Origin: Pseudomonadota bacterium
GTDB taxonomy: Bacteria > Pseudomonadota > Alphaproteobacteria > Sphingomonadales > Sphingomonadaceae
DNA length: 64,000 nucleotides
Reading direction: 5' to 3'
Assembly: GCA_039027675.1 (NCBI GenBank)
Contig: JBCCJS010000001.1
Span: 93,168-157,167 of the forward strand
The translations under genes and the position numbers were made by a program. The notes beneath the pieces were generated by a model that was not told where the DNA came from, searched no databases, and saw only the letters and a program-made list of their open reading frames with translations. Below, one piece after another: positions 1-64,000 of the stretch. How positions within the stretch are numbered: the first letter of the stretch is position 1; each line of letters begins with the position of its first letter.

Positions 1-153
1 TTCCGCCATGAGAGCCTGCCCATCCACGGCGTTCAGTTTCACCCGGAAAGCATTGCAACCGAGCATGGCCACGCACTGCTTGCGAATTTCCTAGCCGAAT
101 GCGGGATCGACGCGCGCCTTCCCGAGAGCTCACAGATGGAGCGCGCGTCATGA
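1..153 (+). CDS. trpG: Anthranilate synthase component II (glutamine amidotransferase), 3' fragment
   Basis: Frame 1 reads [30 protein letters not shown], containing the class I GATase QFHPE motif. Its stop overlaps the trpD start (ATGA). Confidence 0.93.
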
Positions 154-1142
154 GCGCCCTGCCCGACATCGCCGCACCGCTCACCGAAACCGAGGCGGAG
201 ACCGCATTTGGAACCTTGCTCGACGGCAGCCCAAGCGAAGCGGAAATCGAGCAATTCCTCGTAAATTTAAGCGAACGCGGCGAAACCTCGAACGAGATCG
301 CGGGTGCTGCAAGGGCTCTGCGCGCCCGGCTGATCCCGATCAACGCGCCTGAGGGGTCAATCGATGTCTGCGGTACTGGCGGCGATGGGCATCACACTCT
401 CAATGTCTCGACCGCGGTCAGCCTTGTGGTTGCGGCCTGCGGCGTTCCGGTGGCCAAGCACGGCAATCGCGCGGCGTCCTCCAAGGCAGGCGCGGCGGAC
501 ACGCTGGAAGCGCTCGGCCTCGATATGGATGCTGCCGGACGTACGGCGGAAAAGACGCTCGCTGAAATCGGCATCTGTTTCCTGTTTGCGAAGAACCACC
601 ACCCGGCAATGGGCCGCATCCAGCCCATCCGCACAAAAATCGGCAAGCGCACGATCTTCAACCTGATGGGCCCGCTCTCCAATCCCGCCGCCGTCACCAG
701 CCAGCTTATCGGCATTGCGCGCCCTGCCTATGTGCCGATTTATGCAGGTGCTCTGGCAAAACTGGGCACCGGACGCTCGCTGATCGTGTCAGGCGATGAG
801 GGGCTTGATGAGCTCAGCCTTGCTGGCGGCAACGAGGTTGCTGAGGTTACCGGCAACGCCTTCGTCATGCGGCGCGTATCAGCTGGTGAGGCTGGCCTCG
901 CCCACGCCCCGATCGAAGCAATCCGGGGCGATGACGCGATCTACAATGCCGCCGCGCTAAAAGCTCTGCTCGATGGGGCCCGAGGGGCCTATCGCGACGC
1001 GGTCCTGTTCAATACGGCGGGCGCGCTGGCGGTGGCAAATGTCGGTGAGAGCTGGCCTGAACGCGTTGCACTCGCCGCAGAAGCGCTCGACAGCGGGCGC
1101 GCTCACGACAAACTGGCGCGCTGGATCGAATTAGCGGTGTAA
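150..1142 (+). CDS. trpD: Anthranilate phosphoribosyltransferase
   Basis: Motifs [22 protein letters not shown] and [13 protein letters not shown] at 150 is coupled to the trpG stop. Confidence 0.97.
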
Positions 1143-1161
1143 GAGGCCGCGTCAGACCATC

Positions 1162-1950
1162 ATGAACAAACTCGAAGAAATCTGCGCCCATAAGCGCGAG
1201 GAAGTCGCCACCCGCAAGGCCAGCGTCACACGCGCTGAGTTGGAAGCCGCCGCCTCCGAAAAAACGTCCCCGCGCGGCTTTGACGCGGCCTTGCGCGAGG
1301 TAGCCAAGACCCGCTTTGCCCTCATCGCCGAGATCAAGCGCGCCAGCCCCTCCAAAGGTCTCATCCGCGCAGATTTCCGCCCCGCCGAGCATGCGAAGGC
1401 GTATGAGGAGGGCGGCGCGGCGTGCCTCTCTGTCCTCACCGATGCGCCCTATTTTCAGGGCCATGAGCTTTACCTCGACGCCGCGCGCAAAGCCTGCGAG
1501 CTGCCGGTACTGCGCAAGGACTTCATGGTCGATCCGTGGCAGTGCCTCGAGGCGCGCGCCATTGGCGCAGACGCGATCCTGATCATCGTCGCCGCGCTAG
1601 ACAACACCGCCATGGCCGAGATCGAAGCCGCCGCGCTCGAACACGGCATGGATGTGCTGATCGAAGTGCATGACGAGGCGGAGATGGAGCGCGCTGGCCA
1701 AAACCTCACCTCGCGGCTGATCGGGGTGAACAATCGCGATCTTAAGACCTTCACCACCACGCTTGAGACCACCGAAAGGCTCGCTCCGCTGGCTCCGGAG
1801 GGCGCGCTGCTGGTCGGTGAGAGCGGGATCAACCATCACCAAGACCTAACCCGGCTTGAGAAAGCGGGCGTGCGCACTTTCCTGGTAGGCGAAAGCCTGA
1901 TGCGCGAAGATGATATGGCGGCGGCTACCAGGCGCTTGCTGGAGGGTTGA
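1162..1950 (+). CDS. trpC: Indole-3-glycerol phosphate synthase
   Basis: Motifs [30 protein letters not shown] and ESGI. Confidence 0.97.
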
Positions 1951-2099
1951 GAGGAACGCCCAAAAAGCCCCTCTGTCCTACACGCTCTTCCTGTGGCACA
2001 GCCTTTAGCAATGTCGGTCAGCCCAATCACCCCAGCGATCTTTTCAAGCGCATTTTTGAGCCCAATCAGCGCTTAGAAAGCGGAAGTTTTCCTGATTAA

Positions 2100-2124
2100 G
2101 ACTGTGTAACCTGTGTCTCCTACA
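2100..2124. repeat. 25-bp dispersed motif, copy 1 (upstream of moaC)
   Basis: GACTGTGTAACCTGTGTCTCCTACA, 24/25 identical to 59193-59217. Confidence 0.9.
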
Positions 2125-2168
2125 GCCAACCACACGGGCGGCCTGACAGAGCCGAAGGAGCGAATCAG

Positions 2169-2657
2169 ATGAGCGAGCTAACCCATTTGAGCGAAGACGG
2201 CGCAGCGCGAATGGTCGATGTTGGCGCCAAGGCCGAAACGCACCGCATCGCCATCGCCAGCGGACGGATCACCATGGGCGCTCAGGCACTAAAGGCGATC
2301 AAGGCAGGCGATGCGCCCAAAGGCGATGTGCTGGGCACTGCGCGCCTTGCAGGGATCATGGCTGCCAAGCGCACTGGCGACCTCATCCCGCTGTGCCATC
2401 CGCTGGGACTCGAGGCGGTGACGGTCGAGTTCGAGTTTGAGCAAGCGGCAATCCGCGCAACCGCCACCGCCTCGCTAACCGGCAAGACCGGGGTCGAGAT
2501 GGAAGCGATGGTCGCTGTCTCCACCGCGCTGCTGACGATCTACGACATGGCCAAGGCGATCGACAAAGGCATGGTGATCGAAGGGGTGCGCCTGATCGAA
2601 AAGCGCGGCGGCAAGAGCGGCACATGGAAGGCCGCTGGGAAGGCCGAGGACACTTGA
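2169..2657 (+). CDS. moaC: Cyclic pyranopterin monophosphate synthase
   Basis: Motifs MVDVGAK, LIPLCHP, GVEMEA and IYDMAKA. Shine-Dalgarno (SD) AAGGAG upstream. Confidence 0.97.
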
Positions 2658-3850
2658 GCGATCTGCTCACCCTCCACGAAGCATGGGCGCGGCTGCTCGC
2701 GCTCGCGCCGGCCCCGCCAGTGACGAGGTCAGGCGCGAGAGACCCGTTGCATGGCTTCCTCTCAGAAGACCTCATCGCCCGGCGAACACAACCACCAGCG
2801 GACCTATCGGCGATGGACGGCTACGCGGTCTGCGGCGATGGACCATGGCAACGCGTGGGAGAGGCACGCGCTGGCCTGCCCTTTGGAGGGACCCTCTCGC
2901 CAGGCGAGTGCACCCGCATCTCAACCGGCGCGCACATGCCGCAAGGTTCGGACCGGGTGCTGATACAGGAGAACGCCTCGGTTGACGGCGATAGAGTTCG
3001 GCTTGCGCAGGGCGAGAGCCTGCCCGATGCTGGCCGTCACGTGCGAGTGCGCGGCTTTGACTTCAGCATAGGGGATGTGGTGCTTGAGAAAGGCGCGTTC
3101 ATCGGCCCTCCCCAGCGCGCGCTTGCCATAGCGGCGGGGCACGATGCCATCCCGCATCGCGCCGCGCCATTGACGCAGGTGCTCGACAGCGGGGACGAGC
3201 TCAGCGCTATCGCCTCCGAGTGCGGACCCGATCAGATCCCGGCTTCGAACGGCCCGATGATCGCTGCGATGCTGCACCCGTGGGTGGGGCAGGTCGAAAC
3301 GCTCGGCCCTGTGCCCGATGACATGGAAGCTCTGGCCGCAGCCTTAGCCAAGGCCGATGGCCATGTCCTCATCACGTCAGGCGGGGCATCGGTTGGCGAT
3401 CATGATCTCATTCAGGAGGCACTCAAGGCATGGGGCGCCAAGATCGACTTCTGGAAGGTGGCGATCAAGCCGGGCAAGCCGCTGATGATCGCCACTCGGC
3501 AGGGTCATGATGGCCCGCAGGTGATCCTGGGTCTGCCGGGCAATCCGGTGTCGAGCTTCGTCACGTGCTTCCTGTTCGCGCTGCCGCTGGTCAGGGCCGC
3601 GATGGGCGATCCTGATCCGCTTCCCAAGACTCAGCTCTGCCTCGCTGGGGAGGACCTGCCAGCGACTGGCAAACGGCGTGAGTTCCTGCGCGCTGTGCTT
3701 GAACGAGGCGAAGTGCGGCTCGCAGGTTCGCAGGATTCGAGCGCGCTTCGCTCGCTGGCTGAGGCCAATTGCCTGATTGACCGGCCCGCCGGTGCCGATC
3801 CGGTTCGCGCTGGAGAGGCTGTGCCTGTGTACAACCTCCAAAATGGCTAG
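2654..3850 (+). CDS. moeA: Molybdopterin molybdenumtransferase
   Basis: Motifs [20 protein letters not shown] and LPGNP. Probable TTG start at 2654 overlaps the moaC stop. Confidence 0.93.
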
Positions 3851-3906
3851 AATGCGTGGGTTTACGGATCAAGCGCGCTTGACTTGCGGAACGGCGTTGC
3901 CTACTT

Positions 3907-3921
3907 GTTCCGCATTCGTTC
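3907..3921 (+). promoter_or_regulatory. Alphaproteobacterial LexA (SOS) box in the lexA promoter
   Basis: GTTC-cgcattc-GTTC exactly matches GTTC-N7-GTTC. It lies just downstream of a TTGACT -35-like hexamer at 3879-3884. Confidence 0.9.
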
Positions 3922-4061
3922 ACCTTATCGGTGGGCGGGAGCATCGGTAAAGCACCCCGACCTGCTATTGCAGACGGTGCCTCTTGCTGGCGCGCCCCAC
4001 GGGCAGCTGCAGCGTTCTTTTGGGGCGCGACAGCGATATCGCGAGCAAGGAGTTTTTCGCA

Positions 4062-4763
4062 ATGCTGACCGCCAAACAGCACGAATTAATTCGCTTCATC
4101 CAGCAGCGTCTGGAGGAGACGGGTATTTCCCCCAGTTTTGAAGAGATGAAGGAAGCGCTCGATCTCAAGAGCAAGTCGGGCGTGCACCGGCTGATTTCCG
4201 CGCTGGAAGAACGCGGCTTTATCCGCCGCCTGCCCAACCGCGCGCGCGCTTTGGAAGTGATCAAGCAACCCGAAGATGCAACGCCAGCCCCGCGCGCCGC
4301 GGTGGCACCACCGGCAGAGGATGTTGTGGTGCCCTTGAAGCCCGCATCTGCCGCGCCGCCTATGCCCGAACCCGCCAATGACGTGATCGAGATCCCGCTT
4401 CATGGCCGGATTGCAGCAGGCGCTCCGATCGAAGCGCTCGAAGGACAGACCTCGCTTCCTGTTCCCGCTGCCTTGTTGGGCCCGGGGGAGCATTATGCGC
4501 TTGAGGTCTCTGGCGATTCGATGATCGAGGCTGGCATCTTTGATGGCGACTTTGCGCTCGTGCGCCGCACAGACAGCGCGCGCGATGGTGAAATCGTGGT
4601 CGCTCTGGTCCACGGTGAAGAGGCAACGCTCAAATACCTCCACAAGGATGGCGGTCAGATCCGCCTAGACCCGGCCAATGCATCGTATGATCCCCAAGTC
4701 TACGGGCCGGGCGAAGTGCAGGTGCAGGGCAAGCTGGCTGGCTTGCTTCGCCGCTACCACTGA
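4062..4763 (+). CDS. lexA: SOS repressor LexA
   Basis: N-terminal winged HTH ([22 protein letters not shown]), Ala-Gly cleavage site (IAAGAP), catalytic Ser (GDSM) and Lys (TLKY). Confidence 0.98.
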
Positions 4764-4796
4764 TCGTAGGCGGGGTGTTTGCGATGGGTCGGGCCT

Positions 4797-7067
4797 TTAG
4801 CGCCCGCCCTGAGAACCAGCAGCCCGCCACCAGCCATGCGCGCCCTGCCCGCTGGCAACGTCGATGATGCGCTTGGCTTCAAGGTCAAGAGCAAGGCCGC
4901 CATGCTCGTTGAGATAGCGCCGGTCGGCTTTCAGCCAGCGCGGGCGGCAAGAACGAGGGAGGTAGCGTGCGGCAACGACAATGTCCGAGCGCTCGCACGC
5001 TGCGGCCAGCGCGCGCTCTTCGATAAAGTCATTGTTGCGGGCCATGAGCACAGTCCACTCGCGCCCTCCGCGCTCAAGCGTGACAATGCAGAATTCGCGC
5101 GAGCATCGTGCACCGGGCCATTGCGAAATCGGAATGGGCTCTGCCGTGACGCTGGCAAGCTCAAGCAGATTGTCGCGGGCATAGCTGGAGCGGGTGTCTC
5201 GCAGCGAAAGCAAGCGGCCATCGCCCAGCGTAATGCCGACATGACGTCCCTCGCGCCCGATCAGAACATCAGGAATGGGAGTAAGGAGAAGAAAAATGAC
5301 GGCTACCCCTACCGGCACAAGCCCAAGCAGCCGCGCACGGTGGTTCCACAGCGCAAGCCACAAACCGCCTGCTGTAAACAGCGCAATCGTCAGCCCGGAC
5401 ATCTGAGGCATCAGCTTGACAGCGCCCGGCTGCGAAGACGTGAAGCGAGCAAGACCCAGTAGCGCTTCGAGTGACAGACCAGCGAGCCACCACACTGGCG
5501 CGCCCAGCCCGATCACATCAAGCGCCAATGCGATAGCGATAAGCGGCATGGATATGAACGTAACAAGCGGAATGGCAATCACATTGGCAAGCGCACCGTA
5601 CACCCCCGCTCGGTGAAAGTGGAACATGACCACAGGCATTAGCGCGATCTCGATCACCAGCCCGGTGATGAACAGCATCAAGACCCGCCGCCCTGTCCGC
5701 TTGAGCCACGGCTCATCGCGTGCCTTCAAGAACTCGCGCACGGGGCTCGACGTATGCAGCGCAACGATTGCCAGAACCGCGCTGAAGCTCATCTGGAAGC
5801 TGGGACCGATGACGCTCTCGGGCCACAGCAGGAGGACGATGAGAGCCGCCACGGCAACCATGCGCAGCGACAAGGCCTCACGCCCCAACACCAGCGCGCC
5901 GAGCACCAGCAGCGCAGCGACACAGGCGCGCACGGTCGGAACCTGCGCGCCGGTCAGCAGGGTGTAGCTAATGCCTGCCAGAGCGCCAATGCCCGCTGCG
6001 ACGATCGGCAAGCGCACCCGCAAGGCGAGCGCCGGGACGAGGGCCAGCAGCTTGAGCGCTAGCAAGTAGCCCGCTGCGATCACCGCACTCACATGCAGCC
6101 CGCTGATCGCGAGCAAGTGTGTGAGGCCCGCGTCGCGCATGGCATCCGCATCCTCGGCCGCAATTGCGCCCCGGTCACCGCTGGCAAAGGCGGCGGCAAT
6201 CGTGCCCGGCGATCCGTCGAGGCGCGAGCGCACATGGGTCGAGAGCGCGCGCTGCCACTGCGCGATCACCGAGCCACCTTGCGCAGGCTCTGCATGCTGG
6301 ATCTCGCCAATGAGGCTGCCCGTCGCTGCAAAGCCCTCGAACCAAGCAGCCCTAGCAAAATCGTAAGAACCGGGCAGCATCGGGCTTGCTGGGGGCATCA
6401 GCCGCACGTTCGCCCGGATTTGAGCGCCTTCGCGAAGCACATCGGCGCCCTCAGAACTGAAACGCGCCTCCACCCGGTCAACCTCGGCAAGAGGGACGTT
6501 GATGCGGATCTTGCGGCTCTCCCCGCTCGCAGCGTCGCGCACCGCGAGGACAAGTCTGATGCGGTCTTCAGAAGGCTGATCCTGACGCTCGAGCACATAG
6601 CCCTGCACCCGCTCAATCCGCGGATACTCGATCGCCTGCGCACCCACCACTTCCGAGCGGACCCAGATCACCGCGATCCCGGCTGCAAACACCAATGCAA
6701 CTGCCATTACAGCGGAGCGCAGATGCGCGCGGGTCACGTCCGCCTCCCCCCCACGAGGCCAAAGAGCAAGCGCTGCAAGAGCCAGCAGCACGCTAACGCC
6801 AATCGCACCCATCCATTGCCACTGCGTCTCAAGATTGAACCAAGCAAGGATACCGCTAGCAAAGGCAACTGCCAGCCATGGGGTGCGATCAAATCCCGCC
6901 TCAGTGAGAAACGCTTCTGCGCGGTTCGCCACGGCGCTGGACAATCCCTGGCCCCTTTGCCACAGGCGCACAGCTTCGGTCCCTTGCGGGCTGTCCGGGG
7001 CGGATCGCTTGGCAGCGGGGCTGCTTTGCGGGTCGTCCCCCAAAGGAATAATCGGCGTATCGGCCAT
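4797..7067 (-). CDS. comEC: ComEC/Rec2 family competence channel protein
   Basis: Motifs [12 protein letters not shown] and FQMSFSAV, many TM segments and an N-terminal DUF4131-like region. Start placed at MADTP (7067). Confidence 0.92.
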
Positions 7068-7131
7068 GGGCCCCCTTACCGAAAGGCTGGAGCGGGTTGC
7101 GCCGGCACGATTGAATAGGAAACACAAGCAT

Positions 7132-8559
7132 ATGGCAAGTCCAGCATCAGGCCCCACATCAGCCCCAATCGTTACCCGGTTTGCCCCCTCACCCACCGGC
7201 TTTCTCCATATTGGCGGTGCGCGTACGGCGCTGTTCAACTGGCTTTATGCGCGTCATCACGGCGGCAAAGCGCTGCTCAGGATCGAGGATACGGACAAAA
7301 AGCGATCAACTCAGGACGCGATTGATGCAATCCTAGATGGGCTCCAATGGCTGGGCCTTGACTATGACGAAGCGCCTACCTTCCAGTCGCAGCGGGCTGA
7401 TCGTCACGCCGAAGTCGCGCACAAGCTGCTGGAAGCCGGGCACGCCTACAAATGCTTTGCCACCGCCGAAGAGTTGGAAGCCATGCGGGCCGAGCAACGC
7501 GCCAACAAGCAACCCATGCGCTATGACGGGCGCTGGCGCGATCGCGACCCATCCGAAGCGCCCGAAGGTGCAGCTTACACTGTTCGGCTCAAGACCCCTC
7601 AAGATGGCACCACGACCATCAAGGACGAGGTTCAGGGCGAAGTCAGCGTCGCTAACGCGGAGCTTGACGATTATATCATCCTGCGCGCGGACGGGACACC
7701 GACCTATATGCTCGCAGTGGTGGTCGACGATCACGATATTGGCGTCACGCATGTGATCCGCGGCGATGATCACCTCAACAATGCGTTCCGCCAGCTGCCG
7801 ATCTACCGCGCGATGGACGCTATCGAGGGCGGCTGGCCTGACCCGGTCTATGCGCACATCCCGCTAATCCACGGCTCGGACGGGGCCAAGCTCTCCAAGC
7901 GCCACGGAGCGCTCGGCGTTGATGCCTACCGTGATGAAATGGGCATTCTGGCAGACGCGCTGTTCAACTATCTGCTGCGCCTTGGCTGGGGCCATGGGGA
8001 TCGCGAAGAGATCACGCGCGCGGAAGCGATTGAGCTGTTTGACCTTTCCGGTGTCGGCAAGAGCCCCTCGCGCTTTGACCTGAAGAAGCTCGAAAACCTC
8101 AATGGGCATTACATTCGCGAAGCCGATGATCAGACATTGGTCGAACAAGTGCTCACGCGGCTTGGAGATGAGGCCGACCCCGCGCTGCTTCTTCTAGCCA
8201 TGCCAGTCCTGAAGCCGCGTGCGAAGAACCTTGATGAAATCGCTGAAGGCGCAGGCTTTTTGTTCGCGACCACCCCGCTTGAGATGACCGAAAAGGCCGC
8301 CAAGCTGCTTGATAGGGAAGGGCGGGCTCGCCTGTCGTTGGTTGTTATTGCACTTGCGAAGGAAAATGACTGGACAATTGAGGCTCTCGAAGCCACTACC
8401 AAATCGCTCGCTGAGGCACAGGGATTGGGCTTCGGCAAGCTTGCGCAACCGATGCGCGCAGCACTCACTGGGACGACGACATCGCCCGGAATTTTTGACG
8501 TCTTGGTCCTTCTGGGCCGGGACGAAGCCCTTGCACGGCTTCGCGCACAGGCTGTGTAG
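7132..8559 (+). CDS. gltX: Glutamate--tRNA ligase
   Basis: [14 protein letters not shown] (HIGH) and KLSKR (KMSKS) motifs. Confidence 0.97.
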
Positions 8560-8607
8560 AAGCTTCCCCGCAAGCGAGGGTGAATGGGATTGGACAGGAG
8601 AAACACC

Positions 8608-9894
8608 TTGGCAGACAAGAACGCGACGCTCGAATTCGATGGCAAGACGCATGAATTCCCCGTCTTTTCAGGCAGCACCGGCCCAGACGTGGTCGATATC
8701 CGCAAGCTTTATGGCTCAACTGGCGCGTTTACGTTTGATCCGGGCTACAAGTCGACCGCGAGCTGCGAAAGCGCGCTGACCTATATCGATGGCAATGAGG
8801 GCGTTCTGCTCCACCGCGGCTATCCGATTGGCCAGCTGGCTGAGCATTCAAGCTTCATGGAAGTCGCCTATCTGCTGCTCAATGGTGAGCTTCCGAGCCA
8901 GGACGAGCACGACGAGTTCGTCTACACGATCACGCGCCATACCATGGTGCACGAACAGCTGCGTACGCTTTACCAGGGTTTCCGCCGCGATGCCCACCCA
9001 ATGGCGATTATGTGCGGCGTAGTGGGCGCGCTTTCAGCGTTCTACCACGACAGCACCGACATTTCCGACCCTGAGCACCGCAAGATCAGCTCACACCGCC
9101 TCATCGCCAAGATGCCGACGATTGCGGCCATGGCCTACAAGTATGCAATCGGTCAGCCCTTCATGCAGCCTGACAACTCGCTCAGCTATACGGGCAATTT
9201 CCTGCGGATGACCTTTGGCGTCCCCGCTGAGGAATATGAGGTGATCCCGGCGGTGGAAAAGGCAATGGATCGGATTTTCATCCTCCATGCTGACCACGAG
9301 CAGAACGCGTCAACCTCTACTGTGCGACTGGCAGGTTCTTCGGGCGCTAACCCGTTTGCGTGTATCGCGGCCGGCATTGCCTGCCTTTGGGGTCCCGCGC
9401 ATGGCGGAGCAAACGAGGCCGCGCTCAACATGCTGCGCGAGATCGGCACGCCCGACAAGATCCCCCACTATATCGAGCGCGCCAAGGACAAGAACGATCC
9501 GTTCCGCCTGATGGGCTTTGGCCACCGCGTCTACAAGAACTACGACCCGCGCGCGACGGTAATGCAGTCGACCGTGCGCGAAGTGTTTGAAGCGCTCAAC
9601 GTCAAGGACCCGGTGTTCGAAACCGCACTCCAGCTTGAAGAAATTGCGCTCAACGATGACTATTTCCGCGAAAAGAAGCTGTTCCCGAACGTGGACTTCT
9701 ATTCTGGCATTATCCTGTCCGCGATCGGCTTTCCGACAACAATGTTCACCGCGCTGTTTGCTCTGGCTCGCACCGTGGGCTGGGTGGCGCAGTATAACGA
9801 GATGATCGCTGATCCCGGTCAGGTAATCGGGCGTCCGCGCCAGCTATATACCGGGCCGACGCAGCGCGATTACGTGCCGCTCAGCGAGCGGTGA
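8608..9894 (+). CDS. gltA: Citrate synthase (type II)
   Basis: Motifs [24 protein letters not shown] and PNVDF. Probable TTG start after SD AGGAG. Confidence 0.97.
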
Positions 9895-9933
9895 AGCGAC
9901 CAGTCATCGAGCCATGATTGAGTGCCATCGGCG

Positions 9934-10134
9934 ATGAAACGGCTTCTCCGGATCATTGCGGTGGCCCTTATCGTGTTCGGAACGCTGTGGGCGCTTCAGG
10001 GCCTTGGCATCCTGATGTGGCCGCCGCAAAGCTTTATGCTCGCTCAGCGCGAATGGGGCCTTTACGGCGCTATAACGGCCGGATTTGGAGTGGCTGTCCT
10101 GCTTGTTTCAGCGCGCTTTGGTCCGCCAGAGTAA
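9934..10134 (+). CDS. Small two-TM hypothetical membrane protein
   Basis: 66 aa with two hydrophobic helices around LWALQGLG...SFM...W. Fills the gap between convergent genes. Confidence 0.7.
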   Translation: MKRLLRIIAVALIVFGTLWALQGLGILMWPPQSFMLAQREWGLYGAITAGFGVAVLLVSARFGPPE

Positions 10135-10164
10135 GCCTGCATGAACAGGATCTGCGGCCCATCG

Positions 10165-11559
10165 TCAGGACCCGCTGTATAGCGGCAGCGTCAGACGAAA
10201 CTGCGCGCCCTCCTCTCCCGGATTGGCAATGTCGAGCATGCCATCCATCGCTTCGGCAAGGCGCGAGGAGATGTAGAGGCCAAGTCCTGAGCCTCCATCG
10301 CCTTCGCGTCCCAAACGCTCGAACTTGTTGAAGATGCGTTCCGCCTCGCCTGGCTCAATTCCAGGCCCTTCATCGCAAATGATGAGGCTAACGTTGCCCT
10401 TTCGTTCGCCAGGCAGAGCTTTAATTGTGACAACGCTATTTTCAGGCGAATAGGCGATGGCATTGCCGATCAGATTGATCAGGATCTGCAACACACGGCG
10501 ATACTCGCCCGTCGCGATATGCCGCGCCTCGGCGATAGGCGTGACAAGCTCGATGTTCTTGGCCCTCGCCCGCACCCCCAAAATGCCGCCAGCACGACGC
10601 GCAGCATCGCCAAGATCGACCGCTTCACGCTCGGTCGAGAAGTCGGGCGCTTCGACCACTTCGAGATCCGCCAGATCATCGAGCAGACCGTTAAGATGCT
10701 GGCCCGCAGATGCGATATTGCCAGCATATTCGCTGTATTCGGCCATGAGCGGTCCCGCCAGGCGCGCGCGGATGGTCTCTGCATTGGCAATGATCCGGGC
10801 GATGGGCTGCCGCAAAACAGGCGTGAGCGAGCCTTCGATAAGCTGGGCATGGCTAGGTGCCGGGTCTTGATCACCACTTTCATTCGGTACGTCAGGCAAG
10901 GGATGATCGGCCACCAAAAGGAGCTCAAATCCGCGCGGATCGCTGCCTGAAGGACCGATCGGCAAAAGCCGGGCCCGCCATCCACGTGCAGATCCGGGAA
11001 CGCGGCACTGCACGCCGTCGAGCAGACGCCAATGGATCGGCTGTTGCAGGCCCATGCCTCTTAAAGTGACGTGATCCGTCCACACACTGCCGGGCGCCTT
11101 TGCAACGCGGTCTTCCAATTGCTCAGCGTCTGCTGCCCTTGCGTTGATCAGCTGGATGCGCTGGTCTTCGTTAAGCCTCGCGGTCACCTCAGCGCATGCG
11201 CGATCAATCGCGTCGAGCCGCGCCGCCGTTTCGCGAGAACTGGGCTCTTGGATGCCGCGCGTCTGCCAATTCTCAATCAGCAATTCGCAGCCCTCACCGC
11301 TATCGGGATCGCGCGGATGAATGCGGACAAAGCCTGAGACCATCGCCTCGCCATCATACGCGGTGAATTCGCGCGCGATCTTGAGCCCCAAACGGCGGCC
11401 CTCTCGTACAAGCTCAAGGAGTTCAGGCACCGCCAGCATTCCAGGAACTGTCCCGCCGCACCGCTCTTGCAGGTCTGCCAGCGGATCGTCCGCTGAAAGC
11501 AGCACGTCGCTATCATCGGTGACCCCGCGCGAGGCCAAAAGGCTGGTTTGGCGCTCCAT
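10165..11559 (-). CDS. Histidine-kinase-like protein lacking the phosphoacceptor His (pseudokinase)
   Basis: HATPase boxes are intact: N (NLIGNAIAYS), G1 (DEGPGI), F (IFNKFER), G2 (GSGLGLYIS). The H-box reads TPVLRQP where SHELRTP is expected. ATG overlaps the upstream stop (TGATG). Confidence 0.85.
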   Translation of the reverse strand: MERQTSLLASRGVTDDSDVLLSADDPLADLQERCGGTVPGMLAVPELLELVREGRRLGLKIAREFTAYDGEAMVSGFVRIHPRDPDSGEGCELLIENWQTRGIQEPSSRETAARLDAIDRACAEVTARLNEDQRIQLINARAADAEQLEDRVAKAPGSVWTDHVTLRGMGLQQPIHWRLLDGVQCRVPGSARGWRARLLPIGPSGSDPRGFELLLVADHPLPDVPNESGDQDPAPSHAQLIEGSLTPVLRQPIARIIANAETIRARLAGPLMAEYSEYAGNIASAGQHLNGLLDDLADLEVVEAPDFSTEREAVDLGDAARRAGGILGVRARAKNIELVTPIAEARHIATGEYRRVLQILINLIGNAIAYSPENSVVTIKALPGERKGNVSLIICDEGPGIEPGEAERIFNKFERLGREGDGGSGLGLYISSRLAEAMDGMLDIANPGEEGAQFRLTLPLYSGS

Positions 11560-12530
11560 CAACGTAGCGCCACTTCAGAAGCTGCGAGGCGCGACGACTG
11601 GAGCATGGCACGCGCGCTGTGAGCCGAAAGAGCCTCCAGCCCACGCGGCAACCTCTCTGTAGGGCCTAGTGTGACAAACTGCCGCTCAACACCCTGCGCA
11701 TCGAGCCCCGCAGCGCGCAGGCCAAGCGCAAGGCGTGCAGACTGGCGATCAAAACAAGCCAATACCGCGCGCTCTCGCGATTGGTCGGAGAGCTGTGCGA
11801 GCGCGCTCGTAAACAGGGCGAGGCCTGCGTGTTCAAGTTCGAGCGCCGCAATCGCGCCTGCGCCCATGCGTGCCATCAGCCGAGCGATAAGCCCGGTGCG
11901 ACTGGCGGCCTCGTCATAATCAGCCTTGAAGCCTCTGATGGCTGCGGTCGCATCAGCTTCCTTTTCAGCCGGTGTGCCGCGCGCCCAGATGCGCAAAGCA
12001 CGCTCAAGCGTTTCGGGAGACAGATCGCTCACCGGATGCTGCATACGTCTCTGGGACTGCATGAAACGCGATTGCGCCGCGAGCGCCTGCATCGCTGTTT
12101 CCGCGGTCATCGGGTCAGAGGATGCAATCAGCTCCTGCCATAAGGGGCTAAGCACAGGATCAAGGCCAGCGCGCTGTTCCAGGCGTTCTGCCAGAATACC
12201 CTCTATCGCGGCGGAGTGCAGTGAAGCCAGCATCGGCGCATCCTGTGCAAAACGCTGGGCCAGAGTGTCGATCGGATCGGCAGCCTGCGCCTCGCCCTCA
12301 AATCCCTCTACCGGCAGGCGCGCTACAAATTGACGAGCAAGATCAATCAGCATGCCCCGCACCCGAGCCACGATCGCATCGCTCACCAATGCATCGCCGG
12401 AATTGGCGAGGATGTGACCGAGCACCGGGGCGACCGAACTTAGCGCGCGATCAGCCCGCGCGAGTTCGTCTCGAAGGACGGTCTCGACCAAAGTGTCACC
12501 AGCGCTTGTCAACGCGCAACCCTTCTCCAA
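11559..12530 (-). CDS. Hypothetical all-helical protein (possible remote DUF2336 similarity)
   Basis: 323-aa Ala/Leu-rich ORF coupled to the pseudokinase. The start may be TTG at 12512 or 12530. Family call is tentative. Confidence 0.75.
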   Translation of the reverse strand: MEKGCALTSAGDTLVETVLRDELARADRALSSVAPVLGHILANSGDALVSDAIVARVRGMLIDLARQFVARLPVEGFEGEAQAADPIDTLAQRFAQDAPMLASLHSAAIEGILAERLEQRAGLDPVLSPLWQELIASSDPMTAETAMQALAAQSRFMQSQRRMQHPVSDLSPETLERALRIWARGTPAEKEADATAAIRGFKADYDEAASRTGLIARLMARMGAGAIAALELEHAGLALFTSALAQLSDQSRERAVLACFDRQSARLALGLRAAGLDAQGVERQFVTLGPTERLPRGLEALSAHSARAMLQSSRLAASEVALR

Positions 12531-12608
12531 ATCTCGTCATCCAGCGCCGGTATACCGGGGAAAATCCCGGATCGAGGCTAGGCCAATGCTAGGCCTTAGC
12601 GCCTCATG

Positions 12609-12624
12609 GTTAAACCCGGGTTAG
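12609..12624 (-). promoter_or_regulatory. CtrA-like binding site
   Basis: Minus strand reads CTAA-cccgggt-TTAAC, one mismatch to TTAA-N7-TTAAC. Confidence 0.6.
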
Positions 12625-12669
12625 CCCAAAGCGAGCAAGGCAAACAGGCGCTTATGACAAATTTGGTAG

Positions 12670-12969
12670 TCAGCCTGAGAAGCCGGCAAGAACTGTCTCA
12701 ATTTCGCGGATAGAAGCGGGCTCACCGGGGGCGGCTTCTAGAGCGTTTTGCGCAGCGCTGACGAGGTCCTGAGCGTGAAAGCTGGCAGCCAGGCTCTGCA
12801 AGCGCATCGCCGCCATATGCCAATTCCCGTCGCAGCGTGACCGGCGCAGCAGGTCAAGTTGTTTTTCCGCGCTCTCGAGAAACGCCCCGCGCAATTCCTG
12901 CATCAGCGCCGTGTCGTCACCAGCAGCTGCTGCCAGCGTCGCATCGAGGGCTCCGTTTTCATAAGCCAT
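12670..12969 (-). CDS. HPt-fold-like protein lacking the conserved His
   Basis: 99-aa four-helix pattern (DDTALMQELRGAFLESAEKQLDLL). Motif AMRLQSLA sits where AHxLKGxA is expected. Confidence 0.75.
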   Translation of the reverse strand: MAYENGALDATLAAAAGDDTALMQELRGAFLESAEKQLDLLRRSRCDGNWHMAAMRLQSLAASFHAQDLVSAAQNALEAAPGEPASIREIETVLAGFSG

Positions 12970-12991
12970 CTTAGGGCGCTAGAACATCGAG

Positions 12992-13007
12992 GTTAAGACG
13001 GGGTTTA
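12992..13007 (-). promoter_or_regulatory. CtrA-like binding site in a divergent promoter
   Basis: Minus strand reads TAAA-ccccgtc-TTAAC, in the 68-bp gap between the HPt-like gene and the coiled-coil gene. Confidence 0.55.
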
Positions 13008-13037
13008 TCCAACGCTAGGGTGTGGTATGAAAGGGGC

Positions 13038-15611
13038 ATGTCACGAAAGAACCAGATCATCAAAGCGGTCGGCAATGAAACATCCGAAGAGACTTCGGAA
13101 ATCGCTGCCCAGACGCAATCAGAAGCCGAGCGCGACGCCGACGCCCACGATGAAGCCCACAATGAACCACCGCTGTTCGAGCTTGATGAGAACTTTGAGC
13201 ATCTAGAGCCTCACTCACCAGCTGTGGGGTGGATCGCTGCAAGCCTTGCAGTGTTGGCCATCCTCGCTTGGAGCGCGCTTTATGTCTGGGCGATGCAAGA
13301 TCAATTGCTCGCCGCCGCAAGCGCGCAGCCGGCCCAGTGGGTGCGCTGGATTATCGACTGGTCGGTGCCGGTACTCTTGATCTGCGTTGTCTGGATGCTG
13401 GCAATGCGCAATTCGACGCGCGAGGCGAGCCGATTTGCTGCCAGCGCTGCGCTTTTGAGCCAGGAAAGCGCCGAACTGGAAAACCGCCTTAGCGTTGTAA
13501 ACCGTGAGCTGAGCCTCGCGCGCGAATTTCTTGCCGCACAATCGCGTGATCTGGAGTCACTTGGGAGGCTTGCAGCTGACCGGCTGTCAACCAATGCAAA
13601 CGAATTGCAGGACTTGATCAAGACCAATGGCAAGCAGGTTGATCGCATCGGCACAGCCAGCGACACCGCTTTGGCTAACATGACGCGTTTGCGCGACGAT
13701 CTGCCAGTCATCGCCAATTCGGCTCGCGATGTAAACAATCAGGTCGGGACAACGGGGCGCACAGCGCACGAACAGCTTGAAAAACTCGTTGCCGGTTTTG
13801 AGCGGCTGAACGAATTTGGCCGCGCCAGCGAAACCCAGGTCGGCTCGTTCACCGACCGGATCGGCGAGACGATCGTCAACTTTGAAGCGCAACTATCGCG
13901 TATCGAACAGGCGCTCAGCGCGCGGTTTGAGGCGCTCCAGACGCAAGCCGCAGACTATCGCGGAACCATCACTGATTCCGAGGCCGAAGCATTGGAAGCC
14001 ATGAATACGCGCATCACTCTTTTGCAGACCGAAACCCGTGCGATCAGTGCGAGAATGCGCGATGCTGAAACCGAAGCGATTGGGCAGGCGAAGGCCTCGC
14101 GCGATCGCTGGGAGACAGAGATGGCCGAGATGGTTGAGCGGCTCAGCGCGCTCGACATGAAAGCTGCGCAAGCCTCGCGCATGCGCATCAAGGAGCTCAA
14201 CGAAGAAGCTGGCCGCTTCGATGATAAGCTCGAGCAGCGTGACGTGCGCTTCTTTGAGGAAATGGCCCGGCGCCAGGCGGACCTTGAAACGCGAGAGACC
14301 CAGGCGACCGAGATGCTGTCTCAGCGGCTTGCGGACCTCGATGATCAGATGTCGCAACGGCGCGAGGCGCAGATCGCTGAAACCGAAAAGCTCATGGCAA
14401 GCAGTGATGCAATGACGCAGCAGCTTGAGACGCTCAACGCGATGATCGGCAAGGTCAAGGAACTGGGCGCGAACACGCGCACCGGCTTGAGTGAGGGGAT
14501 GGCCGCCTTGGGCGATCAGCTGGAAGCCAAGCGCGCCTCGCTCGCCGAAACCGAAAACAGTCTTGCAGCGCTGACCGAGGCGAGCGTGCGTCTGTTAGAG
14601 ATCATCCAGTCCGGCGCCAAGCACAGCCGCGAGGACCTGCCCGCAGCGATCGACACTGCCTCCACGGCTCTGGGCAATGTCGAAGAACGCGCAGCCCGCT
14701 TGAGCGGCGCAATGTTTACGCTGGGTGAGAAGGGCGACGAGTTGTCATCATATCTGATCAAAACAAATGAGCAGATCGAGACCGCCGAAACATCGCTCGA
14801 AGCCTTGCAATCGCGCGTCGCCGAGCAATCCGATGAAGCGCTGGCGAAGCTGAATGGCCTGCGCTCCGGGCTCGAAAAACTCTCGCAAAGCAGCGCGGCG
14901 TTTGCGGGCGACACACAAGAAGCAATGCGGGAGTCTATCGGCAAGCTTGAGGAAGCGACCAAGGCCACGCTTGATACGCTGGAGGATGGGGCGACCGCAC
15001 GAGTAACAGGGCTTGCCGAAAGACTCAGCCAGGAGGCAGTAACAGCGCTCGAACGCTCGCTGCGCAATGACAGCGCAGAGGCCGTCGGCAAGATCGAACA
15101 AGCTGCCGCCCATGCCTCAGGCGTGGGCCGCGAGGCAACCGTCCAACTGCGTGATCAACTGGCACGCGTTAACGAGCTCACATCCAATCTGGAACAACGC
15201 ATTGAGCGCGCTCATGAATTGGCAGAAGAGCGTCTCGACAACGACTTCGCGCGGCGCATGGCGCTTATCACTGACAGCCTCAACTCTGCTTCGATTGACC
15301 TCAGCAACGTCCTTTCGAGCGAGGTCGCTGACACAGCTTGGGATGCGTATCTGAAAGGTGATCGCGGGATCTTCACCCGCCGTGCGGTGCGATTGCTCGA
15401 AAACAGCGAGGCGCGCGCGATTGCCGAGATGTATAAAAACGATGATGGGTTCCACGCCAACGTCAATCGCTACATCCACGATTTCGAAGCGATGCTACGC
15501 TCGATGCTCTCCACGCGCGATGGCAACGCGCTGAGTGTTACGCTTCTGGGTTCGGATATGGGCAAGCTCTATGTCGCGCTCGCGCAGAGCATTGAGCGCT
15601 TTCGCAAGTAA
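13038..15611 (+). CDS. TipN/GPR(RgsE)-like polar landmark protein: two N-terminal TMs and a long coiled coil
   Basis: Acidic N-terminus, two TM helices and about 650 aa of heptad-rich sequence. C-terminal motif AWDAYLKGDRGIFTRR...RYIHDFEAML...SDMGKLYVALA resembles, from memory, the TipN/GPR C-terminus. Confidence 0.65.
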   Translation: MSRKNQIIKAVGNETSEETSEIAAQTQSEAERDADAHDEAHNEPPLFELDENFEHLEPHSPAVGWIAASLAVLAILAWSALYVWAMQDQLLAAASAQPAQWVRWIIDWSVPVLLICVVWMLAMRNSTREASRFAASAALLSQESAELENRLSVVNRELSLAREFLAAQSRDLESLGRLAADRLSTNANELQDLIKTNGKQVDRIGTASDTALANMTRLRDDLPVIANSARDVNNQVGTTGRTAHEQLEKLVAGFERLNEFGRASETQVGSFTDRIGETIVNFEAQLSRIEQALSARFEALQTQAADYRGTITDSEAEALEAMNTRITLLQTETRAISARMRDAETEAIGQAKASRDRWETEMAEMVERLSALDMKAAQASRMRIKELNEEAGRFDDKLEQRDVRFFEEMARRQADLETRETQATEMLSQRLADLDDQMSQRREAQIAETEKLMASSDAMTQQLETLNAMIGKVKELGANTRTGLSEGMAALGDQLEAKRASLAETENSLAALTEASVRLLEIIQSGAKHSREDLPAAIDTASTALGNVEERAARLSGAMFTLGEKGDELSSYLIKTNEQIETAETSLEALQSRVAEQSDEALAKLNGLRSGLEKLSQSSAAFAGDTQEAMRESIGKLEEATKATLDTLEDGATARVTGLAERLSQEAVTALERSLRNDSAEAVGKIEQAAAHASGVGREATVQLRDQLARVNELTSNLEQRIERAHELAEERLDNDFARRMALITDSLNSASIDLSNVLSSEVADTAWDAYLKGDRGIFTRRAVRLLENSEARAIAEMYKNDDGFHANVNRYIHDFEAMLRSMLSTRDGNALSVTLLGSDMGKLYVALAQSIERFRK

Positions 15612-15632
15612 ACGGAGCCAGTGTTAAAGAGG

Positions 15633-15923
15633 CTAGTCAGAAGGCCCCAGCACCTTGGGCGGCGTTGGCAATAAGTCGAGATCCTGCGCGGTGATCCAGC
15701 CATATTCGTAATTCAAAACATAGGCCGTGGTCAGAACTATCGCGGTAACGGTCGCGCGGATGATCAGAGGCGCAGCGCGGAAATTGGCGGGCGCGCTATC
15801 GGCTTGCCCAGGCACTTTCTCAACCCCAACCTCATCAGCGGTCTTCACGCCAAAGGGCAAAAGCACAAACGCGCTCATCACCCAGATCAGGAAATAGATC
15901 GCGAGGATCGAAGTCCATTCCAT
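15633..15923 (-). CDS. DUF1467 family membrane protein
   Basis: YFLIWVMSAFVLLPFGV...PGQADSAP pattern, in its usual position after rnj. Confidence 0.85.
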   Translation of the reverse strand: MEWTSILAIYFLIWVMSAFVLLPFGVKTADEVGVEKVPGQADSAPANFRAAPLIIRATVTAIVLTTAYVLNYEYGWITAQDLDLLPTPPKVLGPSD

Positions 15924-15929
15924 CCCTCG

Positions 15930-17582
15930 TCAACGCCCTGCAGGCAGGATGACGCGCACCTGAGGGCTTTTGCCTGACCAACGCCGCGCTGCACGGCGGG
16001 CGGCAAGCCGCGCCGCTTCATGCACGGCTGCAGGGTCTTGTGCGTTCTTGCCCTTGAGCCTGCCAATCGCTTTCAAGACATCGTCGCCCGCCTCTTCAAG
16101 GAATTCGGGCATGTCTTCGTCGAGCGGAAGGCCTACCGCCTCGATGATTGGTTGAGCGCCGCGAACCAGCACAACGACCAGCACGCCTTCACTCGCAATT
16201 CTGCGGCGCATGGTGATCGCCTGACCATCCGAAGGCGCGATGATGTCTCCATCAAGGACAAGCCGTCCACTCACGACCGGAGCCAGAACGCCGGGCTCCC
16301 CCGGAGCAAGCTTCACGATCTCGCCATTGGTCTGAACGACAGCGTTGGGGATCTGGCAGGCCTTTCCAAGCCTCGCTTGCTCGCGCATGTGCCGCATTTC
16401 GCCGTGCACCGGGACAAGCGTTTGCGGGCGCAGCCAACTGTAGAGCGCTTCCAGTTCTGGCCTGCCGGGGTGGCCAGACACGTGGATCAGGCTCTTGCGA
16501 TCGGTCACCATGATAATACCCTTGGTCGCAAGCTGATTCTTCAACTTGCCGATGGGGATTTCGTTTCCGGGAATATTGCGCGAGGAGAACAGCACCACAT
16601 CGCCGCTGGTAAGCTCAATCGGGTGGCTGTCATCGACAATCCGGCTGAGCGCAGCGCGCGGTTCGCCCTGCCCTCCTGTGGCGAGGATGAGCACTTCACC
16701 ACGCGGCAGTCTCATCGCAGTGTCAAAATCAACGGGTTCGGGAAAATCAGCAAGGTAGCCATTGTCCTGCGCCACCTCGATAATCCGGTCTAGCGAACGA
16801 CCAGCAACGCAAACCTGCCTCCCGGTCTCACGCGCGACCTCGCCAAGCGTCTGTAGGCGCGCGACATTGCTGGCAAAGGTAGTGACCAGAACGCGTCTGC
16901 CTTCATGCGAGGCGATCTCCTCCATCATAGCGCGGTGGACGGCACCTTCTGAACCTGATGGATTGGAATTGAAGACATTGGTGCTGTCACACACCAGCGC
17001 GAGCACACCCTCATCGCCGATGGCGCGCAATTCTTCCTCGGTTGTGGGCTCGCCGATGATCGGTTCTTCGTCGAGCTTCCAGTCGCCGGTGTGGAAGACC
17101 CGGCCATAGGGTGTGTCGATCAGCAGTGCATTGCCTTCAGCGATTGAGTGAGCGAGCGGCAGATAGGTCACCGTAAAGGGGCCAAGCGCGATCTCGCCGT
17201 GATCCACGGGTATTATGTTGACCTCCACCTGGCCCAAAAGCCCCGCCTCTTCCAGCTTGCGCGCCACAAGATCGGCAGTGAAAGGCGTCGCATAAAGCGG
17301 CACGCCCAGTTCGCCGGCGAAATAGGGAACTGCGCCGATATGATCTTCATGCGCGTGCGTTAGGACGATGCCGAGCAAGTCTTTGCTGCGTTCTTCAATG
17401 AAATCGAGATCGGCAAAGACCAGATCGACGCCGGGATATTCCCCGCCCGAAAAGGTCATGCCCAGATCCACCATCAGCCACTTGCCCTCGCAACCGTAGA
17501 GATTGACGTTCATGCCAATCTCACCGGAACCACCAAGGGCAAGGAAAAGAAGCTCGTTTTCGGGAGTGTAGTCTTTTTTCAC
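15930..17582 (-). CDS. rnj: Ribonuclease J
   Basis: Motifs GGSGEIGMN, THAHEDHIG, GDWK, HVSGH and PVHGE. Confidence 0.96.
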   Translation of the reverse strand: MKKDYTPENELLFLALGGSGEIGMNVNLYGCEGKWLMVDLGMTFSGGEYPGVDLVFADLDFIEERSKDLLGIVLTHAHEDHIGAVPYFAGELGVPLYATPFTADLVARKLEEAGLLGQVEVNIIPVDHGEIALGPFTVTYLPLAHSIAEGNALLIDTPYGRVFHTGDWKLDEEPIIGEPTTEEELRAIGDEGVLALVCDSTNVFNSNPSGSEGAVHRAMMEEIASHEGRRVLVTTFASNVARLQTLGEVARETGRQVCVAGRSLDRIIEVAQDNGYLADFPEPVDFDTAMRLPRGEVLILATGGQGEPRAALSRIVDDSHPIELTSGDVVLFSSRNIPGNEIPIGKLKNQLATKGIIMVTDRKSLIHVSGHPGRPELEALYSWLRPQTLVPVHGEMRHMREQARLGKACQIPNAVVQTNGEIVKLAPGEPGVLAPVVSGRLVLDGDIIAPSDGQAITMRRRIASEGVLVVVLVRGAQPIIEAVGLPLDEDMPEFLEEAGDDVLKAIGRLKGKNAQDPAAVHEAARLAARRAARRWSGKSPQVRVILPAGR

Positions 17583-17624
17583 GTGAGAGAGGTGTTTTCT
17601 ATTCGTGTTTTTGAATTTCGGTGC

Positions 17625-18422
17625 TCAGCTTTCGCTGGCGGCCTGCTGTGCAAGGATCGCCAAGCCTTCAATGGTCAGATCGGCATCCACATGGTCAAAA
17701 ACATCGGTTGCCTCATCAAACAGGATCGCAAGCCCTCCGGTGGCGACCACTTTGGCAGGCCGTCCGATCTCTGATTTCATGCGCGCAATAATGCCTTCCA
17801 TCATCGCGACATAGCCCCAGAAGACGCCGATGAGCATCTGATCTTCGGTGTTACGACCAATGACACTGGTGCTTTCCGGCGCGCGAATGGCGATGCGCGG
17901 AAGCTTCGCGGTCTTGCCGACTAATGCATCGAGCGAAAGATTGATCCCCGGGGCGATGGACCCGCCTTTATAGGCTCCGTTGAAATCAATCGCCTCAAAC
18001 TTGGTCGCCGTGCCGAAATCAACCGCGATTATGTCCCCGCCATATTTGTGATGAGCCGCGAGGATATTGAGCGCGCGATCCGCTCCTAGCGAGCTGGGTT
18101 GATCGACATCGATCTCAAAGCGCCAGCGCGCCGCCCCTTGGCCTGCAAAAAGCGGGGCGATGCCGAAGTATTTTTGCGCCAGAACGGTGAGATTGTGGTC
18201 AGCGCGCGGCACAACCGAGGCGAAGATTATGCGCGTGATGTCTTCGCGCGCGACGCCTTCGATATTGAGCAATTGCAGCAGCCACACGGCATATTCATCG
18301 CCGGTGCGGCGCGGATCGGTGGCGATGCGCCAGCGCGCCTTTAGCTCGGGCGTGCCCTCGATGCAGTCATCGAACAGCGCAAAGACCACATTTGTGTTTC
18401 CTACATCGGCGGCCAAAAGCAT
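17625..18422 (-). CDS. coaX: Type III pantothenate kinase
   Basis: Motifs DVGNT, SVVP, LGADR and DFGTAT. Confidence 0.95.
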
Positions 18423-18434
18423 GGCGTAATATCC

Positions 18435-19154
18435 TTAGACAATGTCGCCAGCGCGAATGACACGTTCAGAGCCATCCGCCAAGCGCAGGCGCAATGCGCC
18501 ATCGGTTTCATCAAGGCCCGCAAACACGCCTTCGACAAAGCTACCGTCCTGATCATGAACCTTTACGGGCGCTCCCGGCGTTTGGATTGAGCATAGCTCA
18601 AACTCAGCAAGCGTTGCTGCAAGGCCGTGCTCTCGCCAGCTTTTGAGGCGCTCTTCGAAGCGATGAGCCAGTGTCTGGGCAAAACTATCTACTGCGGGTG
18701 CCGGTCCGAAGTCAGCCAAAGAAACGGCATCGCGGTCTTCCAATGAAGGGGCGCGCGCAAGGTTTACACCAATACCGACAACAAGGTGCCCCTTGACCAT
18801 CTCAAGCAGGATACCGGCTAGCTTCGCCCTGCCGATCAGAACGTCATTGGGCCATTTGAGCGAGGGCCTTGCACCGTCCGCTAAAATGTCGCCCACCGCA
18901 TCATAGACCACAAGCGCAGCCACGAAGCTTACGCTCGCGGGCGGCGGATCGCCAGAGAGCAATTCTACCGTGGTAGAGCCCATGAAATTGCCCGTCCCAT
19001 CAAACCATTCGCGCCCCTGTCGGCCTCGCCCAGCATTTTGGCGGCGCGCGACGAGCCATTGGCCGTCGCGCGCCTGCCCTGCGCGCACGCGATCAGCCAG
19101 ATCCGCATTGGTGGATCCGGTCTGTTCGACCATCTTGATTTCGAAACTGCTCAA
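18435..19154 (-). CDS. birA: Biotin--[acetyl-CoA carboxylase] ligase with no N-terminal HTH
   Basis: Motifs TGSTN, QNAGRGRQGREW, KWPNDV, KLAGIL and GIGVN. TTG start overlaps the nuoN stop; alternative ATG at 19133. Confidence 0.93.
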   Translation of the reverse strand: MSSFEIKMVEQTGSTNADLADRVRAGQARDGQWLVARRQNAGRGRQGREWFDGTGNFMGSTTVELLSGDPPPASVSFVAALVVYDAVGDILADGARPSLKWPNDVLIGRAKLAGILLEMVKGHLVVGIGVNLARAPSLEDRDAVSLADFGPAPAVDSFAQTLAHRFEERLKSWREHGLAATLAEFELCSIQTPGAPVKVHDQDGSFVEGVFAGLDETDGALRLRLADGSERVIRAGDIV

Positions 19155-20629
19155 ACCGCGAGGAACAGCGCGCTGGCAGCCTTGCCAGCCAAATCGTTGA
19201 GCGATGGCGTGAGCAGATAGCCCAGCGGCGAGATGATCGCAGCCGTCAGCCCCAGCAGAGCCCAATGGGCAGCCCCGCTCTTGCCGGTGACAAGATCAGT
19301 TGGTTCATCGAAGAACATCACCTTGACGAATTTGATGTAATAGAACGCGCCGATCACGCTTGCTGCGATGGCGATGGCGGCAAAGGCGATAAGCTCCGCT
19401 TCAACCAAGGCCTGAAACACGACGAATTTCGAATAAAAGCCCAGTAGTGGCGGGATGCCTGCAAGGCTAAACATCAGCAAGAGCAGACCCCACGCTATCG
19501 CCGGGCGCGTAACCGCAAGGCCGGATATATCGCCGAACGTCTCGTACAAATCGCCGCTCTCGCTGCGCAGCATCAGGAGGGCTGTAAAGCTTCCAAGGCT
19601 CATCGCGACATAGATGAAGAGATAGATCAGCATGCTCGCCGCCCCTGCCTCATTCGCAACCGCGAGGCCGAGCAGAATAAAGCCGACATTGTTGATCGAG
19701 GAATAGGCGAGAAGGCGCTTCAAGTTCTCCTGCCCAATCGCACCCAATGCGCCGAACACGATTGAGGCAAGCGCCGTGAACATGACGATCTGGCGCCAAG
19801 CGTCGACCTGCGCCCCGAACACCTCGAACACCACACGCGCAGTCAAAGCGACAGCGGCAACCTTGGGCGCGGTGGCGAAGAATGCGGTGACTGGCGTGGG
19901 TGCGCCTTCGTAGACGTCAGGCGTCCACATATGGAACGGCACAGCGGCGATCTTGAAGGCGAGACCCGCCATCACGAAGATGAGGCCGAAGAGCGCGCCG
20001 GTGCCCAATTCTCCCGTCAGCCCCGCGCGCACGCCTGCAAAGTCGGTTCCGCCAGTAAACCCGTACAAGAGGCTCATCCCGTAGAGCAGGATCCCCGATG
20101 CTAACGCGCCCAGCACGAAGTATTTAAGCCCAGCTTCGGCAGAGCGCGTATCGGCGCGCAGGATCGAGGCGAGGACGTAAGCGGAGAGGCTGTTGAGCTC
20201 GAGCCCAAGGTAAAGCGCCATGAAATCGTTGGCCGAGACCATGATACTCATGCCAAGCGCGGCAAACAGGATCAGAACCGAATATTCCGAGCGCATCCCG
20301 CGTTCCGCACCCGCAGCCTCGCTGTTGAAGAAGCCGGGTGCCACCAGCAGGCAGCCAATCGCCGCCAGATAGATGAGAGCCTTGGAGAACAGCGCAAAAC
20401 TGTCCGCCTTGAGAAGACCGCCAAAGGCCAGCGTATCAGGTCCGGTAGCGCCGGTGTGAAGACCGGGAACTAGCGTTACACCCGCAGCGAAGAAGGCGAG
20501 CACTGCAACCAGGCTGATCGCGCGTGCTGCCTTGTCTCCAGCCCACGCGGTCCACAACAGGAGGACAAGACCTGCCCCTGTGAGGATCAACTCAGGCGTG
20601 ATCAGCGCAAAGGAGGAGGCGAAATCCAT
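19151..20629 (-). CDS. nuoN: NADH-quinone oxidoreductase subunit N
   Basis: Motifs EAGLKYFVLG, FKIAAVPFHMWTPDVYEG and SLAGIPPLLGF. Confidence 0.97.
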   Translation of the reverse strand: MDFASSFALITPELILTGAGLVLLLWTAWAGDKAARAISLVAVLAFFAAGVTLVPGLHTGATGPDTLAFGGLLKADSFALFSKALIYLAAIGCLLVAPGFFNSEAAGAERGMRSEYSVLILFAALGMSIMVSANDFMALYLGLELNSLSAYVLASILRADTRSAEAGLKYFVLGALASGILLYGMSLLYGFTGGTDFAGVRAGLTGELGTGALFGLIFVMAGLAFKIAAVPFHMWTPDVYEGAPTPVTAFFATAPKVAAVALTARVVFEVFGAQVDAWRQIVMFTALASIVFGALGAIGQENLKRLLAYSSINNVGFILLGLAVANEAGAASMLIYLFIYVAMSLGSFTALLMLRSESGDLYETFGDISGLAVTRPAIAWGLLLLMFSLAGIPPLLGFYSKFVVFQALVEAELIAFAAIAIAASVIGAFYYIKFVKVMFFDEPTDLVTGKSGAAHWALLGLTAAIISPLGYLLTPSLNDLAGKAASALFLAV

Positions 20630-22197
20630 CAGTGCTCGTCATCCTTCCCGTTATCTGTTTGATAGGCGCTTTCAAAATAGGGAACGGCGTTCGCAGGCTC
20701 AGCCTTGGGTGCGCCCACGGCAAGCTGGCTGTCGCTCTCAGGCGCGGCGGATGCGAGCCTTGCATCAAGCGCAGCGATGTCATCGCGCATCGGGGCAAGG
20801 AAGCTCTCCGGATAAACACCCATCCACATCACCGCGGCCGCAATCGGGACCATCATCGCCCATTCGCGCGCCGTGATATCTGACATGGCCTGCGCGTCCT
20901 CGTTCTTCTCAGGCCCGAAGGCGACGCGGCGATAGAGGTAGAGCATGTAAGCAGCGCCCAAGATGATACCGGTCGTGCAGATCAGTGCGACCGTGGTCGA
21001 TACCTGATAAATGCCCGCCAGTGACAAGAATTCACCCACAAACCCGCTAGTGCCCGGCAATCCGATACTCGCCATGGTGAACAGCAGGAAAAACAGCGCG
21101 TAATAGGGCATGTTGTTGCTGAGCGCGCCGTAACGGTCGATCTCGCGCGTGTGGAGGCGATCATAGATCACGCCCACGCACAAGAAGAGCGCGCCCGAGA
21201 CGAGGCCGTGGCTGAGCATGATGATCACTGCGCCTTCCAGCCCCTGCACGTTGAAGGCAAACAGGCCGACCGTGACGATCGCCATATGAGCCACGCTGGA
21301 ATAGGCGATCAGCTTCTTCATATCGTGCTGCACCAGCGCGACGAGCGAAGTGTAGACCACCGCCACCATGGACAGCGCAAACACAAGCCAGGCAAAGTCA
21401 GCCGACGCCTGCGGAAACATCGGCAGGCTGAAACGCAGGAAGCCGTAGCCGCCCAATTTGAGCAGAACGCCAGCCAGGATGACCGAACCGGCAGTCGGAG
21501 CTTGCACGTGCGCATCGGGCAGCCATGTGTGGAACGGCCACATCGGCACCTTCACCGCAAAGCTCGCAAAGAAAGCCAGCCACAACCACGTCTGCGCGCC
21601 CGCCGGGAAATCGTATTGCATCAGCGTCGGGATGTCGGACGTTCCTGCCTCAGCCACCATCCAGAACATCGCGATCAGCATCAGCACCGAGCCAAACAAT
21701 GTGTATAGAAAGAACTTGTAGCTCGCGTAAATTCGGTTGTCCCCGCCCCAAACGCCGATGATCAGATACATCGGGATCAGGCCCGCCTCAAAGAAGACGT
21801 AGAACAGGAAGATATCCTGCGCGGCAAAGGTGCCGATCATCAGCGTTTCCATGAAGAGAAATGCGCTCATATATTCGCCCACGCGTTTCTGGATCGCGCC
21901 CCAGCTGGCCAGAATACAAATCGGCATCAGAAAGACGCTGAGCATGATCAGCAGAAGCGAGATACCGTCAATCCCAAGCGCATAGCTGAAGCCAGCGACA
22001 AGATCCGCACGCTCGGTAAACTGCCATTGCTCGCCGCCGATCTCGTACCCGGCCCACAGCATCACGCCCAGCGCAAAGGTTGCAAGCGTGGCGATCAGCG
22101 CGCTCCAGCGCGCCGCGCTAGCGCCTACGAACAGGCACGCGATCGCGCCTGCAAGCGGAACAAGCATCATGATGGTGAGAATGGGTAAGCCGTCCAC
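20629..22197 (-). CDS. nuoM: NADH-quinone oxidoreductase subunit M
   Basis: Motifs [20 protein letters not shown] and [12 protein letters not shown]. Confidence 0.97.
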
Positions 22198-22213
22198 GTG
22201 TCCCAGTCGTCCC

Positions 22214-24205
22214 CTAGAGCAGCGCGTACGTCGTTGCGGCGATCAGGCCAAGCAGCATGATCAGCGCATAAGTGTAGAGATAGCCCGACTGGATAGTCTT
22301 GGCTGCGACCGCTCCGCGCTGAACCATCCAGGCAACGCCATTGGGTCCGAACCGGTCAATTGTGCCCATATCACCCAGCTTCCAGAACTGGCGTCCGAAC
22401 CAGAAGGCGGGCTTGACGAAAGTCGCATTGTAGAGCTCGTCAAAGTACCATTTGCGGAAGACGAAATTGTGCAACGGCGCGATGGCGCTTGCGAACTTTG
22501 CTGGCACATCGGGCTTCAGAAGATAGGCGTAAATCGCTCCGCTCAGACCCAACAGCATCACGATGAAGGCTGAATACTTCACCCAATAAGGCACCTCATG
22601 CATCGCGTGAATGAGGTTCTCGTTGTAGAAAATTGAGCCGTCCCAGAACTCTGTACTATCGAGGAAGGCAGGAGCGAAGACCTGCCCGGCTGCCGCTGCG
22701 CCTACGGTGAGCAGCATCAGCGGGATTAGCATGACCCACGGGCTTTCATGAGGGTGATAACCGCCGGTTGTGTCGGCGCCGGCCTCTTCGGGCGTCTTGT
22801 GCACCGAATGCTGAATATGCTCGCTCTCGATCCATCGGGGGCTTCCCCAGAAGGTGAGGAACATCAGGCGCCAGGAATAGAAGCTCGTCAGCAGCGCCGC
22901 GATCACGCCCGCCCAGAAGGCGAATGTGGCAGCGCCCGTGCCGCGCGCAAAGGCGACCTCAATGATGGCATCTTTCGACCAGAAGCCCGCAAAGCCAGCC
23001 CCCAGATGATACACGCCCAGACCCGTAATCGCGAGCGTGCCCGCCATCATGGCCCAGAAGGTGACCGGGATGTCCTTACGCAAGGCACCATAATAACGCA
23101 TGTCCTGCTCATGATGCATGGCGTGGATGACCGAGCCTGCGCCAAGAAACAGCAGCGCCTTGAAGAAAGCATGCGTGAACAGGTGGAACATCGCTGCGCC
23201 ATATGCGCCCACGCCCGCTGCAAAGAACATATAGCCCAGCTGCGAGCAGGTTGAATAGGCGATCACGCGCTTGATGTCCCACTGCGTCGTGCCGATTGTG
23301 GCCGCAAAGAAGCAGGTCGCCGCGCCCACAATGGTCACCATGGTGAGCGCAATCGGAGCGGCTTCAAACATGGGCGACAAGCGGCAGACCATGAACACGC
23401 CTGCTGTCACCATGGTGGCTGCATGGATCAGCGCGGAGACGGGCGTTGGGCCTTCCATCGCATCGGGGAGCCACGTGTGCAGACCGAGCTGCGCGGACTT
23501 ACCCATGGCTCCGATGAACAGGAGGATGCACAAAATATCCATCGTTGGCCAGCGCATGCCAGCAAAGCCGATGGTAGCTCCACTCATGGCGGGGGCGGAT
23601 TCGAGGATTTCCGGGATTGACGTCGTCTGGAAGACCAGAAACGTACCAAAAATGCCGAGCATGAAGCCCAGATCACCCACGCGGTTGACCACGAAAGCCT
23701 TGATCGCCGCAGCGCCCGCGCTGGGCTTATGATACCAGAAACCGATCAGCAGATACGAGGCAAGCCCCACCCCTTCCCAACCAAAGAACATCTGAACGAG
23801 GTTATCCGCGGTCACCAGCATCAGCATGGCGAAGGTGAAGAGCGAAAGGTAGGCAAAGAAGCGCGGTTGGCTCTCGTCTTCCTCCATATAGCCCCAGCTG
23901 TAGAGGTGGACGAGCGCGGAGACGCTATTGATCACAACCAGCATGATCGCAGTCAGCGTGTCGACTCTAAGCGACCAGTCAAACGTCATCGCACCCGACT
24001 TCACCCAGGTGAGAAGGGACACGACTTCCGCTTCTGCGCTGCCAGTGAGAAAGCCGATAAAGATCGGCCAGCTCAGACCCGCCGACAAAAGCAACGCGCC
24101 AGTGGTCACCACCTTGGCCGGCACATTGCCGATCATGCGGTTACCGAAGCCAGCAATGATGGCCGCGATCAGAGGCGCAAAGACGATGATCTGGATCGAA
24201 TGCAT
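22214..24205 (-). CDS. nuoL: NADH-quinone oxidoreductase subunit L
   Basis: Motifs [32 protein letters not shown] and [10 protein letters not shown]. Confidence 0.97.
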
Positions 24206-24214
24206 AGCGGCGCC

Positions 24215-24529
24215 CTACCCCCTCATCCGGTTCACATCATCAACCGCGATAGTGCCGCGGCCTCGGAAATAGATGACGAGAATGGCAAGCCCGATTGCCG
24301 CTTCGCCCGCGGCCACAGTCAACACGAGCATCGCAAAAATCTGCCCGGTCAGATCGCCCAGCTCTGCGCTGAACGCGACCAGATTGAGGTTCACTGCAAG
24401 CAGGATGAGCTCAACCGCCATCAGGATGACGATCACATTTTTGCGATTGAGGAATATGCCCAGCACGCCGAGCACGAAAAGGATCGCGCCCACAACAAGG
24501 TAGTGCTCAATGCCGATAATCTCGTTCAC
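24215..24529 (-). CDS. nuoK: NADH-quinone oxidoreductase subunit K
   Basis: Motifs [12 protein letters not shown] and [11 protein letters not shown]. Confidence 0.97.
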
Positions 24530-25149
24530 AGCTCGACCCCCTCGCCCACGGTTGGCCGCTTCAACACGGTTGCCTCTTCCGGGCGGCGCGCGATCTGCTT
24601 GCCGATATCCTGACGCCCGCGCGCACCGGGCTTGGGTTCGCGGTGAGTGAGCACAATGGCGCCGATCATGGCGACCAGAAGGATGATCCCGGCAATCTCG
24701 AACAACAGGATATAGCGCCCGTAAAGCAACGCACCGATAGCCTCGATATTGCTCTGACCCGCAGCGGCGACGGCCGTGCCATTGGCTTGGCCAAGCTCAA
24801 TCCCGCCCGCTCCATAGGCTCCGACTGCGAGCATCAATTCAGCCAGCAGGACCGCAGCAATGGCGATACCCAGGGGGAAGTTGCGAACAAAGCCCGCGCG
24901 CATCGCAGCAAAGTCGATGTCGAGCATCATGACGACGAATAGGAACAACACCGCGACCGCGCCCACATAGACGATGACCAGCAGCATCGCGATGAACTCC
25001 GCGCCCACCAGAACCATCAGGCCCGCCGCGTTAAAGAACGCAAGGATGAGCCAGAGAACCGAGTGCACCGGATTGCGCGCCATGATCACCATCACGGCGC
25101 TTGCAATCACAACGCTTGCAAAAAGGTAGAAGGCAATAGCCTGTATCAT
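24526..25149 (-). CDS. nuoJ: NADH-quinone oxidoreductase subunit J
   Basis: Motifs NPVHSVLWL and [17 protein letters not shown]. Confidence 0.97.
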
Positions 25150-25291
25150 GATGGTTGAGCCGCTCGGTCGCCCAGCTTTCGGCCAGGCGCATGGTGCGGC
25201 GACGTGATCCCTTATTCATCCCTCGAACCCGACGCTAAGACCCTGTCCAATGGCCGGATTCGGTTATTCCATGTCCGTTTCGCAGACGCCC

Positions 25292-25780
25292 CTAGCGATA
25301 GGGCGCATCCGCTTCAAGATTGGCCGCGATGGCCCGCTCCCATTTGTCACCATTGGCGAGCAATTTTGCCTTGTCGTACAGCAATTCCTCGCGCGTTTCG
25401 GTGGCGTATTCAAAATTTGGCCCCTCGACGACAGCATCCACCGGGCAGGCCTCCTGACAAAAGCCGCAATAGATGCACTTCGTCATGTCGATGTCGTAGC
25501 GCGTGGTGCGGCGGCTGCCGTCTTCGCGCGGTTCGCTCTCGATGGTGATCGCCTGAGCCGGGCACACCGCTTCGCACAATTTGCACGCAATGCAGCGCTC
25601 TTCGCCATTCGGGTAACGGCGCAAAGCGTGCTCACCGCGAAAGCGCGGGGAGAGCGGCGACTTTTCGAAGGGGTAATTGATCGTAACCTTGGGCTTGAAG
25701 AAATACTTCAAGGTCAGCGCATGCGCCTTGAGGAATTCCCACAGGGTGAACGATTTGAGGAGCTGGGTTGCGGTGGTCAT
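25292..25780 (-). CDS. nuoI: NADH-quinone oxidoreductase subunit I
   Basis: Two 4Fe-4S motifs: [12 protein letters not shown] and [12 protein letters not shown]. Confidence 0.98.
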
Positions 25781-26250
25781 TCTTCCTCATCCGCTGGAAT
25801 GCACTTGCCTTCGGCCAAGACTTTCAGTGGTTCACGACGACCTTCTTCGAACCGAGTCAATGCGATAGGCTGGAAATGAAATTTGAGTGAGCCGTCGTCC
25901 TGCGCAGCGTAGTGAAGCGTCCCGCCGCAGTGACCTTCGGTGAACATGCAGGGCCCCCTGCCAACGACAAACACCGCGAAAGAAGAAGGGCCAGTTCGGA
26001 TCGCAGGACGCTTGCCCTCAAACTGGAGCGGGCTTGATGGCCAGACAATCTCAATCTCACGTTCGGTCTTGATAAGGCCGAACTTCCAGGCCGGATTGGT
26101 TTCCTGTCCAAATTGGATCGGCGATCCCGAAACACCCTCGTCGCTGGAGCTCAATGCATAGATGTTACCGAACGAACACGCGTATGACTGCGCCGATGCC
26201 GCGGTTGAGGAGGCGACGGCAAGGAGCACGATTGAAGCCTTCCCAATCAT
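25777..26250 (-). CDS. Hypothetical secreted protein inserted between nuoH and nuoI
   Basis: 157 aa with a signal peptide (…ASSTAASA) and 4 Cys. ATGA overlaps at both ends. Confidence 0.8.
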
Positions 26251-27293
26251 CCGAAATGCCCCGTCGCCATCAAATAGCCGCTGATTAGCGCGACAAACAA
26301 AAGACTCATCGGCAGGAAGACTTTCCAGCCAAGCCGCATCAGCTGATCATAGCGGTACCGGGGAACGGTCGCCCAGATCCAGCTGAACATGAAGAAGAAC
26401 ATAAAGGTCTTCAGCAGGAACCACACGATCCCCGGCACATAATAGAGCGGCGCCCACTCAATCGGCGGCAGCCAACCGCCCACGAACAGCAGCGTGCACA
26501 GCGAGCACATCAGCAGGATGTTGGCGTATTCGCCGAGCCAAAACAGCGCGAAGGCCATGCTCGAATACTCGGTCTGATACCCGGCGACGAGTTCGCTTTC
26601 GGCTTCAGTCAAGTCGAACGGAGCGCGCGCAGTCTCAGCCAGCGCCGAGATGAAGAACACGACGAACATCGGAAACAGCAGCGGATGCACAAAATGCGCG
26701 TTGACGATGCCAAGGCCAAAGCCTTTCTGGCTCATCACAATCTCGCTCATATTGAATGAGCCGACGAACAGCACCACGCACACAAGCACAAAGCCGATGG
26801 AAACCTCGTAAGAAATCATCTGCGCCGCCGCGCGCATGGCCGAAAAGAACGGGTATTTCGAGTTCGACGCCCACCCGCTCATCACCACGCCGTAAACACC
26901 CAGAGAGCTGATCGCTAGGATGTAGAGCAGGCCGACATTGATGTCCGCCATCACCACACCGTCGGCGAACGGGATCACCGCCCAGGCGGCAAGTGCTACG
27001 GTAAAGGTGATGATCGGCGCGAGCAGGAAGATGCCCTTGTTCGCCGCGCTGGGGATGATCGTCTCTTGGAGGAAGACCTTTAGGCCATCCGCAAACGACT
27101 GGAGCAATCCAAACGGTCCCACCACGTTCGGCCCCCGGCGCAACATGATCGCGCCCAGCACCTTGCGGTCAACATAGATCACCATTGCCACCGCCAGCAT
27201 GACAAGCAGCGAGATGATGACAATCCCGAGCACCGTCGCAATGGTCCAGGCCCATTCGAACGGCAGGCCGAGAGATTCGAAGAACGGGGTCAT
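26247..27293 (-). CDS. nuoH: NADH-quinone oxidoreductase subunit H
   Basis: Motifs [31 protein letters not shown] and PRYRYDQL. Confidence 0.97.
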
Positions 27294-27457
27294 TAGCCGT
27301 GCCAACTCACTTCGTGAATTTCGGTCGCGTCAGACCTACGCTTCTTTAGGTCTTCGCTAGTTTTACGCATGGTTATCCAGCCCGAAATCCTGAATATTGC
27401 AACGATCAAAAGGAGAGCCGTGACAACTGCACCGATTATGATCAACGCAGTTGTCAT
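27293..27457 (-). CDS. Small single-TM protein inserted between nuoG and nuoH
   Basis: 54 aa ([22 protein letters not shown]...). ATGA overlap with the nuoG stop and TAATG overlap with the nuoH start. Confidence 0.7.
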
Positions 27458-29469
27458 TCCGCCGCCTCCTTGATTTCGTCCGCGTGGAGCAGTTCGGCTG
27501 AGCATTGCTGCATGACGTGGCTTGCGCGGGCGATCGGGTTGGTGAAGTAGAAGTCGGCGATCGGGTAGGCGGTGATTTCGCCTTCCGCCTTCGCGCTCGC
27601 GTCAGCCTTGGGCAGCGCGCCGTAATCCGCGAGGCCCTCTTCGCCCAGCGCCGGCACTTCGGCGATCATCGCTGATTGCAACTCGGCAAAGCTGTCAAAC
27701 CCGACACTCACGCCCAAAGCGTCCGCCAAAGCACGCAGGATCGTCCAGTCTTCGCGTGCGTCGCCCGGTGCGAAGACGGCCTTTTCAGCGAACTGAACGC
27801 GTCCTTCGGTGTTGACGTAGGTCCCGTCTTTTTCGGCGTAGGAGGCCGCTGGCAGGATGATATCGGCTGCATGCGCGCCCTTGTCACCGTGGTGGCCGAT
27901 ATAGACCTTGAGGCTGTCTGCGAACGGGGCAAAGTCCATCTCATCCGCGCCAAGACTGAAGATGACCTTGGGAGCCGCCACCGCGATTTCCGCCATGCCG
28001 CCTTCGACCGTGAAATCGAGCATCAGCGAACCCATACGCGCCGCGCTCATATGCAGCACGTTGAAGCCGTTCCACCCGTCTTTGACGAGGCCAAACTTTT
28101 CGACCAGCTTCAGCGCCGGAGCCAGCGCTCCCTTAGCCAGAGCCGCGCCGCCCAGAATCACCGCCGGACGCTCAGCCGCCTTCATCGCGTCGCCAATCGC
28201 CTTGGGGACACGGTTCAGGATTTTCAGATCATTGCCCACAAACTCAGCCGGATAGGTGGTCTCCCATTCCGGGCCGATAACGAAGACCTTGGCGCCATTC
28301 TTGGCCGCCTTGCGGATGCGCGGGTTCGCCAGCGCCGCTTCCCAGCGGATGTGGCTGCCGATGATGAGGATCGCGTCAGCGGTCTCGATGCCTGCAAGGG
28401 TCGAATTAAAATTCACCGCCGCTATGTTCGAGACATCGTAGGTCATGCCCGTCTGACGCGCTTCGACAAGCGATGAACCGCAGGCCCTGAGCAGCGCCTT
28501 GGCCGCGAACATGGTCTCGCAATCGACGATATCGCCTGCGATCGCCGCGACCGAAGTCTTGTCCTTGTCCAACGCTCCGGCAATGATACCAAATGCCTGG
28601 CTCCAGTTGGACGAGGTGAGCTTTCCGTTCATGCGAACATAGACGCGGTCCAGTCGACGCTTGGTCAGACCGTCAACCTGATAGCGCCCTTTATCCGACA
28701 ACCATTCCTCGTTCACATCATCGTTAACACGCGGCAGAGCGCGCATGACTTCGCGCCCCTTGGAGTGGAGCGAGATGTTGGCACCAACCGCGTCTGAAAC
28801 ATCGATGCTGAGAGTTCGCTTCAATTCCCACGGACGTGCTTCGAAGGCATAGGGGCGCGAGGTGAGCGCTCCCACGGGGCACAGATCGATCACATTGGCC
28901 GAAAGCTCATGCGCGGCGGCCTGTTCGAGATAGGTTGTGATCTGCATGTCCTCGCCGCGATAGAGCGCGCCGATTTCATCCACGCCCGCAATCTCTTCAG
29001 AGAAGCGAACGCAGCGTGTGCAGTGGATGCAGCGGGTCATGACCGTCTTGATCAGCGGGCCCATATATTTCTCGGTCACTGCACGGCGATGCTCCTGCGT
29101 GCGGGCAACACCGCGCCCATAGGTCATCGACTGGTCTTGCAGGTCGCATTCGCCGCCCTGGTCGCAAATCGGGCAATCGAGCGGGTGGTTGATGAGAAGA
29201 AACTCCATCACGCCTTCGCGCGCCTTCTTGACCATCGGCGTGTTGGTGCGAATTTCCTGCCCCTCGCCCGCTGGCAGCGCACAAGAAGCCTGAGGCTTGG
29301 GAGGTCCCGGCTTCACTTCAACGAGGCACATCCGGCAGTTACCGGCGATACTTAAACGCTCGTGGTAGCAAAACCGCGGGATTTCCTTGCCCGCCAGCTC
29401 GCAAGCCTGAAGAACCGTTGCGCCCGCCGGGACGTCGATTTCTTCGCCGTCTACGGTGACCTTAGGCAT
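27454..29469 (-). CDS. nuoG: NADH-quinone oxidoreductase subunit G
   Basis: Motifs CYHERLSIAGNCRMC, HPLDCPICDQGGEC and CIHCTRC. Confidence 0.98.
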   Translation of the reverse strand: MPKVTVDGEEIDVPAGATVLQACELAGKEIPRFCYHERLSIAGNCRMCLVEVKPGPPKPQASCALPAGEGQEIRTNTPMVKKAREGVMEFLLINHPLDCPICDQGGECDLQDQSMTYGRGVARTQEHRRAVTEKYMGPLIKTVMTRCIHCTRCVRFSEEIAGVDEIGALYRGEDMQITTYLEQAAAHELSANVIDLCPVGALTSRPYAFEARPWELKRTLSIDVSDAVGANISLHSKGREVMRALPRVNDDVNEEWLSDKGRYQVDGLTKRRLDRVYVRMNGKLTSSNWSQAFGIIAGALDKDKTSVAAIAGDIVDCETMFAAKALLRACGSSLVEARQTGMTYDVSNIAAVNFNSTLAGIETADAILIIGSHIRWEAALANPRIRKAAKNGAKVFVIGPEWETTYPAEFVGNDLKILNRVPKAIGDAMKAAERPAVILGGAALAKGALAPALKLVEKFGLVKDGWNGFNVLHMSAARMGSLMLDFTVEGGMAEIAVAAPKVIFSLGADEMDFAPFADSLKVYIGHHGDKGAHAADIILPAASYAEKDGTYVNTEGRVQFAEKAVFAPGDAREDWTILRALADALGVSVGFDSFAELQSAMIAEVPALGEEGLADYGALPKADASAKAEGEITAYPIADFYFTNPIARASHVMQQCSAELLHADEIKEAAE

Positions 29470-29756
29470 TAGCGGATCACCTCAATACCCTTGACGCAGA
29501 GCGACGGAGTAGGCGTCAGTGGCCCAGTTATCCGAACGCCCCAGCCCTTATCCACGTGATCTGCAACGTCGTCCAAGGCTCTAAGAAGCTTCATGTTCTC
29601 TTTTACATTCCAGCGACGCTTACCGTCTTTCCCGACCACACCTTCAGGCGAATAGACTCGATAAAAGCCGTCTGCATGCCGGTGAGCGTACCGAATTTCT
29701 GCTCCGCCTTTTCGAGGGCCGGTTGAGAAAACGTGCTTTTTCTGAACGACAGTCAC
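29469..29756 (-). CDS. Hypothetical basic soluble protein inserted between nuoF and nuoG
   Basis: 95 aa. GTGA overlap with the nuoF stop and TAATG overlap with the nuoG start. Confidence 0.75.
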
Positions 29757-31057
29757 TCCGCCGCCTCCTGAAGCTCAGGCGCAAACTGCGCGTTGTGCTC
29801 TTCAATCCGGCGCTCCAGCTCGGGGCGGAAGTGGCGGATGAGGCCCTGGATCGGCCACGCCGCCGCATCGCCCAAAGCGCAGATCGTGTGGCCTTCGACC
29901 TGCTTGGTGACCTCGTGCAGCATATCGATCTCTTCGATGGCCGCATCGCCGGTGCGCAGGCGCTCCATGACGCGCCACATCCACCCGGTGCCCTCGCGGC
30001 ACGGGGTGCACTGGCCGCAGCTTTCGTGCTTGTAGAAGTAACTGAGGCGGCTGATCGCGCGCACGATGTCGGTGGACTTGTCCATCACGATCACGGCGGC
30101 GGTGCCAAGCCCTGAGCCCAGCTCCTTAAGCCCATCAAAATCCATCGGCGCTTGGCGAATCTGCTCAGCAGGAACAAGCGGCACCGAAGACCCGCCTGGA
30201 ATAACCGCCAGCAGATTGTCCCACCCGCCTCGAATGCCGCCGCAATGCTTCTCGATAAGCTCTTCGAAAGGAATGCTCATTTCCTCTTCGACCACGCAGG
30301 GGTTTTCGACATGACCGCTGATCTGGAAAAGCTTGGTGCCGGCATTGTTCTCGCGCCCGAAGCTCGTGAACCAGCCCGCCCCGCGCCGCAGGATCGTGGG
30401 CGTCACCGCAATGCTCTCAACGTTGTTGACCGTGGTCGGGCAGCCATAAAGGCCCGCACCTGCCGGAAATGGTGGTTTGAGGCGCGGTTGGCCCTTCTTG
30501 CCCTCAAGGCTTTCGATCATCGCGGTCTCTTCGCCGCAAATGTAAGCGCCCGCGCCGCGATGCATGAAGACGTCGAAATCGCAGCCCGAGCCGCTCGCGT
30601 TCTTGCCGATCAGGCCTGCGTCATACGCCTCGTCGATAGCCGCCTGCAGCGTCTCGGCCTCGCGGATATATTCGCCGCGGATGTAGATATAGGCCGCCCT
30701 CGCGCGCATGGCGAAGCCGGCAATCAGCGCGCCTTCAACCAGCTTGTGCGGATCGTGGCGCAGGATTTCACGATCCTTACAGCTGCCCGGTTCGGATTCG
30801 TCAGCATTGATGACGAGGAAGCTGGGACGCCCGTCCTTGCTTTCCTTCGGCATGAACGACCACTTGAGCCCGGTCGGAAAACCCGCTCCGCCCCGGCCGC
30901 GAAGCCCCGATGCCTTGATCTCTTCAATGATCGAATCCTGCCCGCGCTCGATCAGGGCCTTGGTGTTGTCCCAATCGCCGCGCATCTGCGCTGCCTTGAG
31001 GCCCCAATCCTGAAAGCCGTAGACATTGGTGAAGATACGGTCCCGGTCAGCGAGCAT
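29753..31057 (-). CDS. nuoF: NADH-quinone oxidoreductase subunit F
   Basis: Motifs [29 protein letters not shown] and [12 protein letters not shown]. Confidence 0.98.
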
Positions 31058-31092
31058 CTCGAGCGTCCCTCTCAATAGCGTCAGCCAGCATC
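31046..31092 (-). repeat. Duplicated nuoF start (13-bp direct repeat, 12/13 identical) framing a 14-codon mini-ORF
   Basis: GATGCTGGCTGAC (31092-31080) and GATGCTCGCTGAC (31058-31046). The mini-ORF 31091-31047 encodes [14 protein letters not shown]. Confidence 0.75.
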
Positions 31093-31269
31093 GGTTTCGT
31101 CCTTTTGAGCTTTTGATTTCTTTCCGACGACCCCCGTCAGCGCAGCAAAGGTCGCGCCAACGGCAATAAACACAGGGCCCATCGTTTCGCCCGAGACGAA
31201 TGTCATATAGACGCCAACGCCCATATTCAGCAGCGCTGCGAACAGCATGACCCCTTGCCCAGTCGTCAT
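31081..31269 (-). CDS. Small two-TM protein inserted between nuoE and nuoF
   Basis: 62 aa with two hydrophobic helices and a basic/acidic tail. ATGA overlap with the upstream insert. Confidence 0.7.
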
Positions 31270-31457
31270 TCTTGCTCACCCTGATCCATCGTGGACTTCT
31301 TCGCCATCTTCATATGCCGAAGCGTAAGAGCCTGAAACATCAGACCAAACCCCATGAACGTGATCCCCAGCATGCGCTCACCGGTGGAGGCAAGATACGC
31401 GCCCGCCAGAAAGCCAATGAGACCGGCAATAGCCAGAGCAAGGAAGCCGCCGTTCAT
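31266..31457 (-). CDS. Small two-TM protein inserted immediately after nuoE
   Basis: 63 aa ([22 protein letters not shown]...). TGATG overlap with the nuoE stop. Confidence 0.72.
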
Positions 31458-32125
31458 CACCATTCTCCCCGATAATCGTGATTGGCATCGACCATTTCTT
31501 TGAGAGTGGTGACGCCGGTCTTGGGTTCGGAGGTGTGGCGGCCGGGCTCTTGTGTGCCGGTTTTGGGTTGCTCTCTTGCCGCCAGCGCATCGAGCACGGC
31601 ATCGAGGCGTTCGGGGGTTAAGTCTTCGTAATTGTCGTCGTTGATCTGGACCATGGGCGCGGTGGCGCAATTGCCCATGCATTCCACTTCGGTGAGGGTC
31701 CAAAGGCCATCTTCGGAGACCCCGCCCTTCCTCATGCCGCGCGCCTTGCACGCGCTGATAATATCGTCCGAGCCGCGCAGCATGCACGGCGTCGTGCCGC
31801 AGACCTGCACGTGATATTTGCCCACCGGCTTCATGTTGTACATGAAATAGAAGGTCGCGACTTCAAGCACGCGGATCACCGGCATGTCAAGATAATCGGC
31901 GATATATTCAATCACCGGTAGCGGAAGCCAGCCTTGCGTATCAGTTTCTTCGCCAACCTGACGCTGACCCAGATCGAGAAGCGCCATGACCGCCGATTTC
32001 TGACGACCATCGGGGTATTTGGCGATGTGGTAATCCGCCTTCGCCTTGTTCTCTGGCGTCCAGGCAAAGTCGCCCCAGCGCGCGCGCAGTTCAGGCGTAT
32101 CGGGTGCGGGTGTGCGGTCAGCCAT
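31457..32125 (-). CDS. nuoE: NADH-quinone oxidoreductase subunit E
   Basis: 2Fe-2S motifs CGTTPC and ECMGNC. Start at MADRTP after SD AGAGG. Confidence 0.97.
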   Translation of the reverse strand: MADRTPAPDTPELRARWGDFAWTPENKAKADYHIAKYPDGRQKSAVMALLDLGQRQVGEETDTQGWLPLPVIEYIADYLDMPVIRVLEVATFYFMYNMKPVGKYHVQVCGTTPCMLRGSDDIISACKARGMRKGGVSEDGLWTLTEVECMGNCATAPMVQINDDNYEDLTPERLDAVLDALAAREQPKTGTQEPGRHTSEPKTGVTTLKEMVDANHDYRGEW

Positions 32126-32306
32126 TGGAAGCCTCTTTTTTTTCCAGATAGCGTGAAACAAAAAAGCAGGTCACCCATCCAAGCGACGTCCCAACTGCAA
32201 AGGGCTGGGCTTCGTTGATTCCCCAGACATAAAAGCACCAGAATAATGCGAGAGACGCGCCCAGCAGGACTAAATAAACTCCATAAATACGGGTCGTGAT
32301 ACTCAC
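32118..32306 (-). CDS. Small two-TM protein inserted between nuoD and nuoE
   Basis: 62 aa. GTGA overlap with the nuoD stop and an 8-nt overlap with the nuoE start. About 48% GC by hand count. Confidence 0.7.
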
Positions 32307-33508
32307 CGGTCACACTCCCCGAACACCACGTCAATCGCGCCCAGAATGGCGGTTGCGTCAGGCAGCATGTGGCCTTTGCTCATCATGTCCATCGCTTGCA
32401 GGTGGCTGAAGGCCGTGGGGCGGATCTTGCAGCGATACGGTTTGTTCGTGCCGTCGCTGACGAGATAGACGCCAAACTCGCCCTTGGGGCTTTCGGTCGC
32501 GACGTAGACCTCGCCGGCGGGCACGTGGAAGCCTTCGGTGTAGAGCTTGAAGTGGTGGATCAGGCTTTCCATCGACTGCTTCATCTCACCGCGCTTGGGC
32601 GGGGAGACCTTGCCATCAGTGCTCGCAATCGGGCCTTCGGGAATGTCGCGCAGGCATTGCTTGATGATCTTGGCGCTCTCGCGGATTTCGGCGACGCGGA
32701 CCATGAAGCGGTCGTAGCAATCGGAATTGGTGCCGACAGGAACCTCGAACTCCATGCGATCATAGACGTCATAGGGCTGCGACTTGCGGATGTCCCAGGG
32801 AATGCCGGCGGCGCGGATCATCGGGCCTGAGAAGCCCCACGCCACCGCATCATCGCGGCTGACCACGGCGATATCCACATTGCGCTGCTTGAAGATGCGG
32901 TTGTCGATGACAAGGCTCATCGCATCATCGAAGAGCTGAAACAGGCGATTGTCGATCCAGTCGCCAATATCCACCAGCAGCTTTTCGGGTACATCCTGAT
33001 GCACACCGCCAGGGCGGAACCAGGCCGAGTGCATGCGCGCACCAGACGCACGCTCGAAGAAAGTGAGGCAGTCTTCGCGCAGGTCCATCATCCACAGGTT
33101 AGGCGTGAACGCACCCACATCGAGCACATGCGCGCCCATGTTAAGGAAGTGGTTGCAGATGCGGGTCAGTTCGGCGAACAGGACACGCAGATATTGCGCG
33201 CGCTCGGGAACTTCGAGATCGAGCAGTTTTTCAATGGCAAGAACGTAAGAGTGTTCCTGACACAGCGGCGAGCAGTAATCGAGGCGGTCAAAATAGGGGA
33301 GCGCCTGCAGATAGGTCTTCTGCTCGATCAGCTTTTCGGTGCCTCGGTGAAGCAGGCCGACATGCGGGTCAATCCGCTCGATCACTTCGCCGTCGAGCTC
33401 CATCACCATGCGCAAAACACCGTGAGCGGCCGGGTGCTGGGGGCCGAAATTGATCGTGTAATTGGTGATGACTTCGCCGTCAGTGGTGGGCGATTCTTCG
33501 AGTTTCAT
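32303..33508 (-). CDS. nuoD: NADH-quinone oxidoreductase subunit D
   Basis: Motifs [27 protein letters not shown] and ESPKGE. Confidence 0.98.
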
Positions 33509-34212
33509 CAGTCCTCACCCTCCTCATCAGCGATTTCGAAGGCAACGCCGTCCTTGGGCTCTTCCGGTTCGTCGTCAGCGTCAGGCTCAGGGGCGGGCTC
33601 GGTGGCCTTTTCATCGCCCGGAAGGACGTAGTCCGAGCCTTCCCAGGGTGAGAGGAAGTCAAACGTGCGCATGTCCTGCGCCAGCTCAACCGGCTCATAC
33701 ACGACGCGCTTTTCATCCTCGGAATAGCGCAGTTCTGTGTAGCCCGTCATCGGGAAGTCCTTGCGGAACGGGTGCCCTTCAAAGCCGTAGTCAGTGAGAA
33801 TGCGGCGCAAGTCCTTGTTGCCTGCAAAGGTGACGCCGAACATGTCGAACACTTCACGCTCAAGCCATCCGGCATTGGGCCACAAGGTCGTTACGGTGGG
33901 AACGGGCGTGTCCTCATCGGTCGAGAGCTTGACCATGATCCGGTGGTTCTTGGTCAGCGAAAGCAGCATGTAGACGACTTCGAAGCGCTCAGGGCGGTCC
34001 TGATAATCCGCGCCCGCGATCTCCATCAGCTGCTGGTATTCGTGCTCATCGCGCAGGGTTTGCAGCACGGTTTCAATCTGGTCACGCTTCGCAGTAAGAA
34101 TGATTTCCCCATGCTCTTCACGCGCGCCGTCGAGCCAGACGCTGACGCTCGCCATCAGCGCGTCGAGAACGCCTTCGTTCGAGGCGTATTTGGGGGCGGA
34201 GTGAGCGACCAT
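33508..34212 (-). CDS. nuoC: NADH-quinone oxidoreductase subunit C
   Basis: Motifs EREVFDMFG and [18 protein letters not shown]. Confidence 0.97.
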
Positions 34213-34220
34213 GACAGCGC

Positions 34221-34820
34221 CTACCGCTCAATCGTCCCGACACGGCGGATTTTGCGCTGCAATTGCATCACACCATAGAGCAGCGCCTCAGCCGTCGGAG
34301 GGCAGCCAGGAACATAAATGTCGACCGGCACAATGCGATCACAACCGCGCACAACTGAGTAGCTATAGTGGTAATAGCCACCGCCATTGGCGCAAGAACC
34401 CATGCTGATCACATATTTTGGGTCCGACATCTGGTCATAGACCTTGCGAAGCGCCGGGGCCATCTTGTTGCACAAAGTACCCGCAACGATCATCAGGTCT
34501 GACTGGCGCGGGGATGCGCGCGGGGCAGCGCCAAAGCGCTCCATGTCATAGCGCGGCATGTTCACATGGATCATCTCGACCGCGCAGCACGCAAGGCCAA
34601 AGGTCATCCACCACAAAGAGCCGGTGCGCGCCCAGTTGAACACGTCCTCGGTCGAAGTGATCAAAAAGCCCTTGTCGTTCACCTCGGTCGACAGCGCGTT
34701 GAAATAGTCCTGATCGGGCTGCTTCACCTCACCGCCCTTTGCGGTCGGCATCATCTGCGCGGCCTCAGCCGTGCTGAGCGGCGCAGTCGGAGGCGTAATG
34801 ATGGTTGAAGGCTTGTTCAT
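34221..34820 (-). CDS. nuoB: NADH-quinone oxidoreductase subunit B
   Basis: Motifs [17 protein letters not shown] and YVPGCPP. Confidence 0.98.
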
Positions 34821-35203
34821 TCCCAATCCAACGCCCCTTTCTTCCACTCATAAGTGAGGCCGATGGCCAGAATGCCGAGAAAGGTCATCATACCGCCCCA
34901 GCCAATCCAGCCCGTCTCACCCAGGCTGACGGCCCAGGGAAACAGAAACGCAGCCTCAAGGTCGAAAATGATAAAACTGATCGCAACGAGATAAAAGCGA
35001 ACATCAAACTGACTGCGCGAGTCCTCAAAAGCGGGAAAGCCGCATTCGTATTCCGAGAGCTTGTCGGCATTGGGCTTGTGCGAGCCGGTCAAACGCGAAA
35101 CGCCCATGGGCAGAAACACGAAGAGCACAGAAAGGCCCAACGCGATGAAGATGAATAACAGTATCGGCAGATACTGGCTCAGGTCGATCACGACAGTGTC
35201 CAA
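34817..35203 (-). CDS. nuoA: NADH-quinone oxidoreductase subunit A
   Basis: Motifs YECGF and [14 protein letters not shown]. The start may be GTG at 35191. Confidence 0.96.
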
Positions 35204-35364
35204 GTGAAATTAATCCCACCTATCACCTAGGCTTGTCAGTGTGTCGACGCAAGAGCACGACTCGGGCGAAACAGCACATATCTGTTGCGTCAAACCGAAC
35301 ACTAGTCCGGGTACGCGTCGCCAAATCAAGCCAGGCGAAAAACGCGCGGCCTCTAGCTTAACGC

Positions 35365-36786
35365 CTATTCAGCCGGTTCAGCGCTCGGCTTTTTGCCATA
35401 TGGCGGTTTGAAGCCAGCGAGCTTCGCAACATCAACCTTGGGCTGATGATAGACGCTGCGCGCATGGCTGAACTCGCGGAATCCCTCGATTGCGTGGTAG
35501 CTGCCAATACCGGATGGACCGACACCGCCAAACGGCAGATCCTCCATCGAGACGTGGAAGATGACATCATTGGTGGTTACCCCGCCTGAAATCGTGCGGG
35601 TGAGAACGCGCTCCTGCTCGGCCTTGTCTTCGCCGAAAAAATAGAGGCCGAGCGGGCGATCATGTTCGTTCACGTAGTCAACTGCCTGATCAACCGCCTT
35701 GTAGGTCTTTACCGGCAAGACTGGGCCAAAGATCTCCTCGTTCATCACCTTCATCTCGTCGGTGACGTTCTTGACGATGTTCAAAGGCATCTTGCGCTGG
35801 TTGGCGTTAGAGAAATCCTCACCCGCCGGATTGACTTCGATAACCTCAGCGCCCTTTTCGCGCGCGTCTTCAACCAGGCCCTGGAGCCGCTCAAAGTGGC
35901 GGTCCGATACGATCGAGGCGTAATCATCATTCTCAAGCAGCGTGGGATACATGTTCGCGACCCCGTTTGAGACACCTGCGACCGCTTCGTCCTGCTTGTC
36001 TTCAGGGACATACATGTAGTCGGGCGCGAGGCAGATTTGCCCGGCATTCATCATCTTGCCTAGCGCGATCCGTTCACCCGCTTTGGCGAAATCGGCGCTG
36101 CTGCCCATTATAACCGGTGACTTGCCGCCAAGCTCCAGCGTGACGGGCGTCAAGTTCTTGGCCGCTGCTTGCATCACGAGGCGTCCTGTAGGCGTGGAGC
36201 CCGTGAAAACCAGGTGATCGAACGGCAGCGTGGAAAACGCCGCTGCGACTTCCGGGCCGCCTGTCACCACCGCCAGTTCATCACGAGCGAAATATTTCTC
36301 GACCAGTTCGGCCATCAGATCGCTGGTGCGCTCGGTAAATTCGCTGGGCTTGATCATCGCCCGGTTGCCTGCGCCAAAGACCTGCATGAGCGGCCCGAAG
36401 GCGAGGTTGACCGGGAAATTCCAGGGCGAAAGGATGCCGATGACGCCTTTGGGCTCGTAGCGGACCTCGGCCTTTGCACCGAGCAGGCCCAGGGGAAACT
36501 GCAAGGGGCGGCGCTGGGTCTTGGCCCATTTGTCCATGTTCTTGAGCGTGTGCTTGCCCGCATTCACCGTGCTGGTGATGTCGGTCATCTGTGACTGGTA
36601 CATGGAGCGACTGCCGAAATCCGCGCTCATCGCCTTGGACAAGGCCTCACCGTGGTCATTGAGCAGCGCCATGGCGCGTTTTATTCGGTCCTTGCGGATC
36701 GACATGGGCTCAGGCCGCGAAGCAGTGAACGCCTCGCGCTGCAGTTTGAGCAATTCCTCCTGCTCGTCGCGCTTGTCGTCGGCCAT
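35365..36786 (-). CDS. Aldehyde dehydrogenase (coniferyl-aldehyde dehydrogenase-like family)
   Basis: Motifs PWNFP, FTGS, LELGGKSP, GQICLAPD, EEIFGP and FGGVGPSG. Confidence 0.9.
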   Translation of the reverse strand: MADDKRDEQEELLKLQREAFTASRPEPMSIRKDRIKRAMALLNDHGEALSKAMSADFGSRSMYQSQMTDITSTVNAGKHTLKNMDKWAKTQRRPLQFPLGLLGAKAEVRYEPKGVIGILSPWNFPVNLAFGPLMQVFGAGNRAMIKPSEFTERTSDLMAELVEKYFARDELAVVTGGPEVAAAFSTLPFDHLVFTGSTPTGRLVMQAAAKNLTPVTLELGGKSPVIMGSSADFAKAGERIALGKMMNAGQICLAPDYMYVPEDKQDEAVAGVSNGVANMYPTLLENDDYASIVSDRHFERLQGLVEDAREKGAEVIEVNPAGEDFSNANQRKMPLNIVKNVTDEMKVMNEEIFGPVLPVKTYKAVDQAVDYVNEHDRPLGLYFFGEDKAEQERVLTRTISGGVTTNDVIFHVSMEDLPFGGVGPSGIGSYHAIEGFREFSHARSVYHQPKVDVAKLAGFKPPYGKKPSAEPAE

Positions 36787-36981
36787 GGTCTCTCTCCTCA
36801 AGATCGCGTTTCGATTTGCGACTGGTTGTCGCTCAAACATGCCCAGCTTGCAAGCATGGAGACAACGAGATGTCCGACCAATTGTGTACCGGCTGCCTGA
36901 TTGCCAAGCGCAGGTCCTAAATCTAAATGGGCGTGAGCGACAGATTAACCCCGCACCAGAATGAACCAAGGGATCCAAACC

Positions 36982-38178
36982 ATGAGCCAGATTTCCGCCG
37001 ACGATCCGATTGTCATCCTCTCCTATGCCCGCACCCCGATGGGCGGCATGCAGGGAGCGCTGTCTAATGTCTCTGCGACCGACCTTGGTGCAACAGCGGT
37101 CAAGGCCGCGGTGGAACGCTCGGGCATTGCCGGAGAGGCGTTTGACCGCGCCTATATGGGCTGCGTGCTGCCCGCCGGACTAGGCCAGGCACCCGCCCGT
37201 CAGGCTATGGTCAAAGCTGGCCTGCCTAAATCCGTCCAGGCGACGACTGTCAACAAGGTGTGCGGATCGGGCATGCAAACGGTGATCATGGGCGCTGAAG
37301 CGCTCGCAAGCGGCACCATCGATTACGTTGTGGCAGGCGGCATGGAGAGCATGACTAATGCGCCTTACATGCTCAAAAAGCACCGCTCGGGCGCGCGGCT
37401 TGGCCATGACAGCGTCTATGACCACATGTTCCTCGATGGCCTAGAAGACGCCTATGAGGAAGGCCGCGCCATGGGCAGCTTTGCTCAGGATACCGCCAAC
37501 GAATACCAGCTGACGCGCGAGGATATGGACGGCTACGCGATCGAGAGTCTCTCACGCGCCAATGCCGCCATCGATAGCGGTGCGTTCGCTGATGAAGTGG
37601 TCCCTGTCACCTACGCAACGCGCAAGGGCGAAGCAACCGTCGACACCGATGAACAGCCCGGCAAGGGCCGCCCGGACAAGATCCCGCAATTGCGCGCTGC
37701 CTTCGCCAAGGACGGCACGATCACGGCGGCCACATCGAGCTCGATCTCGGACGGGGCGGCGGCTGTCGTTCTCACGCGTGAAAGCGTCGCCAAGGCCAAT
37801 GGCCAGACGCCCGTCGCCAAGATCGTTGCCATGGCTGCCCATGCAAGAGAGCCCAAGGACTTTACCGTCGCCCCAGTAGGCGCGATCCAGAAGATCATCG
37901 ATGCAACCGGATGGAGCGTGGACGATGTTGATCTGTGGGAAGTGAATGAGGCCTTTGCTTGCGTTGCCATGTTCGCGATGCGCGACATCGGCATCGACCA
38001 TGCAAAGATCAACGTAAACGGCGGCGCGACGGCTCTTGGCCACCCCATCGGCGCATCGGGCACGCGCATTATGGTGACGCTGCTCAACGCGCTCAAACAG
38101 CGAGATAAGACCAGGGGCGTTGCCAGCCTGTGCATTGGCGGCGGTGAAGCCACTGCGATTGCTGTCGAAATGGTGTGA
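36982..38178 (+). CDS. Acetyl-CoA C-acyltransferase (thiolase)
   Basis: Motifs NKVCGSG, NEAF, GHPIGASG and CIGGG. Confidence 0.95.
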   Translation: MSQISADDPIVILSYARTPMGGMQGALSNVSATDLGATAVKAAVERSGIAGEAFDRAYMGCVLPAGLGQAPARQAMVKAGLPKSVQATTVNKVCGSGMQTVIMGAEALASGTIDYVVAGGMESMTNAPYMLKKHRSGARLGHDSVYDHMFLDGLEDAYEEGRAMGSFAQDTANEYQLTREDMDGYAIESLSRANAAIDSGAFADEVVPVTYATRKGEATVDTDEQPGKGRPDKIPQLRAAFAKDGTITAATSSSISDGAAAVVLTRESVAKANGQTPVAKIVAMAAHAREPKDFTVAPVGAIQKIIDATGWSVDDVDLWEVNEAFACVAMFAMRDIGIDHAKINVNGGATALGHPIGASGTRIMVTLLNALKQRDKTRGVASLCIGGGEATAIAVEMV

Positions 38179-38182
38179 TTTG

Positions 38183-38656
38183 ATGCGCGTGCTTGCCCTT
38201 GCGCTGGCGTCCTTCTTCGCGCTGACCGCGTGCGATGATGGAGGTAAGACCGGCGGCAAGGAGGGTATTCCGCCGATCCCCGCCCAGATGGGTCCAGGCC
38301 TATAAGCGGTTGGCGATGGCACTCAGCTCTATTCGCGCACTCGGCTGTCGCCGGATGGGTCCTACACCGACTTCAACGAGGCGATGGAGCCGGTCGGCAC
38401 CGGCGCGTGGCGGATAGCGGCGGACGATACGATCTGTCTCGATCCCAAAGGAGATGGCCCCGATCAGGGCGAGCGCTGTTGGCAAAACGGTCCGCCCGAA
38501 GCAGACGGGAGCTTCATGTCGTCCCGCATCGATGGGTCCGAGCGCTACCGGGTAACGCCGCTAGAGGAGTATGCGCAAAGGCGGGTTATTCCCCGCTCGT
38601 CAGCTCTTCATCGCCCCACAAACGCGCAGCCTCGACCCATCCGGTGCGGCCTGTGA
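38183..38656 (+). pseudogene. Putative lipoprotein gene interrupted by an in-frame TAA (38303-38305)
   Basis: Signal peptide with lipobox LTAC. The frame continues GPGL*AVGDGTQLYSRTRLSPDGSYTDFNEAMEPVG into the track ORF 38384-38656. Confidence 0.65.
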
Positions 38657-39086
38657 CGTCGATCTCGCACCAGGCATCTTGGCAGCGCAGCAGCCTGCCA
38701 ACCACGCCGGGCTGCGCCCGCCAGCGCAATTTGGAGGTGGCAGTCGGCTCCTCGCGCAAGGTCAAGAGCCCTTCCCCCACCACCAGTGCGGTGCGCGTAT
38801 CGGTAAGCTGGCTCCCCGCGATCCAGCCTTGCGCGCCGTCAGGGTCCTGCACAAGTCTCCAGCCCTCGCGCACGCGCACGACTTTCATCGGAAGGCCTTC
38901 GCGCTTGTAGAGCCATTCGATAGGGTATTCCTGGCTCGGCCCCACCCGCATGCGCACTTCGTCAAACTTGAGCGACACCCAATAGGGCGCTTGGCGAGTT
39001 TGCGCCTGAAGCGCGCTGGCGCTCACAGCCAGAGCGCCAAGAACGCCGGCGTGAATCGCGAAGCTGAACAGTCCCTTTGTCGTCAT
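38586..39086 (-). CDS. Bacterial SH3 domain-containing exported protein
   Basis: Signal peptide followed by two SH3b-like repeats (VRMRVGPSQEYPIEW, LTLREEP...WCEI). Confidence 0.85.
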   Translation of the reverse strand: MTTKGLFSFAIHAGVLGALAVSASALQAQTRQAPYWVSLKFDEVRMRVGPSQEYPIEWLYKREGLPMKVVRVREGWRLVQDPDGAQGWIAGSQLTDTRTALVVGEGLLTLREEPTATSKLRWRAQPGVVGRLLRCQDAWCEIDVTGRTGWVEAARLWGDEELTSGE

Positions 39087-39184
39087 TGCCGATGGTCTTA
39101 GCGAGCCTGCGCCAACCCCTTCAAGGCCTGTGTTTTTGCCTACACGCTTGACCGCCAGCCCCCCGTGCCATTAGCGCAAATCCC

Positions 39185-40201
39185 ATGGCTCCATCGCATA
39201 CGCCTCCGCAGTTTCCGTCCGGCAAGCCCAGGGTCGTGGTGACACGCCAGCTCATGCCCTCGGTCGAAGAGCGGATGAGCGAGCTTTATGACACCGTGCT
39301 CAACCCTGAAGACACGCCGATGAGCGAGGAAGCGCTTATCGAGGCGATGCAGGATTGCGACGTGCTGGTCCCCACAGTGACAGACAAAATCACCAGCGAA
39401 ATGATCGCGGCGGCAGGAGATCGCCTGGGCCTGATCGCGAGCTTTGGTGCAGGCACCGAGCATATCGACCTCAAAGCCGCGGCTCAGCGCAAGATCCTGG
39501 TGACCAACACGCCCGGCGTCTTCACCGATGACACGGCCGATATCGCGATGGCCGCCATAATCGGTGTGCCGCGCCGCATCCGAGAGGGGACGCAGCTGGT
39601 GCGCCGAGGCGAATGGACCGGCTGGGCGCCCTCAGGGCTCCTTGGGCGAAAGCTAGGTGGCAAGGTTCTGGGCATTATCGGCATGGGCCGGATCGGACAG
39701 GCCGTCGCGCACCGCGCCCGCGCCTTCGGCCTCGAAGTCGCCTACAGCAACCGCAAACGCCTGCCTGAAGCCATCGAGAGCATGCTGGGGGCGCGCTACG
39801 TTGCCGATGTCGACACGCTCGTCGCGGAGGCGGATATCCTCACTCTCCACTGCCCGCTCACGCCTGAGACGCGCGGGCTGATGGATGCGCGCCGGATCGC
39901 TTTGATGAGAACGGGTGCAAGCATCATCAACACCGCGCGCGGCGAACTGATCGATGAGGAAGCTCTGATCGAAGCGCTCCACGAAGGCCGGCTCGCAGGC
40001 GCAGGTCTCGATGTCTATCGCGATGAGCCCAATGTTGCGCGCGGGCTGTTGGATCACCCCAATGTGATGACCCTCCCCCATATCGGCAGCGCGACGGCCG
40101 AGGGGCGTGAGGCTTCAGGAGAGAAGGTGATCGCCAATATCCGCTTCTGGGCCGATGGCCACCGCCCACCCGATCAGGTGCTGACCGCGCTGATTGGCTG
40201 A
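39185..40201 (+). CDS. D-isomer-specific 2-hydroxyacid dehydrogenase (glyoxylate/glycerate reductase-like)
   Basis: Motifs GIIGMGRIG, NTARG, DVY..EP and PHIGS. Confidence 0.92.
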   Translation: MAPSHTPPQFPSGKPRVVVTRQLMPSVEERMSELYDTVLNPEDTPMSEEALIEAMQDCDVLVPTVTDKITSEMIAAAGDRLGLIASFGAGTEHIDLKAAAQRKILVTNTPGVFTDDTADIAMAAIIGVPRRIREGTQLVRRGEWTGWAPSGLLGRKLGGKVLGIIGMGRIGQAVAHRARAFGLEVAYSNRKRLPEAIESMLGARYVADVDTLVAEADILTLHCPLTPETRGLMDARRIALMRTGASIINTARGELIDEEALIEALHEGRLAGAGLDVYRDEPNVARGLLDHPNVMTLPHIGSATAEGREASGEKVIANIRFWADGHRPPDQVLTALIG

Positions 40202-40203
40202 GT

Positions 40204-40926
40204 TCAGCGGTTTTGAGCGCCGGAATGCTCTTCGAGCAGAGCTAGGATGCGGTTGATCGAAGCTCGGCTAGCCGAAAACTCAAAGTGGCGCTCGGGCACT
40301 TCAATGGCGATATCGCGCTCGTGATCCTCCCCGCGTGAGCATGCGGGCGCGATAATCCCGTCATTGGGTGACCAGATTGCAATTGTATGCGCGGGCGGCT
40401 TTTGGCTGGGATCATCGGGAAAGGGCGGATTGTCGACACCGTGATCGTTAATCGCCTCATAGACCCGCCAGGCATTGTTGGCGCGCCTGTCCCCCGAAAA
40501 CGGTGTGCCAAGCGTCATCACAAGGGCAACCTTGTCGGGGTTGCGCTGCGCCAGCACCCGCGCATAGAGCCCGCCAAGGCTGATCCCGATTAGTGTTATG
40601 GGTCGATTGTGGTTGGCATAAACCTCATCAAGCCGGGCTTGCGCTTTCGCCATCAATCGCGGCGTTACGCCGGTGACGACCCCAAGCTTTGAGCCATAGG
40701 CGTGATAGCCCCTGCGCTTGAGCGTGCGCCGCATCAGCGAGGTTGCCGGGTCTGATGAAAGAATGCCGGGCAGCACCAAAACTGGCGCTGCGTCACGCAC
40801 GGCTTTTCTCTGAGGCGCGACGAATCCGACCGGGCGCACCGGGCTCGCCCAGATCTTGGTCAGATTGGGAAGTTCGCGCAGCAGATTGCCAAATGGCGGA
40901 GGCTTTGTGTCAGTCAATCCAAACAT
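40204..40926 (-). CDS. Alpha/beta-fold hydrolase (esterase/lipase-like)
   Basis: Motifs VLVLPG, GISLGG (GxSxG), DGII and a C-terminal His. Confidence 0.85.
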   Translation of the reverse strand: MFGLTDTKPPPFGNLLRELPNLTKIWASPVRPVGFVAPQRKAVRDAAPVLVLPGILSSDPATSLMRRTLKRRGYHAYGSKLGVVTGVTPRLMAKAQARLDEVYANHNRPITLIGISLGGLYARVLAQRNPDKVALVMTLGTPFSGDRRANNAWRVYEAINDHGVDNPPFPDDPSQKPPAHTIAIWSPNDGIIAPACSRGEDHERDIAIEVPERHFEFSASRASINRILALLEEHSGAQNR

Positions 40927-40983
40927 CCTTTGAGCAGGGTCATGCCTTGCAGCATACTCAAAGGATATGAACGGCTCGCAACT

Positions 40984-41778
40984 TCAAAGGTTCTCGTGCT
41001 GCGGCATGCCAAGCACGTGGAAACCGCCATCGACGCGAATGATCTCTCCGGTTGTGTAAGCGCCCGCATCGCTAAGCAGATACACCGCAGTGCCGCCCAC
41101 TGCTTCGAGCGTAGCGTTGCTTCGCATGGGCGCGTTAGCCTCGGTGTGTTTGAAAACCTTGCGCGCGCCGCCAATTGCGCTGCCGGCGAGGGTCTTCATC
41201 GGTCCAGGGCTGATCGCATTCACTCGGATGCCCTCTGGCCCCAGATCATTGGCGAGATACCGCACCGCCGCCTCAAGCGCGGCCTTGGCAACGCCCATCA
41301 CGTTGTAGTTCGGGGTCACGCGGTTTGACCCCATATAGCTCAGAGTGATCAGCGAACCGCCATTTTCAGCCATCATCGGATGCGCGCGGCGCGCCACTTC
41401 GATGAAGCTATAGGCTGAGATATCGAGCGAGTTCTTGAAGTTATCGCGGCTGGTGTCGAGGATGCGCCCCGTCAGCTCCGACTTGTCTGAATAGGCGATC
41501 GCGTGGATCACAAAGTCAAGCTGACCCCACCGAGCTTGCAACGCCCCAAAAGCTGTATCGAGCGAAGCGTCATCGGTGACATCAACATCGAGCATCACGT
41601 CCGAGCCCACGCTCTCAGCCAGGGGTGCGAGCCGTTTTCCGAACGCCTCGCCCTGATAGGTGAAGGCAAGCTCAGCGCCCGCATCAGCGCACGCTTTGGC
41701 AATCCCCCAGGCGATCGAGCGATCATTGGCAACGCCCATCACAAGCCCGCGTTTTCCGTCCAGCACGCCCATGTCCAA
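40984..41778 (-). CDS. fabI: Enoyl-ACP reductase
   Basis: Motifs GVANDRSIAWGIA, YNVMGVAKAAL and NAISPGP. Confidence 0.96.
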   Translation of the reverse strand: MDMGVLDGKRGLVMGVANDRSIAWGIAKACADAGAELAFTYQGEAFGKRLAPLAESVGSDVMLDVDVTDDASLDTAFGALQARWGQLDFVIHAIAYSDKSELTGRILDTSRDNFKNSLDISAYSFIEVARRAHPMMAENGGSLITLSYMGSNRVTPNYNVMGVAKAALEAAVRYLANDLGPEGIRVNAISPGPMKTLAGSAIGGARKVFKHTEANAPMRSNATLEAVGGTAVYLLSDAGAYTTGEIIRVDGGFHVLGMPQHENL

Positions 41779-41786
41779 CCTTTCGC

Positions 41787-43016
41787 TTACCCCTGAAACT
41801 TCGACAAAAGCATCGATCCGTTCGTGCCGCCAAAACCGAAACTGTTGGTCATCACCGTATCGAGCCCGGCATTCTCAACCAGTTCGGTCGCGATCTCCTC
41901 AGGCTTCAATGCCGGATCGAGCGTCTCGACATTGATCGAGGGGATGATGAAATCATGCTCAAGCGCAAGCAGGCAGTAAATCGCTTCCTGCGCGCCGGTT
42001 GCGCCCTGGCTGTGCCCTGTCATCGACTTGGTTGAGCTGACGGGTGGGGTGCTACCCTCTCCGAATACGCGCCGCACCGCTTCGATCTCGCCGACATCGC
42101 CGACCGGGGTAGAGGTTCCGTGCGCGTTGATATAGCTGACCTTTCGATCCTCGCTCAGCGTTTTGAGAGCGCCACGGATCGCCCGCTCACCGCCCTCGCC
42201 CGATGGCGCGACCATGTCTGCGCCATCAGAGGTTGCGCAAAAGCCGGTCACTTCGGCGTAAATCTTGGCCCCGCGCGCCTGAGCGTGCTCAAGGCTTTCG
42301 AGCACCACCATGCCGCCGCCGCCGCCGATCACGAAGCCATCGCGGTCAGCATCAAAGGCGCGGCTCGCGCGCTCTGGTGTGTCGTTATACTTGCTCGACA
42401 TCGCGCCCATGGCGTCAAACAGGCACGAAAGCGTCCAGTCGAGCTCTTCCCCGCCGCCGCCAAACATGACGTCCTGCTGCCCCAGCGCAATCTGCTGCGC
42501 GGCCATGCCAATGCAGTGAAGCGAGGTGGAGCAGGCAGAGGTAATCGAGAAGTTCACGCCCTTGATCTGATACGCCGTCGCCAGATTGGCGCTAACGGTT
42601 GAGGACATTGTCTTGGGCACCGCAAACGGCCCAATCCGCTTGGTCGCGCCGGTTTTGAGTACGGTCTGGTGCGCCGCCAGCATCGCCGAAGTGGACGGAC
42701 CACCCGAACCCGCGATCACGCCAGTCATCGGATTGATGATGTCCCTTTCTTCAAGCCCGGCATCCGCGATCGCCTGACCCATCGCGACATAGGCGTAAGC
42801 CGCGCCCGATCCCATGAAGCGCAGGGTGCGCTTGTCGACATGCTCTGCCACATCCAGATCGACCGCTCCCGCAATCTGCGAGCGAAAGCCGTGTTCGGCC
42901 ATGTCTTCGTTGAAGGTGATGCCCGATTTTCCGGCCTTGAGCGATGCGAGGACTTCGCTGGCATCGGTGCCGATCGAGGAGACGATCCCCAGACCTGTGA
43001 TAACTACGCGGCGCAT
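41787..43016 (-). CDS. fabB: Beta-ketoacyl-ACP synthase I
   Basis: Motifs SACSTS, NAHGTST and GHSQGA, within a fabA-fabB-fabI operon. Confidence 0.95.
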
Positions 43017-43044
43017 AATCTCTTTCTAGTTGGAAGTGGCCCGA

Positions 43045-43554
43045 TCACGCTTCGGAAAGGGCGACTTTCATATCCTTGACGTTGTAAATGACTTCGCCAT
43101 CGGCTTCGACGCGCCCGTCGGCTACGCCCATGGTCAGACGCCGGGTCTTAACCGCCTTGGTGAAATCCACATAATAGGTCAGCTTCTTGCGGTCAGGGCG
43201 CACCATGCCTGTGAGCTTCACCTCGCCCACACCCAGCGCGTAACCGCGGCCCTTCCAGCCCCGCCAGCCCAGGTTGAAGCCCGTCAGTTGCCACAAGCCA
43301 TCAAGGCCAAGGCAGCCGGGCATGATCGGGTTGCCGGGAAAGTGACAATCGAAGAACCAAAGATCGGGCGTGATATCGAATTCGGCCACCACATGTCCCT
43401 TGCCATGCGGCCCCGCGTCGCCCGAGATATCGGTGATGCGGTCCATCATCAGCATGGGCGGTTCGGGCAATTGCGCATTGCCTTCGCCAAACAGTTCACC
43501 GCGAGCGCATTTCAGCAGATCGTCCCTGTCAAAACTGGTTGGGAAATCCGTCAT
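43045..43554 (-). CDS. fabA: 3-hydroxyacyl-ACP dehydratase/isomerase
   Basis: Motif [17 protein letters not shown], with the FabA-type Asp. Confidence 0.96.
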
Positions 43555-43708
43555 CCCCGCGTGTCCCCTCATATTGTGGTTCTTATCTTGAGCGGCGCGC
43601 CTAGCACCGCACTTGGCTTAGGAAAAGAGCGCTCAGAGCCACAGGGTTGATAAGAGTCGCTCTGCCCGATTTGCACCAGAGCTTCACTTGTCACGCCATG
43701 GAACGCGG

Positions 43709-44431
43709 CTAGTTACTGGTGCAGACCTCGATATCGGCCGGATCGGTGCGCTGAGCGCCGCGCTCAAACCGCGCGAAATAGCCCGCGATGTCCGGTTTCT
43801 CCGTGAATTCGAGCAGATGATAGCCCACCGCTTCGAACTCGCAGAACAAGAGCGCGTGCGAAATCCCGCCCTCGCTGATTGGGCGCTCGGCCTCGACGAC
43901 GATGATCTCACCGCCTTCAGCCAGAGCCGGCCACAAGCGCCACAGGAAGGCGTAAGGCTCGGTCACTTCGTGATAGACATGGACGATGAAGATGCGATCG
44001 AAACTGTCGACAGGAAGTTGCGGATCATCGGGCTCTCCAAGCTTGATCGAAATGTTTTCAAGCCGCTCGCGCTCAACCCGGCTACCGAGGCGATCCAGCG
44101 CCTTGCGGTCAATGTCCTGTGCCAGAACCCGGCCCCGCGCGCCCACACGCTCGGCAAGACGCACCGTATAATAGCCCTCGCCTGCGCCAATGTCCGCGAC
44201 CGTCATGCCCGGTGTGATCCCCGCACGGTCCATCACCTTGACCGCCTCACCGCGTCCATCGCGCACATCCTCGGTGGAGAATTCACTGGCGGTTTCGCTT
44301 GCCAAGGGCCGGTCAGGCAGCGGAAATTCGAGCGCGCTGTCAGGCCGCGCGCTATCACTGACCATGCCGTCACAAGCCGAAACAAGCACGGCCGCGCAGC
44401 CAAGTGAGAGGGCTTTGATCACGGTTTTCAT
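43709..44431 (-). CDS. Class I SAM-dependent methyltransferase with a predicted lipoprotein signal
   Basis: Motif I (VADIGAGEGYY) and an N-terminal MKTVIKALSLGCAAVLVSAC lipobox. Alternative TTG start at 44470. Confidence 0.85.
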   Translation of the reverse strand: MKTVIKALSLGCAAVLVSACDGMVSDSARPDSALEFPLPDRPLASETASEFSTEDVRDGRGEAVKVMDRAGITPGMTVADIGAGEGYYTVRLAERVGARGRVLAQDIDRKALDRLGSRVERERLENISIKLGEPDDPQLPVDSFDRIFIVHVYHEVTEPYAFLWRLWPALAEGGEIIVVEAERPISEGGISHALLFCEFEAVGYHLLEFTEKPDIAGYFARFERGAQRTDPADIEVCTSN

Positions 44432-44462
44432 GCTGAACAGCAAAGGGCCTTCGAGGACAGTC

Positions 44463-45590
44463 TCACTCAACGTCCTCCACATCGACCGTTTCACCCGTCA
44501 CGCGCTGGGCGAGAGCGGCGGAGATGAAGGGGTCGATCTCGCCATCAAGTACCTTGTCGGGTGAGGATGAGGTGACGCCGGTGCGCAGGTCCTTGACCAT
44601 CTGATAGGGCTGCAGGACGTAAGAGCGGATCTGGTGGCCCCAGCCAATCTCGCTCTTCTCCTGATATTCGCCCGAAGCTGCCGCTTCGCGCATCTGCATC
44701 TCGCGCTCAAACAGTCGGGCCTTGAGCATGTTCATCGCCGTCGCGCGGTTCTTGTGCTGCGAGCGATCGTTCTGACTTGCGACCACGATGCCTGTGGGCT
44801 GGTGGGTGATGCGAACGGCCGAATCGGTCGTGTTGACGTGCTGACCGCCTGCGCCTGAGGCCCGGTAGGTGTCGATCTTCAGGTCTGCAGGGTTGATCTC
44901 GATGTCGATATCATCGTCGATCACCGGGTAGACCCAGACGCTGGAAAAGCTGGTGTGACGCTTGGCCGCGCTGTCATAGGGGCTGATGCGCACAAGGCGA
45001 TGGACGCCGCTTTCGGTCTTGCCGTAGCCGTAGGCGTTTTCGCCCTTCAAGAGCAGCGTTGCTGACTTTATCCCGGCCTGATCACCCGCCTGATACTCGA
45101 CCGTCTCAACCTTGAAGCCGCGCCGCTCAGCCCAGCGTGCATACATGCGAAAGAGCATTTCGGCCCAGTCCTGGCTCTCGGTGCCGCCTGCGCCAGCGTG
45201 GATTTCGAGATAGGTGTCATTCGCGTCCGCTTCGCCTGAAAGGAGCGCCTGCACCTTGTCGGCATCAGCGCGGTTAGCGAGGCGCTCCAGCGTTGCGAGG
45301 CCATCATTGATGACGCTCTCCTCGCCCTCCATTTCGCCCATTTCGATGAACTCGATCGCGTCGGCCATTTCGCCCGAGATCTGGTTAACCGTCTCCACCG
45401 CCGTCTCCAGCGTCTTTTGCTCGCGGCTCACCGCCTGGGCTTCCTTGGGATTGTCCCAAAGCGTGGGGTCTTGCACGCGCGCGTTCAGTTCATCAAGACG
45501 GCGCAGTGCCCGCTCCCAGTCGAGCGACTGGCGAACAAGGTCTAGCGCGGCCTCGATACGGTCGATATGGGTTTGGGCCTCGGCCCGCAT
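44463..45590 (-). CDS. prfB: Peptide chain release factor 2, single uninterrupted ORF
   Basis: Motifs SPY (RF2 specificity), GGQ and WGHQIRSY. Confidence 0.97.
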   Translation of the reverse strand: MRAEAQTHIDRIEAALDLVRQSLDWERALRRLDELNARVQDPTLWDNPKEAQAVSREQKTLETAVETVNQISGEMADAIEFIEMGEMEGEESVINDGLATLERLANRADADKVQALLSGEADANDTYLEIHAGAGGTESQDWAEMLFRMYARWAERRGFKVETVEYQAGDQAGIKSATLLLKGENAYGYGKTESGVHRLVRISPYDSAAKRHTSFSSVWVYPVIDDDIDIEINPADLKIDTYRASGAGGQHVNTTDSAVRITHQPTGIVVASQNDRSQHKNRATAMNMLKARLFEREMQMREAAASGEYQEKSEIGWGHQIRSYVLQPYQMVKDLRTGVTSSSPDKVLDGEIDPFISAALAQRVTGETVDVEDVE

Positions 45591-45710
45591 AACATGTCCT
45601 TCGAAAGGCCCCGAGGGCCAAAACCCCCAAGGGAATAACAAACCGCATCCCCTAACGCGGGAACGAGTATTGTAAAGCACACCCCCTCACCCGCAGGCCT
45701 ACGCTTTGCT

Positions 45711-46238
45711 TTATTTCGAGAGGTTTTTCACAGCTGTAAGCGTGCGGCTGACATGTTGGCGGTAATCACCGCTGGTGTAGACCGTGGTGATCTTGCCGCC
45801 CGGCGCAATGACGTAGGATGTGCGGCTGGCATACGGGCTCTTCGGGCCGCCCACCTCATAATCCTGCATCACATCGAGACTGGCAACGCCCACAGGGAAG
45901 GCATCGCGGCATTCTTCTCGGCTAAAGCGCTTCAGGGTCTCGATATCATCGTTCGACATGCCAATCACGCTCGCGCCCGCCCCCTTGAACTGGGGCATCG
46001 CCTCAGCAAAGGCGTTCGCCTCGAGCGTGCAGCCGCTCGTGAACGCCTTGGGATAGAAATAGAGAACGACCGGCCCCTGCTTGAGCGCGGTCTCGAGGCT
46101 GAAGCCGAATTCCTTGCCCGCCATCGCGGCCTTAGTGGTGAACAGCGGGGCCGAGGTGCCCTCGGGAAGGTCAGCGAGCGCTGGAGCGGTGAGGCCGAGC
46201 GCAACAAAAGCGGCGGCAAGCATGGGGAGTTTTCTCAT
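45711..46238 (-). CDS. Exported peroxiredoxin (BCP/PrxQ family)
   Basis: Signal peptide (…APALA) and FYPKAFTSGCTLE with the peroxidatic Cys. Confidence 0.9.
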   Translation of the reverse strand: MRKLPMLAAAFVALGLTAPALADLPEGTSAPLFTTKAAMAGKEFGFSLETALKQGPVVLYFYPKAFTSGCTLEANAFAEAMPQFKGAGASVIGMSNDDIETLKRFSREECRDAFPVGVASLDVMQDYEVGGPKSPYASRTSYVIAPGGKITTVYTSGDYRQHVSRTLTAVKNLSK

Positions 46239-46293
46239 GAAGTTTGTAACCCGTCAGGCGCAGCTGCGGTTCCCGGCCTCAAGCTGAACAGGC

Positions 46294-48792
46294 TCAATAA
46301 ATGCCGCCCTGATCCTCAGCGAAGTTTTCCGGCATGCCTTCCTCACGAAATCCATCGCCATTCCGGCCTGCTTCGATGAGAGCGAGGATTTCAGCGCGCT
46401 TGGCCGCAATCTCGTCCTGACGGGTGGAGCGCTGGGGTTCTGTATCAGGCTTGAAGGCTTCCCAGATAACATCGGAGAGCGGATCATCGCTTGGCCATCC
46501 GTCGAACACGCGCTTACCCGTGCGCCGGTCAATGCGGACCATGCGCACGCCTTCGGGCGCGACAGCGGGAAGGTCGGACCAACGGCTGCGCGATTTCTCG
46601 ATCATCGACTTGATGATGGGCGCAGCTATTGTGCCGCCATAGGCATAGCCGCCCAGATTGCGCGGCGTATCAAAGCCAAGATAAGCGCCCGCCACCATGC
46701 GCTGCGTGCCGCCGATGAACCACACATCCTTGGGTCCCGTCGTGGTACCCGTTTTGCCGAAGAGTGGTAGCTCGAGGCTGCGCAGGTTGGTCGCCGTGCC
46801 GCGCGTCACCACGCCTTCGAGCATGTGCATGGTTTGAAACGCCGTGCGCGCGTCCATCGCCTGGCGCCCTTTAAGCCCCATGCGCGGCATCGCCGAGCCA
46901 TCCCATTCCGGCATATTGCAGGTCCGGCAATTGCGCGTATCGGCGCGCCAGATCACCTTACCCCGGCGATCCTGCACATAGTCGATCACCGTGGGCGTGT
47001 TAAACCGGCCATGATTGGCGAGCGCTGCGTAAGCCGCCACCATGCGCATGACCGTGCTTTCCTCCGAGCCAAGCGCGGTCGCCGCGTAAGGGTCCGCTTC
47101 GCCGATCTCAAGGCTCTCGATTGTGTTGACCACGTTCTGCATGCCAGCCTGCATGCCGATCTGGACGGTCATGATGTTCTGCGATTGCTCCAGCCCGTAG
47201 CGCATCGGGAACTGGCCCGCGCGCCCGCCGCGAATGCACTTTTCGCCAAGGCCGGAGCCCTGATAATAGCAAAAGCGGGTGTTATCGATTTGGGTCGAAG
47301 GCGTCATGCCCTGGTCAAGCCCGGTGGCGTAGACAAACGGCTTGATTGTGGAGCCTGGCTGGCGGAAGGCCTGCGTTGCGCGGTTGAAGTCGCCCAAGCG
47401 ATCATCAAACCCGCCCTGCATGGCAAGCACACGGCCATATTGCGCGTTCTGAACGACCAGCCCGCCCTGCGCTGTGGGAAGGATTGCTAGACTATATGCC
47501 GCGCCGTCGGGCTTTGCCGCGATTACATCGCCCGCTTTGAGATTTCTCGGCGGGTTCAAAAGCGGCGCTTCTTTGCCATCGGTGAAGCCGACAGTCGCAT
47601 CGCTCTGCGAACGCTGCGTCACCACCGCGATGCGCCAATCCTTGTAATTGATGCTCAGATAGGAGCTTGCCAATTGCCCGCGCCAATTGCCCGCCTCCAT
47701 ATCGATTGTCGCGATCGAGCCGCCCCAGCCCCGGCGTCCGTGATAGCTAAGCAGTCCTTCGCGCAAAGCCTCGCGCGCGGCGTTCTGGAGCTCCATATCC
47801 AGCGAAGTGCGCACCCACAGCCCACCAGCATAGACGCTGCTCCCGCCATCCTCAGCGGTCTCACCAAATTCATCGATCAGCTGGCGCCGCACCTCTTCGA
47901 GAAAGTAGCCCGCATCTGCGCTGCGCCGCGCGCGCTGCTGCACGAGACCCAGCGGCTTTGCCGTGGCAGCGGCGCGCTCAGCGTCGGAGATGAAGCCGTT
48001 GTCCGCCATTTGCGTGAGCACGAAAGCGCGCCGGGCGAGCGCTGCGTCCTCTTCACCCTTGCGGCCATAGCGTTCAGGCGCCTTGGGCAGGATTGCAAGG
48101 AACGCTATCTCATGCAGATCAAGCTCGCCCACATCCTTGTCAAAATAGGCGCGCGCCGCCGCCTGCACCCCGAATGAGCGGCGGCCCAGAGGAATTTCGT
48201 TGAGGTAAAGCTCAAGGATTTCCTGCTTGCTCAGAACCCCTTCGATGCGGCTTGCAAGGATCATTTCTTTGAGCTTGCGCGTGACTGAATATTCATCGCC
48301 CAGCAGCAGGATTTTGGCGAGCTGCTGCGTAATCGTTGACCCGCCCACAGCGCGCTGGCCAGAGCCGTATTTGGTCGCGTAATCGAACACGGCATTGGCT
48401 GTACCGGTGAAATCAATGCCGCCATGGCTGTAAAAGGTCTTGTCCTCCGCTGAGATGTAGGCCTGCTTAAGCCGCTCAGGAAAATCGGCGTATTGCAGCT
48501 GCACCCGGCGCTCTCGCGCATAGGAATGGACAATGGCGCCATCAATCCCGCGCACGACGGTGGGCAGCGGGGTCTCGTATTCGAGCAGGCTTGTCGCATC
48601 AGGAAGATCGCTTGCCAGCCACACAAACAGCGCGATCCAGACGGCCGCCACCATAACGACGGCAGTCACGATAAGCTTGTACCAGATGCTTGCGCGCCAC
48701 TTCGCCAGCAGCCACGCGCCGGCACTGCGAATGTCGCGGTTCAAGCGGTGACGCATATAGGCAAATGGCGGCAGGTCAGCGGTATCAGTCAT
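46294..48792 (-). CDS. mrcA: Penicillin-binding protein 1A (class A PBP)
   Basis: Transglycosylase motifs EDKTF and GGSTITQQ; transpeptidase motifs STIK, SQN and KTG. Confidence 0.95.
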   Translation of the reverse strand: MTDTADLPPFAYMRHRLNRDIRSAGAWLLAKWRASIWYKLIVTAVVMVAAVWIALFVWLASDLPDATSLLEYETPLPTVVRGIDGAIVHSYARERRVQLQYADFPERLKQAYISAEDKTFYSHGGIDFTGTANAVFDYATKYGSGQRAVGGSTITQQLAKILLLGDEYSVTRKLKEMILASRIEGVLSKQEILELYLNEIPLGRRSFGVQAAARAYFDKDVGELDLHEIAFLAILPKAPERYGRKGEEDAALARRAFVLTQMADNGFISDAERAAATAKPLGLVQQRARRSADAGYFLEEVRRQLIDEFGETAEDGGSSVYAGGLWVRTSLDMELQNAAREALREGLLSYHGRRGWGGSIATIDMEAGNWRGQLASSYLSINYKDWRIAVVTQRSQSDATVGFTDGKEAPLLNPPRNLKAGDVIAAKPDGAAYSLAILPTAQGGLVVQNAQYGRVLAMQGGFDDRLGDFNRATQAFRQPGSTIKPFVYATGLDQGMTPSTQIDNTRFCYYQGSGLGEKCIRGGRAGQFPMRYGLEQSQNIMTVQIGMQAGMQNVVNTIESLEIGEADPYAATALGSEESTVMRMVAAYAALANHGRFNTPTVIDYVQDRRGKVIWRADTRNCRTCNMPEWDGSAMPRMGLKGRQAMDARTAFQTMHMLEGVVTRGTATNLRSLELPLFGKTGTTTGPKDVWFIGGTQRMVAGAYLGFDTPRNLGGYAYGGTIAAPIIKSMIEKSRSRWSDLPAVAPEGVRMVRIDRRTGKRVFDGWPSDDPLSDVIWEAFKPDTEPQRSTRQDEIAAKRAEILALIEAGRNGDGFREEGMPENFAEDQGGIY

Positions 48793-48898
48793 GGGGCGAG
48801 TGGCGGATTACAACAGGGTTTGAGGCGGGACCAGTGCTTTTGGCGCAAAGCTGTGCGCATTCCAATTGGGATTGTTGCGTTTTTTTGGGAGGCAGCAC

Positions 48899-49810
48899 TC
48901 AGCGCGCCGCGACCTCTGTTACCGTATCGTCACCCGGAGCATCTGTATCGCTGCGCCGCGCGAAATAAACCCGGATCGCGCGTTCAAGCACATCGGCATA
49001 GGCCGCCTGCCCTTCTGGCGTCGTTAGCTTTGCGCGGTCCTCACGATTGGTGACAAATCCGCTTTCAAACAGCACCGCTGGCACATCGGGCGCGCGCAGG
49101 ACCGCCAGAGACGCCGAGCGCAGCGCCTCTGGGTGGAACGCAATCTCACCCTCGCCTTCGCGCCGGATGAGCTGGGCAAACTCAGCCGACTGGCCAGCTG
49201 TGCGTTCTTGCGCAAGCTCGACGAGGATTCTCTGGCTTTCATCGGTTTGATCGACGATTTCGACCCCGTTCAGGCGATCCGCATTATTCTCTCGCGCCGC
49301 AAAGCGCGCTGCTGCCTGGCTCGAGGCCTCGCTCGACAAGGTGTAAATACTCGCACCGGAAACCTGGTCTAGGTCCCCGGCGGAATCGGCGTGGATCGAC
49401 AGGAACAGGTCCGCATCAAGCTGCCGCGCGGTCTCGGGCCGCTGGGCCAGCGTAACGATACGATCATCCTCGCGCGTCATCGCCACTCGCACGCCGCCTC
49501 GCTCCAGTAGTCTTTCTCGCAATTGCAGCGCAATCGCGAGGACAACGACTTTCTCTTGTACCCCGCCGCGCACGGCGCCCGGATCGCGTCCGCCATGGCC
49601 TGCATCGATCACCACCAACGGACGGGTCGGATCATCAGGGCCCATAATTGTGGGCAAGTCAGCATCGCGCGCGGCGCTGGTGAGAATGAAAGTCTGGACG
49701 TACTCGCGCCCGAAAATCGGCACAGGAATAGTCAGCTCGGTCGCAATGGCCCCGCCCAGCACAAGCGCAGGCAGCGCGATTACCAGCAGCAAAAGGTCAC
49801 GTACACTCAT
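48899..49810 (-). CDS. amiC: N-acetylmuramoyl-L-alanine amidase (Amidase_3)
   Basis: Zinc and catalytic residues in IDAGHGG, EK, SIHADS and LFESGF. Confidence 0.9.
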   Translation of the reverse strand: MSVRDLLLLVIALPALVLGGAIATELTIPVPIFGREYVQTFILTSAARDADLPTIMGPDDPTRPLVVIDAGHGGRDPGAVRGGVQEKVVVLAIALQLRERLLERGGVRVAMTREDDRIVTLAQRPETARQLDADLFLSIHADSAGDLDQVSGASIYTLSSEASSQAAARFAARENNADRLNGVEIVDQTDESQRILVELAQERTAGQSAEFAQLIRREGEGEIAFHPEALRSASLAVLRAPDVPAVLFESGFVTNREDRAKLTTPEGQAAYADVLERAIRVYFARRSDTDAPGDDTVTEVAAR

Positions 49811-49978
49811 GACATGAGCCGCTTAGGGCGTTGCCGGGGTGAAGTGCAATAGAGTTGCCTGTTGAAACCCACGGTGCTAATCGCTTGGTATTGGGGAAGG
49901 TTTGCAAACCGATTGATAACTCAATCCATGCTACGCCTTCTCCACTCTCAGGCTCTTTTGGCCATTTGCCGACACTTA

Positions 49979-49994
49979 CTAACAGAGCCTTAAC
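49979..49994 (+). promoter_or_regulatory. CtrA-like site in the amiC/rne divergent region
   Basis: CTAA-cagagcc-TTAAC, one mismatch to TTAA-N7-TTAAC. Confidence 0.5.
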
Positions 49995-50286
49995 CAGGTT
50001 GATGCAGTGACGAGACGTAAACCCTCGCAAGTTTTTCCCCAGGGTGCCTCAGGTGCACACGGGCAAGCGAGCGTTCTTGAGCGAGCCATCGCAGCGTCTT
50101 TCACAGCAGACACGAACATCGCGCGCAAACCGCAATCGGGATGGCTGAGCCTCAGCCCAAAACCCCAAGGTCACCGCGCGAACACCGCATACAGCGCGGG
50201 CATTGCCAGCGCCACTTATCACACAATTACGCGCCCTAGCCTTCGTCCACACACGCAAAGGCTTGTCGGCGCTTGGAGACACTTAC

Positions 50287-53010
50287 ATGGCAACGCGCAT
50301 GTTAATCGATGCGCGCCACGCGGAAGAAACCCGGGTGGCGGTTCTCAAGGGAAACCGGATTGAGGAATTCGACTTTGAATCGGCTGAACACAAGCAGATC
50401 AAAGGCAACATCTATCTAGCCAAGGTCACGCGGGTCGAACCCTCGTTGCAAGCGGCTTTTGTCGATTTCGGCGGCAATCGCCACGGCTTCCTCGCTTTCA
50501 GCGAAATCCACCCCGATTATTACCAGATCCCGCAAGAGGATCGCGAACGCCTCCTCGCTGAAGAGGCTGAGGCCGCCGCCGAAGAGGCCCGCCTGCGCGA
50601 CGAAGAGGAAGAGGAAGGCGTCTCGCCTGGCGATGAATACGACGCTGAGGATGAAAGCGCCGAACAACTCGTCGAGGAAATCGCCGAAGATGGCCTTGAA
50701 GAGATCGACACCTCCGACAAGGACAAGGTCGCAACAATCGAAGACGGCACCTCGGACGATGACGACGAGGATGAAAGCGACGAGGCCGAAGACGACGAGG
50801 CGGAGGAGCATTCTGGCGACGATTCTGGCGAAACCGCTGACGACAGCGAGGATGGCGAAGATAAGCCGCGCCGCTCACGCCGGGGCCGCGGTCGCCGCCG
50901 TCAGGGTGGCAAAGACACCAAAGGCGGCAACAAAGGCGGCCGCTCCAGAGCCAAGGAAGTCGACGAAGTGCGCGCCAAGCGTATGGCGCTGCGCCGTCGC
51001 TACAAGATCCAAGACGTCATCCAGCGCCGTCAGGTGCTGCTCGTCCAGGTCGTCAAGGAGGAGCGCGGCAATAAGGGCGCGGCGCTTACCACTTATTTGA
51101 GCCTTGCCGGGCGCTACACCGTCCTCATGCCGAACTCGTCGCATGGCGGTGGGATCAGCCGCAAGATCAGCTCAACCAGCGATCGCAAGCGGTTGAAGCA
51201 GGTGGTCTCGGACCTGTCGCTACCAAAGACCATGGGCCTGATTGTCCGAACCGCCGGCCTCAGCCGCACCAAGACCGAGATCAAGCGCGACTTCGATTAC
51301 CTTGCCCGGCTTTGGGATACGATCCGCAAGACCACGCTTGGCTCCACCGCGCCCGCTTTGATCCATTCCGACAGCGATCTCATCAAGCGAGCGATCCGCG
51401 ACATTTACAACCGCGAGATTGAAGAGGTCGTGGTTGAAGGCGAAGACGGTTATAAGAGCGCCAAGGCCTTCATGAAAATGCTGATGCCCAGCCATGCGCG
51501 CCGGGTCAAAGCCTATTCCGATCCTGTCCCGCTATTCCAGCGCTACGGCGCCGAGGATCAGCTGCGCGCAATGTATGATCCGATGGTACAGCTGAGATCG
51601 GGCGGCTATCTGATCATCAACCCAACTGAGGCGCTGGTCTCGATCGATATCAACTCAGGCCGCTCTACCAAGGAGCACGGCATCGAGCAGACCGCGCTCC
51701 ACACCAACCTTGAAGCCGCACGTGAAATCGCTCGCCAGCTGCGCCTACGCGATATGGCGGGCCTCGTTGTCATCGACTTTATCGACATGGAGTACAACTC
51801 CAACACACGCAAAGTTGAAAAGGCGATGAAGGAAGCGCTCAAGAACGATCGCGCGCGCATTCAGGTGGGCCGCATTTCGGGCTTTGGCCTGATGGAGATG
51901 AGCCGCCAGCGCCTGCGCACCGGCGTGCTCGAAGCGACCACCCGCACCTGCCCGCACTGCGATGGCACCGGCCTTGTGCGCACCGCCTCTTCCGCTGGTC
52001 TTTCCGCGCTGCGCCTTATCGAAGACGAAGCGGCCAAGGGCAAAGGCACGCAAATCAAGCTTGCGGCGAGCACCGAGGCGGCGGTCTACCTTCTCAACGA
52101 AAAGCGTGGCGAACTCGTCGAGATCGAGAGCCGTTATGGTGTGTCGATCGAGGTCGTGCCCGAGGGCGAGGATGAAGGCGCCAAGATGAGCGTTGGCAGC
52201 CACGGCCCGCGCCCCACACAAGCGCCTAGATTTGAACCGATCATCGATGATGAGGACGACGATGATGACCTCCCCGAAGAGGAGGCCTATGCAGACGAGG
52301 ACGAAGACGATCGTCCCAGGAAAAAGCGCCGCCGCCGCCGTGGTGGCCGGGGCCGCAACAAGAAGCGCTCGGACGAGGGAGCTGATTGGGCCGACGAAGA
52401 CACCGAAGACGAGACGCACGATGAGGCTTATGCCGACGATGCGTCCGAAAATTCGCAGGAAACCAGCGACGGATCGAACGATGACAAGCCCAAGCGCCGT
52501 CGGCGCCGTGGCGGCCGTGGTCGGCGTCGCAAGTCGGGAGATGAAAATGGATCGGATGAAGTGGATTCGCAGGAAAACACCGACACGGTGAGCGAGGCCT
52601 CCGCTGCCGCTCCGGCAAACGATGAGACCGCCGATGCCGCACCTGAAGGTGATGCTAAGGCTGAAGCCGAGCCTGCGGAAAAGCCCAAGCGCAAGCGCGC
52701 GTCGCGCAAGAAAAAGGCCGAGCAAGAGGCGTCAGATGAAGTTGCTGCAGTCGAGGAGGCTCCCGCTACGGACGCACCCGCCGAGGAGACACCCGCTGCG
52801 GATAAGCCCAAGCGCAAGCGCGCACCGCGCAAAAAGAAGGTTGAGGAAGAAGCGCCTGTCGCTGAAGCCCCGGCCGCCACAAAAGCGCCTGCCGAAGCGC
52901 CCACCGCCGAGGCCAGCACTACAGATGCAGGAGAAACCGAGACCGTGAACGAGAGCGATGAAAGCGGCTCAAGGAAACGCGGCTGGTGGCAGCGCACTTT
53001 CGGCGAGTAA
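50287..53010 (+). CDS. rne: Ribonuclease E
   Basis: Motifs KGNIYLAKVTRVEPSLQAAF, IDINSG, VVIDFIDM, CPHC (Zn link), a disordered charged C-terminal region and terminal GWWQRTFG. Confidence 0.98.
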   Translation: MATRMLIDARHAEETRVAVLKGNRIEEFDFESAEHKQIKGNIYLAKVTRVEPSLQAAFVDFGGNRHGFLAFSEIHPDYYQIPQEDRERLLAEEAEAAAEEARLRDEEEEEGVSPGDEYDAEDESAEQLVEEIAEDGLEEIDTSDKDKVATIEDGTSDDDDEDESDEAEDDEAEEHSGDDSGETADDSEDGEDKPRRSRRGRGRRRQGGKDTKGGNKGGRSRAKEVDEVRAKRMALRRRYKIQDVIQRRQVLLVQVVKEERGNKGAALTTYLSLAGRYTVLMPNSSHGGGISRKISSTSDRKRLKQVVSDLSLPKTMGLIVRTAGLSRTKTEIKRDFDYLARLWDTIRKTTLGSTAPALIHSDSDLIKRAIRDIYNREIEEVVVEGEDGYKSAKAFMKMLMPSHARRVKAYSDPVPLFQRYGAEDQLRAMYDPMVQLRSGGYLIINPTEALVSIDINSGRSTKEHGIEQTALHTNLEAAREIARQLRLRDMAGLVVIDFIDMEYNSNTRKVEKAMKEALKNDRARIQVGRISGFGLMEMSRQRLRTGVLEATTRTCPHCDGTGLVRTASSAGLSALRLIEDEAAKGKGTQIKLAASTEAAVYLLNEKRGELVEIESRYGVSIEVVPEGEDEGAKMSVGSHGPRPTQAPRFEPIIDDEDDDDDLPEEEAYADEDEDDRPRKKRRRRRGGRGRNKKRSDEGADWADEDTEDETHDEAYADDASENSQETSDGSNDDKPKRRRRRGGRGRRRKSGDENGSDEVDSQENTDTVSEASAAAPANDETADAAPEGDAKAEAEPAEKPKRKRASRKKKAEQEASDEVAAVEEAPATDAPAEETPAADKPKRKRAPRKKKVEEEAPVAEAPAATKAPAEAPTAEASTTDAGETETVNESDESGSRKRGWWQRTFGE

Positions 53011-53021
53011 TCGATAATAAC

Positions 53022-53062
53022 GGGCCGGGAGCGGTGCGCTAGGCACCCCCGGCCCTTTTTTC
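53022..53062 (+). terminator. Rho-independent terminator of rne
   Basis: GGGCCGGG/CCCGGCCC and GGTGC/GCACC stems followed by seven T. Confidence 0.88.
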
Positions 53063-53342
53063 ATCAAAGCGGCCTTGCAGACGTCACCATCGCCGAGGCT
53101 GAGCGGGACGACGTCAATGCTGGGCCGGTGATGGGCCGGTCGACGACACACACTGGGCCATGCTTGAGGGCAGCGCGCGACCCCTAAGACCCCTCTTCGA
53201 CAAGCGCAAAGGCCTCAGGCGCGATGAATGCTCAGCCAATCTGCATTTTTTAAACAGGCCAACAAGAAGCGCTGGCGAAACACTGGCTCACCCCCTAAGG
53301 GCGGGCGCCAAGAACGGATCGACCTTCGTGAAAAAGGCCCGC

Positions 53343-54362
53343 ATGTCGCACGCACCAAGCCCTCTCAAAATTCCAGAGCACGCCAAGGACAAGATCCACA
53401 TCCTGTTCCTGGCGAAGAATGCGCTGTGGGAAGGCGATATCCACCCCGAGGATGGCAATCACGCCCGCTACCACCGCGAAATGCGCGAAGTGCTCGAAGC
53501 GCTGGGATTACGGCTCACGATCGCGCAGACGCATGACATTCTGTTCGATCCGCCCAAGGAGATCGACCTTGTCTTCCCGCTCCTCAACCGCGCCGGGTTC
53601 TTCAATTCTGAAATGCTGGTGCCGCTTTTGTGCGAGCGTGCGGGTATCCCGTATCTCGGCGCGAGCCCGATCCTGCGCGGTCTTTCGGATGACAAGCACC
53701 TTGCCAAGCGCGCCGCTTTGGATGCAGGCCTGCCAACCGCGCCCTGGGCAATCTTCCGTAAGGGTGCCCCAGTCACGCCAGAGCGCCTGCCTGAGGCGCA
53801 GCGCTACGTGATCAAACCCAATAACTCTTCCGCCAGCTGGGGAGTGCAGGACGCGACTGATTGGCACGGCGTGAGGGCGGCGGTCGAGCGCATTCATGAG
53901 GACCCAGCCAATCGCGGGCAGGATGCAATCGTCGAACCCTTCCTTGACGGCAGCGATGTCGAAGTGCCGGTGGTCACTATTGATGGCCAGCCGCAGATCC
54001 TGCCTATGCTGATCTTCCGCCAGGCGGACCCATCGCACCTTCGCACCTACTACGAGAAGCGCGATCTGGTGGATCGCAGCCAGAAATACTCGCTCGACCC
54101 CTTTGAAAACCCTGAGGTGACTGCGCGCATCGCAGAAATGACCAAGCTATGCTGGGAGGAGTATCGCCCGTTCGATTATGGCCGCTTCGAATTCCGCGTT
54201 AACGAGGCGACAGGCGACATCCAGTTCCTGGAGCTCAATCTCAACTGCAATCTCTGGTCGCAAAAGGTCTTTGGCCGCGCCGCCGCTATGGCCGGGTGGA
54301 CGCAGGAGGAACTGATCCAGACGATCATCGCCGAAGGGCTGGCGCGCTACGGGCTGATTTGA
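53343..54362 (+). CDS. D-Ala-D-Ala-ligase-like ATP-grasp enzyme, divergent
   Basis: Motifs GIPYLG, DKHLAK, VIKP..SSASWGV, VEPFLDG, GRFEF and FLELN. Start placed at MSHAP. Confidence 0.82.
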   Translation: MSHAPSPLKIPEHAKDKIHILFLAKNALWEGDIHPEDGNHARYHREMREVLEALGLRLTIAQTHDILFDPPKEIDLVFPLLNRAGFFNSEMLVPLLCERAGIPYLGASPILRGLSDDKHLAKRAALDAGLPTAPWAIFRKGAPVTPERLPEAQRYVIKPNNSSASWGVQDATDWHGVRAAVERIHEDPANRGQDAIVEPFLDGSDVEVPVVTIDGQPQILPMLIFRQADPSHLRTYYEKRDLVDRSQKYSLDPFENPEVTARIAEMTKLCWEEYRPFDYGRFEFRVNEATGDIQFLELNLNCNLWSQKVFGRAAAMAGWTQEELIQTIIAEGLARYGLI

Positions 54363-54367
54363 GACGT

Positions 54368-55312
54368 TTACTCCTCAGCGCTGGCCTCATACGCCGCGAT
54401 CATCTCATCGATAATGGCTGATGAGACCCAGTAAATATCTTCATTGCTGGTGAACATAAACGCTGACCCGTCGAGCGAAACTTGCGGGCACAATTCGTGG
54501 CCTTTGGTGTTGACGCGCTCATCAAAGGCGATGGGGTGTGACCAGCCGCCATCCTCCTTGGCGACGCTCAGATAAATGTCCCCGCGCCCTGCCCCATCTC
54601 TGCGGTTAGAGGCGAAGATGAGATAGCGACGGTCTGGGTCGATGAAGGGATCGCCCTCATAAGCGCGCATGTTGATGCCATCGGGCAAACGGATCGCTTC
54701 TTCGCCACCCTCCAGCGGCGCTTCGTAGAGGTCAAAGCCCTGCCCACCTCTGTTGGAGGACAAAAACACCGCACCATTCTTGGTGATTGAGGTGTAATAA
54801 TCATCGCTATCTGAGTTCACCGGCGCATCCAGGAACACCGCCTCGCCCCAGCTTCCGTCGATCTCGCGCGGCAGATAGGCAAGGTCCGCAGTCCCGCGCA
54901 CCTTAGTGATGAAATAGAGCCGCTGCTCGTCTGCCGAGAGATACGGGTCGTGCGCGTTGTAATTGGGCTTGCCAATCACCGGCTTTGGCCCAACCCACTG
55001 CGCGCCATCCCACGAATAGCTCTCGATCGATTGCCACTGCCCATGCTCGACCCCGATCGTGAGCGTGCGCCCATCGCGCGAAAGGGTCTGGCAAAATTCA
55101 TAGCGGTCAGGCCGAGAGACAAACCCTGCGCCCAGAACCTCTGGCTGGCTATTCGGGGGCGTAGGCGCCTCTTGCATTGCCGGTGGGACAGCCTCTTGCG
55201 AATTGCCGAGCGCCCCCGCAAGAGACGACGCGACAAACGGTGCGCTAAACTGGGCCACCAAGAACGCACCAAGACTTCCCAGAACCACCCCTGCGAAGAC
55301 CGCGCTTTTCAT
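54368..55312 (-). CDS. Exported PD40 (TolB-like beta-propeller) repeat protein
   Basis: Repeats of the P.(L/F)S.DG..L.F.S type (DPYLSADEQRLYF, DPFIDPDRRYLIFAS, CPQVSLDGSAFMF) and an N-terminal hydrophobic signal. Confidence 0.85.
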   Translation of the reverse strand: MKSAVFAGVVLGSLGAFLVAQFSAPFVASSLAGALGNSQEAVPPAMQEAPTPPNSQPEVLGAGFVSRPDRYEFCQTLSRDGRTLTIGVEHGQWQSIESYSWDGAQWVGPKPVIGKPNYNAHDPYLSADEQRLYFITKVRGTADLAYLPREIDGSWGEAVFLDAPVNSDSDDYYTSITKNGAVFLSSNRGGQGFDLYEAPLEGGEEAIRLPDGINMRAYEGDPFIDPDRRYLIFASNRRDGAGRGDIYLSVAKEDGGWSHPIAFDERVNTKGHELCPQVSLDGSAFMFTSNEDIYWVSSAIIDEMIAAYEASAEE

Positions 55313-55604
55313 CGAGCAACATCCTTGTCGCAATACCACAGCTATCAGGCGTGAAAACGGGTGTCTTTGGTGTCAAGCTATCGGGTGCGAATGGGCGATA
55401 TTGCGCTCTTTTTTTGCGTTGCAGGGTGGATTCTCCTGGCGATCACCATGGCCCTCACGCTGAGGATCCCCAGCGCGGATTGGTTCACGCAAGTCTCGCC
55501 CGGGCCCAACACGCCCTAATCCCCGACCCGCTTGCCCTACTCGCCCCGCGCTGCTGGACACCACGCCAGTGCTCGCGCATTCTGCACAGCAAGGGGAACA
55601 CATT

Positions 55605-57284
55605 ATGCGTTGGATTAAAGCAGTTTTGAGCGCGGCTTTGCTGGTGGCGCTGCCTATTCAAGCGCCCGCTCAAGCGCAAGAAACAAGAGACAAATACGAC
55701 GACCTCGTTGCGCTGCATTCCGAATTGCTCGAATTCATGGTGCCCGGCTTTTACGCCGAAGTGGTGCTCGAATCCGGAGCGCGGGTCGATAGCACCTATG
55801 TCGAAAGCCTGATGGACGAAAAGCTCGCCGGTCTTGCCCGCTTCGAGACCGAGCTTGCCGCACTGCCCGTCCAATCCTGGCCGCGCGACAAGCAGGTGGA
55901 TTTCCTCGCGGTCAAATCGATCCTCAATGGGTATCGCTTCAATCTCGAAGTGCTCAAACCCTGGAAGCGCGATCCGGGCTTTTATCTCGACCCGATGATG
56001 CGCGTTGCCTTTAGCGAAGTTACGGGAAGCGACGCTGAAATCGCTGATCTCAAGCGCAGATTGAAACTGGTGCCCGAAGCCATCACTTCGGCGCGCGCCA
56101 ACCTTACCGAAGTCGCGGGCGACTTTGCCGATCTGGCGCTCCACAACCTCGAAAACAGCGACGGGGTGAACCACTACCATCCCTATCGCGAGGTTCCTCC
56201 GCCAGGCATTATCGGCTGGTACGATGACCTGCTCCAGCGCGCTCGCACGGACCGCCCTGACCTTGTCGCCGACGCTGAGGCCGCCAAAGCCGCGTTAGAA
56301 GGCTTTCGCGACTGGCTGCTTGCTGAGCGAGCGAGCATGACCACGCCCGCTGGGGTCGGTGATGCGCGCTATGACTGGTTCATCCGCCATGTGCGCATGA
56401 TGCCGCTGACGGGTGAGGAAATGATCACGCTTGCCGAGCGCGAGCATGAGCGTATGAGCGCCGCGCTCACCCTGCTGCGCCACCGCAACCGTGCTTTGCC
56501 TCCAATCGAGCTTTCGCAAAGCGCCGCCGAGCAAGAAGCCAAGATTGCCGAGACCGATGCGCGCGTGCGCCGGTTCCTGACCCAGCAAGAGATCATCACA
56601 ATCCCCGATTTTGTCGGCGAGCTGGGTGCCAACACGCCTTATATCGAGCGTCCGGACGGACCCAATTTCTGGGAGCAGATCCAGTTTCGCGATCCCATTC
56701 CCGATCATGTCCACGCAGTTATTCCCGGCCACCGCTACGATGCGGTCCTTGCCGCGCGCGACACACGGCCCATTCGGTCAAGCTACAGCGATGGCGGGCG
56801 GCTCGAAGGCTGGGCGACCTATCTCGAAGAAGCGACGATGCTGGCAGGCGGCACGCAATATTCGCCGCGCGCAGACGAGTTCATGATGATTTTCGGCATC
56901 TTCCGCGCCGCCCGCGTTCCCGCCGATATCTACATGCAGCGCAACAATTGGAGCGTGGCGCAGGCGGTGGACTATATGCGCGCCAAGACGCCGTTGCTCG
57001 ATGTCGATGTCGCGCGGGTCGATGCGGAAATCTATTTGCGTCGCCCGCCCGGCTATGGCGTCGCTTACACGATCGGCAAATTGCAAATGGACGCACTTCT
57101 CGCTGACCGTGCCAGCCAATTGGGAGAGGCGTTTGTCCTCAAGGACTTCCACGATGAGTTCATGGCAATGGGGCGCTTGCCGATTGCTCTCATCCGCTAT
57201 GAGATGACCGGGCTTGATGACGAGGTCGCCTTGTTCTGGGCCACACCACCCATCCCCGCCGAGGACGCGCCAGCGGCGGACTAG
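55605..57284 (+). CDS. DUF885 family exported protein
   Basis: Signal peptide (…APAQA); motifs HAVIPGH, EGWATYLEE and PGYGVAYTIG; SD AAGGGG. Confidence 0.85.
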   Translation: MRWIKAVLSAALLVALPIQAPAQAQETRDKYDDLVALHSELLEFMVPGFYAEVVLESGARVDSTYVESLMDEKLAGLARFETELAALPVQSWPRDKQVDFLAVKSILNGYRFNLEVLKPWKRDPGFYLDPMMRVAFSEVTGSDAEIADLKRRLKLVPEAITSARANLTEVAGDFADLALHNLENSDGVNHYHPYREVPPPGIIGWYDDLLQRARTDRPDLVADAEAAKAALEGFRDWLLAERASMTTPAGVGDARYDWFIRHVRMMPLTGEEMITLAEREHERMSAALTLLRHRNRALPPIELSQSAAEQEAKIAETDARVRRFLTQQEIITIPDFVGELGANTPYIERPDGPNFWEQIQFRDPIPDHVHAVIPGHRYDAVLAARDTRPIRSSYSDGGRLEGWATYLEEATMLAGGTQYSPRADEFMMIFGIFRAARVPADIYMQRNNWSVAQAVDYMRAKTPLLDVDVARVDAEIYLRRPPGYGVAYTIGKLQMDALLADRASQLGEAFVLKDFHDEFMAMGRLPIALIRYEMTGLDDEVALFWATPPIPAEDAPAAD

Positions 57285-58180
57285 AGCTTCAGCTTGTCCA
57301 TCACCCGTTCGACAAGGCCAATTGCTGCGGGCGGCGTGTAACGCCTGACCCATTGGCGGCGGTGGTTATGCGCGCTCGCTACATCCTCTGAGCCCGGTCG
57401 CGGGCGGAAGAGCGTGGTGTGCTCCACGTGGCTCGGCGACCAGGTCGCCGTGTAGTAATAGAGCGCCATTGAAAGCCTTGGCATGCCATCGGGGTGTTTC
57501 ACCGGTTCCGGATTGCCGTGCATGCTGGTCGAGGATGTGCTGAAACAGGCCATGCGGTTCATGACCGGAGTAAAGCTTGCCACCTGGCTTTTCATATCCG
57601 GGGTCCAGACCTCGAAATTCCCGCCAAATTCAGGCTGCCAGCCGGGATTGAGATAGATCAGCACATTCAATCGCCGCTCAAGGTTCATTTCCTTATGGCG
57701 ATTGAAATCGGCATGGATGCCCAGATAGCCGCGATTATTGGTCCGGTGAATGCCCCCGCCCTGGAAATAGGGATCAGGAATGAGCCCATCTATCCCGGTC
57801 ATCTTCTCGAGGAATTTGATAAATGACTGGGAATTGAGAGCAGTGAAAACGAGCCGCGAGTAATGCGGCAAGATGTCGGGGCTGTAGGATGTTTTGCGGT
57901 GCTCCTGTAGGCTGGAGTTCTGTGCGGTCTTCTCACCCATCGCAAGCGCTTCCTCGCGCACTTTCAGAACAACCTCTTCAGGCAGGAAGTTGTCGATTGC
58001 TATGTGATGAAAGGGCTCGGCGGACTGGTAATCCTGCGCAAAAGCCTTCCCACAACGCGCGGCTTCGTCTGCTTCGAGATGCAGCGCGTCTGGATCAAGC
58101 GGATAGGCAGGCGACGCAAGGCTTGCCGCTGTTCGTGCGCCCTCATCCTCTTGTTGCGCAATCAACGCGTCTTGTTGCAT
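57281..58180 (-). CDS. 2OG-Fe(II) oxygenase (prolyl-4-hydroxylase-like)
   Basis: HxD (GIHADF), distal His (SMHG) and RxS (RLS). Confidence 0.9.
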   Translation of the reverse strand: MQQDALIAQQEDEGARTAASLASPAYPLDPDALHLEADEAARCGKAFAQDYQSAEPFHHIAIDNFLPEEVVLKVREEALAMGEKTAQNSSLQEHRKTSYSPDILPHYSRLVFTALNSQSFIKFLEKMTGIDGLIPDPYFQGGGIHRTNNRGYLGIHADFNRHKEMNLERRLNVLIYLNPGWQPEFGGNFEVWTPDMKSQVASFTPVMNRMACFSTSSTSMHGNPEPVKHPDGMPRLSMALYYYTATWSPSHVEHTTLFRPRPGSEDVASAHNHRRQWVRRYTPPAAIGLVERVMDKLKL

Positions 58181-58357
58181 GGAACCCTCGACGAATTAGA
58201 CGAAATGACGTGAAAAGAGAATAGGCGCGATAAGCATACGAAGTCGAGCGAAATTCGCCGAGCTACGGTTTTCGTAGCGCCCTATTCTGGCACGCAATTA
58301 TCAAGCTCAGTTAAGCGCGAAAGGCAGACATTCGTAGAATGATCAGGTGCTGAATTA

Positions 58358-59092
58358 TCAAGCAGGCACTTCAATGCCGGCAAAGTCAAACACGCGGCCC
58401 GATTGCTCTGACCCCAGTTGTGACAGCACGCTTAGCAGGTTTGTTGCTGCGTCTGCGGGCTCGGTCAATTGGCCATTTGGCAGGCCTTTTTGGAACGGCT
58501 TGGAAAGGTCGCTGTCCACAGTGCCCGGATGAAGCCCCACGACCACGCCCTGCTTGTGTGTGCGCGCCATTTCCAGCGCGAAGTTCTTGAGCATCATATT
58601 GAGCGCGGCCTTGGATGCGCGGTAGGAGTGCCAGCCTCCCAGCCCATTGTCCGAGATCGAGCCGACACGCGCTGACAAAGCTGCGAAAACGAACGGCTCA
58701 GAACGCGGCATTAGCGGCAAGATATGCTTTGCGACCAGCGCCGGGCCGATCGTGTTAAGCGCCAGAACCTTGGCCATAGCCTCACCTGAGAGGCGTTTAA
58801 AGGTGCGCTCTGGTCCTGTTCCGTCCGCCAGTGTCAGCACGCCGCTGGCAACAATCACCCATTCGGGCGGCGCGCCGCGCATCAGGTCTGCCGCAGCTGC
58901 AATACTGGCCTCATCCTCCAGGTCGAAGGCGAAAGGGGTGATGGCGGCTCCTGCGGGCTCTTTCCCGCCGCGCGATCCGGCATAGACCGTCTCGCAACCG
59001 CCTGCGGCCAGCGTCTCACACAAGGCCCGGCCAATTCCTCCGGTGCTGCCAAAAACCGCCGCGCGGCGTGGGAATTTTCCTACATGGTTCAT
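58358..59092 (-). CDS. Short-chain dehydrogenase/reductase (CsgA/C-factor-like)
   Basis: Motifs GSTGGIG, SARVGSISDN..GGWHSYRASK and LHPGTVDSDLSKPF. Confidence 0.92.
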   Translation of the reverse strand: MNHVGKFPRRAAVFGSTGGIGRALCETLAAGGCETVYAGSRGGKEPAGAAITPFAFDLEDEASIAAAADLMRGAPPEWVIVASGVLTLADGTGPERTFKRLSGEAMAKVLALNTIGPALVAKHILPLMPRSEPFVFAALSARVGSISDNGLGGWHSYRASKAALNMMLKNFALEMARTHKQGVVVGLHPGTVDSDLSKPFQKGLPNGQLTEPADAATNLLSVLSQLGSEQSGRVFDFAGIEVPA

Positions 59093-59192
59093 ACTTGCTA
59101 ACAGTGAGAGACATGGCGATGAGTTCCCCTGATCTGCTTCAATTTTTTCGGCCGCAAGGTGGCTCTTGAGAGGGGTGCGTTTTCTACTTTTG

Positions 59193-59217
59193 GACTGTGT
59201 AACATGTGTCTCCTACA
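59193..59217. repeat. 25-bp dispersed motif, copy 2 (SDR/sdhB divergent region)
   Basis: GACTGTGTAACATGTGTCTCCTACA, 24/25 identical to 2100-2124. Confidence 0.9.
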
Positions 59218-59343
59218 CGCGTGCGCTCATATCGGGTAATGAACCGCGCTCAATTGGCGTCTCAAAGCTCGCAACACCGCGCATCTTGCCTCGCTCGCGC
59301 AGCGCGTTACATACCAAACAAACGCAATTGGGATAAATGCAGA

Positions 59344-60126
59344 ATGGCAACTTTCACGCTTCCGAAGAATTCGAAAATCAGAAAGGATGGAAAGGCGCAC
59401 AAGGCCAAGGGCGCCAAGCGCGCCAAGTCCTTCAAGATTTACCGCTACGATCCCGATAGCGGCAAGAACCCGCGCTATGACAAGTTCGAGATCGACCTTG
59501 AAGAATGCGGGCCGATGGTGCTGGATGCGCTGTTCAAGATCAAGAATGAGGTGGACCCAACGCTGACCTTCCGACGGTCCTGCCGCGAGGGGATTTGCGG
59601 TTCGTGCGCGATGAACCTCAACGGCAAGAACGCGCTGGCCTGCACCACCGCGATTGAGGACCTTGACGGTGAGATCCGCATCACTCCGCTGCCGCATATG
59701 GAAGTGATCAAGGATCTGGTGCCTGATTTCACGCACTTCTACGCGCAATACGCCTCTATCCGGCCCTGGCTTCAAACCGTCTCGACCACGCCATCGGGCA
59801 AGGAGCGGCTGCAATCGCCTGAACAGCGTGAGCAATTGGATGGCCTTTATGAGTGCATTCTGTGCGCGTGCTGCTCGACCTCGTGCCCGAGCTATTGGTG
59901 GAATTCGGACAAGTTCCTGGGACCCGCCATCCTGCTGCAGGCCTATCGCTGGCTCGCTGACAGCCGCGATGAGATGACGGGTGAGCGCCTTGATGCTCTC
60001 GAAGATCCGTTCCGTCTCTATCGCTGCCATACGATCATGAACTGCGCGAATGTCTGCCCCAAGGGCCTAAGCCCCGCCAAGGCGATCGCCGAGACCAAGA
60101 AGATGATGGCCGAACGCGCCATTTGA
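59344..60126 (+). CDS. sdhB: Succinate dehydrogenase iron-sulfur subunit
   Basis: Motifs [22 protein letters not shown] and [12 protein letters not shown]. Confidence 0.98.
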
Positions 60127-60183
60127 TGCGGCCTGCTTGGGGCGGCTTTCCTACTCGGGATGAAGCCGCTAACGCCCGCATTC

Positions 60184-60684
60184 ATGAGCAACGTACCTGT
60201 AGACCTACCCTTCGAGCACCGCCCGCTTTTGCCTGAGGAAACGGACGGCCAGGAGGGCTGGTACACCTGGAACATGATCGACCGCACGCGTTTCAACACG
60301 CAGGTTCTGGGCGAGATGTGGGTCCGCGCGGAAGGCAATCAGTGCCGCCTGCGCATGTTCCCCGAACGGCGCCACACCAATCTTGCTGATATGGTGCACG
60401 GCGCGGTGACTTTGGGCCTCACCGATATCGCGCTGTTTGCGACCATGCATATGATCGGCCACGGCGATGCAGGCCCTTCGGTGACGGTCGAACTATCGAG
60501 CCAGTTCGTTGGGCCCGGCGATCCGACCAAGCCGCTCGACGCAGTGACCGAAATCACGCAGGAAACGGGGCGCATGATGTTTGCACGCGGCCAGTGCGTT
60601 CAGGGCGATACTATCGTCACCAATTACTCCGGCATTGTGCGCAAGATGAAATCGAGACCGGCTGCCTCGGCTTCGGCCTCATGA
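60184..60684 (+). CDS. PaaI family (hotdog-fold) thioesterase
   Basis: HTNLADMVHGAVTLGLTD hotdog motif. Confidence 0.85.
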   Translation: MSNVPVDLPFEHRPLLPEETDGQEGWYTWNMIDRTRFNTQVLGEMWVRAEGNQCRLRMFPERRHTNLADMVHGAVTLGLTDIALFATMHMIGHGDAGPSVTVELSSQFVGPGDPTKPLDAVTEITQETGRMMFARGQCVQGDTIVTNYSGIVRKMKSRPAASASAS

Positions 60685-61796
60685 CAGGGCTGCTTGCGCG
60701 TTACGAAAAACTGATTGCGAGCGGGGAGCTGCATGCTGACCCCGATCAACGCGCGGCGGCGGCCCGGCTTGATCGTCTACAAAAGGACCTGGAGGCCAAG
60801 CGCCCCGGCGGGCTCATCACGCAGTTCTTCAACTCCGGTCCCCGGCGCGCTGAGGGGGTCTATATGTGGGGCGGCGTCGGGCGCGGCAAATCGATGCTGA
60901 TGGATCTCTTCCACGAAGCGCTTAGCATCACCGAAAAGCGCCGGGTGCACTTCCACGCCTTCATGCAGGAGGTCCACGCAGCGATCCGTGAGGCGCGGCT
61001 GAGCCATCCGGGCGATCCGATCCCGACTGTCGCAGAGCGGCTATCCGAAGGGCTACGGTGCCTCAACTTTGACGAGATGGTGGTCAACAACTCCGCCGAT
61101 GCGATGATCATGAGCCGGCTGTTTACTCAGCTCATCCGTGAGCGCGATGTGACCATCATCACCACCTCGAACCGGCCACCGAGCGATCTTTACAAGGACG
61201 GCCTCAACCGCGAGCATTTCCTGCCTTTCATCGACCTCATCCAGGAAGAGCTCGACGTTCTCAGCCTCAACGGGCCAACCGATTACCGGCTTGACCGGAT
61301 TGGCGGGCTTGCGACCTGGCATGTGCCTCTGGGCGATGCGGCCACGGCGAAAGTGCGCGAGGCCTTCTTTCGCCTCACCGACTTCGCGCCCGAGGATGCC
61401 GACAACGTGCCCTCAGAGGAATTGGCCGTTGGCGCGAAACGCTCGCTGCATGTGCCCAAGAGCCTCAAGGGCGTTGCCGTCTTCAGTTTCAAGCGCTTGT
61501 GTGGCGAAGCGCGCGGCGCGCCTGATTACCTGGCGGTTGCACGGGCGTTCCACACCGTGATCCTTGTCGGCATTCCGCTGATGGGCCCGGACAAGCGTAA
61601 TGAGGCGGCGCGGTTCGTGACGCTGATTGACGCGCTTTACGAGCACAAGGTCAAGCTGTTCGCTACCGCCGATGCGCTGCCCGAAGCGCTCTACGAAGCG
61701 GGCGATGGCGCGTTCGAGTTCGAGCGCACCGTAAGCCGCCTCAATGAGATGCAAAGCGATGAATACCTCGCGCTTGGCCACGGAGAGGAGGGTTGA
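60681..61796 (+). CDS. zapE: Cell division ATPase ZapE (AFG1 family)
   Basis: Walker A GGVGRGKS, Walker B NFDE, TTSN and RFVTLIDALYE. Confidence 0.93.
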   Translation: MTGLLARYEKLIASGELHADPDQRAAAARLDRLQKDLEAKRPGGLITQFFNSGPRRAEGVYMWGGVGRGKSMLMDLFHEALSITEKRRVHFHAFMQEVHAAIREARLSHPGDPIPTVAERLSEGLRCLNFDEMVVNNSADAMIMSRLFTQLIRERDVTIITTSNRPPSDLYKDGLNREHFLPFIDLIQEELDVLSLNGPTDYRLDRIGGLATWHVPLGDAATAKVREAFFRLTDFAPEDADNVPSEELAVGAKRSLHVPKSLKGVAVFSFKRLCGEARGAPDYLAVARAFHTVILVGIPLMGPDKRNEAARFVTLIDALYEHKVKLFATADALPEALYEAGDGAFEFERTVSRLNEMQSDEYLALGHGEEG

Positions 61797-61812
61797 GTAG
61801 GGCTGAGGGAGA

Positions 61813-63711
61813 TCACCCCGATATCTGCAAGCGTTCGAGCGATTTCTCGAGCATCAAGAGCTGCCATAGAACACGCGAATTGTCGGCAAACCCTGCAGTA
61901 TGGGCATCGACGAGAGCGGCGAGCGCCTTAGCGTCAAACCACCCTGTCCTCGCCAGCGCGCCCGATGACGCAACCTTGCGCGCTTCACCAGCCAAAGGCC
62001 CGCGCAGCCACTCGGCAATCGGGGTCACAAAGCCTTGCTTTGGCCGGTAGAGGATGTCGCGCGGCAGATGGGCCTGCATGGTCCGCTTGAGGATCGCCTT
62101 GCCCGTTGAGCCCTCGACGCGAAGCGTATCAGGCAGGCTTGCGGCGAACTCGACAAGGCGATGGTCAAGCAGCGGCTCGCGCGCTTCGAGGCTGGTCGCC
62201 ATGCTGGTGCGGTCAACCTTGGTGAGGATGTCGCCGGGCAGCCAGAAGGTGAGATCGGCATATTGCGCGCGGTCAAGCCCGGTGCGAGCAGGCGCGCCGC
62301 GCATCAGGGCGATAAGCTCATCCTCGGCGCGGAACCCTGCAAGGCTGCGCGCAAAGCCATCGCTGTACAGCGATGCGCGTTCGGCAGGTGTGGTGATCGA
62401 GAGGCCGCGTGCATAGCCCTCCTCCCCAGTCTCGGCGAGCGCGAGCAGGGTGGACTTGGCGCGAAGCCGGCGCGGTGCCCATTGCGCCTTGGGCCACAAG
62501 CGCCCGAGTGTGCCGAAGACAGGCGCGCGCAAGGCAGAAGGAATGCGCGAGCGCACGCGCTCTTCATGGTGGTGGAAGACCTGCCTGCGATACCCGGCAA
62601 AGGCCTCATCCGCACCATCGCCCGACAAGGCCACGGTCACATGCTCACGCGCCAGCTGGCACACGCGCCAGGTCGGCAAGGCAGAGGCATCGGCGAAGGG
62701 CTCATCGAACATGGCGGCAAGCTGATCGAGCGCGCCAAAGTCGTCCGGGCTGACGGTGCGCGCGCGGTGGTCGGTGCCATACTGGCGCGCTACTCGCTCA
62801 GCATAGCTCGTCTCATCGAGCGCTTCGACGTCAAAGCCGATAGAGCAGGTTTTGACCGGTTCGCTCACCGCCTCGCTCATCAGCGCGACCACGCTCGAGC
62901 TGTCGACCCCGCCCGACAGAAACGCGCCCAGAGGCACATCGGCGACCATGCGCGATTGCATCGCCTTGCGCATGAGATCGGCCAGTTCCTCGCTCAGTGC
63001 ATCCTCACTAGTCGAGGCTCGCTCGGCAAAGCTGATGTCCCACCAACGGCGCGGGCTCGGCAGCGGCTTACCCGCCTCGCACAGCATGAAATGGCCAGCG
63101 GGAAGCTTGCGCACGCCTTGAAGGATGGAATGGCTGTCCGGGATGTAACCCCAGGCAAGGTAGGCATCGAGGGCGCGGCGGTCGAGCTTGCGCGACAGCG
63201 ATGGTTCGCAGAGCAGCGCCTTCAGCTCAGACCCGAAGGCAAGCGTTCCATCGGGCAGGCTTGCAAGGAACAGCGGCTTCACCCCAAAGCGATCGCGCGC
63301 GAGGAACAGCTGGCGTTTATCGAGATCGTAGAGCGCGAAGGCAAACATGCCATCAAGCCGCTCAAGGCAATCGACACCCCAACGCTGCCATGCGGCGAGG
63401 ATCACCTCGGTATCGCCTTGGGTGGCAAAGCGTGCGCCTTCGCCCACGAGCTCCTCGCGCAGCGCCTTGAAATTGTAGATCTCGCCGTTGAAGGCAATCA
63501 CTGCGCGTCCATCGACCGAGAGCATGGGCTGCGGCGAGCCCTCCAGATCGATGATCGACAAACGCCGATGACCAAGCCTAATGCCGGGAGAGGTCCACAC
63601 GCCTGCCCCATCAGGCCCGCGGTGGATGAGCGCGTTCGTCATCCGCTCCACGCGCTCAGGCGCGAATACGGCTTTGCCTTGGGGGTCAAACAGGCCGGCG
63701 ACGCCGCACAT
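61813..63711 (-). CDS. Asparagine-synthase-like amidotransferase of the exosortase A/PEP-CTERM locus
   Basis: N-terminal MCG (Ntn Cys); motifs HRGPDG, RDRFGVKP, LSGGVDSS and SGDGADE. Adjacent to xrtA. Confidence 0.92.
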   Translation of the reverse strand: MCGVAGLFDPQGKAVFAPERVERMTNALIHRGPDGAGVWTSPGIRLGHRRLSIIDLEGSPQPMLSVDGRAVIAFNGEIYNFKALREELVGEGARFATQGDTEVILAAWQRWGVDCLERLDGMFAFALYDLDKRQLFLARDRFGVKPLFLASLPDGTLAFGSELKALLCEPSLSRKLDRRALDAYLAWGYIPDSHSILQGVRKLPAGHFMLCEAGKPLPSPRRWWDISFAERASTSEDALSEELADLMRKAMQSRMVADVPLGAFLSGGVDSSSVVALMSEAVSEPVKTCSIGFDVEALDETSYAERVARQYGTDHRARTVSPDDFGALDQLAAMFDEPFADASALPTWRVCQLAREHVTVALSGDGADEAFAGYRRQVFHHHEERVRSRIPSALRAPVFGTLGRLWPKAQWAPRRLRAKSTLLALAETGEEGYARGLSITTPAERASLYSDGFARSLAGFRAEDELIALMRGAPARTGLDRAQYADLTFWLPGDILTKVDRTSMATSLEAREPLLDHRLVEFAASLPDTLRVEGSTGKAILKRTMQAHLPRDILYRPKQGFVTPIAEWLRGPLAGEARKVASSGALARTGWFDAKALAALVDAHTAGFADNSRVLWQLLMLEKSLERLQISG

Positions 63712-63723
63712 CGTGGCAACCTC

Positions 63724-64000
63724 TTACATTCCGGAGGTGGGCGTCAAGATCGCCGCAGCTACAGTCACGGCCACCACCAGCCCTGCAAGGCTAGCGCATA
63801 CAAGAACAGAGCTATCCTCGCGCGTTTCGAACCGCTTGATCCACCCCATCCCTTCGAGCTCGCCAGTGGTAAAACCATAGTCCTCCGGCTCGCATTGAAA
63901 GAATGGCCAGGCCGCGGCCAAAGTCAGCGCCACGATCACCGCGAAGAACACCCAGCCATAGACGATGTGATCAAACCCAGCAGCAAACTCGACCCCTGCA
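63724..64000 (-). CDS. xrtA: Exosortase A, 3' fragment
   Basis: Frame reads AGVEFAAGFDHIVYGWVFF, the exosortase His...GW motif. Lies upstream of the amidotransferase. Confidence 0.85.
   Translation of the reverse strand, partial: AGVEFAAGFDHIVYGWVFFAVIVALTLAAAWPFFQCEPEDYGFTTGELEGMGWIKRFETREDSSVLVCASLAGLVVAVTVAAAILTPTSGM

Follow-up and report, generated by a model that had tools for sequence, protein, structure and literature searches.

The window, which is the whole 64,000-nt stretch of DNA analysed here, carries a 25-bp motif at two sites on the plus strand, upstream of moaC (GACTGTGTAACCTGTGTCTCCTACA, 2100-2124) and upstream of sdhB (GACTGTGTAACATGTGTCTCCTACA, 59193-59217), with 24 of the 25 positions identical. 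When up to three mismatches were allowed, these two sites were the only matches in the window and 100 shuffles yielded none, for a chance expectation of 0, which bears out the identity and the common orientation reported in the initial annotation. The distances given there are also correct, the first copy ending 44 nt before the moaC ATG (2169) and the second lying 126 nt from the sdhB ATG (59344) and 100 nt from the ATG of a divergent SDR ORF (59092). A partner motif, TCCTACA, had been overlooked and is found upstream of both copies, at 1976-1982 and 59078-59084. It belongs to a module designated U, and the 25-mer to a module designated 2; a third U-type module lies behind sdhB. The features of these loci, in window coordinates, are the following.

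1971-1985, plus strand: module U of copy 1 (ctctgTCCTACAcgc), TCCTACA at 1976-1982, 124 nt 5' of the 25-mer
2011-2076, plus strand: predicted leaderless leader ORF of copy 1, 21 codons, TAG at 2074-2076
2053-2099, plus strand: upstream part of module 2 of copy 1, T-run at 2053-2057, GTTTTC at 2086-2091, N7, AGAC
2100-2127, plus strand: 25-mer of copy 1 with its nGC tail, 9-nt repeats CTGTGTAAC and CTGTGTCTC, then CTACA
2169-2657, plus strand: moaC (PF01967, 1.4e-54), downstream of copy 1
59073-59102, plus strand: module U of copy 2 (aatttTCCTACAtgg), TCCTACA at 59078-59084, -10-like GCTAAC at 59097-59102
59113-59169, plus strand: leader ORF of copy 2, predicted to be leaderless, 18 codons from the ATG at +35 of U to the TGA at 59167-59169
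59143-59192, plus strand: upstream part of module 2 of copy 2, T-run at 59143-59148, GGTGCG at 59174-59179, TTTTC at 59180-59184
59193-59220, plus strand: 25-mer of copy 2 with its cgc tail, TCCTACAcgc being a 10-mer also present in many U modules
59344-60126, plus strand: sdhB (Fer2_3 and Fer4 domains), downstream of copy 2
60147-60186, plus strand: predicted U-type promoter without module 2, TTTCCTACT at 60147-60155, GCTAAC at 60168-60173, ATG at 60184 (+35)

The module U of copy 1 begins 25 nt past the stop codon of the upstream trpC-like gene, and the ATG of the corresponding leader ORF is located 35 nt after the T of TCCTACA. The tetranucleotide preceding the 25-mer is AGAC in copy 1, versus GGAC in the family consensus, and in copy 2 seven nucleotides (N7) separate TTTTC from GGAC. 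Both leader ORFs of the window stop 23 nt short of the 25-mer. At copy 2, the ATG of the divergent SDR gene (59092, minus strand) falls between the TCCTACA and the GCTAAC of module U; either the SDR gene begins further in, at 59023 as picked by our own gene caller, or both start regions overlap.

Within the 25-mer, the 9-nt period of TGTGT that had been pointed out is confirmed, and no other feature is as strongly conserved in the family described below. The weak similarity suspected upstream of the two sites (T-run, GTTTTC) is likewise genuine and corresponds to a shared family trait. The TGTA-N12-TACA inverted repeat is present as described, but the significance attached to it does not stand: related genomes do not keep it, the motif of the relative G014 ending in AACA, and it is therefore probably not meaningful.

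A dispersed family with conserved positions and species dialects

A search of the Erythrobacter-type genome (3.05 Mb in 48 contigs, 60% G+C) with up to four mismatches allowed detected 51 copies of the 25-mer, 31 of which match the C/A consensus exactly, and a reversed control pattern gave no match genome-wide. Forty-eight of the 51 copies are intergenic according to our own gene calls (2799 genes, 88% coding), which were made with a crude ORF and codon-score caller, so that context counts may shift by a few loci. When the copies were aligned on the 25-mer, conservation showed a sharp 3' edge 3 nt beyond the motif (nGC) and, in the upstream direction, took in TTTG, GTTTTC and GGTG at fixed spacing, with a T-run at -50 to -46. 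The 25-mer is the 3' module of a bipartite unit of 110-200 nt, module U being found 96-174 nt upstream of it and in the same orientation in 46 of the 51 copies. The consensus of U reads C-R-T-T-T-TCCTACA-cgc, followed after 12-13 nt by a TA-containing element (gCTA; -10-like CTAA) and, 8-9 nt beyond this, often by an ATG or, in a minority, by a boxA-like sequence; its core TTTCCTACA occurs 61 times in the genome, including 55 intergenic occurrences. Module 2 takes the form TTTTC-N7-GGAC-N-GTGTxyC-NT-GTGTxyC and is located 60-140 nt after U and usually 16-220 nt before a housekeeping gene. Three genomes carry it alone at a conserved junction immediately before ppdK.

The downstream genes are diverse and of housekeeping type: lpdA-like, moaC, sdhB, rsmB-like, bamD, lysS, rpmI, pdxH, purA and rplK, and further folP, thioredoxin, GST, ruvA, chpT-like, ppdK and others. 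No common theme was found in the functions of these genes, and no DNA-binding protein among their products. A same-strand gene is faced by 33 of the 51 copies and not by the other 18; 10 copies lie between convergent genes. The initial annotation had considered an operator of one regulator coupling moaC to sdhB. It is true that the motif has one orientation at the two genes and is also present at the orthologous loci of the relatives G014 and G015, but 49 other copies adjoin unrelated genes, which contradicts an operator specific to this pair. With copies upstream of such varied housekeeping genes, no particular link between Mo-cofactor synthesis and sdhB is left, and we give this explanation a negligible chance. 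Its second proposal, the conserved end of an unrecognised small repeat family, is right as far as it goes, given the 51 copies.

The interiors of the units are unrelated between most copies. Seven of the 51 copies are alike over the whole ~190 bp unit, with 71-85% identity and boundaries just outside both motifs, indicating that the whole unit is what was duplicated in these cases. Such duplication is compatible with a promoter-carrying, non-autonomous mobile or selfish repeat ('mobile promoter' or MITE-like) kept homogeneous by copying, whose two ends would be required by a mobilising enzyme or a conversion process and whose effects on neighbouring genes would be by-products. This explanation would fit the dispersal of the 51 copies, conserved at their ends and free in their interiors, the 18 copies that face no gene, and the occurrence of three of the seven full-length duplicates inside 600-750 bp repeats beside an integrase fragment. 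It is at odds with the ends of the unit, which are directly oriented (TTTCCTACAcgc ... CTCCTACAcgc) and do not differ between sites, with the alignments of the copies, in which neither inverted arms nor site-varying target duplications are visible, and with the lack of hairpin excess on either strand. A search of the whole genome for a Y1 (IS200-like) RAYT transposase (PF01797) gave no match, with positive controls, and searches for a plasmid or phage origin found no match. Moreover, the whole-length similarity expected of a recent MITE-type spread is limited to the seven copies above; the invariance of the ends and the saturation of the interiors with change argue for long residence under selection and not for recent spread.

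Several individual loci show features of their own. Three copies outside the window lie within the 600-750 bp repeat (contigs C4:173850-174200, C6:1381-2125 and C19:37946-38538). Upstream of this repeat are five GTTGCAAC palindromes arranged in pairs (cgTTGCAACgggTTGCAAC), resembling iterons or operators, and one of the three copies is followed by an integrase-core (rve) fragment; the repeat is possibly part of an integrative element. At C5:128440-128500 (minus strand), between convergent genes, three additional CTCCTA(CA) repeats (cgcgaCTCCTACAtggcggCTCCTAgtgggcggCTCCTACAgc) follow directly past the 25-mer at 13-14 nt spacing. The variable interiors contain microsatellites, namely (GT)n of ~20 nt at C10:110271 and (CCTG)n of ~40 nt at locus L212 of G014, which could alter the length and the frame of the leader ORF. 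Locus-specific inverted repeats, such as CTCGATCA...TGATCGAG and GCTTGCA...TGCAAGC, are common to the interiors of the G014/G015 pairs L207/L264, L214/L270 and L217/L274, and their conservation in both relatives suggests that single leaders may bear extra signals of their own.

The motif was also detected in Erythrobacter, Porphyrobacter, Altererythrobacter and Novosphingobium records by a scan of one genome per species. In Erythrobacter and Porphyrobacter the cassette is present at about 50 loci per genome, and dialect forms of it occur across Sphingomonadaceae. Its general form across GTDB Sphingomonadaceae is GGAC-N-GTGTxyC-(A/C)T-GTGTxyC, in which most genomes have one and the same xy in their two 9-nt repeats, while xy changes from genome to genome (TC, GA, CA, AA or CT). 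The version of the box is uniform within a genome and different between species, the GH1-8-type dialect being GACTGTGTAACATGTGTATCCAACA; the genome of the window is unusual, as the first repeat carries AAC and the second CTC in all copies. Two other genera keep U, the ATG or boxA, and the TTTTC-N7-GGAC geometry.

The positions of the copies were compared by matching the nearest flanking genes of the relatives' copies to the genes flanking the copies of the window's genome on the same side. Copies flanking the same genes on the same side amounted to 18 of 32 in G014, 18 of 30 in G015 and 3 of 9 in G016, for a chance expectation of ~3.6% per flank. In two of the relatives, with flanking proteins ~75% identical to those of the window's genome, 56-60% of the copies thus share their positions, a proportion that speaks against a mobile repeat, and 23 of the 51 copies, including both window copies (moaC and sdhB), have a positional counterpart in relatives. 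As the same genes are flanked while both repeats change together between species, the positions are conserved and the box evolves in concert. The site is kept at orthologous promoters in relatives, as expected of a regulon. By contrast, identity at all 25 positions, including those that vary between species, exceeds that of a typical transcription-factor regulon, and full-length identity of the box could reflect copying between loci instead of selection.

G014 and G015 have ~23 loci in common, of which seven carry the same box allele, compared to ~7.4 expected if the three alleles were distributed independently. Such a pattern could result from exchange between loci or from repeated switches among a few permitted states. 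The junction between trpC and moaC is compact and without the element in six outgroup families and in ten members of the genus, a state that is ancestral, and the element-bearing state is patchy on a local tree based on three linked genes only. Such patchiness indicates gain or loss of loci in the course of time, for which allele exchange is a possible route. The patchy presence at trpC-moaC over a compact, empty ancestral state, the homogeneity within and divergence between genomes, and shared alleles that do not track orthologous loci are all points in favour of the mobile repeat, which, weighed with its missing hallmarks and the conserved positions, we regard as unlikely, although it is the main alternative. 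According to the initial annotation, many copies at random intergenic positions would have favoured a repeat over an operator; the copies are indeed many, yet they are not random, and this test does not settle the matter.

Module U, its fixed ATG and the predicted leader ORFs

In the genome of the window, 19 of 46 units have an ATG at +33 to +35 after the T of TCCTACA, and the same is true of 47 of 62 units in three same-genus relatives (G014, G015 and G016), against a background of ~2% per position for ATG inside element interiors. Given this position of the ATG, TCCTAC occupies the place of a -35 hexamer and a CTAA-type element precedes the ATG by 7-9 nt. The anatomy of module U resembles that of a promoter for leaderless transcripts. 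Such promoters are recognised by a -10 element 6-9 nt before the true start ATG, and the sequence of U has a -10-like element in front of its ATG. At one locus, U and its ATG directly open a GST gene without module 2, the Pfam domains of its product beginning at residues 4-6 (GST_N at residue 4). Similarly, the U-type module at 60147-60186 opens a 4HBT thioesterase gene (60184-60684) straight after sdhB; the domain fits the full length of the product and no room is left for a 5' UTR, so that this gene is predicted to be leaderless. The in-frame ATG at 60160, inside the promoter-like region, is probably not its true start. These two genes suggest that U and its ATG may serve together as promoter and leaderless start.

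Module U has a -10-like TA at +21/+22 but TTTCCT in the -35 position, and a consensus scan for canonical sigma-70 promoters (TTGACA-N17-TATAAT, both hexamers at 16-18 nt spacing) found none at the two window copies. In the same genome, a probable rrn leader carries a promoter of the canonical type (TTGACC-N17-TAGATG), which points to U as a different promoter class. A promoter within module 2 itself (TTGGAC-N17-CTACA(C)) was considered and rejected, as the hexamers are not kept in G014, G117 and G103 and the scan found none.

In a minority of units, 8 of 62 in the three relatives, the ATG is replaced by a boxA-like sequence (GCTCTTTGA). Four loci of the window's genome, two of them with the 25-mer, have boxA-like matches at +38 to +47 of U. 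The boxA-like sequence of the U units is identical to the GCTCTTTGAC-type sequence of this leader, which lies at one end of contig C33; most units carry the ATG instead. This rrn leader (C33:1-120, minus strand; TTGACC-N17-TAGATG, boxA-like GCTCTTTGAC) is a probable rRNA-operon leader that runs off the contig end; nowhere in the assembly could a 16S 5' end be found, so that the rRNA operon seems to have been left unassembled. Two boxA-like U modules without the 25-mer are located at C5:104300-104730 and C9:62200-62600 (minus strand; loci L290 and L291). Similar hairpins (GGCGACAcggtgtcaccttTGTCGCC and GGTGACccggtgtcaactttGTCACC) are found ~150 nt after U at both, with no significant Rfam match, and they are possibly a pair of small RNA genes.

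The frames opened by the fixed ATG are maintained. In G014, G015 and G016, all 47 ATG frames are open through the 25-mer, whereas among 94 control frames 39 are open up to its start and 22 past it (Fisher, 47/47 versus 39/94 open to the 25-mer start, 9e-14). The leader ORFs of the relatives are typically 40-48 codons long. Among the 61 ORFs reading past the box, 20 end in ATGA, GTGA or TGATG on the start of a long ORF, compared to 19 of 152 controls (p=0.0014), and about nine more leader ORFs run on in frame; gene starts in relatives were inferred from long ORFs and blastx. The pattern is weaker in the genome of the window, where 12 of 19 ATG frames reach the 25-mer. The maintenance of an open frame in 47 of 47 units counts further against a mobile repeat.

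Could the leader ORFs form a family of small-protein genes, as leaderless micro-proteins or Cys-codon sensors? The 25-mer would then encode a Cys motif, DCVTCV in frame 0 and LCNMCI or LCNLCL in frame 1, the invariant TGT triplets being Cys codons in two of the three frames. Besides the 47 ORFs open through the box, this explanation could draw on the avoidance of the stop-containing box frame in G014 and G015, and on several neighbours related to thiols or sulphur (thioredoxin, GST, an ArsC-family protein, a MetZ-like protein, a PLP enzyme, sdhB and a radical-SAM protein). However, the reading frame across the box varies, the three frames being used 19, 25 and 3 times in relatives and 7, 2 and 10 times in the genome of the window, and three of seven G016 ORFs read the box in a Cys-free frame. 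When would-be codons were compared across species, third positions proved fixed and first and second positions variable, with TGT never changed to TGC despite 60% G+C, which indicates that the box is constrained at the nucleotide level. A conserved peptide was rejected on account of the inconsistent frames. In addition, many ORFs of the window's genome end before the box and the downstream genes are mostly unrelated to cysteine, and we consider a small-protein family improbable.

A cis-acting RNA element or small RNA, in which an RNA-binding protein would use the box as a linear handle or a trans-RNA would pair with it, was weighed against the same units. It would also account for the copies facing no gene, and copies between convergent genes are kept between species, as at C9:10883 and its G014 counterpart. 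Module 2 lacks a -10-like element, so that its transcription must begin upstream, and base pairing would yield conservation at every one of the ~25 positions. Nevertheless, Rfam 15 detected only unrelated tRNA and chance matches, both in the window at the gathering threshold and in 30 copy loci at E<=0.1-1. RNAalifold run on the 51 copies found no consensus stem, and the whole-unit MFE z-scores were -0.04 (plus strand) and +0.21 (minus strand), i.e. no folding excess. No terminator or hairpin was found after the box and no terminator-like stem before the T-tract, nor was there folding excess within module 2 or on either side of it, and a search with the 10-mers of the box for an antisense partner RNA revealed no other plausible genomic locus with extended complementarity. 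An RNA element of this kind has, in our estimation, a slim chance of being correct.

The shared positions in relatives, combined with the promoter and leader-ORF anatomy, leave a regulatory role as the best reading, for a set of about 50 loci.

Comparison with known systems, proposed function and implications

A full-text literature search for a description of the motif found none. Sigma-54 sites (TGGCGC-N5-TTGA in some T-run boxes) and ECF-type spacing were compared by eye and rejected for misfits in spacing and across species. The alphaproteobacterial LexA box, the Pho box, the DnaA box and a parS half-site did not fit when compared by eye, and the Ter site and the CsrA GGA motif, compared in the same way, did not fit in spacing or across species.

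Among dispersed repeats, REP/REPIN populations are vertically inherited, long-lived and homogeneous within a genome while differing between species, according to PMC8049555. The unit resembles them in its tens of short intergenic copies, its persistence and its within-genome homogeneity. REPs, however, are palindromic hairpins with a GTAG head that need a RAYT, whereas the unit is asymmetric and bipartite, has promoter and ORF anatomy, shows no hairpin excess and is found in a genome without a Y1 transposase. Correia/ERIC-type repeats are miniature intergenic elements that carry promoters. As with these, and as with the 'putative mobile promoters' through which promoter reuse is proposed in PMC3575422, a repeated intergenic unit of ~100-200 bp would give a promoter to unrelated genes. 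The unit differs from Correia/ERIC repeats in having no terminal inverted repeats or target duplications, in its unrelated interiors and conserved positions, and in a box that evolves in concert.

Leader-ORF attenuators form a second group for comparison; in mycobacteria, poly-Cys leaderless leader ORFs serve as Cys-codon sensors. The likeness would lie in the short 5' ORF, here predicted to be leaderless and translated ahead of the gene, at whose start codon it often ends, and in Cys codons within the conserved part. The unit is distinguished by the lack of a terminator or antiterminator, by a conserved part that is constrained as nucleotides and read in two frames, and by one identical box common to ~50 unrelated operons. 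Direct-repeat operators are exemplified by the Pho box, made of direct repeats with a CTGT core, and by the alphaproteobacterial LexA box, GTTC-N7-GTTC. The unit likewise has two direct repeats and a CTGT core similar to that of the Pho box; in contrast to both, its period is 9 nt and not 10-11, all positions are fixed per genome, xy shifts in both repeats, and the set of downstream genes resembles neither a phosphate regulon nor an SOS regulon. Finally, the DUS of Neisseriaceae and the USS of Pasteurellaceae are genome-homogeneous species dialects with phased T-tracts, present in hundreds to thousands of copies, also within genes, and not tied to gene starts. The unit is alike in its dialects and T-tracts and differs by its ~50 copies, 48 of 51 intergenic, and its fixed partner motif. 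The element would be a repeat of the dispersed, cis-regulatory kind whose properties are combined in an unusual way; it fails the defining tests of REPIN populations, of mobile promoters or Correia-type repeats, of leader-ORF attenuators and of direct-repeat operators.

The explanation that we prefer, with middling confidence, is that the 25-mer is the core of a shared leader cassette at about 50 loci, read by a putative co-evolving factor. The anatomy of the unit, its maintained ORF, its conserved positions and the dialects are observed, and we infer transcription from U, translation of the leader ORF and a factor acting in trans. Module U would be a non-canonical promoter that initiates either a leaderless leader ORF or a boxA leader, and translation or Nus factors would take RNA polymerase and ribosomes over the 100-300 nt leader to the gene, the passage from leader ORF to gene often occurring via stop-start coupling. 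One putative sequence-specific factor, whose specificity would drift between species and pull all sites along, would recognise the tandem-repeat box, either in the DNA or in the RNA of the leader. The outcome would be a common control point for about 50 housekeeping transcription units. A more complete version, put forward tentatively and as possible rather than probable, is that about 50 housekeeping operons of Sphingomonadaceae combine a non-canonical promoter, a leaderless ORF and a box, the passage of the ORF over the box being gated by a co-evolving protein or guide RNA, or the sites being homogenised from a template.

In Erythrobacter, Porphyrobacter and Altererythrobacter genomes, the motif may be used to predict promoters as well as short ORFs that lack annotation, and the dinucleotide that varies in both repeats between species offers a handle for finding the factor. 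Even the mobile repeat would be a new type of bacterial repeat, one without hairpins or inverted ends and kept in place across flanking proteins that are ~75% identical. With the same positions and a species-specific box, the cassette would be one of the rare natural instances in which orthologous regulatory sites evolve in concert, and it would define a class of promoters for leaderless transcripts in an alphaproteobacterial lineage. If the preferred explanation is true, a large bacterial family would route much of its core metabolism and translation via one unannotated leader cassette, in a set that takes in ribosomal proteins L11 and L35, purA, folP, lysS, sdhB, lpdA, moaC and ppdK. This would constitute a global control layer with species-specific 'dialects', previously undescribed.

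What the first reader, a model, noticed from the sequence alone, without database searches (positions are those of the whole stretch)
10165..15611. Candidate cell-polarity module: His-less kinase, His-less HPt, unknown protein and TipN/GPR-like scaffold under CtrA-like boxes
Seen: four adjacent genes between gltA and the end of the nuo superoperon. Both phosphorelay-derived proteins lack their phosphoacceptor His, and both intergenic gaps carry a CtrA-like box. Known: DivL is a precedent for a cell-cycle pseudokinase, and TipN and GPR are polar landmarks. Inference: this may be a phosphorylation-independent, protein-interaction relay assembled on a polar scaffold. I cannot tell from the sequence whether it has already been described.
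Basis: inference. Interest (0 to 1): 0.75.

Follow-up and report, generated by a model that had tools for sequence, protein, structure and literature searches.

The report
His-less signalling module beside GPR-like scaffold
This Erythrobacter-type bacterium keeps a conserved gene cluster that began as a phosphate-relay system beside a cell-pole scaffold gene, but every phosphate-carrying histidine has been lost across the whole family, so it probably now signals by protein binding.

Summary
The kinase-like protein has an intact ATP-binding domain but Pro at the phospho-His position. No homologue I read carries His there: 36 taken from genomes and 58 full-length cluster representatives from the global library. 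The 99-aa protein descends from Hpt. It has Met at the His position, and every crown-group orthologue read (34 in all) also lacks His. Positional orthologues in other families, and in Agrobacterium, are Pfam-certified Hpt proteins with His.

The 857-aa two-TM coiled-coil protein shares its C-terminal domain with the Agrobacterium growth-pole-ring protein GPR (profile E about 1e-43). This domain is single-copy in 122 of 301 alphaproteobacterial genomes. Membership of TipN is unresolved. The "unknown" 323-aa protein is probably a diverged DUF2336/SpbR-family protein.

The Hpt and GPR-family genes form a divergent pair that is ancient: Rhizobiales, Sphingomonadales and five other families. Ancestrally it came with SpbR, a receiver protein and a second Hpt.

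Both promoters carry phylogenetically footprinted CtrA-type boxes. Each is one mismatch from TTAA-N7-TTAA, and one contains TTAACCAT.

Best reading: a remodelled, His-independent, probably CtrA-timed polarity module. Binding, localisation and CtrA control are inferred, not shown. I found no description of it in the paper library.

The parts
10165..11562 (-). pHK: cytoplasmic PAS-like + PAS-like + DHp (no His; Pro248) + intact HATPase_c pseudo-histidine kinase. The likely start is ATG 11559.
   Evidence: Pfam HATPase_c 8.7e-23 and HisKA 26.4 bits. AlphaFold model with pLDDT 80: two alpha/beta PAS-like domains (10-103, 109-218), DHp hairpin 246-304, CA 313-461. N, G1, F and G2 boxes are invariant, and the acceptor position is never His.
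11559..12530 (-). 323-aa all-alpha protein, probably a diverged DUF2336/SpbR-family member. Its stop overlaps the pHK start (TGATG).
   Evidence: No Pfam or NCBIfam hit of its own. Model pLDDT 83.6, 16 helices, no PDB fold match (best E 0.15). Positional homologues in another genus are Pfam DUF2336 at 56.6 and 39.6 bits. hhalign of A2 against L270 gives E 3e-4. A broad family profile against canonical SpbR/DUF2336 gives E 1.3e-4, probability 54%.
12606..12624 (-). CtrA-type box 2, read toward the 323-aa gene: CTAACCCGGGTTTAACCAT (CTAA-N7-TTAAC, includes TTAACCAT). It is followed after 6 nt by GCTAAG (-10-like).
   Evidence: Present once, directly upstream of the 323-aa gene, in 12 of 13 loci.
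12670..12969 (-). pHPt: 99-aa Hpt-derived protein with Met55 at the phospho-His position.
   Evidence: Alignment A1. The A1 profile finds His-bearing positional orthologues at genome-wide E 2.6e-6 to 2.3e-4. Those orthologues are Pfam Hpt at 33-40 bits against a 24.6-bit cut-off, and intermediates score 16.7 bits. hhalign puts Met55 in register with the Agrobacterium His, but the match is weak (E 0.043).
12992..13007 (.). CtrA-type box 1 in the 68-bp divergent promoter. On the + strand it reads TTAAGACGGGGTTTA. Read toward pHPt it is TAAA-N7-TTAAC, followed after 9 nt by CTAGCG.
   Evidence: The block GTTAAnGCGGGGTTTA is invariant or nearly so in 13/13 loci while the flanks vary.
13038..15611 (+). 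857-aa GPR-family membrane-anchored coiled-coil protein. It has an acidic N-tail, two TM helices (about aa 59-77 and 101-119), a helical rod of about 600 aa, and a conserved C-terminal domain.
   Evidence: ORF. Start fixed by orthologues. Hydropathy. Weak SMC and Apolipoprotein hits. More than 6500 homologues, named only 'ATPase' or hypothetical.
15237..15608 (+). C-terminal domain of the scaffold (about 125 aa, ...WDAYLKGDRGIFTRR...DFEAML...SSDMGKLYVALAQ...), shared with Agrobacterium GPR.
   Evidence: Alignments A4 and A5. Found in 122/301 class-level genomes, single copy, always at the C-terminus. One hit per Agrobacterium genome at E about 1e-43, in ORFs of 2174-2319 aa. BLASTP gives 33% identity, E 7e-16.

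Best explanation
The locus is the Erythrobacter-clade form of an old alphaproteobacterial gene neighbourhood.

Ancestral state. A GPR-family scaffold (two TM helices, a long helical rod, a conserved C-terminal domain) is transcribed divergently from a small Hpt protein. With it came a DUF2336/SpbR-family protein, a 183-aa receiver protein and a second Hpt, that is, a working His-Asp relay.

Remodelling. At the base of the sphingomonad family (GTDB family f1, except one basal genus) four things happened:
- the receiver and the second Hpt were lost;
- the Hpt lost its His, and that position now drifts among M/L/Q/A/G/F/W;
- the DUF2336 gene came to lie downstream of the Hpt and diverged;
- a cytoplasmic PAS-PAS-DHp-CA kinase joined the operon. 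It has no acceptor His (the position drifts among P/R/Q/E/S/G/K/D) but fully conserved ATP-binding boxes.

Proposed mechanism. The rest of each protein is under purifying selection, so I propose they work by binding. The pseudokinase would sense a signal through its PAS domains and/or ATP and change conformation. It would pass this state to the pseudo-Hpt and the DUF2336-like protein, which would act on the membrane scaffold at a pole or division site. Both transcription units carry a conserved CtrA-type box placed over the -35 region, so the set is probably switched on together by CtrA at one stage of the cell cycle.

Shown: homologies, synteny, lineage-wide His loss, co-occurrence and promoter footprints. 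Inferred: binding relay, polar location and CtrA control.
For: Synteny:
- gltA/pHK/323-aa/pHPt<>scaffold/DUF1467 in 13+ loci.
- The same operon order, plus an extra NTP-transferase-like gene, in other genera.

His loss:
- pHK.
- pHPt.

Ancestral state:
- Pfam-certified Hpt with His, divergent from the scaffold gene, in four other lineages of the order (three families plus one basal genus of the same family), five other class-level loci and two Agrobacterium species.
- A receiver and a second Hpt beside it.
- Canonical SpbR adjacent.

Co-occurrence:
- The pHK N-domain is found in 36/38 family genomes and 0/113 others.
- It is absent from the one genus that keeps His-Hpt plus receiver.
- G000 has no orthologue of that receiver.

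Scaffold = GPR family.

Polar function of relatives:
- GPR: PMC8262873.
- SpbR: bioRxiv 10.1101/2020.06.12.148478; PMC12700997.

Promoters:
- Conserved boxes.
- Only 5 composite sites in 3.05 Mb, two of them here.
- A CtrA orthologue is present.
- Activating CtrA sites lie near -35, and the TTAACCAT variant is known (PMC6180460).
Against:
- No interaction modelling was possible; there is no multimer tool.
- The invariant ATP-binding boxes of pHK would fit a still-active kinase with a non-canonical acceptor equally well.
- Neither box is a perfect TTAA-N7-TTAA, and another regulator could bind them.
- The DUF2336 assignment of the 323-aa protein rests on weak profile scores (E 1e-4 to 3e-4) plus position.
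- Only the C-terminal domain of the scaffold is demonstrably shared with GPR. An N-terminal profile did not beat shuffled controls.
- In several genomes of another genus pHK lies far from the pHPt/scaffold pair (searches compared). Linkage is therefore not obligatory.
Confidence: 0.55

Rival explanations
1. The module is still phosphorylation-driven but non-canonical. The intact CA domain of pHK would phosphorylate another residue or protein in trans: a Ser/Thr/Tyr, or a His elsewhere, as CheA's kinase domain phosphorylates a separate Hpt-fold domain, or as GHKL Ser-kinases such as SpoIIAB do.
For: The N, G1, F and G2 boxes are invariant down to 36% identity and across the world-wide family. 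pHK is translationally coupled to the 323-aa protein, which has invariant His39 and His234 within the Erythrobacter clade. pHPt has an invariant His65 in that clade.
Against: pHPt His65 is Gly in other genera, so it is not a family-wide acceptor. The canonical acceptor positions of both proteins drift freely. The cognate receiver has been lost. No conserved alternative acceptor was identified across the family.
Confidence: 0.25
2. The genes are unrelated neighbours. The pHPt/scaffold pair and the 323-aa/pHK operon are functionally independent and sit together only through inherited gene order near gltA and the nuo tail.
For: In several genomes of another genus pHK is 200-400 kb from pHPt (coordinates). 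The two units have separate promoters. The window lacks the extra gene that most relatives carry between them.
Against: pHK occurs only in genomes whose Hpt has lost His, and is absent from the one genus that keeps His. Both units carry the same rare promoter architecture, 2 of only 5 sites in the genome. DUF2336/SpbR and Hpt are each found next to GPR-family genes in distant families. The operon order is kept in divergent genera.
Confidence: 0.12
3. The conserved promoter boxes are bound by a regulator other than CtrA (for example SciP, MucR, GcrA-type or a lineage-specific factor), so the cluster is not cell-cycle timed.
For: The 5' half-sites are imperfect (TAAA, CTAA or ATAA). The 7-nt spacer of box 1 is itself conserved (GCGGGG), which is unusual for a pure CtrA site. 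The window has no perfect consensus. The three other composite sites in the genome do not precede classic CtrA targets.
Against: TTAAC and TTAACCAT are the published CtrA half-site and ungapped variants, and activating sites lie near -35 (PMC6180460). CtrA is encoded in the genome. The Agrobacterium Hpt<>GPR intergenic region also keeps TTAA-N6-TTAACCAT.
Confidence: 0.2
4. The His-less proteins are decaying relics with no function.
For: Loss of catalytic residues. No Pfam hit for pHPt or for the 323-aa protein.
Against: Open frames are intact. pHPt shows 83% mean column identity. pHK has invariant CA boxes. The genes are retained as single copies in 36/38 family genomes and in 384 world-wide clusters.
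Confidence: 0.02

Closest known systems
GPR (Atu1348, Agrobacterium tumefaciens) / RgsE (Sinorhizobium meliloti), growth-pole-ring scaffold
   Same: Both have two N-terminal TM helices, a long cytoplasmic helical rod and a homologous C-terminal domain. The profile scores E about 1e-43 against single 2174-2319-aa ORFs in four Agrobacterium species. BLASTP gives 33% identity at E 7e-16. The Agrobacterium ORF has 12 Apolipoprotein stretches, as published for GPR (PMC8262873). In both organisms the gene is divergent from a small Hpt gene.
   Different: The window protein is 857 aa against about 2100-2300 aa. It has no above-threshold Apolipoprotein repeats (13.6 bits). Its N-terminal region is not demonstrably homologous. 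Sphingomonads are not known to grow by Rhizobiales-type unipolar elongation. The Agrobacterium Hpt neighbour keeps its His.
TipN (CC_1485, Caulobacter crescentus), new-pole landmark
   Same: Same size class (882 aa per PMC13170164), two TM helices followed by a coiled coil. The literature says GPR resembles TipN (PMC8546619).
   Different: Direct homology was not testable, because no named Caulobacter genome was reachable. The genome with the most DivJ-like kinase has an 860-aa ORF with at least one hydrophobic N-terminal helix (one TM-like stretch in my scan). Its C-terminal match is only weak (22 bits, E 1e-4).
DivL (Caulobacter and other Alphaproteobacteria), PAS-containing pseudokinase with Tyr for His
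   Same: Same PAS + DHp + CA architecture. The acceptor His is replaced. It acts by binding rather than phosphotransfer and is linked to the cell cycle. PDB 4Q20 matches at 6.6e-11.
   Different: pHK is not an orthologue. G000 has its own DivL-like gene with SYEFRNPL. The pHK position is Pro or variable, not Tyr. pHK is about 465 aa with a private N-terminal domain restricted to one family.
RetS (Pseudomonas aeruginosa), a kinase-like protein acting by DHp heterodimerisation
   Same: A kinase-fold protein whose output is protein binding. It matches pHK in the PDB at about 1.6e-12 (6DK7).
   Different: RetS keeps a His and receiver domains and is periplasm-sensing. It is unrelated in lineage and context.
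SpbR (CC2323, Caulobacter crescentus), DUF2336 protein
   Same: Canonical SpbR genes lie next to GPR-family genes in other families (488.7 bits in L163; 397 bits in L129, just under the 400-bit cut-off). The 323-aa protein is the positional, weakly similar counterpart. [quoted passage not shown]
   Different: The window protein does not reach the Pfam DUF2336 or NCBIfam SpbR thresholds. The whole genus lacks canonical SpbR.
Stand-alone Hpt proteins (Pfam PF01627; e.g. ShpA, Ypd1)
   Same: Descent and helix pattern, with the flanking 'AA-x-RLKGLAASF' motif retained in orthologues.
   Different: There is no phospho-His. In this window Lys and Gly of the motif are also replaced (RLQS). No Pfam hit.

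Membership tests
GPR/RgsE family | Conserved C-terminal domain (the C-terminus is essential in GPR) | tested here: met
   Profile A5 gives one hit per Agrobacterium genome at E 2.9e-43 to 3.4e-42, at the C-terminus of 2174-2319-aa ORFs. BLASTP of residues 740-861 against that C-terminus gives E 7e-16. That ORF carries 12 PF01442 stretches, like GPR.
GPR/RgsE family | [quoted passage not shown] | tested here: met
   Hydropathy windows at aa 59-77 and 101-119 of the 857-aa protein. The same pattern is seen in the homologues and the Agrobacterium ORFs.
GPR/RgsE family | Rod built of apolipoprotein-like (PF01442) repeats, total length about 2100 aa | tested here: not met
   PF01442 scores only 13.6 bits against a 90-bit cut-off. 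Length is 857 aa. A few close homologues have a precomputed PF01442 hit.
GPR/RgsE family | Sequence homology of the N-terminal anchor region | tested here: inconclusive
   The N-terminal profile scores no better than the best of 200 shuffled controls (9.2 bits) against the Agrobacterium ORFs.
GPR/RgsE family | Ring at the growth pole, required for rod shape | not testable with these tools
   Needs microscopy and depletion experiments.
TipN | Sequence homology to C. crescentus TipN | tested here: inconclusive
   No named Caulobacter sequence was reachable. There is a weak C-terminal match (22.4 bits, E 1.1e-4) in an 860-aa ORF (one TM-like stretch in my hydropathy scan) of the genome with the most DivJ-like kinase.
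Hpt domain (PF01627) | Phospho-accepting His in the HxxKG motif | tested here: not met
   Met55, motif MRLQS. Never His in the 34 crown-group orthologues read across the family.
Hpt domain (PF01627) | Profile match, or descent from Hpt | tested here: inconclusive
   The window protein has no Pfam hit. W/L-variant orthologues score 16.7 bits. His-bearing positional orthologues score 33-40 bits against a 24.6-bit cut-off. The A1 profile finds them at 2.6e-6 to 2.3e-4. Descent is well supported, but the protein is not a functional member.
HisKA-type histidine kinase | Acceptor His in the DHp H-box | tested here: not met
   Pro248. HisKA scores 26.4 bits against a 26.9-bit cut-off. No His in 36 homologues from genomes or in 58 global representatives.
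HisKA-type histidine kinase | ATP-binding CA domain with N, G1, F and G2 boxes | tested here: met
   HATPase_c at 81.3 bits. N363/N367, DEGPG, FxKFERLGR and GGSGLGLYIS are invariant.
DivL | Tyr at the His position; orthology to DivL | tested here: not met
   Pro at that position. A separate 785-aa DivL-like gene with SYEFRNPL lies at G000 C24:21506-23863.
DUF2336 / SpbR | Match to PF10098 or NF052659 | tested here: inconclusive
   The window protein has no hit. Positional homologues in another genus score 56.6 and 39.6 bits on PF10098. hhalign gives E 3e-4 and 1.3e-4 but only E 0.052 against a single canonical SpbR.
CtrA regulon | TTAA-N7-TTAA or TTAACCAT near -35 | tested here: inconclusive
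   Each box is one mismatch from the full site. Box 2 contains TTAACCAT. Both are conserved and lie 8-9 nt upstream of a GCTA/CTAG -10-like element. No TSS data are available.
CtrA regulon | CtrA binding and CtrA-dependent expression | not testable with these tools
   A CtrA orthologue is present. ChIP, EMSA or reporter assays are needed.

The most novel reading that the evidence does not exclude
An ancient alphaproteobacterial phosphorelay (Hpt, a receiver with an Arg-rich tail, a second Hpt, plus SpbR) is physically and functionally coupled to the GPR/TipN-type pole scaffold. Sphingomonads then converted the whole relay, in one evolutionary step, into a set of pseudo-enzymes: a His-less Hpt, a His-less but ATP-binding PAS kinase and a diverged SpbR. 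These would report cell state to the scaffold by conformational change alone. If so, the His-bearing Hpt next to gpr in Agrobacterium would be an unrecognised regulator of polar growth.
Probability: 0.3. Interest if true: 0.8.

Novelty: new variant of a known kind. Interest (0 to 1): 0.66.

Why it matters
GPR and TipN are scaffolds whose upstream regulation is largely unknown. A small Hpt gene has stayed divergently paired with GPR-family genes from Rhizobiales to Sphingomonadales. That pairing points to a signalling input to pole organisation that nobody has tested.

It can be tested directly in Agrobacterium by mutating the His of the neighbouring Hpt. It can also be tested in tractable sphingomonads by deleting the His-less module.

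The family-wide, coordinated loss of both phospho-histidines and of the receiver, with everything else retained, is a clean natural example of a two-component pathway turned into a binding-only (or non-canonical ATP-dependent) switch. It adds a second conserved pseudokinase to the alphaproteobacterial cell-cycle toolkit, beside DivL.

It also gives a context, and a candidate function, to DUF2336/SpbR-family proteins and to several thousand proteins now annotated only as "ATPase" or hypothetical.

Tried and rejected
- **Perfect CtrA box.** None in the window. The raw count of one-mismatch sites is not significant. Only conservation rescues the claim.
- **PDB sequence search with the pHPt profile.** Nothing meaningful; best E 0.58.
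- **Foldseek of the 323-aa model.** No match; best E 0.15, TM 0.13.
- **Direct hhalign.** The narrow pHPt profile against one Agrobacterium Hpt is weak (E 0.043), as is the 323-aa profile against one SpbR (E 0.052). The links hold only through intermediates and position.
- **Hoped-for Rhizobiales hit.** The 2000-aa homologue I hoped was from Rhizobiales turned out to be Dongia.
- **Route to named genomes.** Named Agrobacterium genomes were reached only indirectly, through a T-DNA border pattern. This used the last genome-contig scan, so Caulobacter and TipN could not be reached.
- **GPR paper.** PMC6561148 is not held.
- **N-terminal anchor profile against GPR.** Not above shuffled controls.
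- **Ancestral His-bearing kinase.** I searched for one next to the outgroup Hpt/receiver clusters and found none consistently.
- **Sigma-70 promoter and terminator scans.** Uninformative.
- **pHK = DivL.** Rejected, because DivL is encoded elsewhere.
- **Decay or pseudogene reading.** Rejected on conservation.

Full report
**What is in the window.** Between gltA (8584-9894, +) and the DUF1467/RNase J/coaX tail of the nuo region lie four genes.
- A 465-aa kinase-like protein, here called pHK, at 10165-11562 (-). Orthologues point to a start at ATG 11559.
- A 323-aa protein at 11559-12530 (-). Its TGA stop overlaps the pHK start.
- A 99-aa protein, here called pHPt, at 12670-12969 (-).
- A long coiled-coil protein, transcribed divergently on the + strand. 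Comparison with orthologues puts its start at ATG 13038, giving 857 aa.

A conserved 66-aa two-TM ORF (9934-10134, +) also sits between gltA and pHK. The organism is an Erythrobacter-type sphingomonad (record titles).

**The kinase-like protein.**
- Pfam finds HATPase_c (8.7e-23). HisKA scores just under its cut-off (26.4 against 26.9 bits).
- An AlphaFold model (pLDDT 80) shows two PAS-like alpha/beta domains, a DHp hairpin (246-304) and a CA domain (313-461).
- The residue aligned with the phospho-His is Pro248, five residues before the invariant Pro of 'LRQP'.
- In 16 orthologues down to 36% identity this position is P, S or A, while the N, G1, F and G2 ATP-binding boxes are invariant.
- In 20 more homologues from other genera of the family it is P, G, R, K, E, D or Q.
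- The private N-terminal domain was searched against 1.84 billion cluster representatives. It gives only 384 clusters at E ≤ 1e-3. None of the 58 full-length members carries His there.
- The domain is single-copy in 36 of 38 genomes of the family and absent from 113 genomes of the other families of the order.
- It is not DivL. The genome encodes a separate 785-aa DivL-like kinase with SYEFRNPL.

**The Hpt-like protein.**
- The window protein has no Pfam hit.
- Thirteen Erythrobacter-clade orthologues are 83% identical on average, with an invariant Met at the His position of 'AAMRLKGLAASF'.
- In 20 further genomes of the family this one position is A, M, Q, L, G or F while its flanks are kept. 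It is W in L123 and L in L124.
- In three other families of the order, in one basal genus of the same family, in five class-level loci and in two Agrobacterium species, the small gene in the same divergent position is a true Hpt. It has His (AHRLKG and the like) and scores 33-40 bits on PF01627 against a 24.6-bit cut-off.
- The W and L variants are intermediate at 16.7 bits.
The loss is ancient and family-wide, and the ancestral state was a working Hpt.

**The scaffold.**
- The last 125 or so residues form a domain found once per genome in 122 of 301 alphaproteobacterial genomes. It is always at the C-terminus of 600-2400-aa ORFs.
- I reached named Agrobacterium genomes through a T-DNA border pattern. 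There the profile hits exactly one ORF per genome (2174-2319 aa) at E about 1e-43.
- BLASTP gives 33% identity, E 7e-16.
- That ORF has N-terminal TM helices, Pro-rich ends and 12 Apolipoprotein stretches. This matches the published description of GPR (PMC8262873).
- The window protein is therefore a short member of the GPR family by its C-terminal domain and topology. It lacks the apolipoprotein rod, and its N-terminal anchor is not demonstrably homologous.
- TipN could not be tested directly. A Caulobacter-like genome has an 860-aa N-terminally hydrophobic ORF with only a weak C-terminal match.

**The 'unknown' protein.**
- It models as a confident all-alpha protein (pLDDT 83.6) with no PDB analogue.
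- Its positional homologues in another genus are Pfam DUF2336, at 56.6 and 39.6 bits.
- Profile comparisons give E 3e-4 and 1.3e-4.
- Canonical DUF2336 proteins next to the scaffold gene in other families score 488.7 bits (L163) and 397 bits (L129) on NCBIfam SpbR, whose cut-off is 400 bits.
- The window's genus has no canonical SpbR (0 of 13 genomes). All eight other families sampled have it.

**The evolutionary picture.**
- The ancestral neighbourhood, seen in L163, L164, L197 and L129-L132, is: SpbR | GPR-like <> Hpt(His), then a 183-aa receiver with a 'FVHTxxYFGPDRRR' tail, then a second Hpt.
- In the sphingomonad crown group the receiver and second Hpt are gone. G000 has no orthologue of that receiver.
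- In the same group the Hpt has lost His, and the His-less kinase appears.
- The one genus that keeps His-Hpt plus receiver lacks the kinase.
- Most relatives also carry an NTP-transferase-like membrane gene inside the operon. This genome has lost it.

**Promoters.**
- The window has no perfect TTAA-N7-TTAA, and one-mismatch sites are not enriched.
- However, the site in the 68-bp divergent region belongs to a block (GTTAAnGCGGGGTTTA) that is invariant or nearly so in 13 of 13 loci whose proteins are only 50-80% identical.
- It is also the only such pattern in each ~15-kb locus that contains the promoter.
- Read toward pHPt, this site is TAAA-N7-TTAAC, then 9 nt, then CTAG.
- The second site, NTAA-N7-TTAAC (TTAACCAT in the window and six of the other loci) followed by 5-7 nt and GCTA in most loci, lies directly upstream of the 323-aa gene in 12 of 13 loci. 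This holds even where the extra gene intervenes.
- This composite architecture occurs five times in the 3.05-Mb genome, and two of those sites are here.
- Published work describes TTAACCAT as the ungapped CtrA variant and places activating sites near -35 (PMC6180460).
- A CtrA orthologue is present (the query sequence was recalled from memory, and the hit is 77% identical over 231 aa).
- The Agrobacterium Hpt<>GPR intergenic region keeps TTAA-N6-TTAACCAT.
- CtrA control is therefore plausible but unproven.

**Mechanism and confidence.**
- I am confident (about 0.85) of the identities and of the evolutionary remodelling.
- I give about 0.5 to the functional model: a His-independent binding relay, PAS/ATP-gated, acting on a pole or division-site scaffold and co-expressed under CtrA.
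- The main rival is that the intact ATP site serves a non-canonical phosphorylation.
No multimer modelling was available.

**Novelty.**
- The paper library holds nothing that links Hpt proteins to GPR/RgsE.
- It holds only two unrelated papers that mention DUF2336, and nothing on TipN in Sphingomonadales.
- Earlier agents of this scan described the same cluster in other sphingomonads. I used those notes as leads and re-derived the claims here.
- I class it as a new variant of known kinds: pseudokinase signalling of the DivL type, and the GPR-family scaffold.

Noticed in passing
window 9934-10134 (+): A 66-aa two-TM ORF (MKRLLRIIAVAL...) lies between gltA and pHK, convergent with pHK. It is conserved at 49-87% identity in six related loci, so it is probably a real small membrane protein gene.
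   Followed up: partly
L005 4794-5975; L012 4836-6008; L125-L128; L270 5280-6458: Most relatives carry a ~390-aa gene between pHPt and the DUF2336-like gene. Its N-terminus is MobA-like NTP-transferase (PF12804, E 2.4e-4, tested in L005 only) and its C-terminus looks hydrophobic (by eye, L005/L012 only). The L270 ORF is placed here by position and size only; its sole Pfam hit was a weak VMAP-M18 match. The gene is missing from the window, and tblastn finds no match anywhere in the genome.
   Followed up: partly
G000 C24:21506-23863: A DivL-like 785-aa kinase with Tyr in place of the acceptor His (SYEFRNPL). The genome therefore has two different His-less kinases.
   Followed up: partly
L163, L164, L197, L130-L132 (other alphaproteobacterial families): A conserved 183-187-aa receiver protein (203 aa as the longest ORF in L130) with a C-terminal tail 'FVHTxxYFGPDRRR...TD.S..VEI..G' lies beside the Hpt<>GPR-like pair. 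In L163, L164 and L197 a second Hpt-like protein (IAHDMKGQGGTFGY) follows it. NCBIfam has no specific name for either.
   Followed up: partly
L228 9800-10177; L229 9061-9429 (Agrobacterium larrymoorei, A. burrii): A 122-125-aa Hpt with His is transcribed divergently from the GPR orthologue. The intergenic region conserves TTAA-N6-TTAACCAT. No paper in the library links this gene to GPR.
   Followed up: partly
G000 C1:197953 (+), C15:15792 (+), C8:13273 (-): These are the three other genomic copies of the promoter architecture YAAA-N7-TTAAC-N8-9-GCTA. They lie upstream of an 88-aa ORF, a 102-aa lipoprotein-like ORF and a 331-aa polysaccharide-deacetylase-like ORF. They may form a small regulon with the module.
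   Followed up: partly
genus of the window (13 genomes) against 8 other families of the order: Canonical SpbR (NF052659) and all detectable DUF2336 paralogues are absent from the genus. Every other family sampled has one SpbR above the cut-off plus 2-6 paralogues.
   Followed up: partly
L175 and relatives (Dongia): Dongia species carry members of the same scaffold family that are about 1900-2000 aa long. Giant forms are therefore not confined to Rhizobiales.
   Followed up: no

Follow-up and report, generated by a model that had tools for sequence, protein, structure and literature searches.

Reading frames that do not belong to the nuo genes have been known in the nuo operons of the Alphaproteobacteria since the 1990s, i.e. 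for about 30 years, and the nqo cluster of Paracoccus denitrificans contains six such URFs. The supernumerary subunits of the Paracoccus enzyme (PdN7BM, PdNUYM and PdNUMM) are encoded outside this operon. Another respiratory operon, that of cytochrome bd, gives rise to the small membrane protein CydX, which binds the enzyme. The span of the locus tags from nqo5 (Pden_2248) to nqo13 (Pden_2232) agrees with the six Paracoccus URFs, and the purified complex I of P. denitrificans comprises 14 core and three supernumerary subunits, with no product of an operon URF reported as a subunit (PMC8115037). PdN7BM/NDUFA12, PdNUYM/NDUFS4 and PdNUMM/NDUFS6 were proposed, and in Paracoccus shown, to be subunits of bacterial complex I (PMC8115037, PMC12361115). 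Likewise, the nuo operon of Rhodobacter capsulatus contains urf7 (PMC9036352), in line with the statement in the first-pass annotation of the DNA analyzed here that extra ORFs occur in the nuo operons of other alphaproteobacteria. Surveys have ignored such ORFs; Spero et al. 2015, for instance, allowed as many as 9 non-nuo ORFs to interrupt the nuo genes (PMC4453560).

Organization of the nuo operon and its additional ORFs

We analyzed a stretch of 64,000 nucleotides, termed the window, from an Erythrobacter bacterium, whose nearest named operons are those of Erythrobacter spp. and other Sphingomonadales. All 14 nuo genes could be mapped, and for comparison the core genes were located by tblastn on about 100 related operons, designated by L or G numbers where needed. 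Six small ORFs reside at the D/E, E/F (two), F/G, G/H and H/I junctions as initially described, co-oriented with the core nuo genes within one uninterrupted operon characterized by a common strand and overlapping boundaries:

19151..35203, minus strand: nuoA–nuoN operon encoding complex I, its 14 core genes arranged canonically, from the ORF list, translations and tblastn
32118..32306, minus strand: DE62, 62 aa, nuoD/nuoE junction, hydrophobic, a sequence orphan
31266..31457, minus strand: EF63, 63 aa, nuoE/nuoF junction, predicted two-TM hairpin protein
31081..31269, minus strand: EF62, 62 aa, nuoE/nuoF junction, predicted two-TM hairpin, tandem paralogue of EF63
29469..29756, minus strand: FG95, 95 aa, nuoF/nuoG junction, predicted soluble beta-rich protein of an uncatalogued family
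27293..27457, minus strand: GH54, 54 aa, nuoG/nuoH junction, predicted to span the membrane once, basic tail conserved
25777..26250, minus strand: HI157, 157 aa, nuoH/nuoI junction, predicted exported all-beta protein
25150..25291, minus strand: nuoI–nuoJ spacer, 142 nt, non-coding; this operon region has no other long untranslated gap

By position and kind, these ORFs resemble the URFs of the Paracoccus nqo and R. capsulatus nuo operons (urf7, CAA71016), which are likewise co-oriented non-nuo ORFs between core genes, mainly from nuoD to nuoJ, and do not belong to the 14 core subunits. They differ in their products, as urf7 encodes a 257-aa methyltransferase-like protein, whereas the ORFs described here mostly encode predicted membrane or exported proteins of 54–95 aa, as well as in their host, the Sphingomonadales being another order than that of Paracoccus and Rhodobacter. 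Similar to the supernumerary subunits of Paracoccus, they encode lineage-restricted small proteins; those subunits, however, have mitochondrial homologues and co-purify with the complex, whereas the six ORFs match none of their families, with neither NDUFA12, NDUFS4 and NDUFS6 nor any other accessory-subunit Pfam family among the matches up to E=1. Pfam and NCBIfam scans of the six ORFs yielded nothing at the curated cut-off, none matched in a PADLOC scan, and a search of the open literature found no analysis of these Sphingomonadales ORFs. EF63, EF62, GH54 and DE62 share the format of CydX, i.e. very short predicted TM proteins within a respiratory operon, but CydX is conserved wherever its operon occurs and is required for activity, whereas the present ORFs have a patchy distribution and can differ from one sister species to the other.

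We consider it reasonably probable that the six ORFs are accessory genes of the URF kind that have long resided in the complex I operon of the Sphingomonadales, each specific to its junction, with frequent replacement. The conserved ones among them add new gene families to a known feature of alphaproteobacterial nuo operons.

Translational coupling and base composition of the junctions

The boundaries of the six ORFs confirm the start/stop overlaps first noticed at these junctions, 10 out of 11 overlapping by 1, 4 or 8 nt. The motif is GTGA for nuoD>DE62, where the GTG start of DE62 lies inside the overlap with the nuoD stop, and for nuoF>FG95; TGATG for nuoE>EF63; ATGA for EF63>EF62, nuoG>GH54, nuoH>HI157 and HI157>nuoI; and TAATG for FG95>nuoG and GH54>nuoH. 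DE62 and nuoE overlap by 8 nt, with the DE62 stop located 8 nt inside nuoE, and the only boundary with a spacer is EF62>nuoF (23 nt). These overlaps chain each ORF to its neighbours, so that ribosomes can pass from nuoD to nuoI without an untranslated gap. Purine-rich SD-like runs are present in the 3′ ends of DE62, EF62, FG95 and HI157, consistent with the remark that several inserts carry the SD of the downstream gene. The hand-counted low GC contents could also be reproduced, amounting to 48.1% for DE62, 47.3% for GH54 and 53.5% for FG95 versus 62.4% for nuoF. The GC3 of the six ORFs ranges from 0.51 to 0.66, corresponding to the 0–21st percentile of the genome ORFs of at least 300 aa (median 0.71).

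The same architecture is found in the relatives. Across 83 related operons, sense-strand ORFs cover 0.98–1.00 of the gaps from D/E to H/I, versus 0.49–0.68 for shuffled gaps and 0.47–0.78 for the antisense strand of the same operons; the ORF layout exceeds chance expectation. In the genus-level operons, 57 of the 74 occupied junctions have a short upstream overlap, which is exactly −4 in 47 of them, and a downstream overlap is present at 66 of the 74. Empty junctions in related operons use TAATG or ATGA, and even MITE-like repeats at nuo junctions of relatives read as bridging ORFs. Whatever fills a nuo junction, translational coupling is preserved, in the window as well as in its relatives within this one order. 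Extra DNA would be tolerated in this operon at gene junctions only, and the ends of every occupant may have been shaped by selection for uninterrupted translation or coupling.

That a sense ORF overlapping its neighbours bridges almost all gaps regardless of their content, repeats included, would also fit translated spacers, in which the peptide is irrelevant and the open frame serves to avoid Rho-dependent polarity and to keep the subunit stoichiometry. DE62, an orphan, also speaks for this explanation. Its GC1/GC2/GC3 values are flat (0.48/0.46/0.51) with no codon-position periodicity, giving the weakest coding signal among the six ORFs; a word-seeded search of 5.8 billion clusters returned only DE62 itself, and comparison with the D/E ORFs of relatives yielded no significant similarity (Z at most 2.5). 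Those D/E ORFs share no detectable sequence similarity with each other, either. DE62 may have arisen very recently as a gene, or may be no more than a spacer that is translated, and we give the spacer with an unimportant peptide somewhat less than an even chance. As a general explanation for the six ORFs we regard translated spacers as quite improbable, since the strong amino-acid conservation alongside saturated synonymous sites in FG95, HI157, EF63 and GH54, the conserved cysteines and motifs and a confident predicted fold argue against it, leaving it tenable at most for DE62 and the repeat-derived ORFs of relatives.

Junction-specific families and an extension of NuoH

At least five of the six ORFs look like real, conserved genes holding one junction across relatives, as judged from conserved-length homologues, invariant motifs, pN far below pS and the confident AF2 fold for FG95. 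The neutral divergence that would mark untranslated ORFs was not seen in EF63, FG95, GH54 and HI157, in which pN is far below pS, and these pairwise comparisons indicate purifying selection on all four. In other Sphingomonadales, homologues that are 44–97% identical to these four ORFs occupy the corresponding junctions. Hydropathy analysis predicts TM segments in DE62 (one clear segment and a second weaker one), EF63, EF62 and GH54, agreeing with the four small membrane proteins proposed earlier, an amino-terminal signal-like segment in HI157 and no hydrophobic segment in FG95. The products are mostly predicted to be envelope proteins, comprising two to three TM hairpins, one single-pass protein and one exported beta protein whose cysteines are conserved.

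The 95-aa FG95 is strongly conserved, and its fold, predicted with confidence, is unmatched among solved structures. Its homologues form 37 clusters with 60–89% identity, 35 of 93–97 aa along with two 55-aa pieces, and the family alignment contains 26 invariant columns. In all five independent contexts (window, L101, L102–104, L105–107 and L041) it is located at F/G, and comparison with the L101 homologue resulted in a pN of 0.15 and a pS of 0.68. The AF2 model is beta-rich with a pLDDT of 90.7; neither a fold search of this model against the PDB (no significant match) nor a sequence search of the FG95 profile against the PDB (no match) identified a relative. A search of 400 genomes sampled from the order with this profile at E<=1e-5, in which only 12 first-look candidates per genome were scored and weak copies could be missed, found no FG95, which indicates that FG95 is dispensable for complex I. 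Whole-genome searches of 40 relatives at E<=0.01 found neither FG95 nor HI157.

Most species of the genus have a member of the EF63 family, and its location is invariably the nuoE/nuoF junction. The phmmer matches of EF63 comprise 17 other loci with E-values from 3e-21 to 5.5e-9, all at E/F, and pairwise pN values of 0.26–0.31 compare with pS values of 0.60–0.77. EF62 matches the EF63 of the window with a phmmer E of 0.004 and the E/F ORFs of four relatives (L002, L022, L032 and L009) with an E of about 2e-5, and is 50% identical to an E/F ORF of L108. For GH54, eight homologues of 51–59 aa with 44–87% identity were obtained, sharing the conserved basic tail RK.S...KK.RPDA..I; it is located at G/H in three contexts (window, L003 and L113) with a pN of 0.39 versus a pS of 0.74.

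The homologues of HI157 form eight clusters, all of 157 aa and with 67–97% identity, and occupy the H/I junction in five contexts (window, L108, L077, L102 and L114/115), with a pN of 0.11 versus a pS of 0.73. The protein exhibits a predicted signal peptide ending in ASA|Q and four conserved Cys. Its AF2 model is all-beta with a pLDDT of 74, and no significant match was found for this model in a fold search of the PDB or for the HI157 profile among PDB sequences. An alignment of 17 different H/I ORFs retains only two invariant columns, both Cys, and a Pfam scan of these 17 found no family common to them. Treating the H/I ORFs as a single detectable family was rejected, as the HI157 profile reaches its close subfamily only; the putative unity of the H/I occupants is suggested by the two invariant Cys, the common architecture and a weak hhalign match to an extension of NuoH.

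This extension, a periplasmic carboxy-terminal segment of NuoH, replaces the H/I ORF in four relatives (L002, L023 = G462, L094 and G564). It comprises about 135 aa, resulting in NuoH proteins of 481–485 aa in L002, L023 (=G462) and L094, and in G564 the same extension continues the nuoH reading frame uninterrupted. With a Cys close to its beginning and a G-x-C about 8–14 residues before its end, the extension reproduces the two-Cys layout of the 17 H/I ORFs. The hhalign comparison with the HI157 family yielded P=0.003 over 52 columns with an HHsuite probability of 11%, a weak match, and HMM searches linked the extension to neither HI157 nor the free-standing H/I ORFs. For NuoH, eight TM segments with both termini outside are predicted by the positive-inside rule, consistent with fusion to an exported domain. 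The occupant of one junction can appear as the fused tail of the core subunit NuoH, and the shared two-Cys layout hints at complex I as the site of action of the H/I protein. A role of the ORFs in complex I is plausible, though hypothetical; at least the H/I protein, and possibly others, would serve the enzyme as an accessory or assembly factor that is lineage-specific and dispensable.

Turnover, origin and possible roles of the junction ORFs

The occupancy of the junctions varies strongly among relatives. In about 80 related operons they are variably filled, often with different ORFs even between sister species and almost always with coupling overlaps, and within the genus junction lengths range from 0 to about 750 nt. 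The sister species of the host has the same five junctions filled, with dissimilar ORFs at D/E, F/G, G/H and H/I. Mapped on the Nuo tree, occupancy is scattered, with G/H filled in 11 of 35 operons (nine parsimony changes) and H/I in 9 of 35 (eight changes). Gap-ORF clusters are almost all restricted to one junction, and a hydrophobic segment is present in 43–84% of the D/E, E/F, F/G and H/I ORFs versus 8% of antisense ORFs. In all contexts examined the ORFs were part of the nuo operon, but only a small minority of the genomes with complex I have them. Junction ORFs form junction-faithful, conserved yet patchy families in one bacterial order. This resembles accessory-gene hotspots between core genes, where junctions repeatedly hold changing cargo with fixed flanks, but here the cargo is dominated by junction-faithful envelope families rather than defence, toxin-antitoxin or nuclease genes, and one nuo junction shows fusion to a core subunit.

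The first-pass annotation had proposed either lineage-specific accessory subunits of complex I, for which the NuoH extension in four relatives is one new, indirect indication, or passenger genes brought in by a route that keeps the coupling, and had considered a recent entry of the inserts. Conservation in all relatives, which would speak against it, was not found, as the scattered occupancy indicates; a recent date is nevertheless not upheld, given same-junction homologues at 44–97% identity, pN far below a saturated pS and no mobile-element signature. Recent mobile cassettes inserted by site-specific recombination or transposition, of the integron, IS, MITE or stem-bracketed IVS type, would account for the low GC and GC3 and recall the MITE-like repeats of the relatives. 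However, synonymous sites are saturated in the homologue pairs computed, the families are seen in Sphingomonadales nuo operons only, and there is no spare non-coding DNA for an attC-like site. A repeat scan revealed no direct or inverted repeats bracketing any insert, the ends of the inserts have only ATGA in common with no target-site duplication, and no near-identical copies were found at other loci or in unrelated genomes. The earlier observation of no transposase or integrase nearby holds for the two families scanned, tyrosine recombinase (PF00589) and rve transposase (PF00665), with matches on other contigs only. We consider such cassettes very improbable.

As long-resident genes, the occupants would often be lost and replaced, the probable route being homologous recombination via the highly conserved flanking nuo genes with no dedicated mobile element. 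No clear recombination tract was seen around FG95: in a sliding-window comparison with the A. aerius operon, identity does not rise at the 3′ end of nuoF or the 5′ end of nuoG. A nearest-neighbour scan along nuoD–I yielded a mosaic that is too noisy to call due to saturation of the synonymous sites. In L102 the GC3 of the FG95 and HI157 homologues is modestly lower than that of the nuo genes beside them, and in the other three of the four host loci it is far lower, which would fit repeated horizontal movement or low expression as well.

This persistently low GC3 relative to the host nuo genes, along with the patchy distribution and dispensability, would also fit hitchhikers, i.e. real proteins unrelated to complex I, such as generic envelope proteins, kept by the steady expression of the operon. 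A clean deletion sparing the coupling of essential neighbours would then be rare, and position specificity would reflect descent and flank recombination only. Clearly unrelated cargo at other Sphingomonadales nuo junctions (SnoaL-like, cupin, retropepsin-like and DUF4160/DUF2442-type pairs), free-standing copies of the NuoH extension domain outside nuo in the relative G518 and the Paracoccus complex I without URF-encoded subunits (PMC8115037) point in the same direction. In contrast, FG95, GH54 and HI157 each keep to one junction throughout the contexts examined, none of the six ORFs has a paralogue elsewhere in the same genome, and an unrelated passenger would hardly account for the in-frame extension of NuoH at H/I in four relatives. 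We regard hitchhiking as a serious though rather unlikely explanation and favour accessory genes of the complex I operon. If any product binds complex I, the locus would offer a tractable bacterial model for the rise of supernumerary subunits; if none does, it would be a clean case of an essential operon tolerating and constraining cargo.

More speculatively, and in our estimate unlikely, complex I of the Sphingomonadales may have a variable periplasmic and membrane ‘outer shell’ of fast-evolving, junction-encoded small proteins swapped between species. The periplasmic carboxy terminus of NuoH would be the docking site of the two-cysteine beta domain of H/I, which in some species would be covalently fused to it. 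The products of E/F, G/H and D/E would pack against the membrane arm as helices crossing the membrane once or twice, and the NuoF/NuoG module would have FG95, with its new fold, as a partner. If true, this would represent a bacterial, still-evolving analogue of the gain of supernumerary subunits by mitochondrial complex I, with the nuo junctions as the nursery where such subunits arise.

Outside the junction ORFs, promoter- and terminator-like sites in the operon do not exceed shuffle expectation, and an Rfam scan of the operon including the nuoI–nuoJ spacer returned no match. In the relatives, this spacer contains a conserved GGGATCA together with a nested hairpin.

Six additional reading frames between nuoD and nuoI

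The window carries a complete nuoA–N operon with six additional same-strand ORFs between nuoD and nuoI, here named by the junction that they occupy and by their length in amino acids.

The nuo operon and its additional ORFs (window positions)
19151-35203, minus strand, complete nuoA–N operon
32118-32306, minus strand, DE62, D/E junction
31266-31457, minus strand, EF63, E/F junction
31081-31269, minus strand, EF62, E/F junction
29469-29756, minus strand, FG95, F/G junction
27293-27457, minus strand, GH54, G/H junction
25777-26250, minus strand, HI157, H/I junction

Ten of the eleven boundaries of these ORFs are overlaps of 1, 4 or 8 nt (GTGA, ATGA, TGATG, TAATG, ATGGCTGA), the only spacer being the 23 nt between EF62 and nuoF. 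DE62, EF63, EF62 and GH54 contain TM segments; of the other two, HI157 carries a signal peptide and FG95 is a soluble protein. The presence of six small extra ORFs inside the operon, as claimed by the first-pass annotation from the sequence alone, was confirmed, and its description proved accurate at every checkable point (coordinates, overlaps, GC and TM content). We found no integrase or rve transposase on the window's contig and no repeats bracketing the six inserts; within the operon, promoter- or terminator-like sites were not above chance and no Rfam match was obtained.

nuoG and nuoF have a 17/18-nt coding-strand motif in common at their 3' ends, AGGAGGCGGCGGA(A/G)TGAC (window 27453-27470 and 29752-29769). 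It joins an SD through a spacer of 7 nt to a start that overlaps the stop, and both proteins consequently end in ..EAAE. This motif is kept in relatives, whether the junction is filled or empty.

Variable junctions and translational coupling

The named loci retrieved with NuoG assign the window to Erythrobacter (Sphingomonadales): among them, Erythrobacter spp. match best, at 88% NuoG identity. The 14 Nuo proteins were mapped onto 17 same-genus operons, three other-family operons and 80 named loci. Within the genus, the lengths of the D/E, E/F, F/G, G/H and H/I junctions range from a 1–4 nt overlap to ~750 nt. The A/B, C/D and K/L to M/N junctions are nearly always tight, and the B/C and J/K junctions occasionally carry an insert. 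This pattern recurs across Novosphingobium, Sphingomonas, Sphingobium and Allosphingosinicella, and partly in Brevundimonas and Rhizobiales loci; several other alphaproteobacteria, mostly unclassified MAGs, have compact nuo operons. Changes in occupancy were counted by parsimony on a tree of the concatenated Nuo proteins from 35 operons.

Junction occupancy and parsimony changes
D/E: occupied in 31/35 operons, 4 changes
E/F: occupied in 27/35 operons, 5 changes
F/G: occupied in 25/35 operons, 8 changes
G/H: occupied in 11/35 operons, 9 changes
H/I: occupied in 9/35 operons, 8 changes

The sister operon L001 has all five junctions filled, like the window, and its D/E, F/G, G/H and H/I ORFs have no similarity to the window's ORFs, indicating that occupants were replaced and not merely lost.

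A comparison of the window's nuoD–nuoI coding regions with 22 genus-level operons shows that the closest operon by nucleotide identity shifts along the way: L003 comes first through much of nuoF, L022 in mid-nuoG and other loci in the remaining parts, with the tree sister L001 seldom in first place. This pattern may reflect recombination mosaicism or composition differences.

Of the 74 occupied junctions in the genus-level operons, 57 begin with an ORF whose start overlaps the upstream stop by at most 20 nt (exactly 4 nt in 47), and 66 end with an ORF that overlaps the start of the next gene. Empty junctions read TAATG at D/E and F/G and ATGA at G/H and H/I; in filled D/E and F/G junctions the upstream stop becomes TGA inside RTGA. 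Sense ORFs cover 0.98–1.00 of the D/E to H/I gaps compared with 0.49–0.68 of shuffled ones, and the MITE-like inserts of locus L010 are read as ORFs spanning exactly from upstream stop to downstream start. We infer that continuous translation through the operon would be under selection, which would filter or reshape whatever arrives at a junction.

MITE/REP-like repeats are read as gap-bridging ORFs at E/F, G/H and K/L of L010, at F/G of L012 and L026 and in several G/H gaps of other Sphingomonadales loci; their translations include ..PFALSLSKGCPSF..FDKLSPNG.., ..PELVSGP..MLKQVQHDG.. and ..IPAKAGIQ..PAFAGMT...

The one long non-coding spacer is the 142-nt nuoI–nuoJ gap (window 25150-25291, minus strand), which alternates in relatives between ~30 nt and ~140 nt and has no match in Rfam. 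Its GGGATCA core (GGGA-CA invariant) is kept in 14 genus-level operons. Downstream, GCCGC...GCGGC forms a nested stem that encloses an inner hairpin; in ~6 relatives the sequence of this hairpin changes while its pairing stays. The spacer could be an element of mRNA processing, stability or attenuation.

Junction-faithful families and the age of the inserts

By sequence comparison, all of the six ORFs but DE62 have homologues, and each of the four main families keeps to its own junction. The FG95 family comprises 37 clusters at 60–89% identity (35 of 93–97 aa and two 55-aa pieces) with 26 invariant columns. The homologues of Altererythrobacter aerius, a freshwater sphingomonad and a Sphingomonadaceae MAG lie between nuoF and nuoG, directly before nuoG; a more distant member occupies the F/G gap of Novosphingobium acidiphilum. 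FG95 identities of 77%, 61% and 69% compare with 77%, 68% and 62% for NuoG from the same genomes, a divergence of the same order. The family is rare, with no member found in a sample of 400 genomes from the order. Its AF2 model is confident and beta-rich (pLDDT 90.7), matching no solved structure by fold or by sequence. HI157 has eight clusters (67–97% identity), all of 157 aa and with four conserved Cys, including homologues at H/I in loci L108, L114/115, L102 and L077; its predicted model is all-beta with weak barrel-like matches. For GH54 we found eight homologues of 51–59 aa, located at G/H in L003 and L113. EF63 has family members at the E/F junction of 17 further genus-level loci and a paralogue in EF62. 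In all pairs computed for the four families pN was far below pS, which is saturated.

Substitution proportions
FG95: pN 0.15, pS 0.68
HI157: pN 0.11, pS 0.73
EF63: pN 0.26-0.31, pS 0.60-0.77
GH54: pN 0.39, pS 0.74

DE62 matched only itself among 5.8 billion clusters, has no similarity to other D/E ORFs and shows a flat GC1/2/3 profile. The relatives' D/E ORFs are mostly hydrophobic proteins of 60–80 aa; their stop, in the same frame, lies 8 nt into nuoE, resulting in a common ...NG* ending.

The inserts have a GC content of 47–56% versus 58–62% for the nuo genes of the window, and the GC3 of the six ORFs (0.51–0.66) puts them in the 0–21st percentile of long ORFs in this genome, where the median is 0.71. 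Of four other loci checked, three likewise have FG95 or HI157 homologues with a GC3 well below that of the adjoining nuo genes, and the fourth (L102) shows a modest deficit; the A. aerius FG95, for instance, has a GC3 of 0.60 versus 0.88–0.89 in the neighbours. As these homologues are also low and synonymous sites are already saturated, we read the low GC3 as no sign of recent arrival. These genes would have either a different codon-usage equilibrium, arising from weak expression-linked bias or from selection on coupling regions, or a history of frequent movement between hosts. We reject recent insertion by an unknown route, one of the two readings initially proposed, for no fewer than five of the six ORFs.

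Clustering of all gap ORFs limited nearly all multi-member families to one junction, those found at several junctions being MITE-like repeats. Related operons also carry other cargo: at D/E, for example, a 119-aa ORF that looks SnoaL/NTF2-like by eye and a cupin, at F/G or G/H retropepsin-like proteins, and at F/G in 22–23 loci a ~230-aa exported Cys-containing protein. In another order, F/G holds a DUF4160/DUF2442-like pair, recognised by eye.

Positions of other junction-specific cargo
L102:3209-3580 and L102:6288-6698
G/H gap of L064
F/G gap of L020
D/E gap of L012 and ~20 other loci
F/G gap of 22-23 loci

Accessory-protein reading and the H/I position

These ORFs represent new members, with some new regularities, of an already known kind of feature. 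The nqo cluster of Paracoccus denitrificans consists of 14 genes and six unidentified reading frames (URFs). The locus tags of its nqo5 (Pden_2248) and nqo13 (Pden_2232) are consistent with this number (PMC8115037), and the R. capsulatus nuo operon also contains URFs, e.g. urf7 (PMC9036352). Large surveys accept non-nuo ORFs in nuo clusters without analysing them (PMC4453560). Complex I purified from Paracoccus comprises 14 core subunits together with NDUFS4-, NDUFS6- and NDUFA12-like subunits, and none of its subunits is reported to be the product of an operon URF (PMC8115037, PMC12361115). The proposal that the six ORFs encode accessory proteins is plausible, if unproven, with the H/I product gaining some indirect support from an in-frame NuoH extension and a two-Cys layout.

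Aligning 17 different H/I ORFs left only two invariant columns, both Cys, one just past the signal peptide and the other ~8–12 residues from the C-terminus. In L002 (genome G002), L023 (genome G462), genome G564 and the distant L094, H/I seems empty and NuoH carries an in-frame extension of ~135 aa, giving a NuoH of 481–485 aa in L002, L023 and L094 and one continuous frame with nuoH in G564.

NuoH extensions and free-standing copies of the domain
L023:12278-12688, plus strand, NuoH extension
L002:7492-7911, minus strand, NuoH extension
L094:5594-6001, plus strand, NuoH extension
L112:3700-4110, plus strand, NuoH extension
L109:3170-3697, plus strand, free-standing copy in genome G518
L110:3510-4052, minus strand, free-standing copy in genome G518

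The extension consists of a linker, ..S-D/S-V/A-C-x-L/F.., ~100 residues, ..G-x-C and 8–14 more residues. For NuoH, eight TM segments are predicted, and the positive-inside rule puts both termini outside; a C-terminal fusion would therefore put the domain in the periplasm, also where signal peptides send the free-standing H/I proteins. An hhalign comparison of the extension with the HI157 family (P=0.003, 52 columns, HHsuite probability 11%) aligned the first Cys and an IEIV[WY]P motif. As HMM searches found no connection between the two, their homology is suggestive only.

In other species, the position of the extension is filled by a free-standing exported H/I ORF. Both G518 copies are membrane-anchored and located away from nuo, and the domain is therefore not confined to the operon; one adjoins cytidine/tRNA-deaminase-like and RNase T2-like ORFs and the other is near YbeY-, CorC- and PhoH-like ORFs, all named by eye from translations. 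In five further species (L022, L012, L014, L024 and L026), the otherwise empty H/I junction is accompanied by a ~30-aa proline-, alanine- and threonine-rich C-terminal tail of NuoH, e.g. DRPAPLVDPDSVPPSEFVETTPAQPLAVSEAS.
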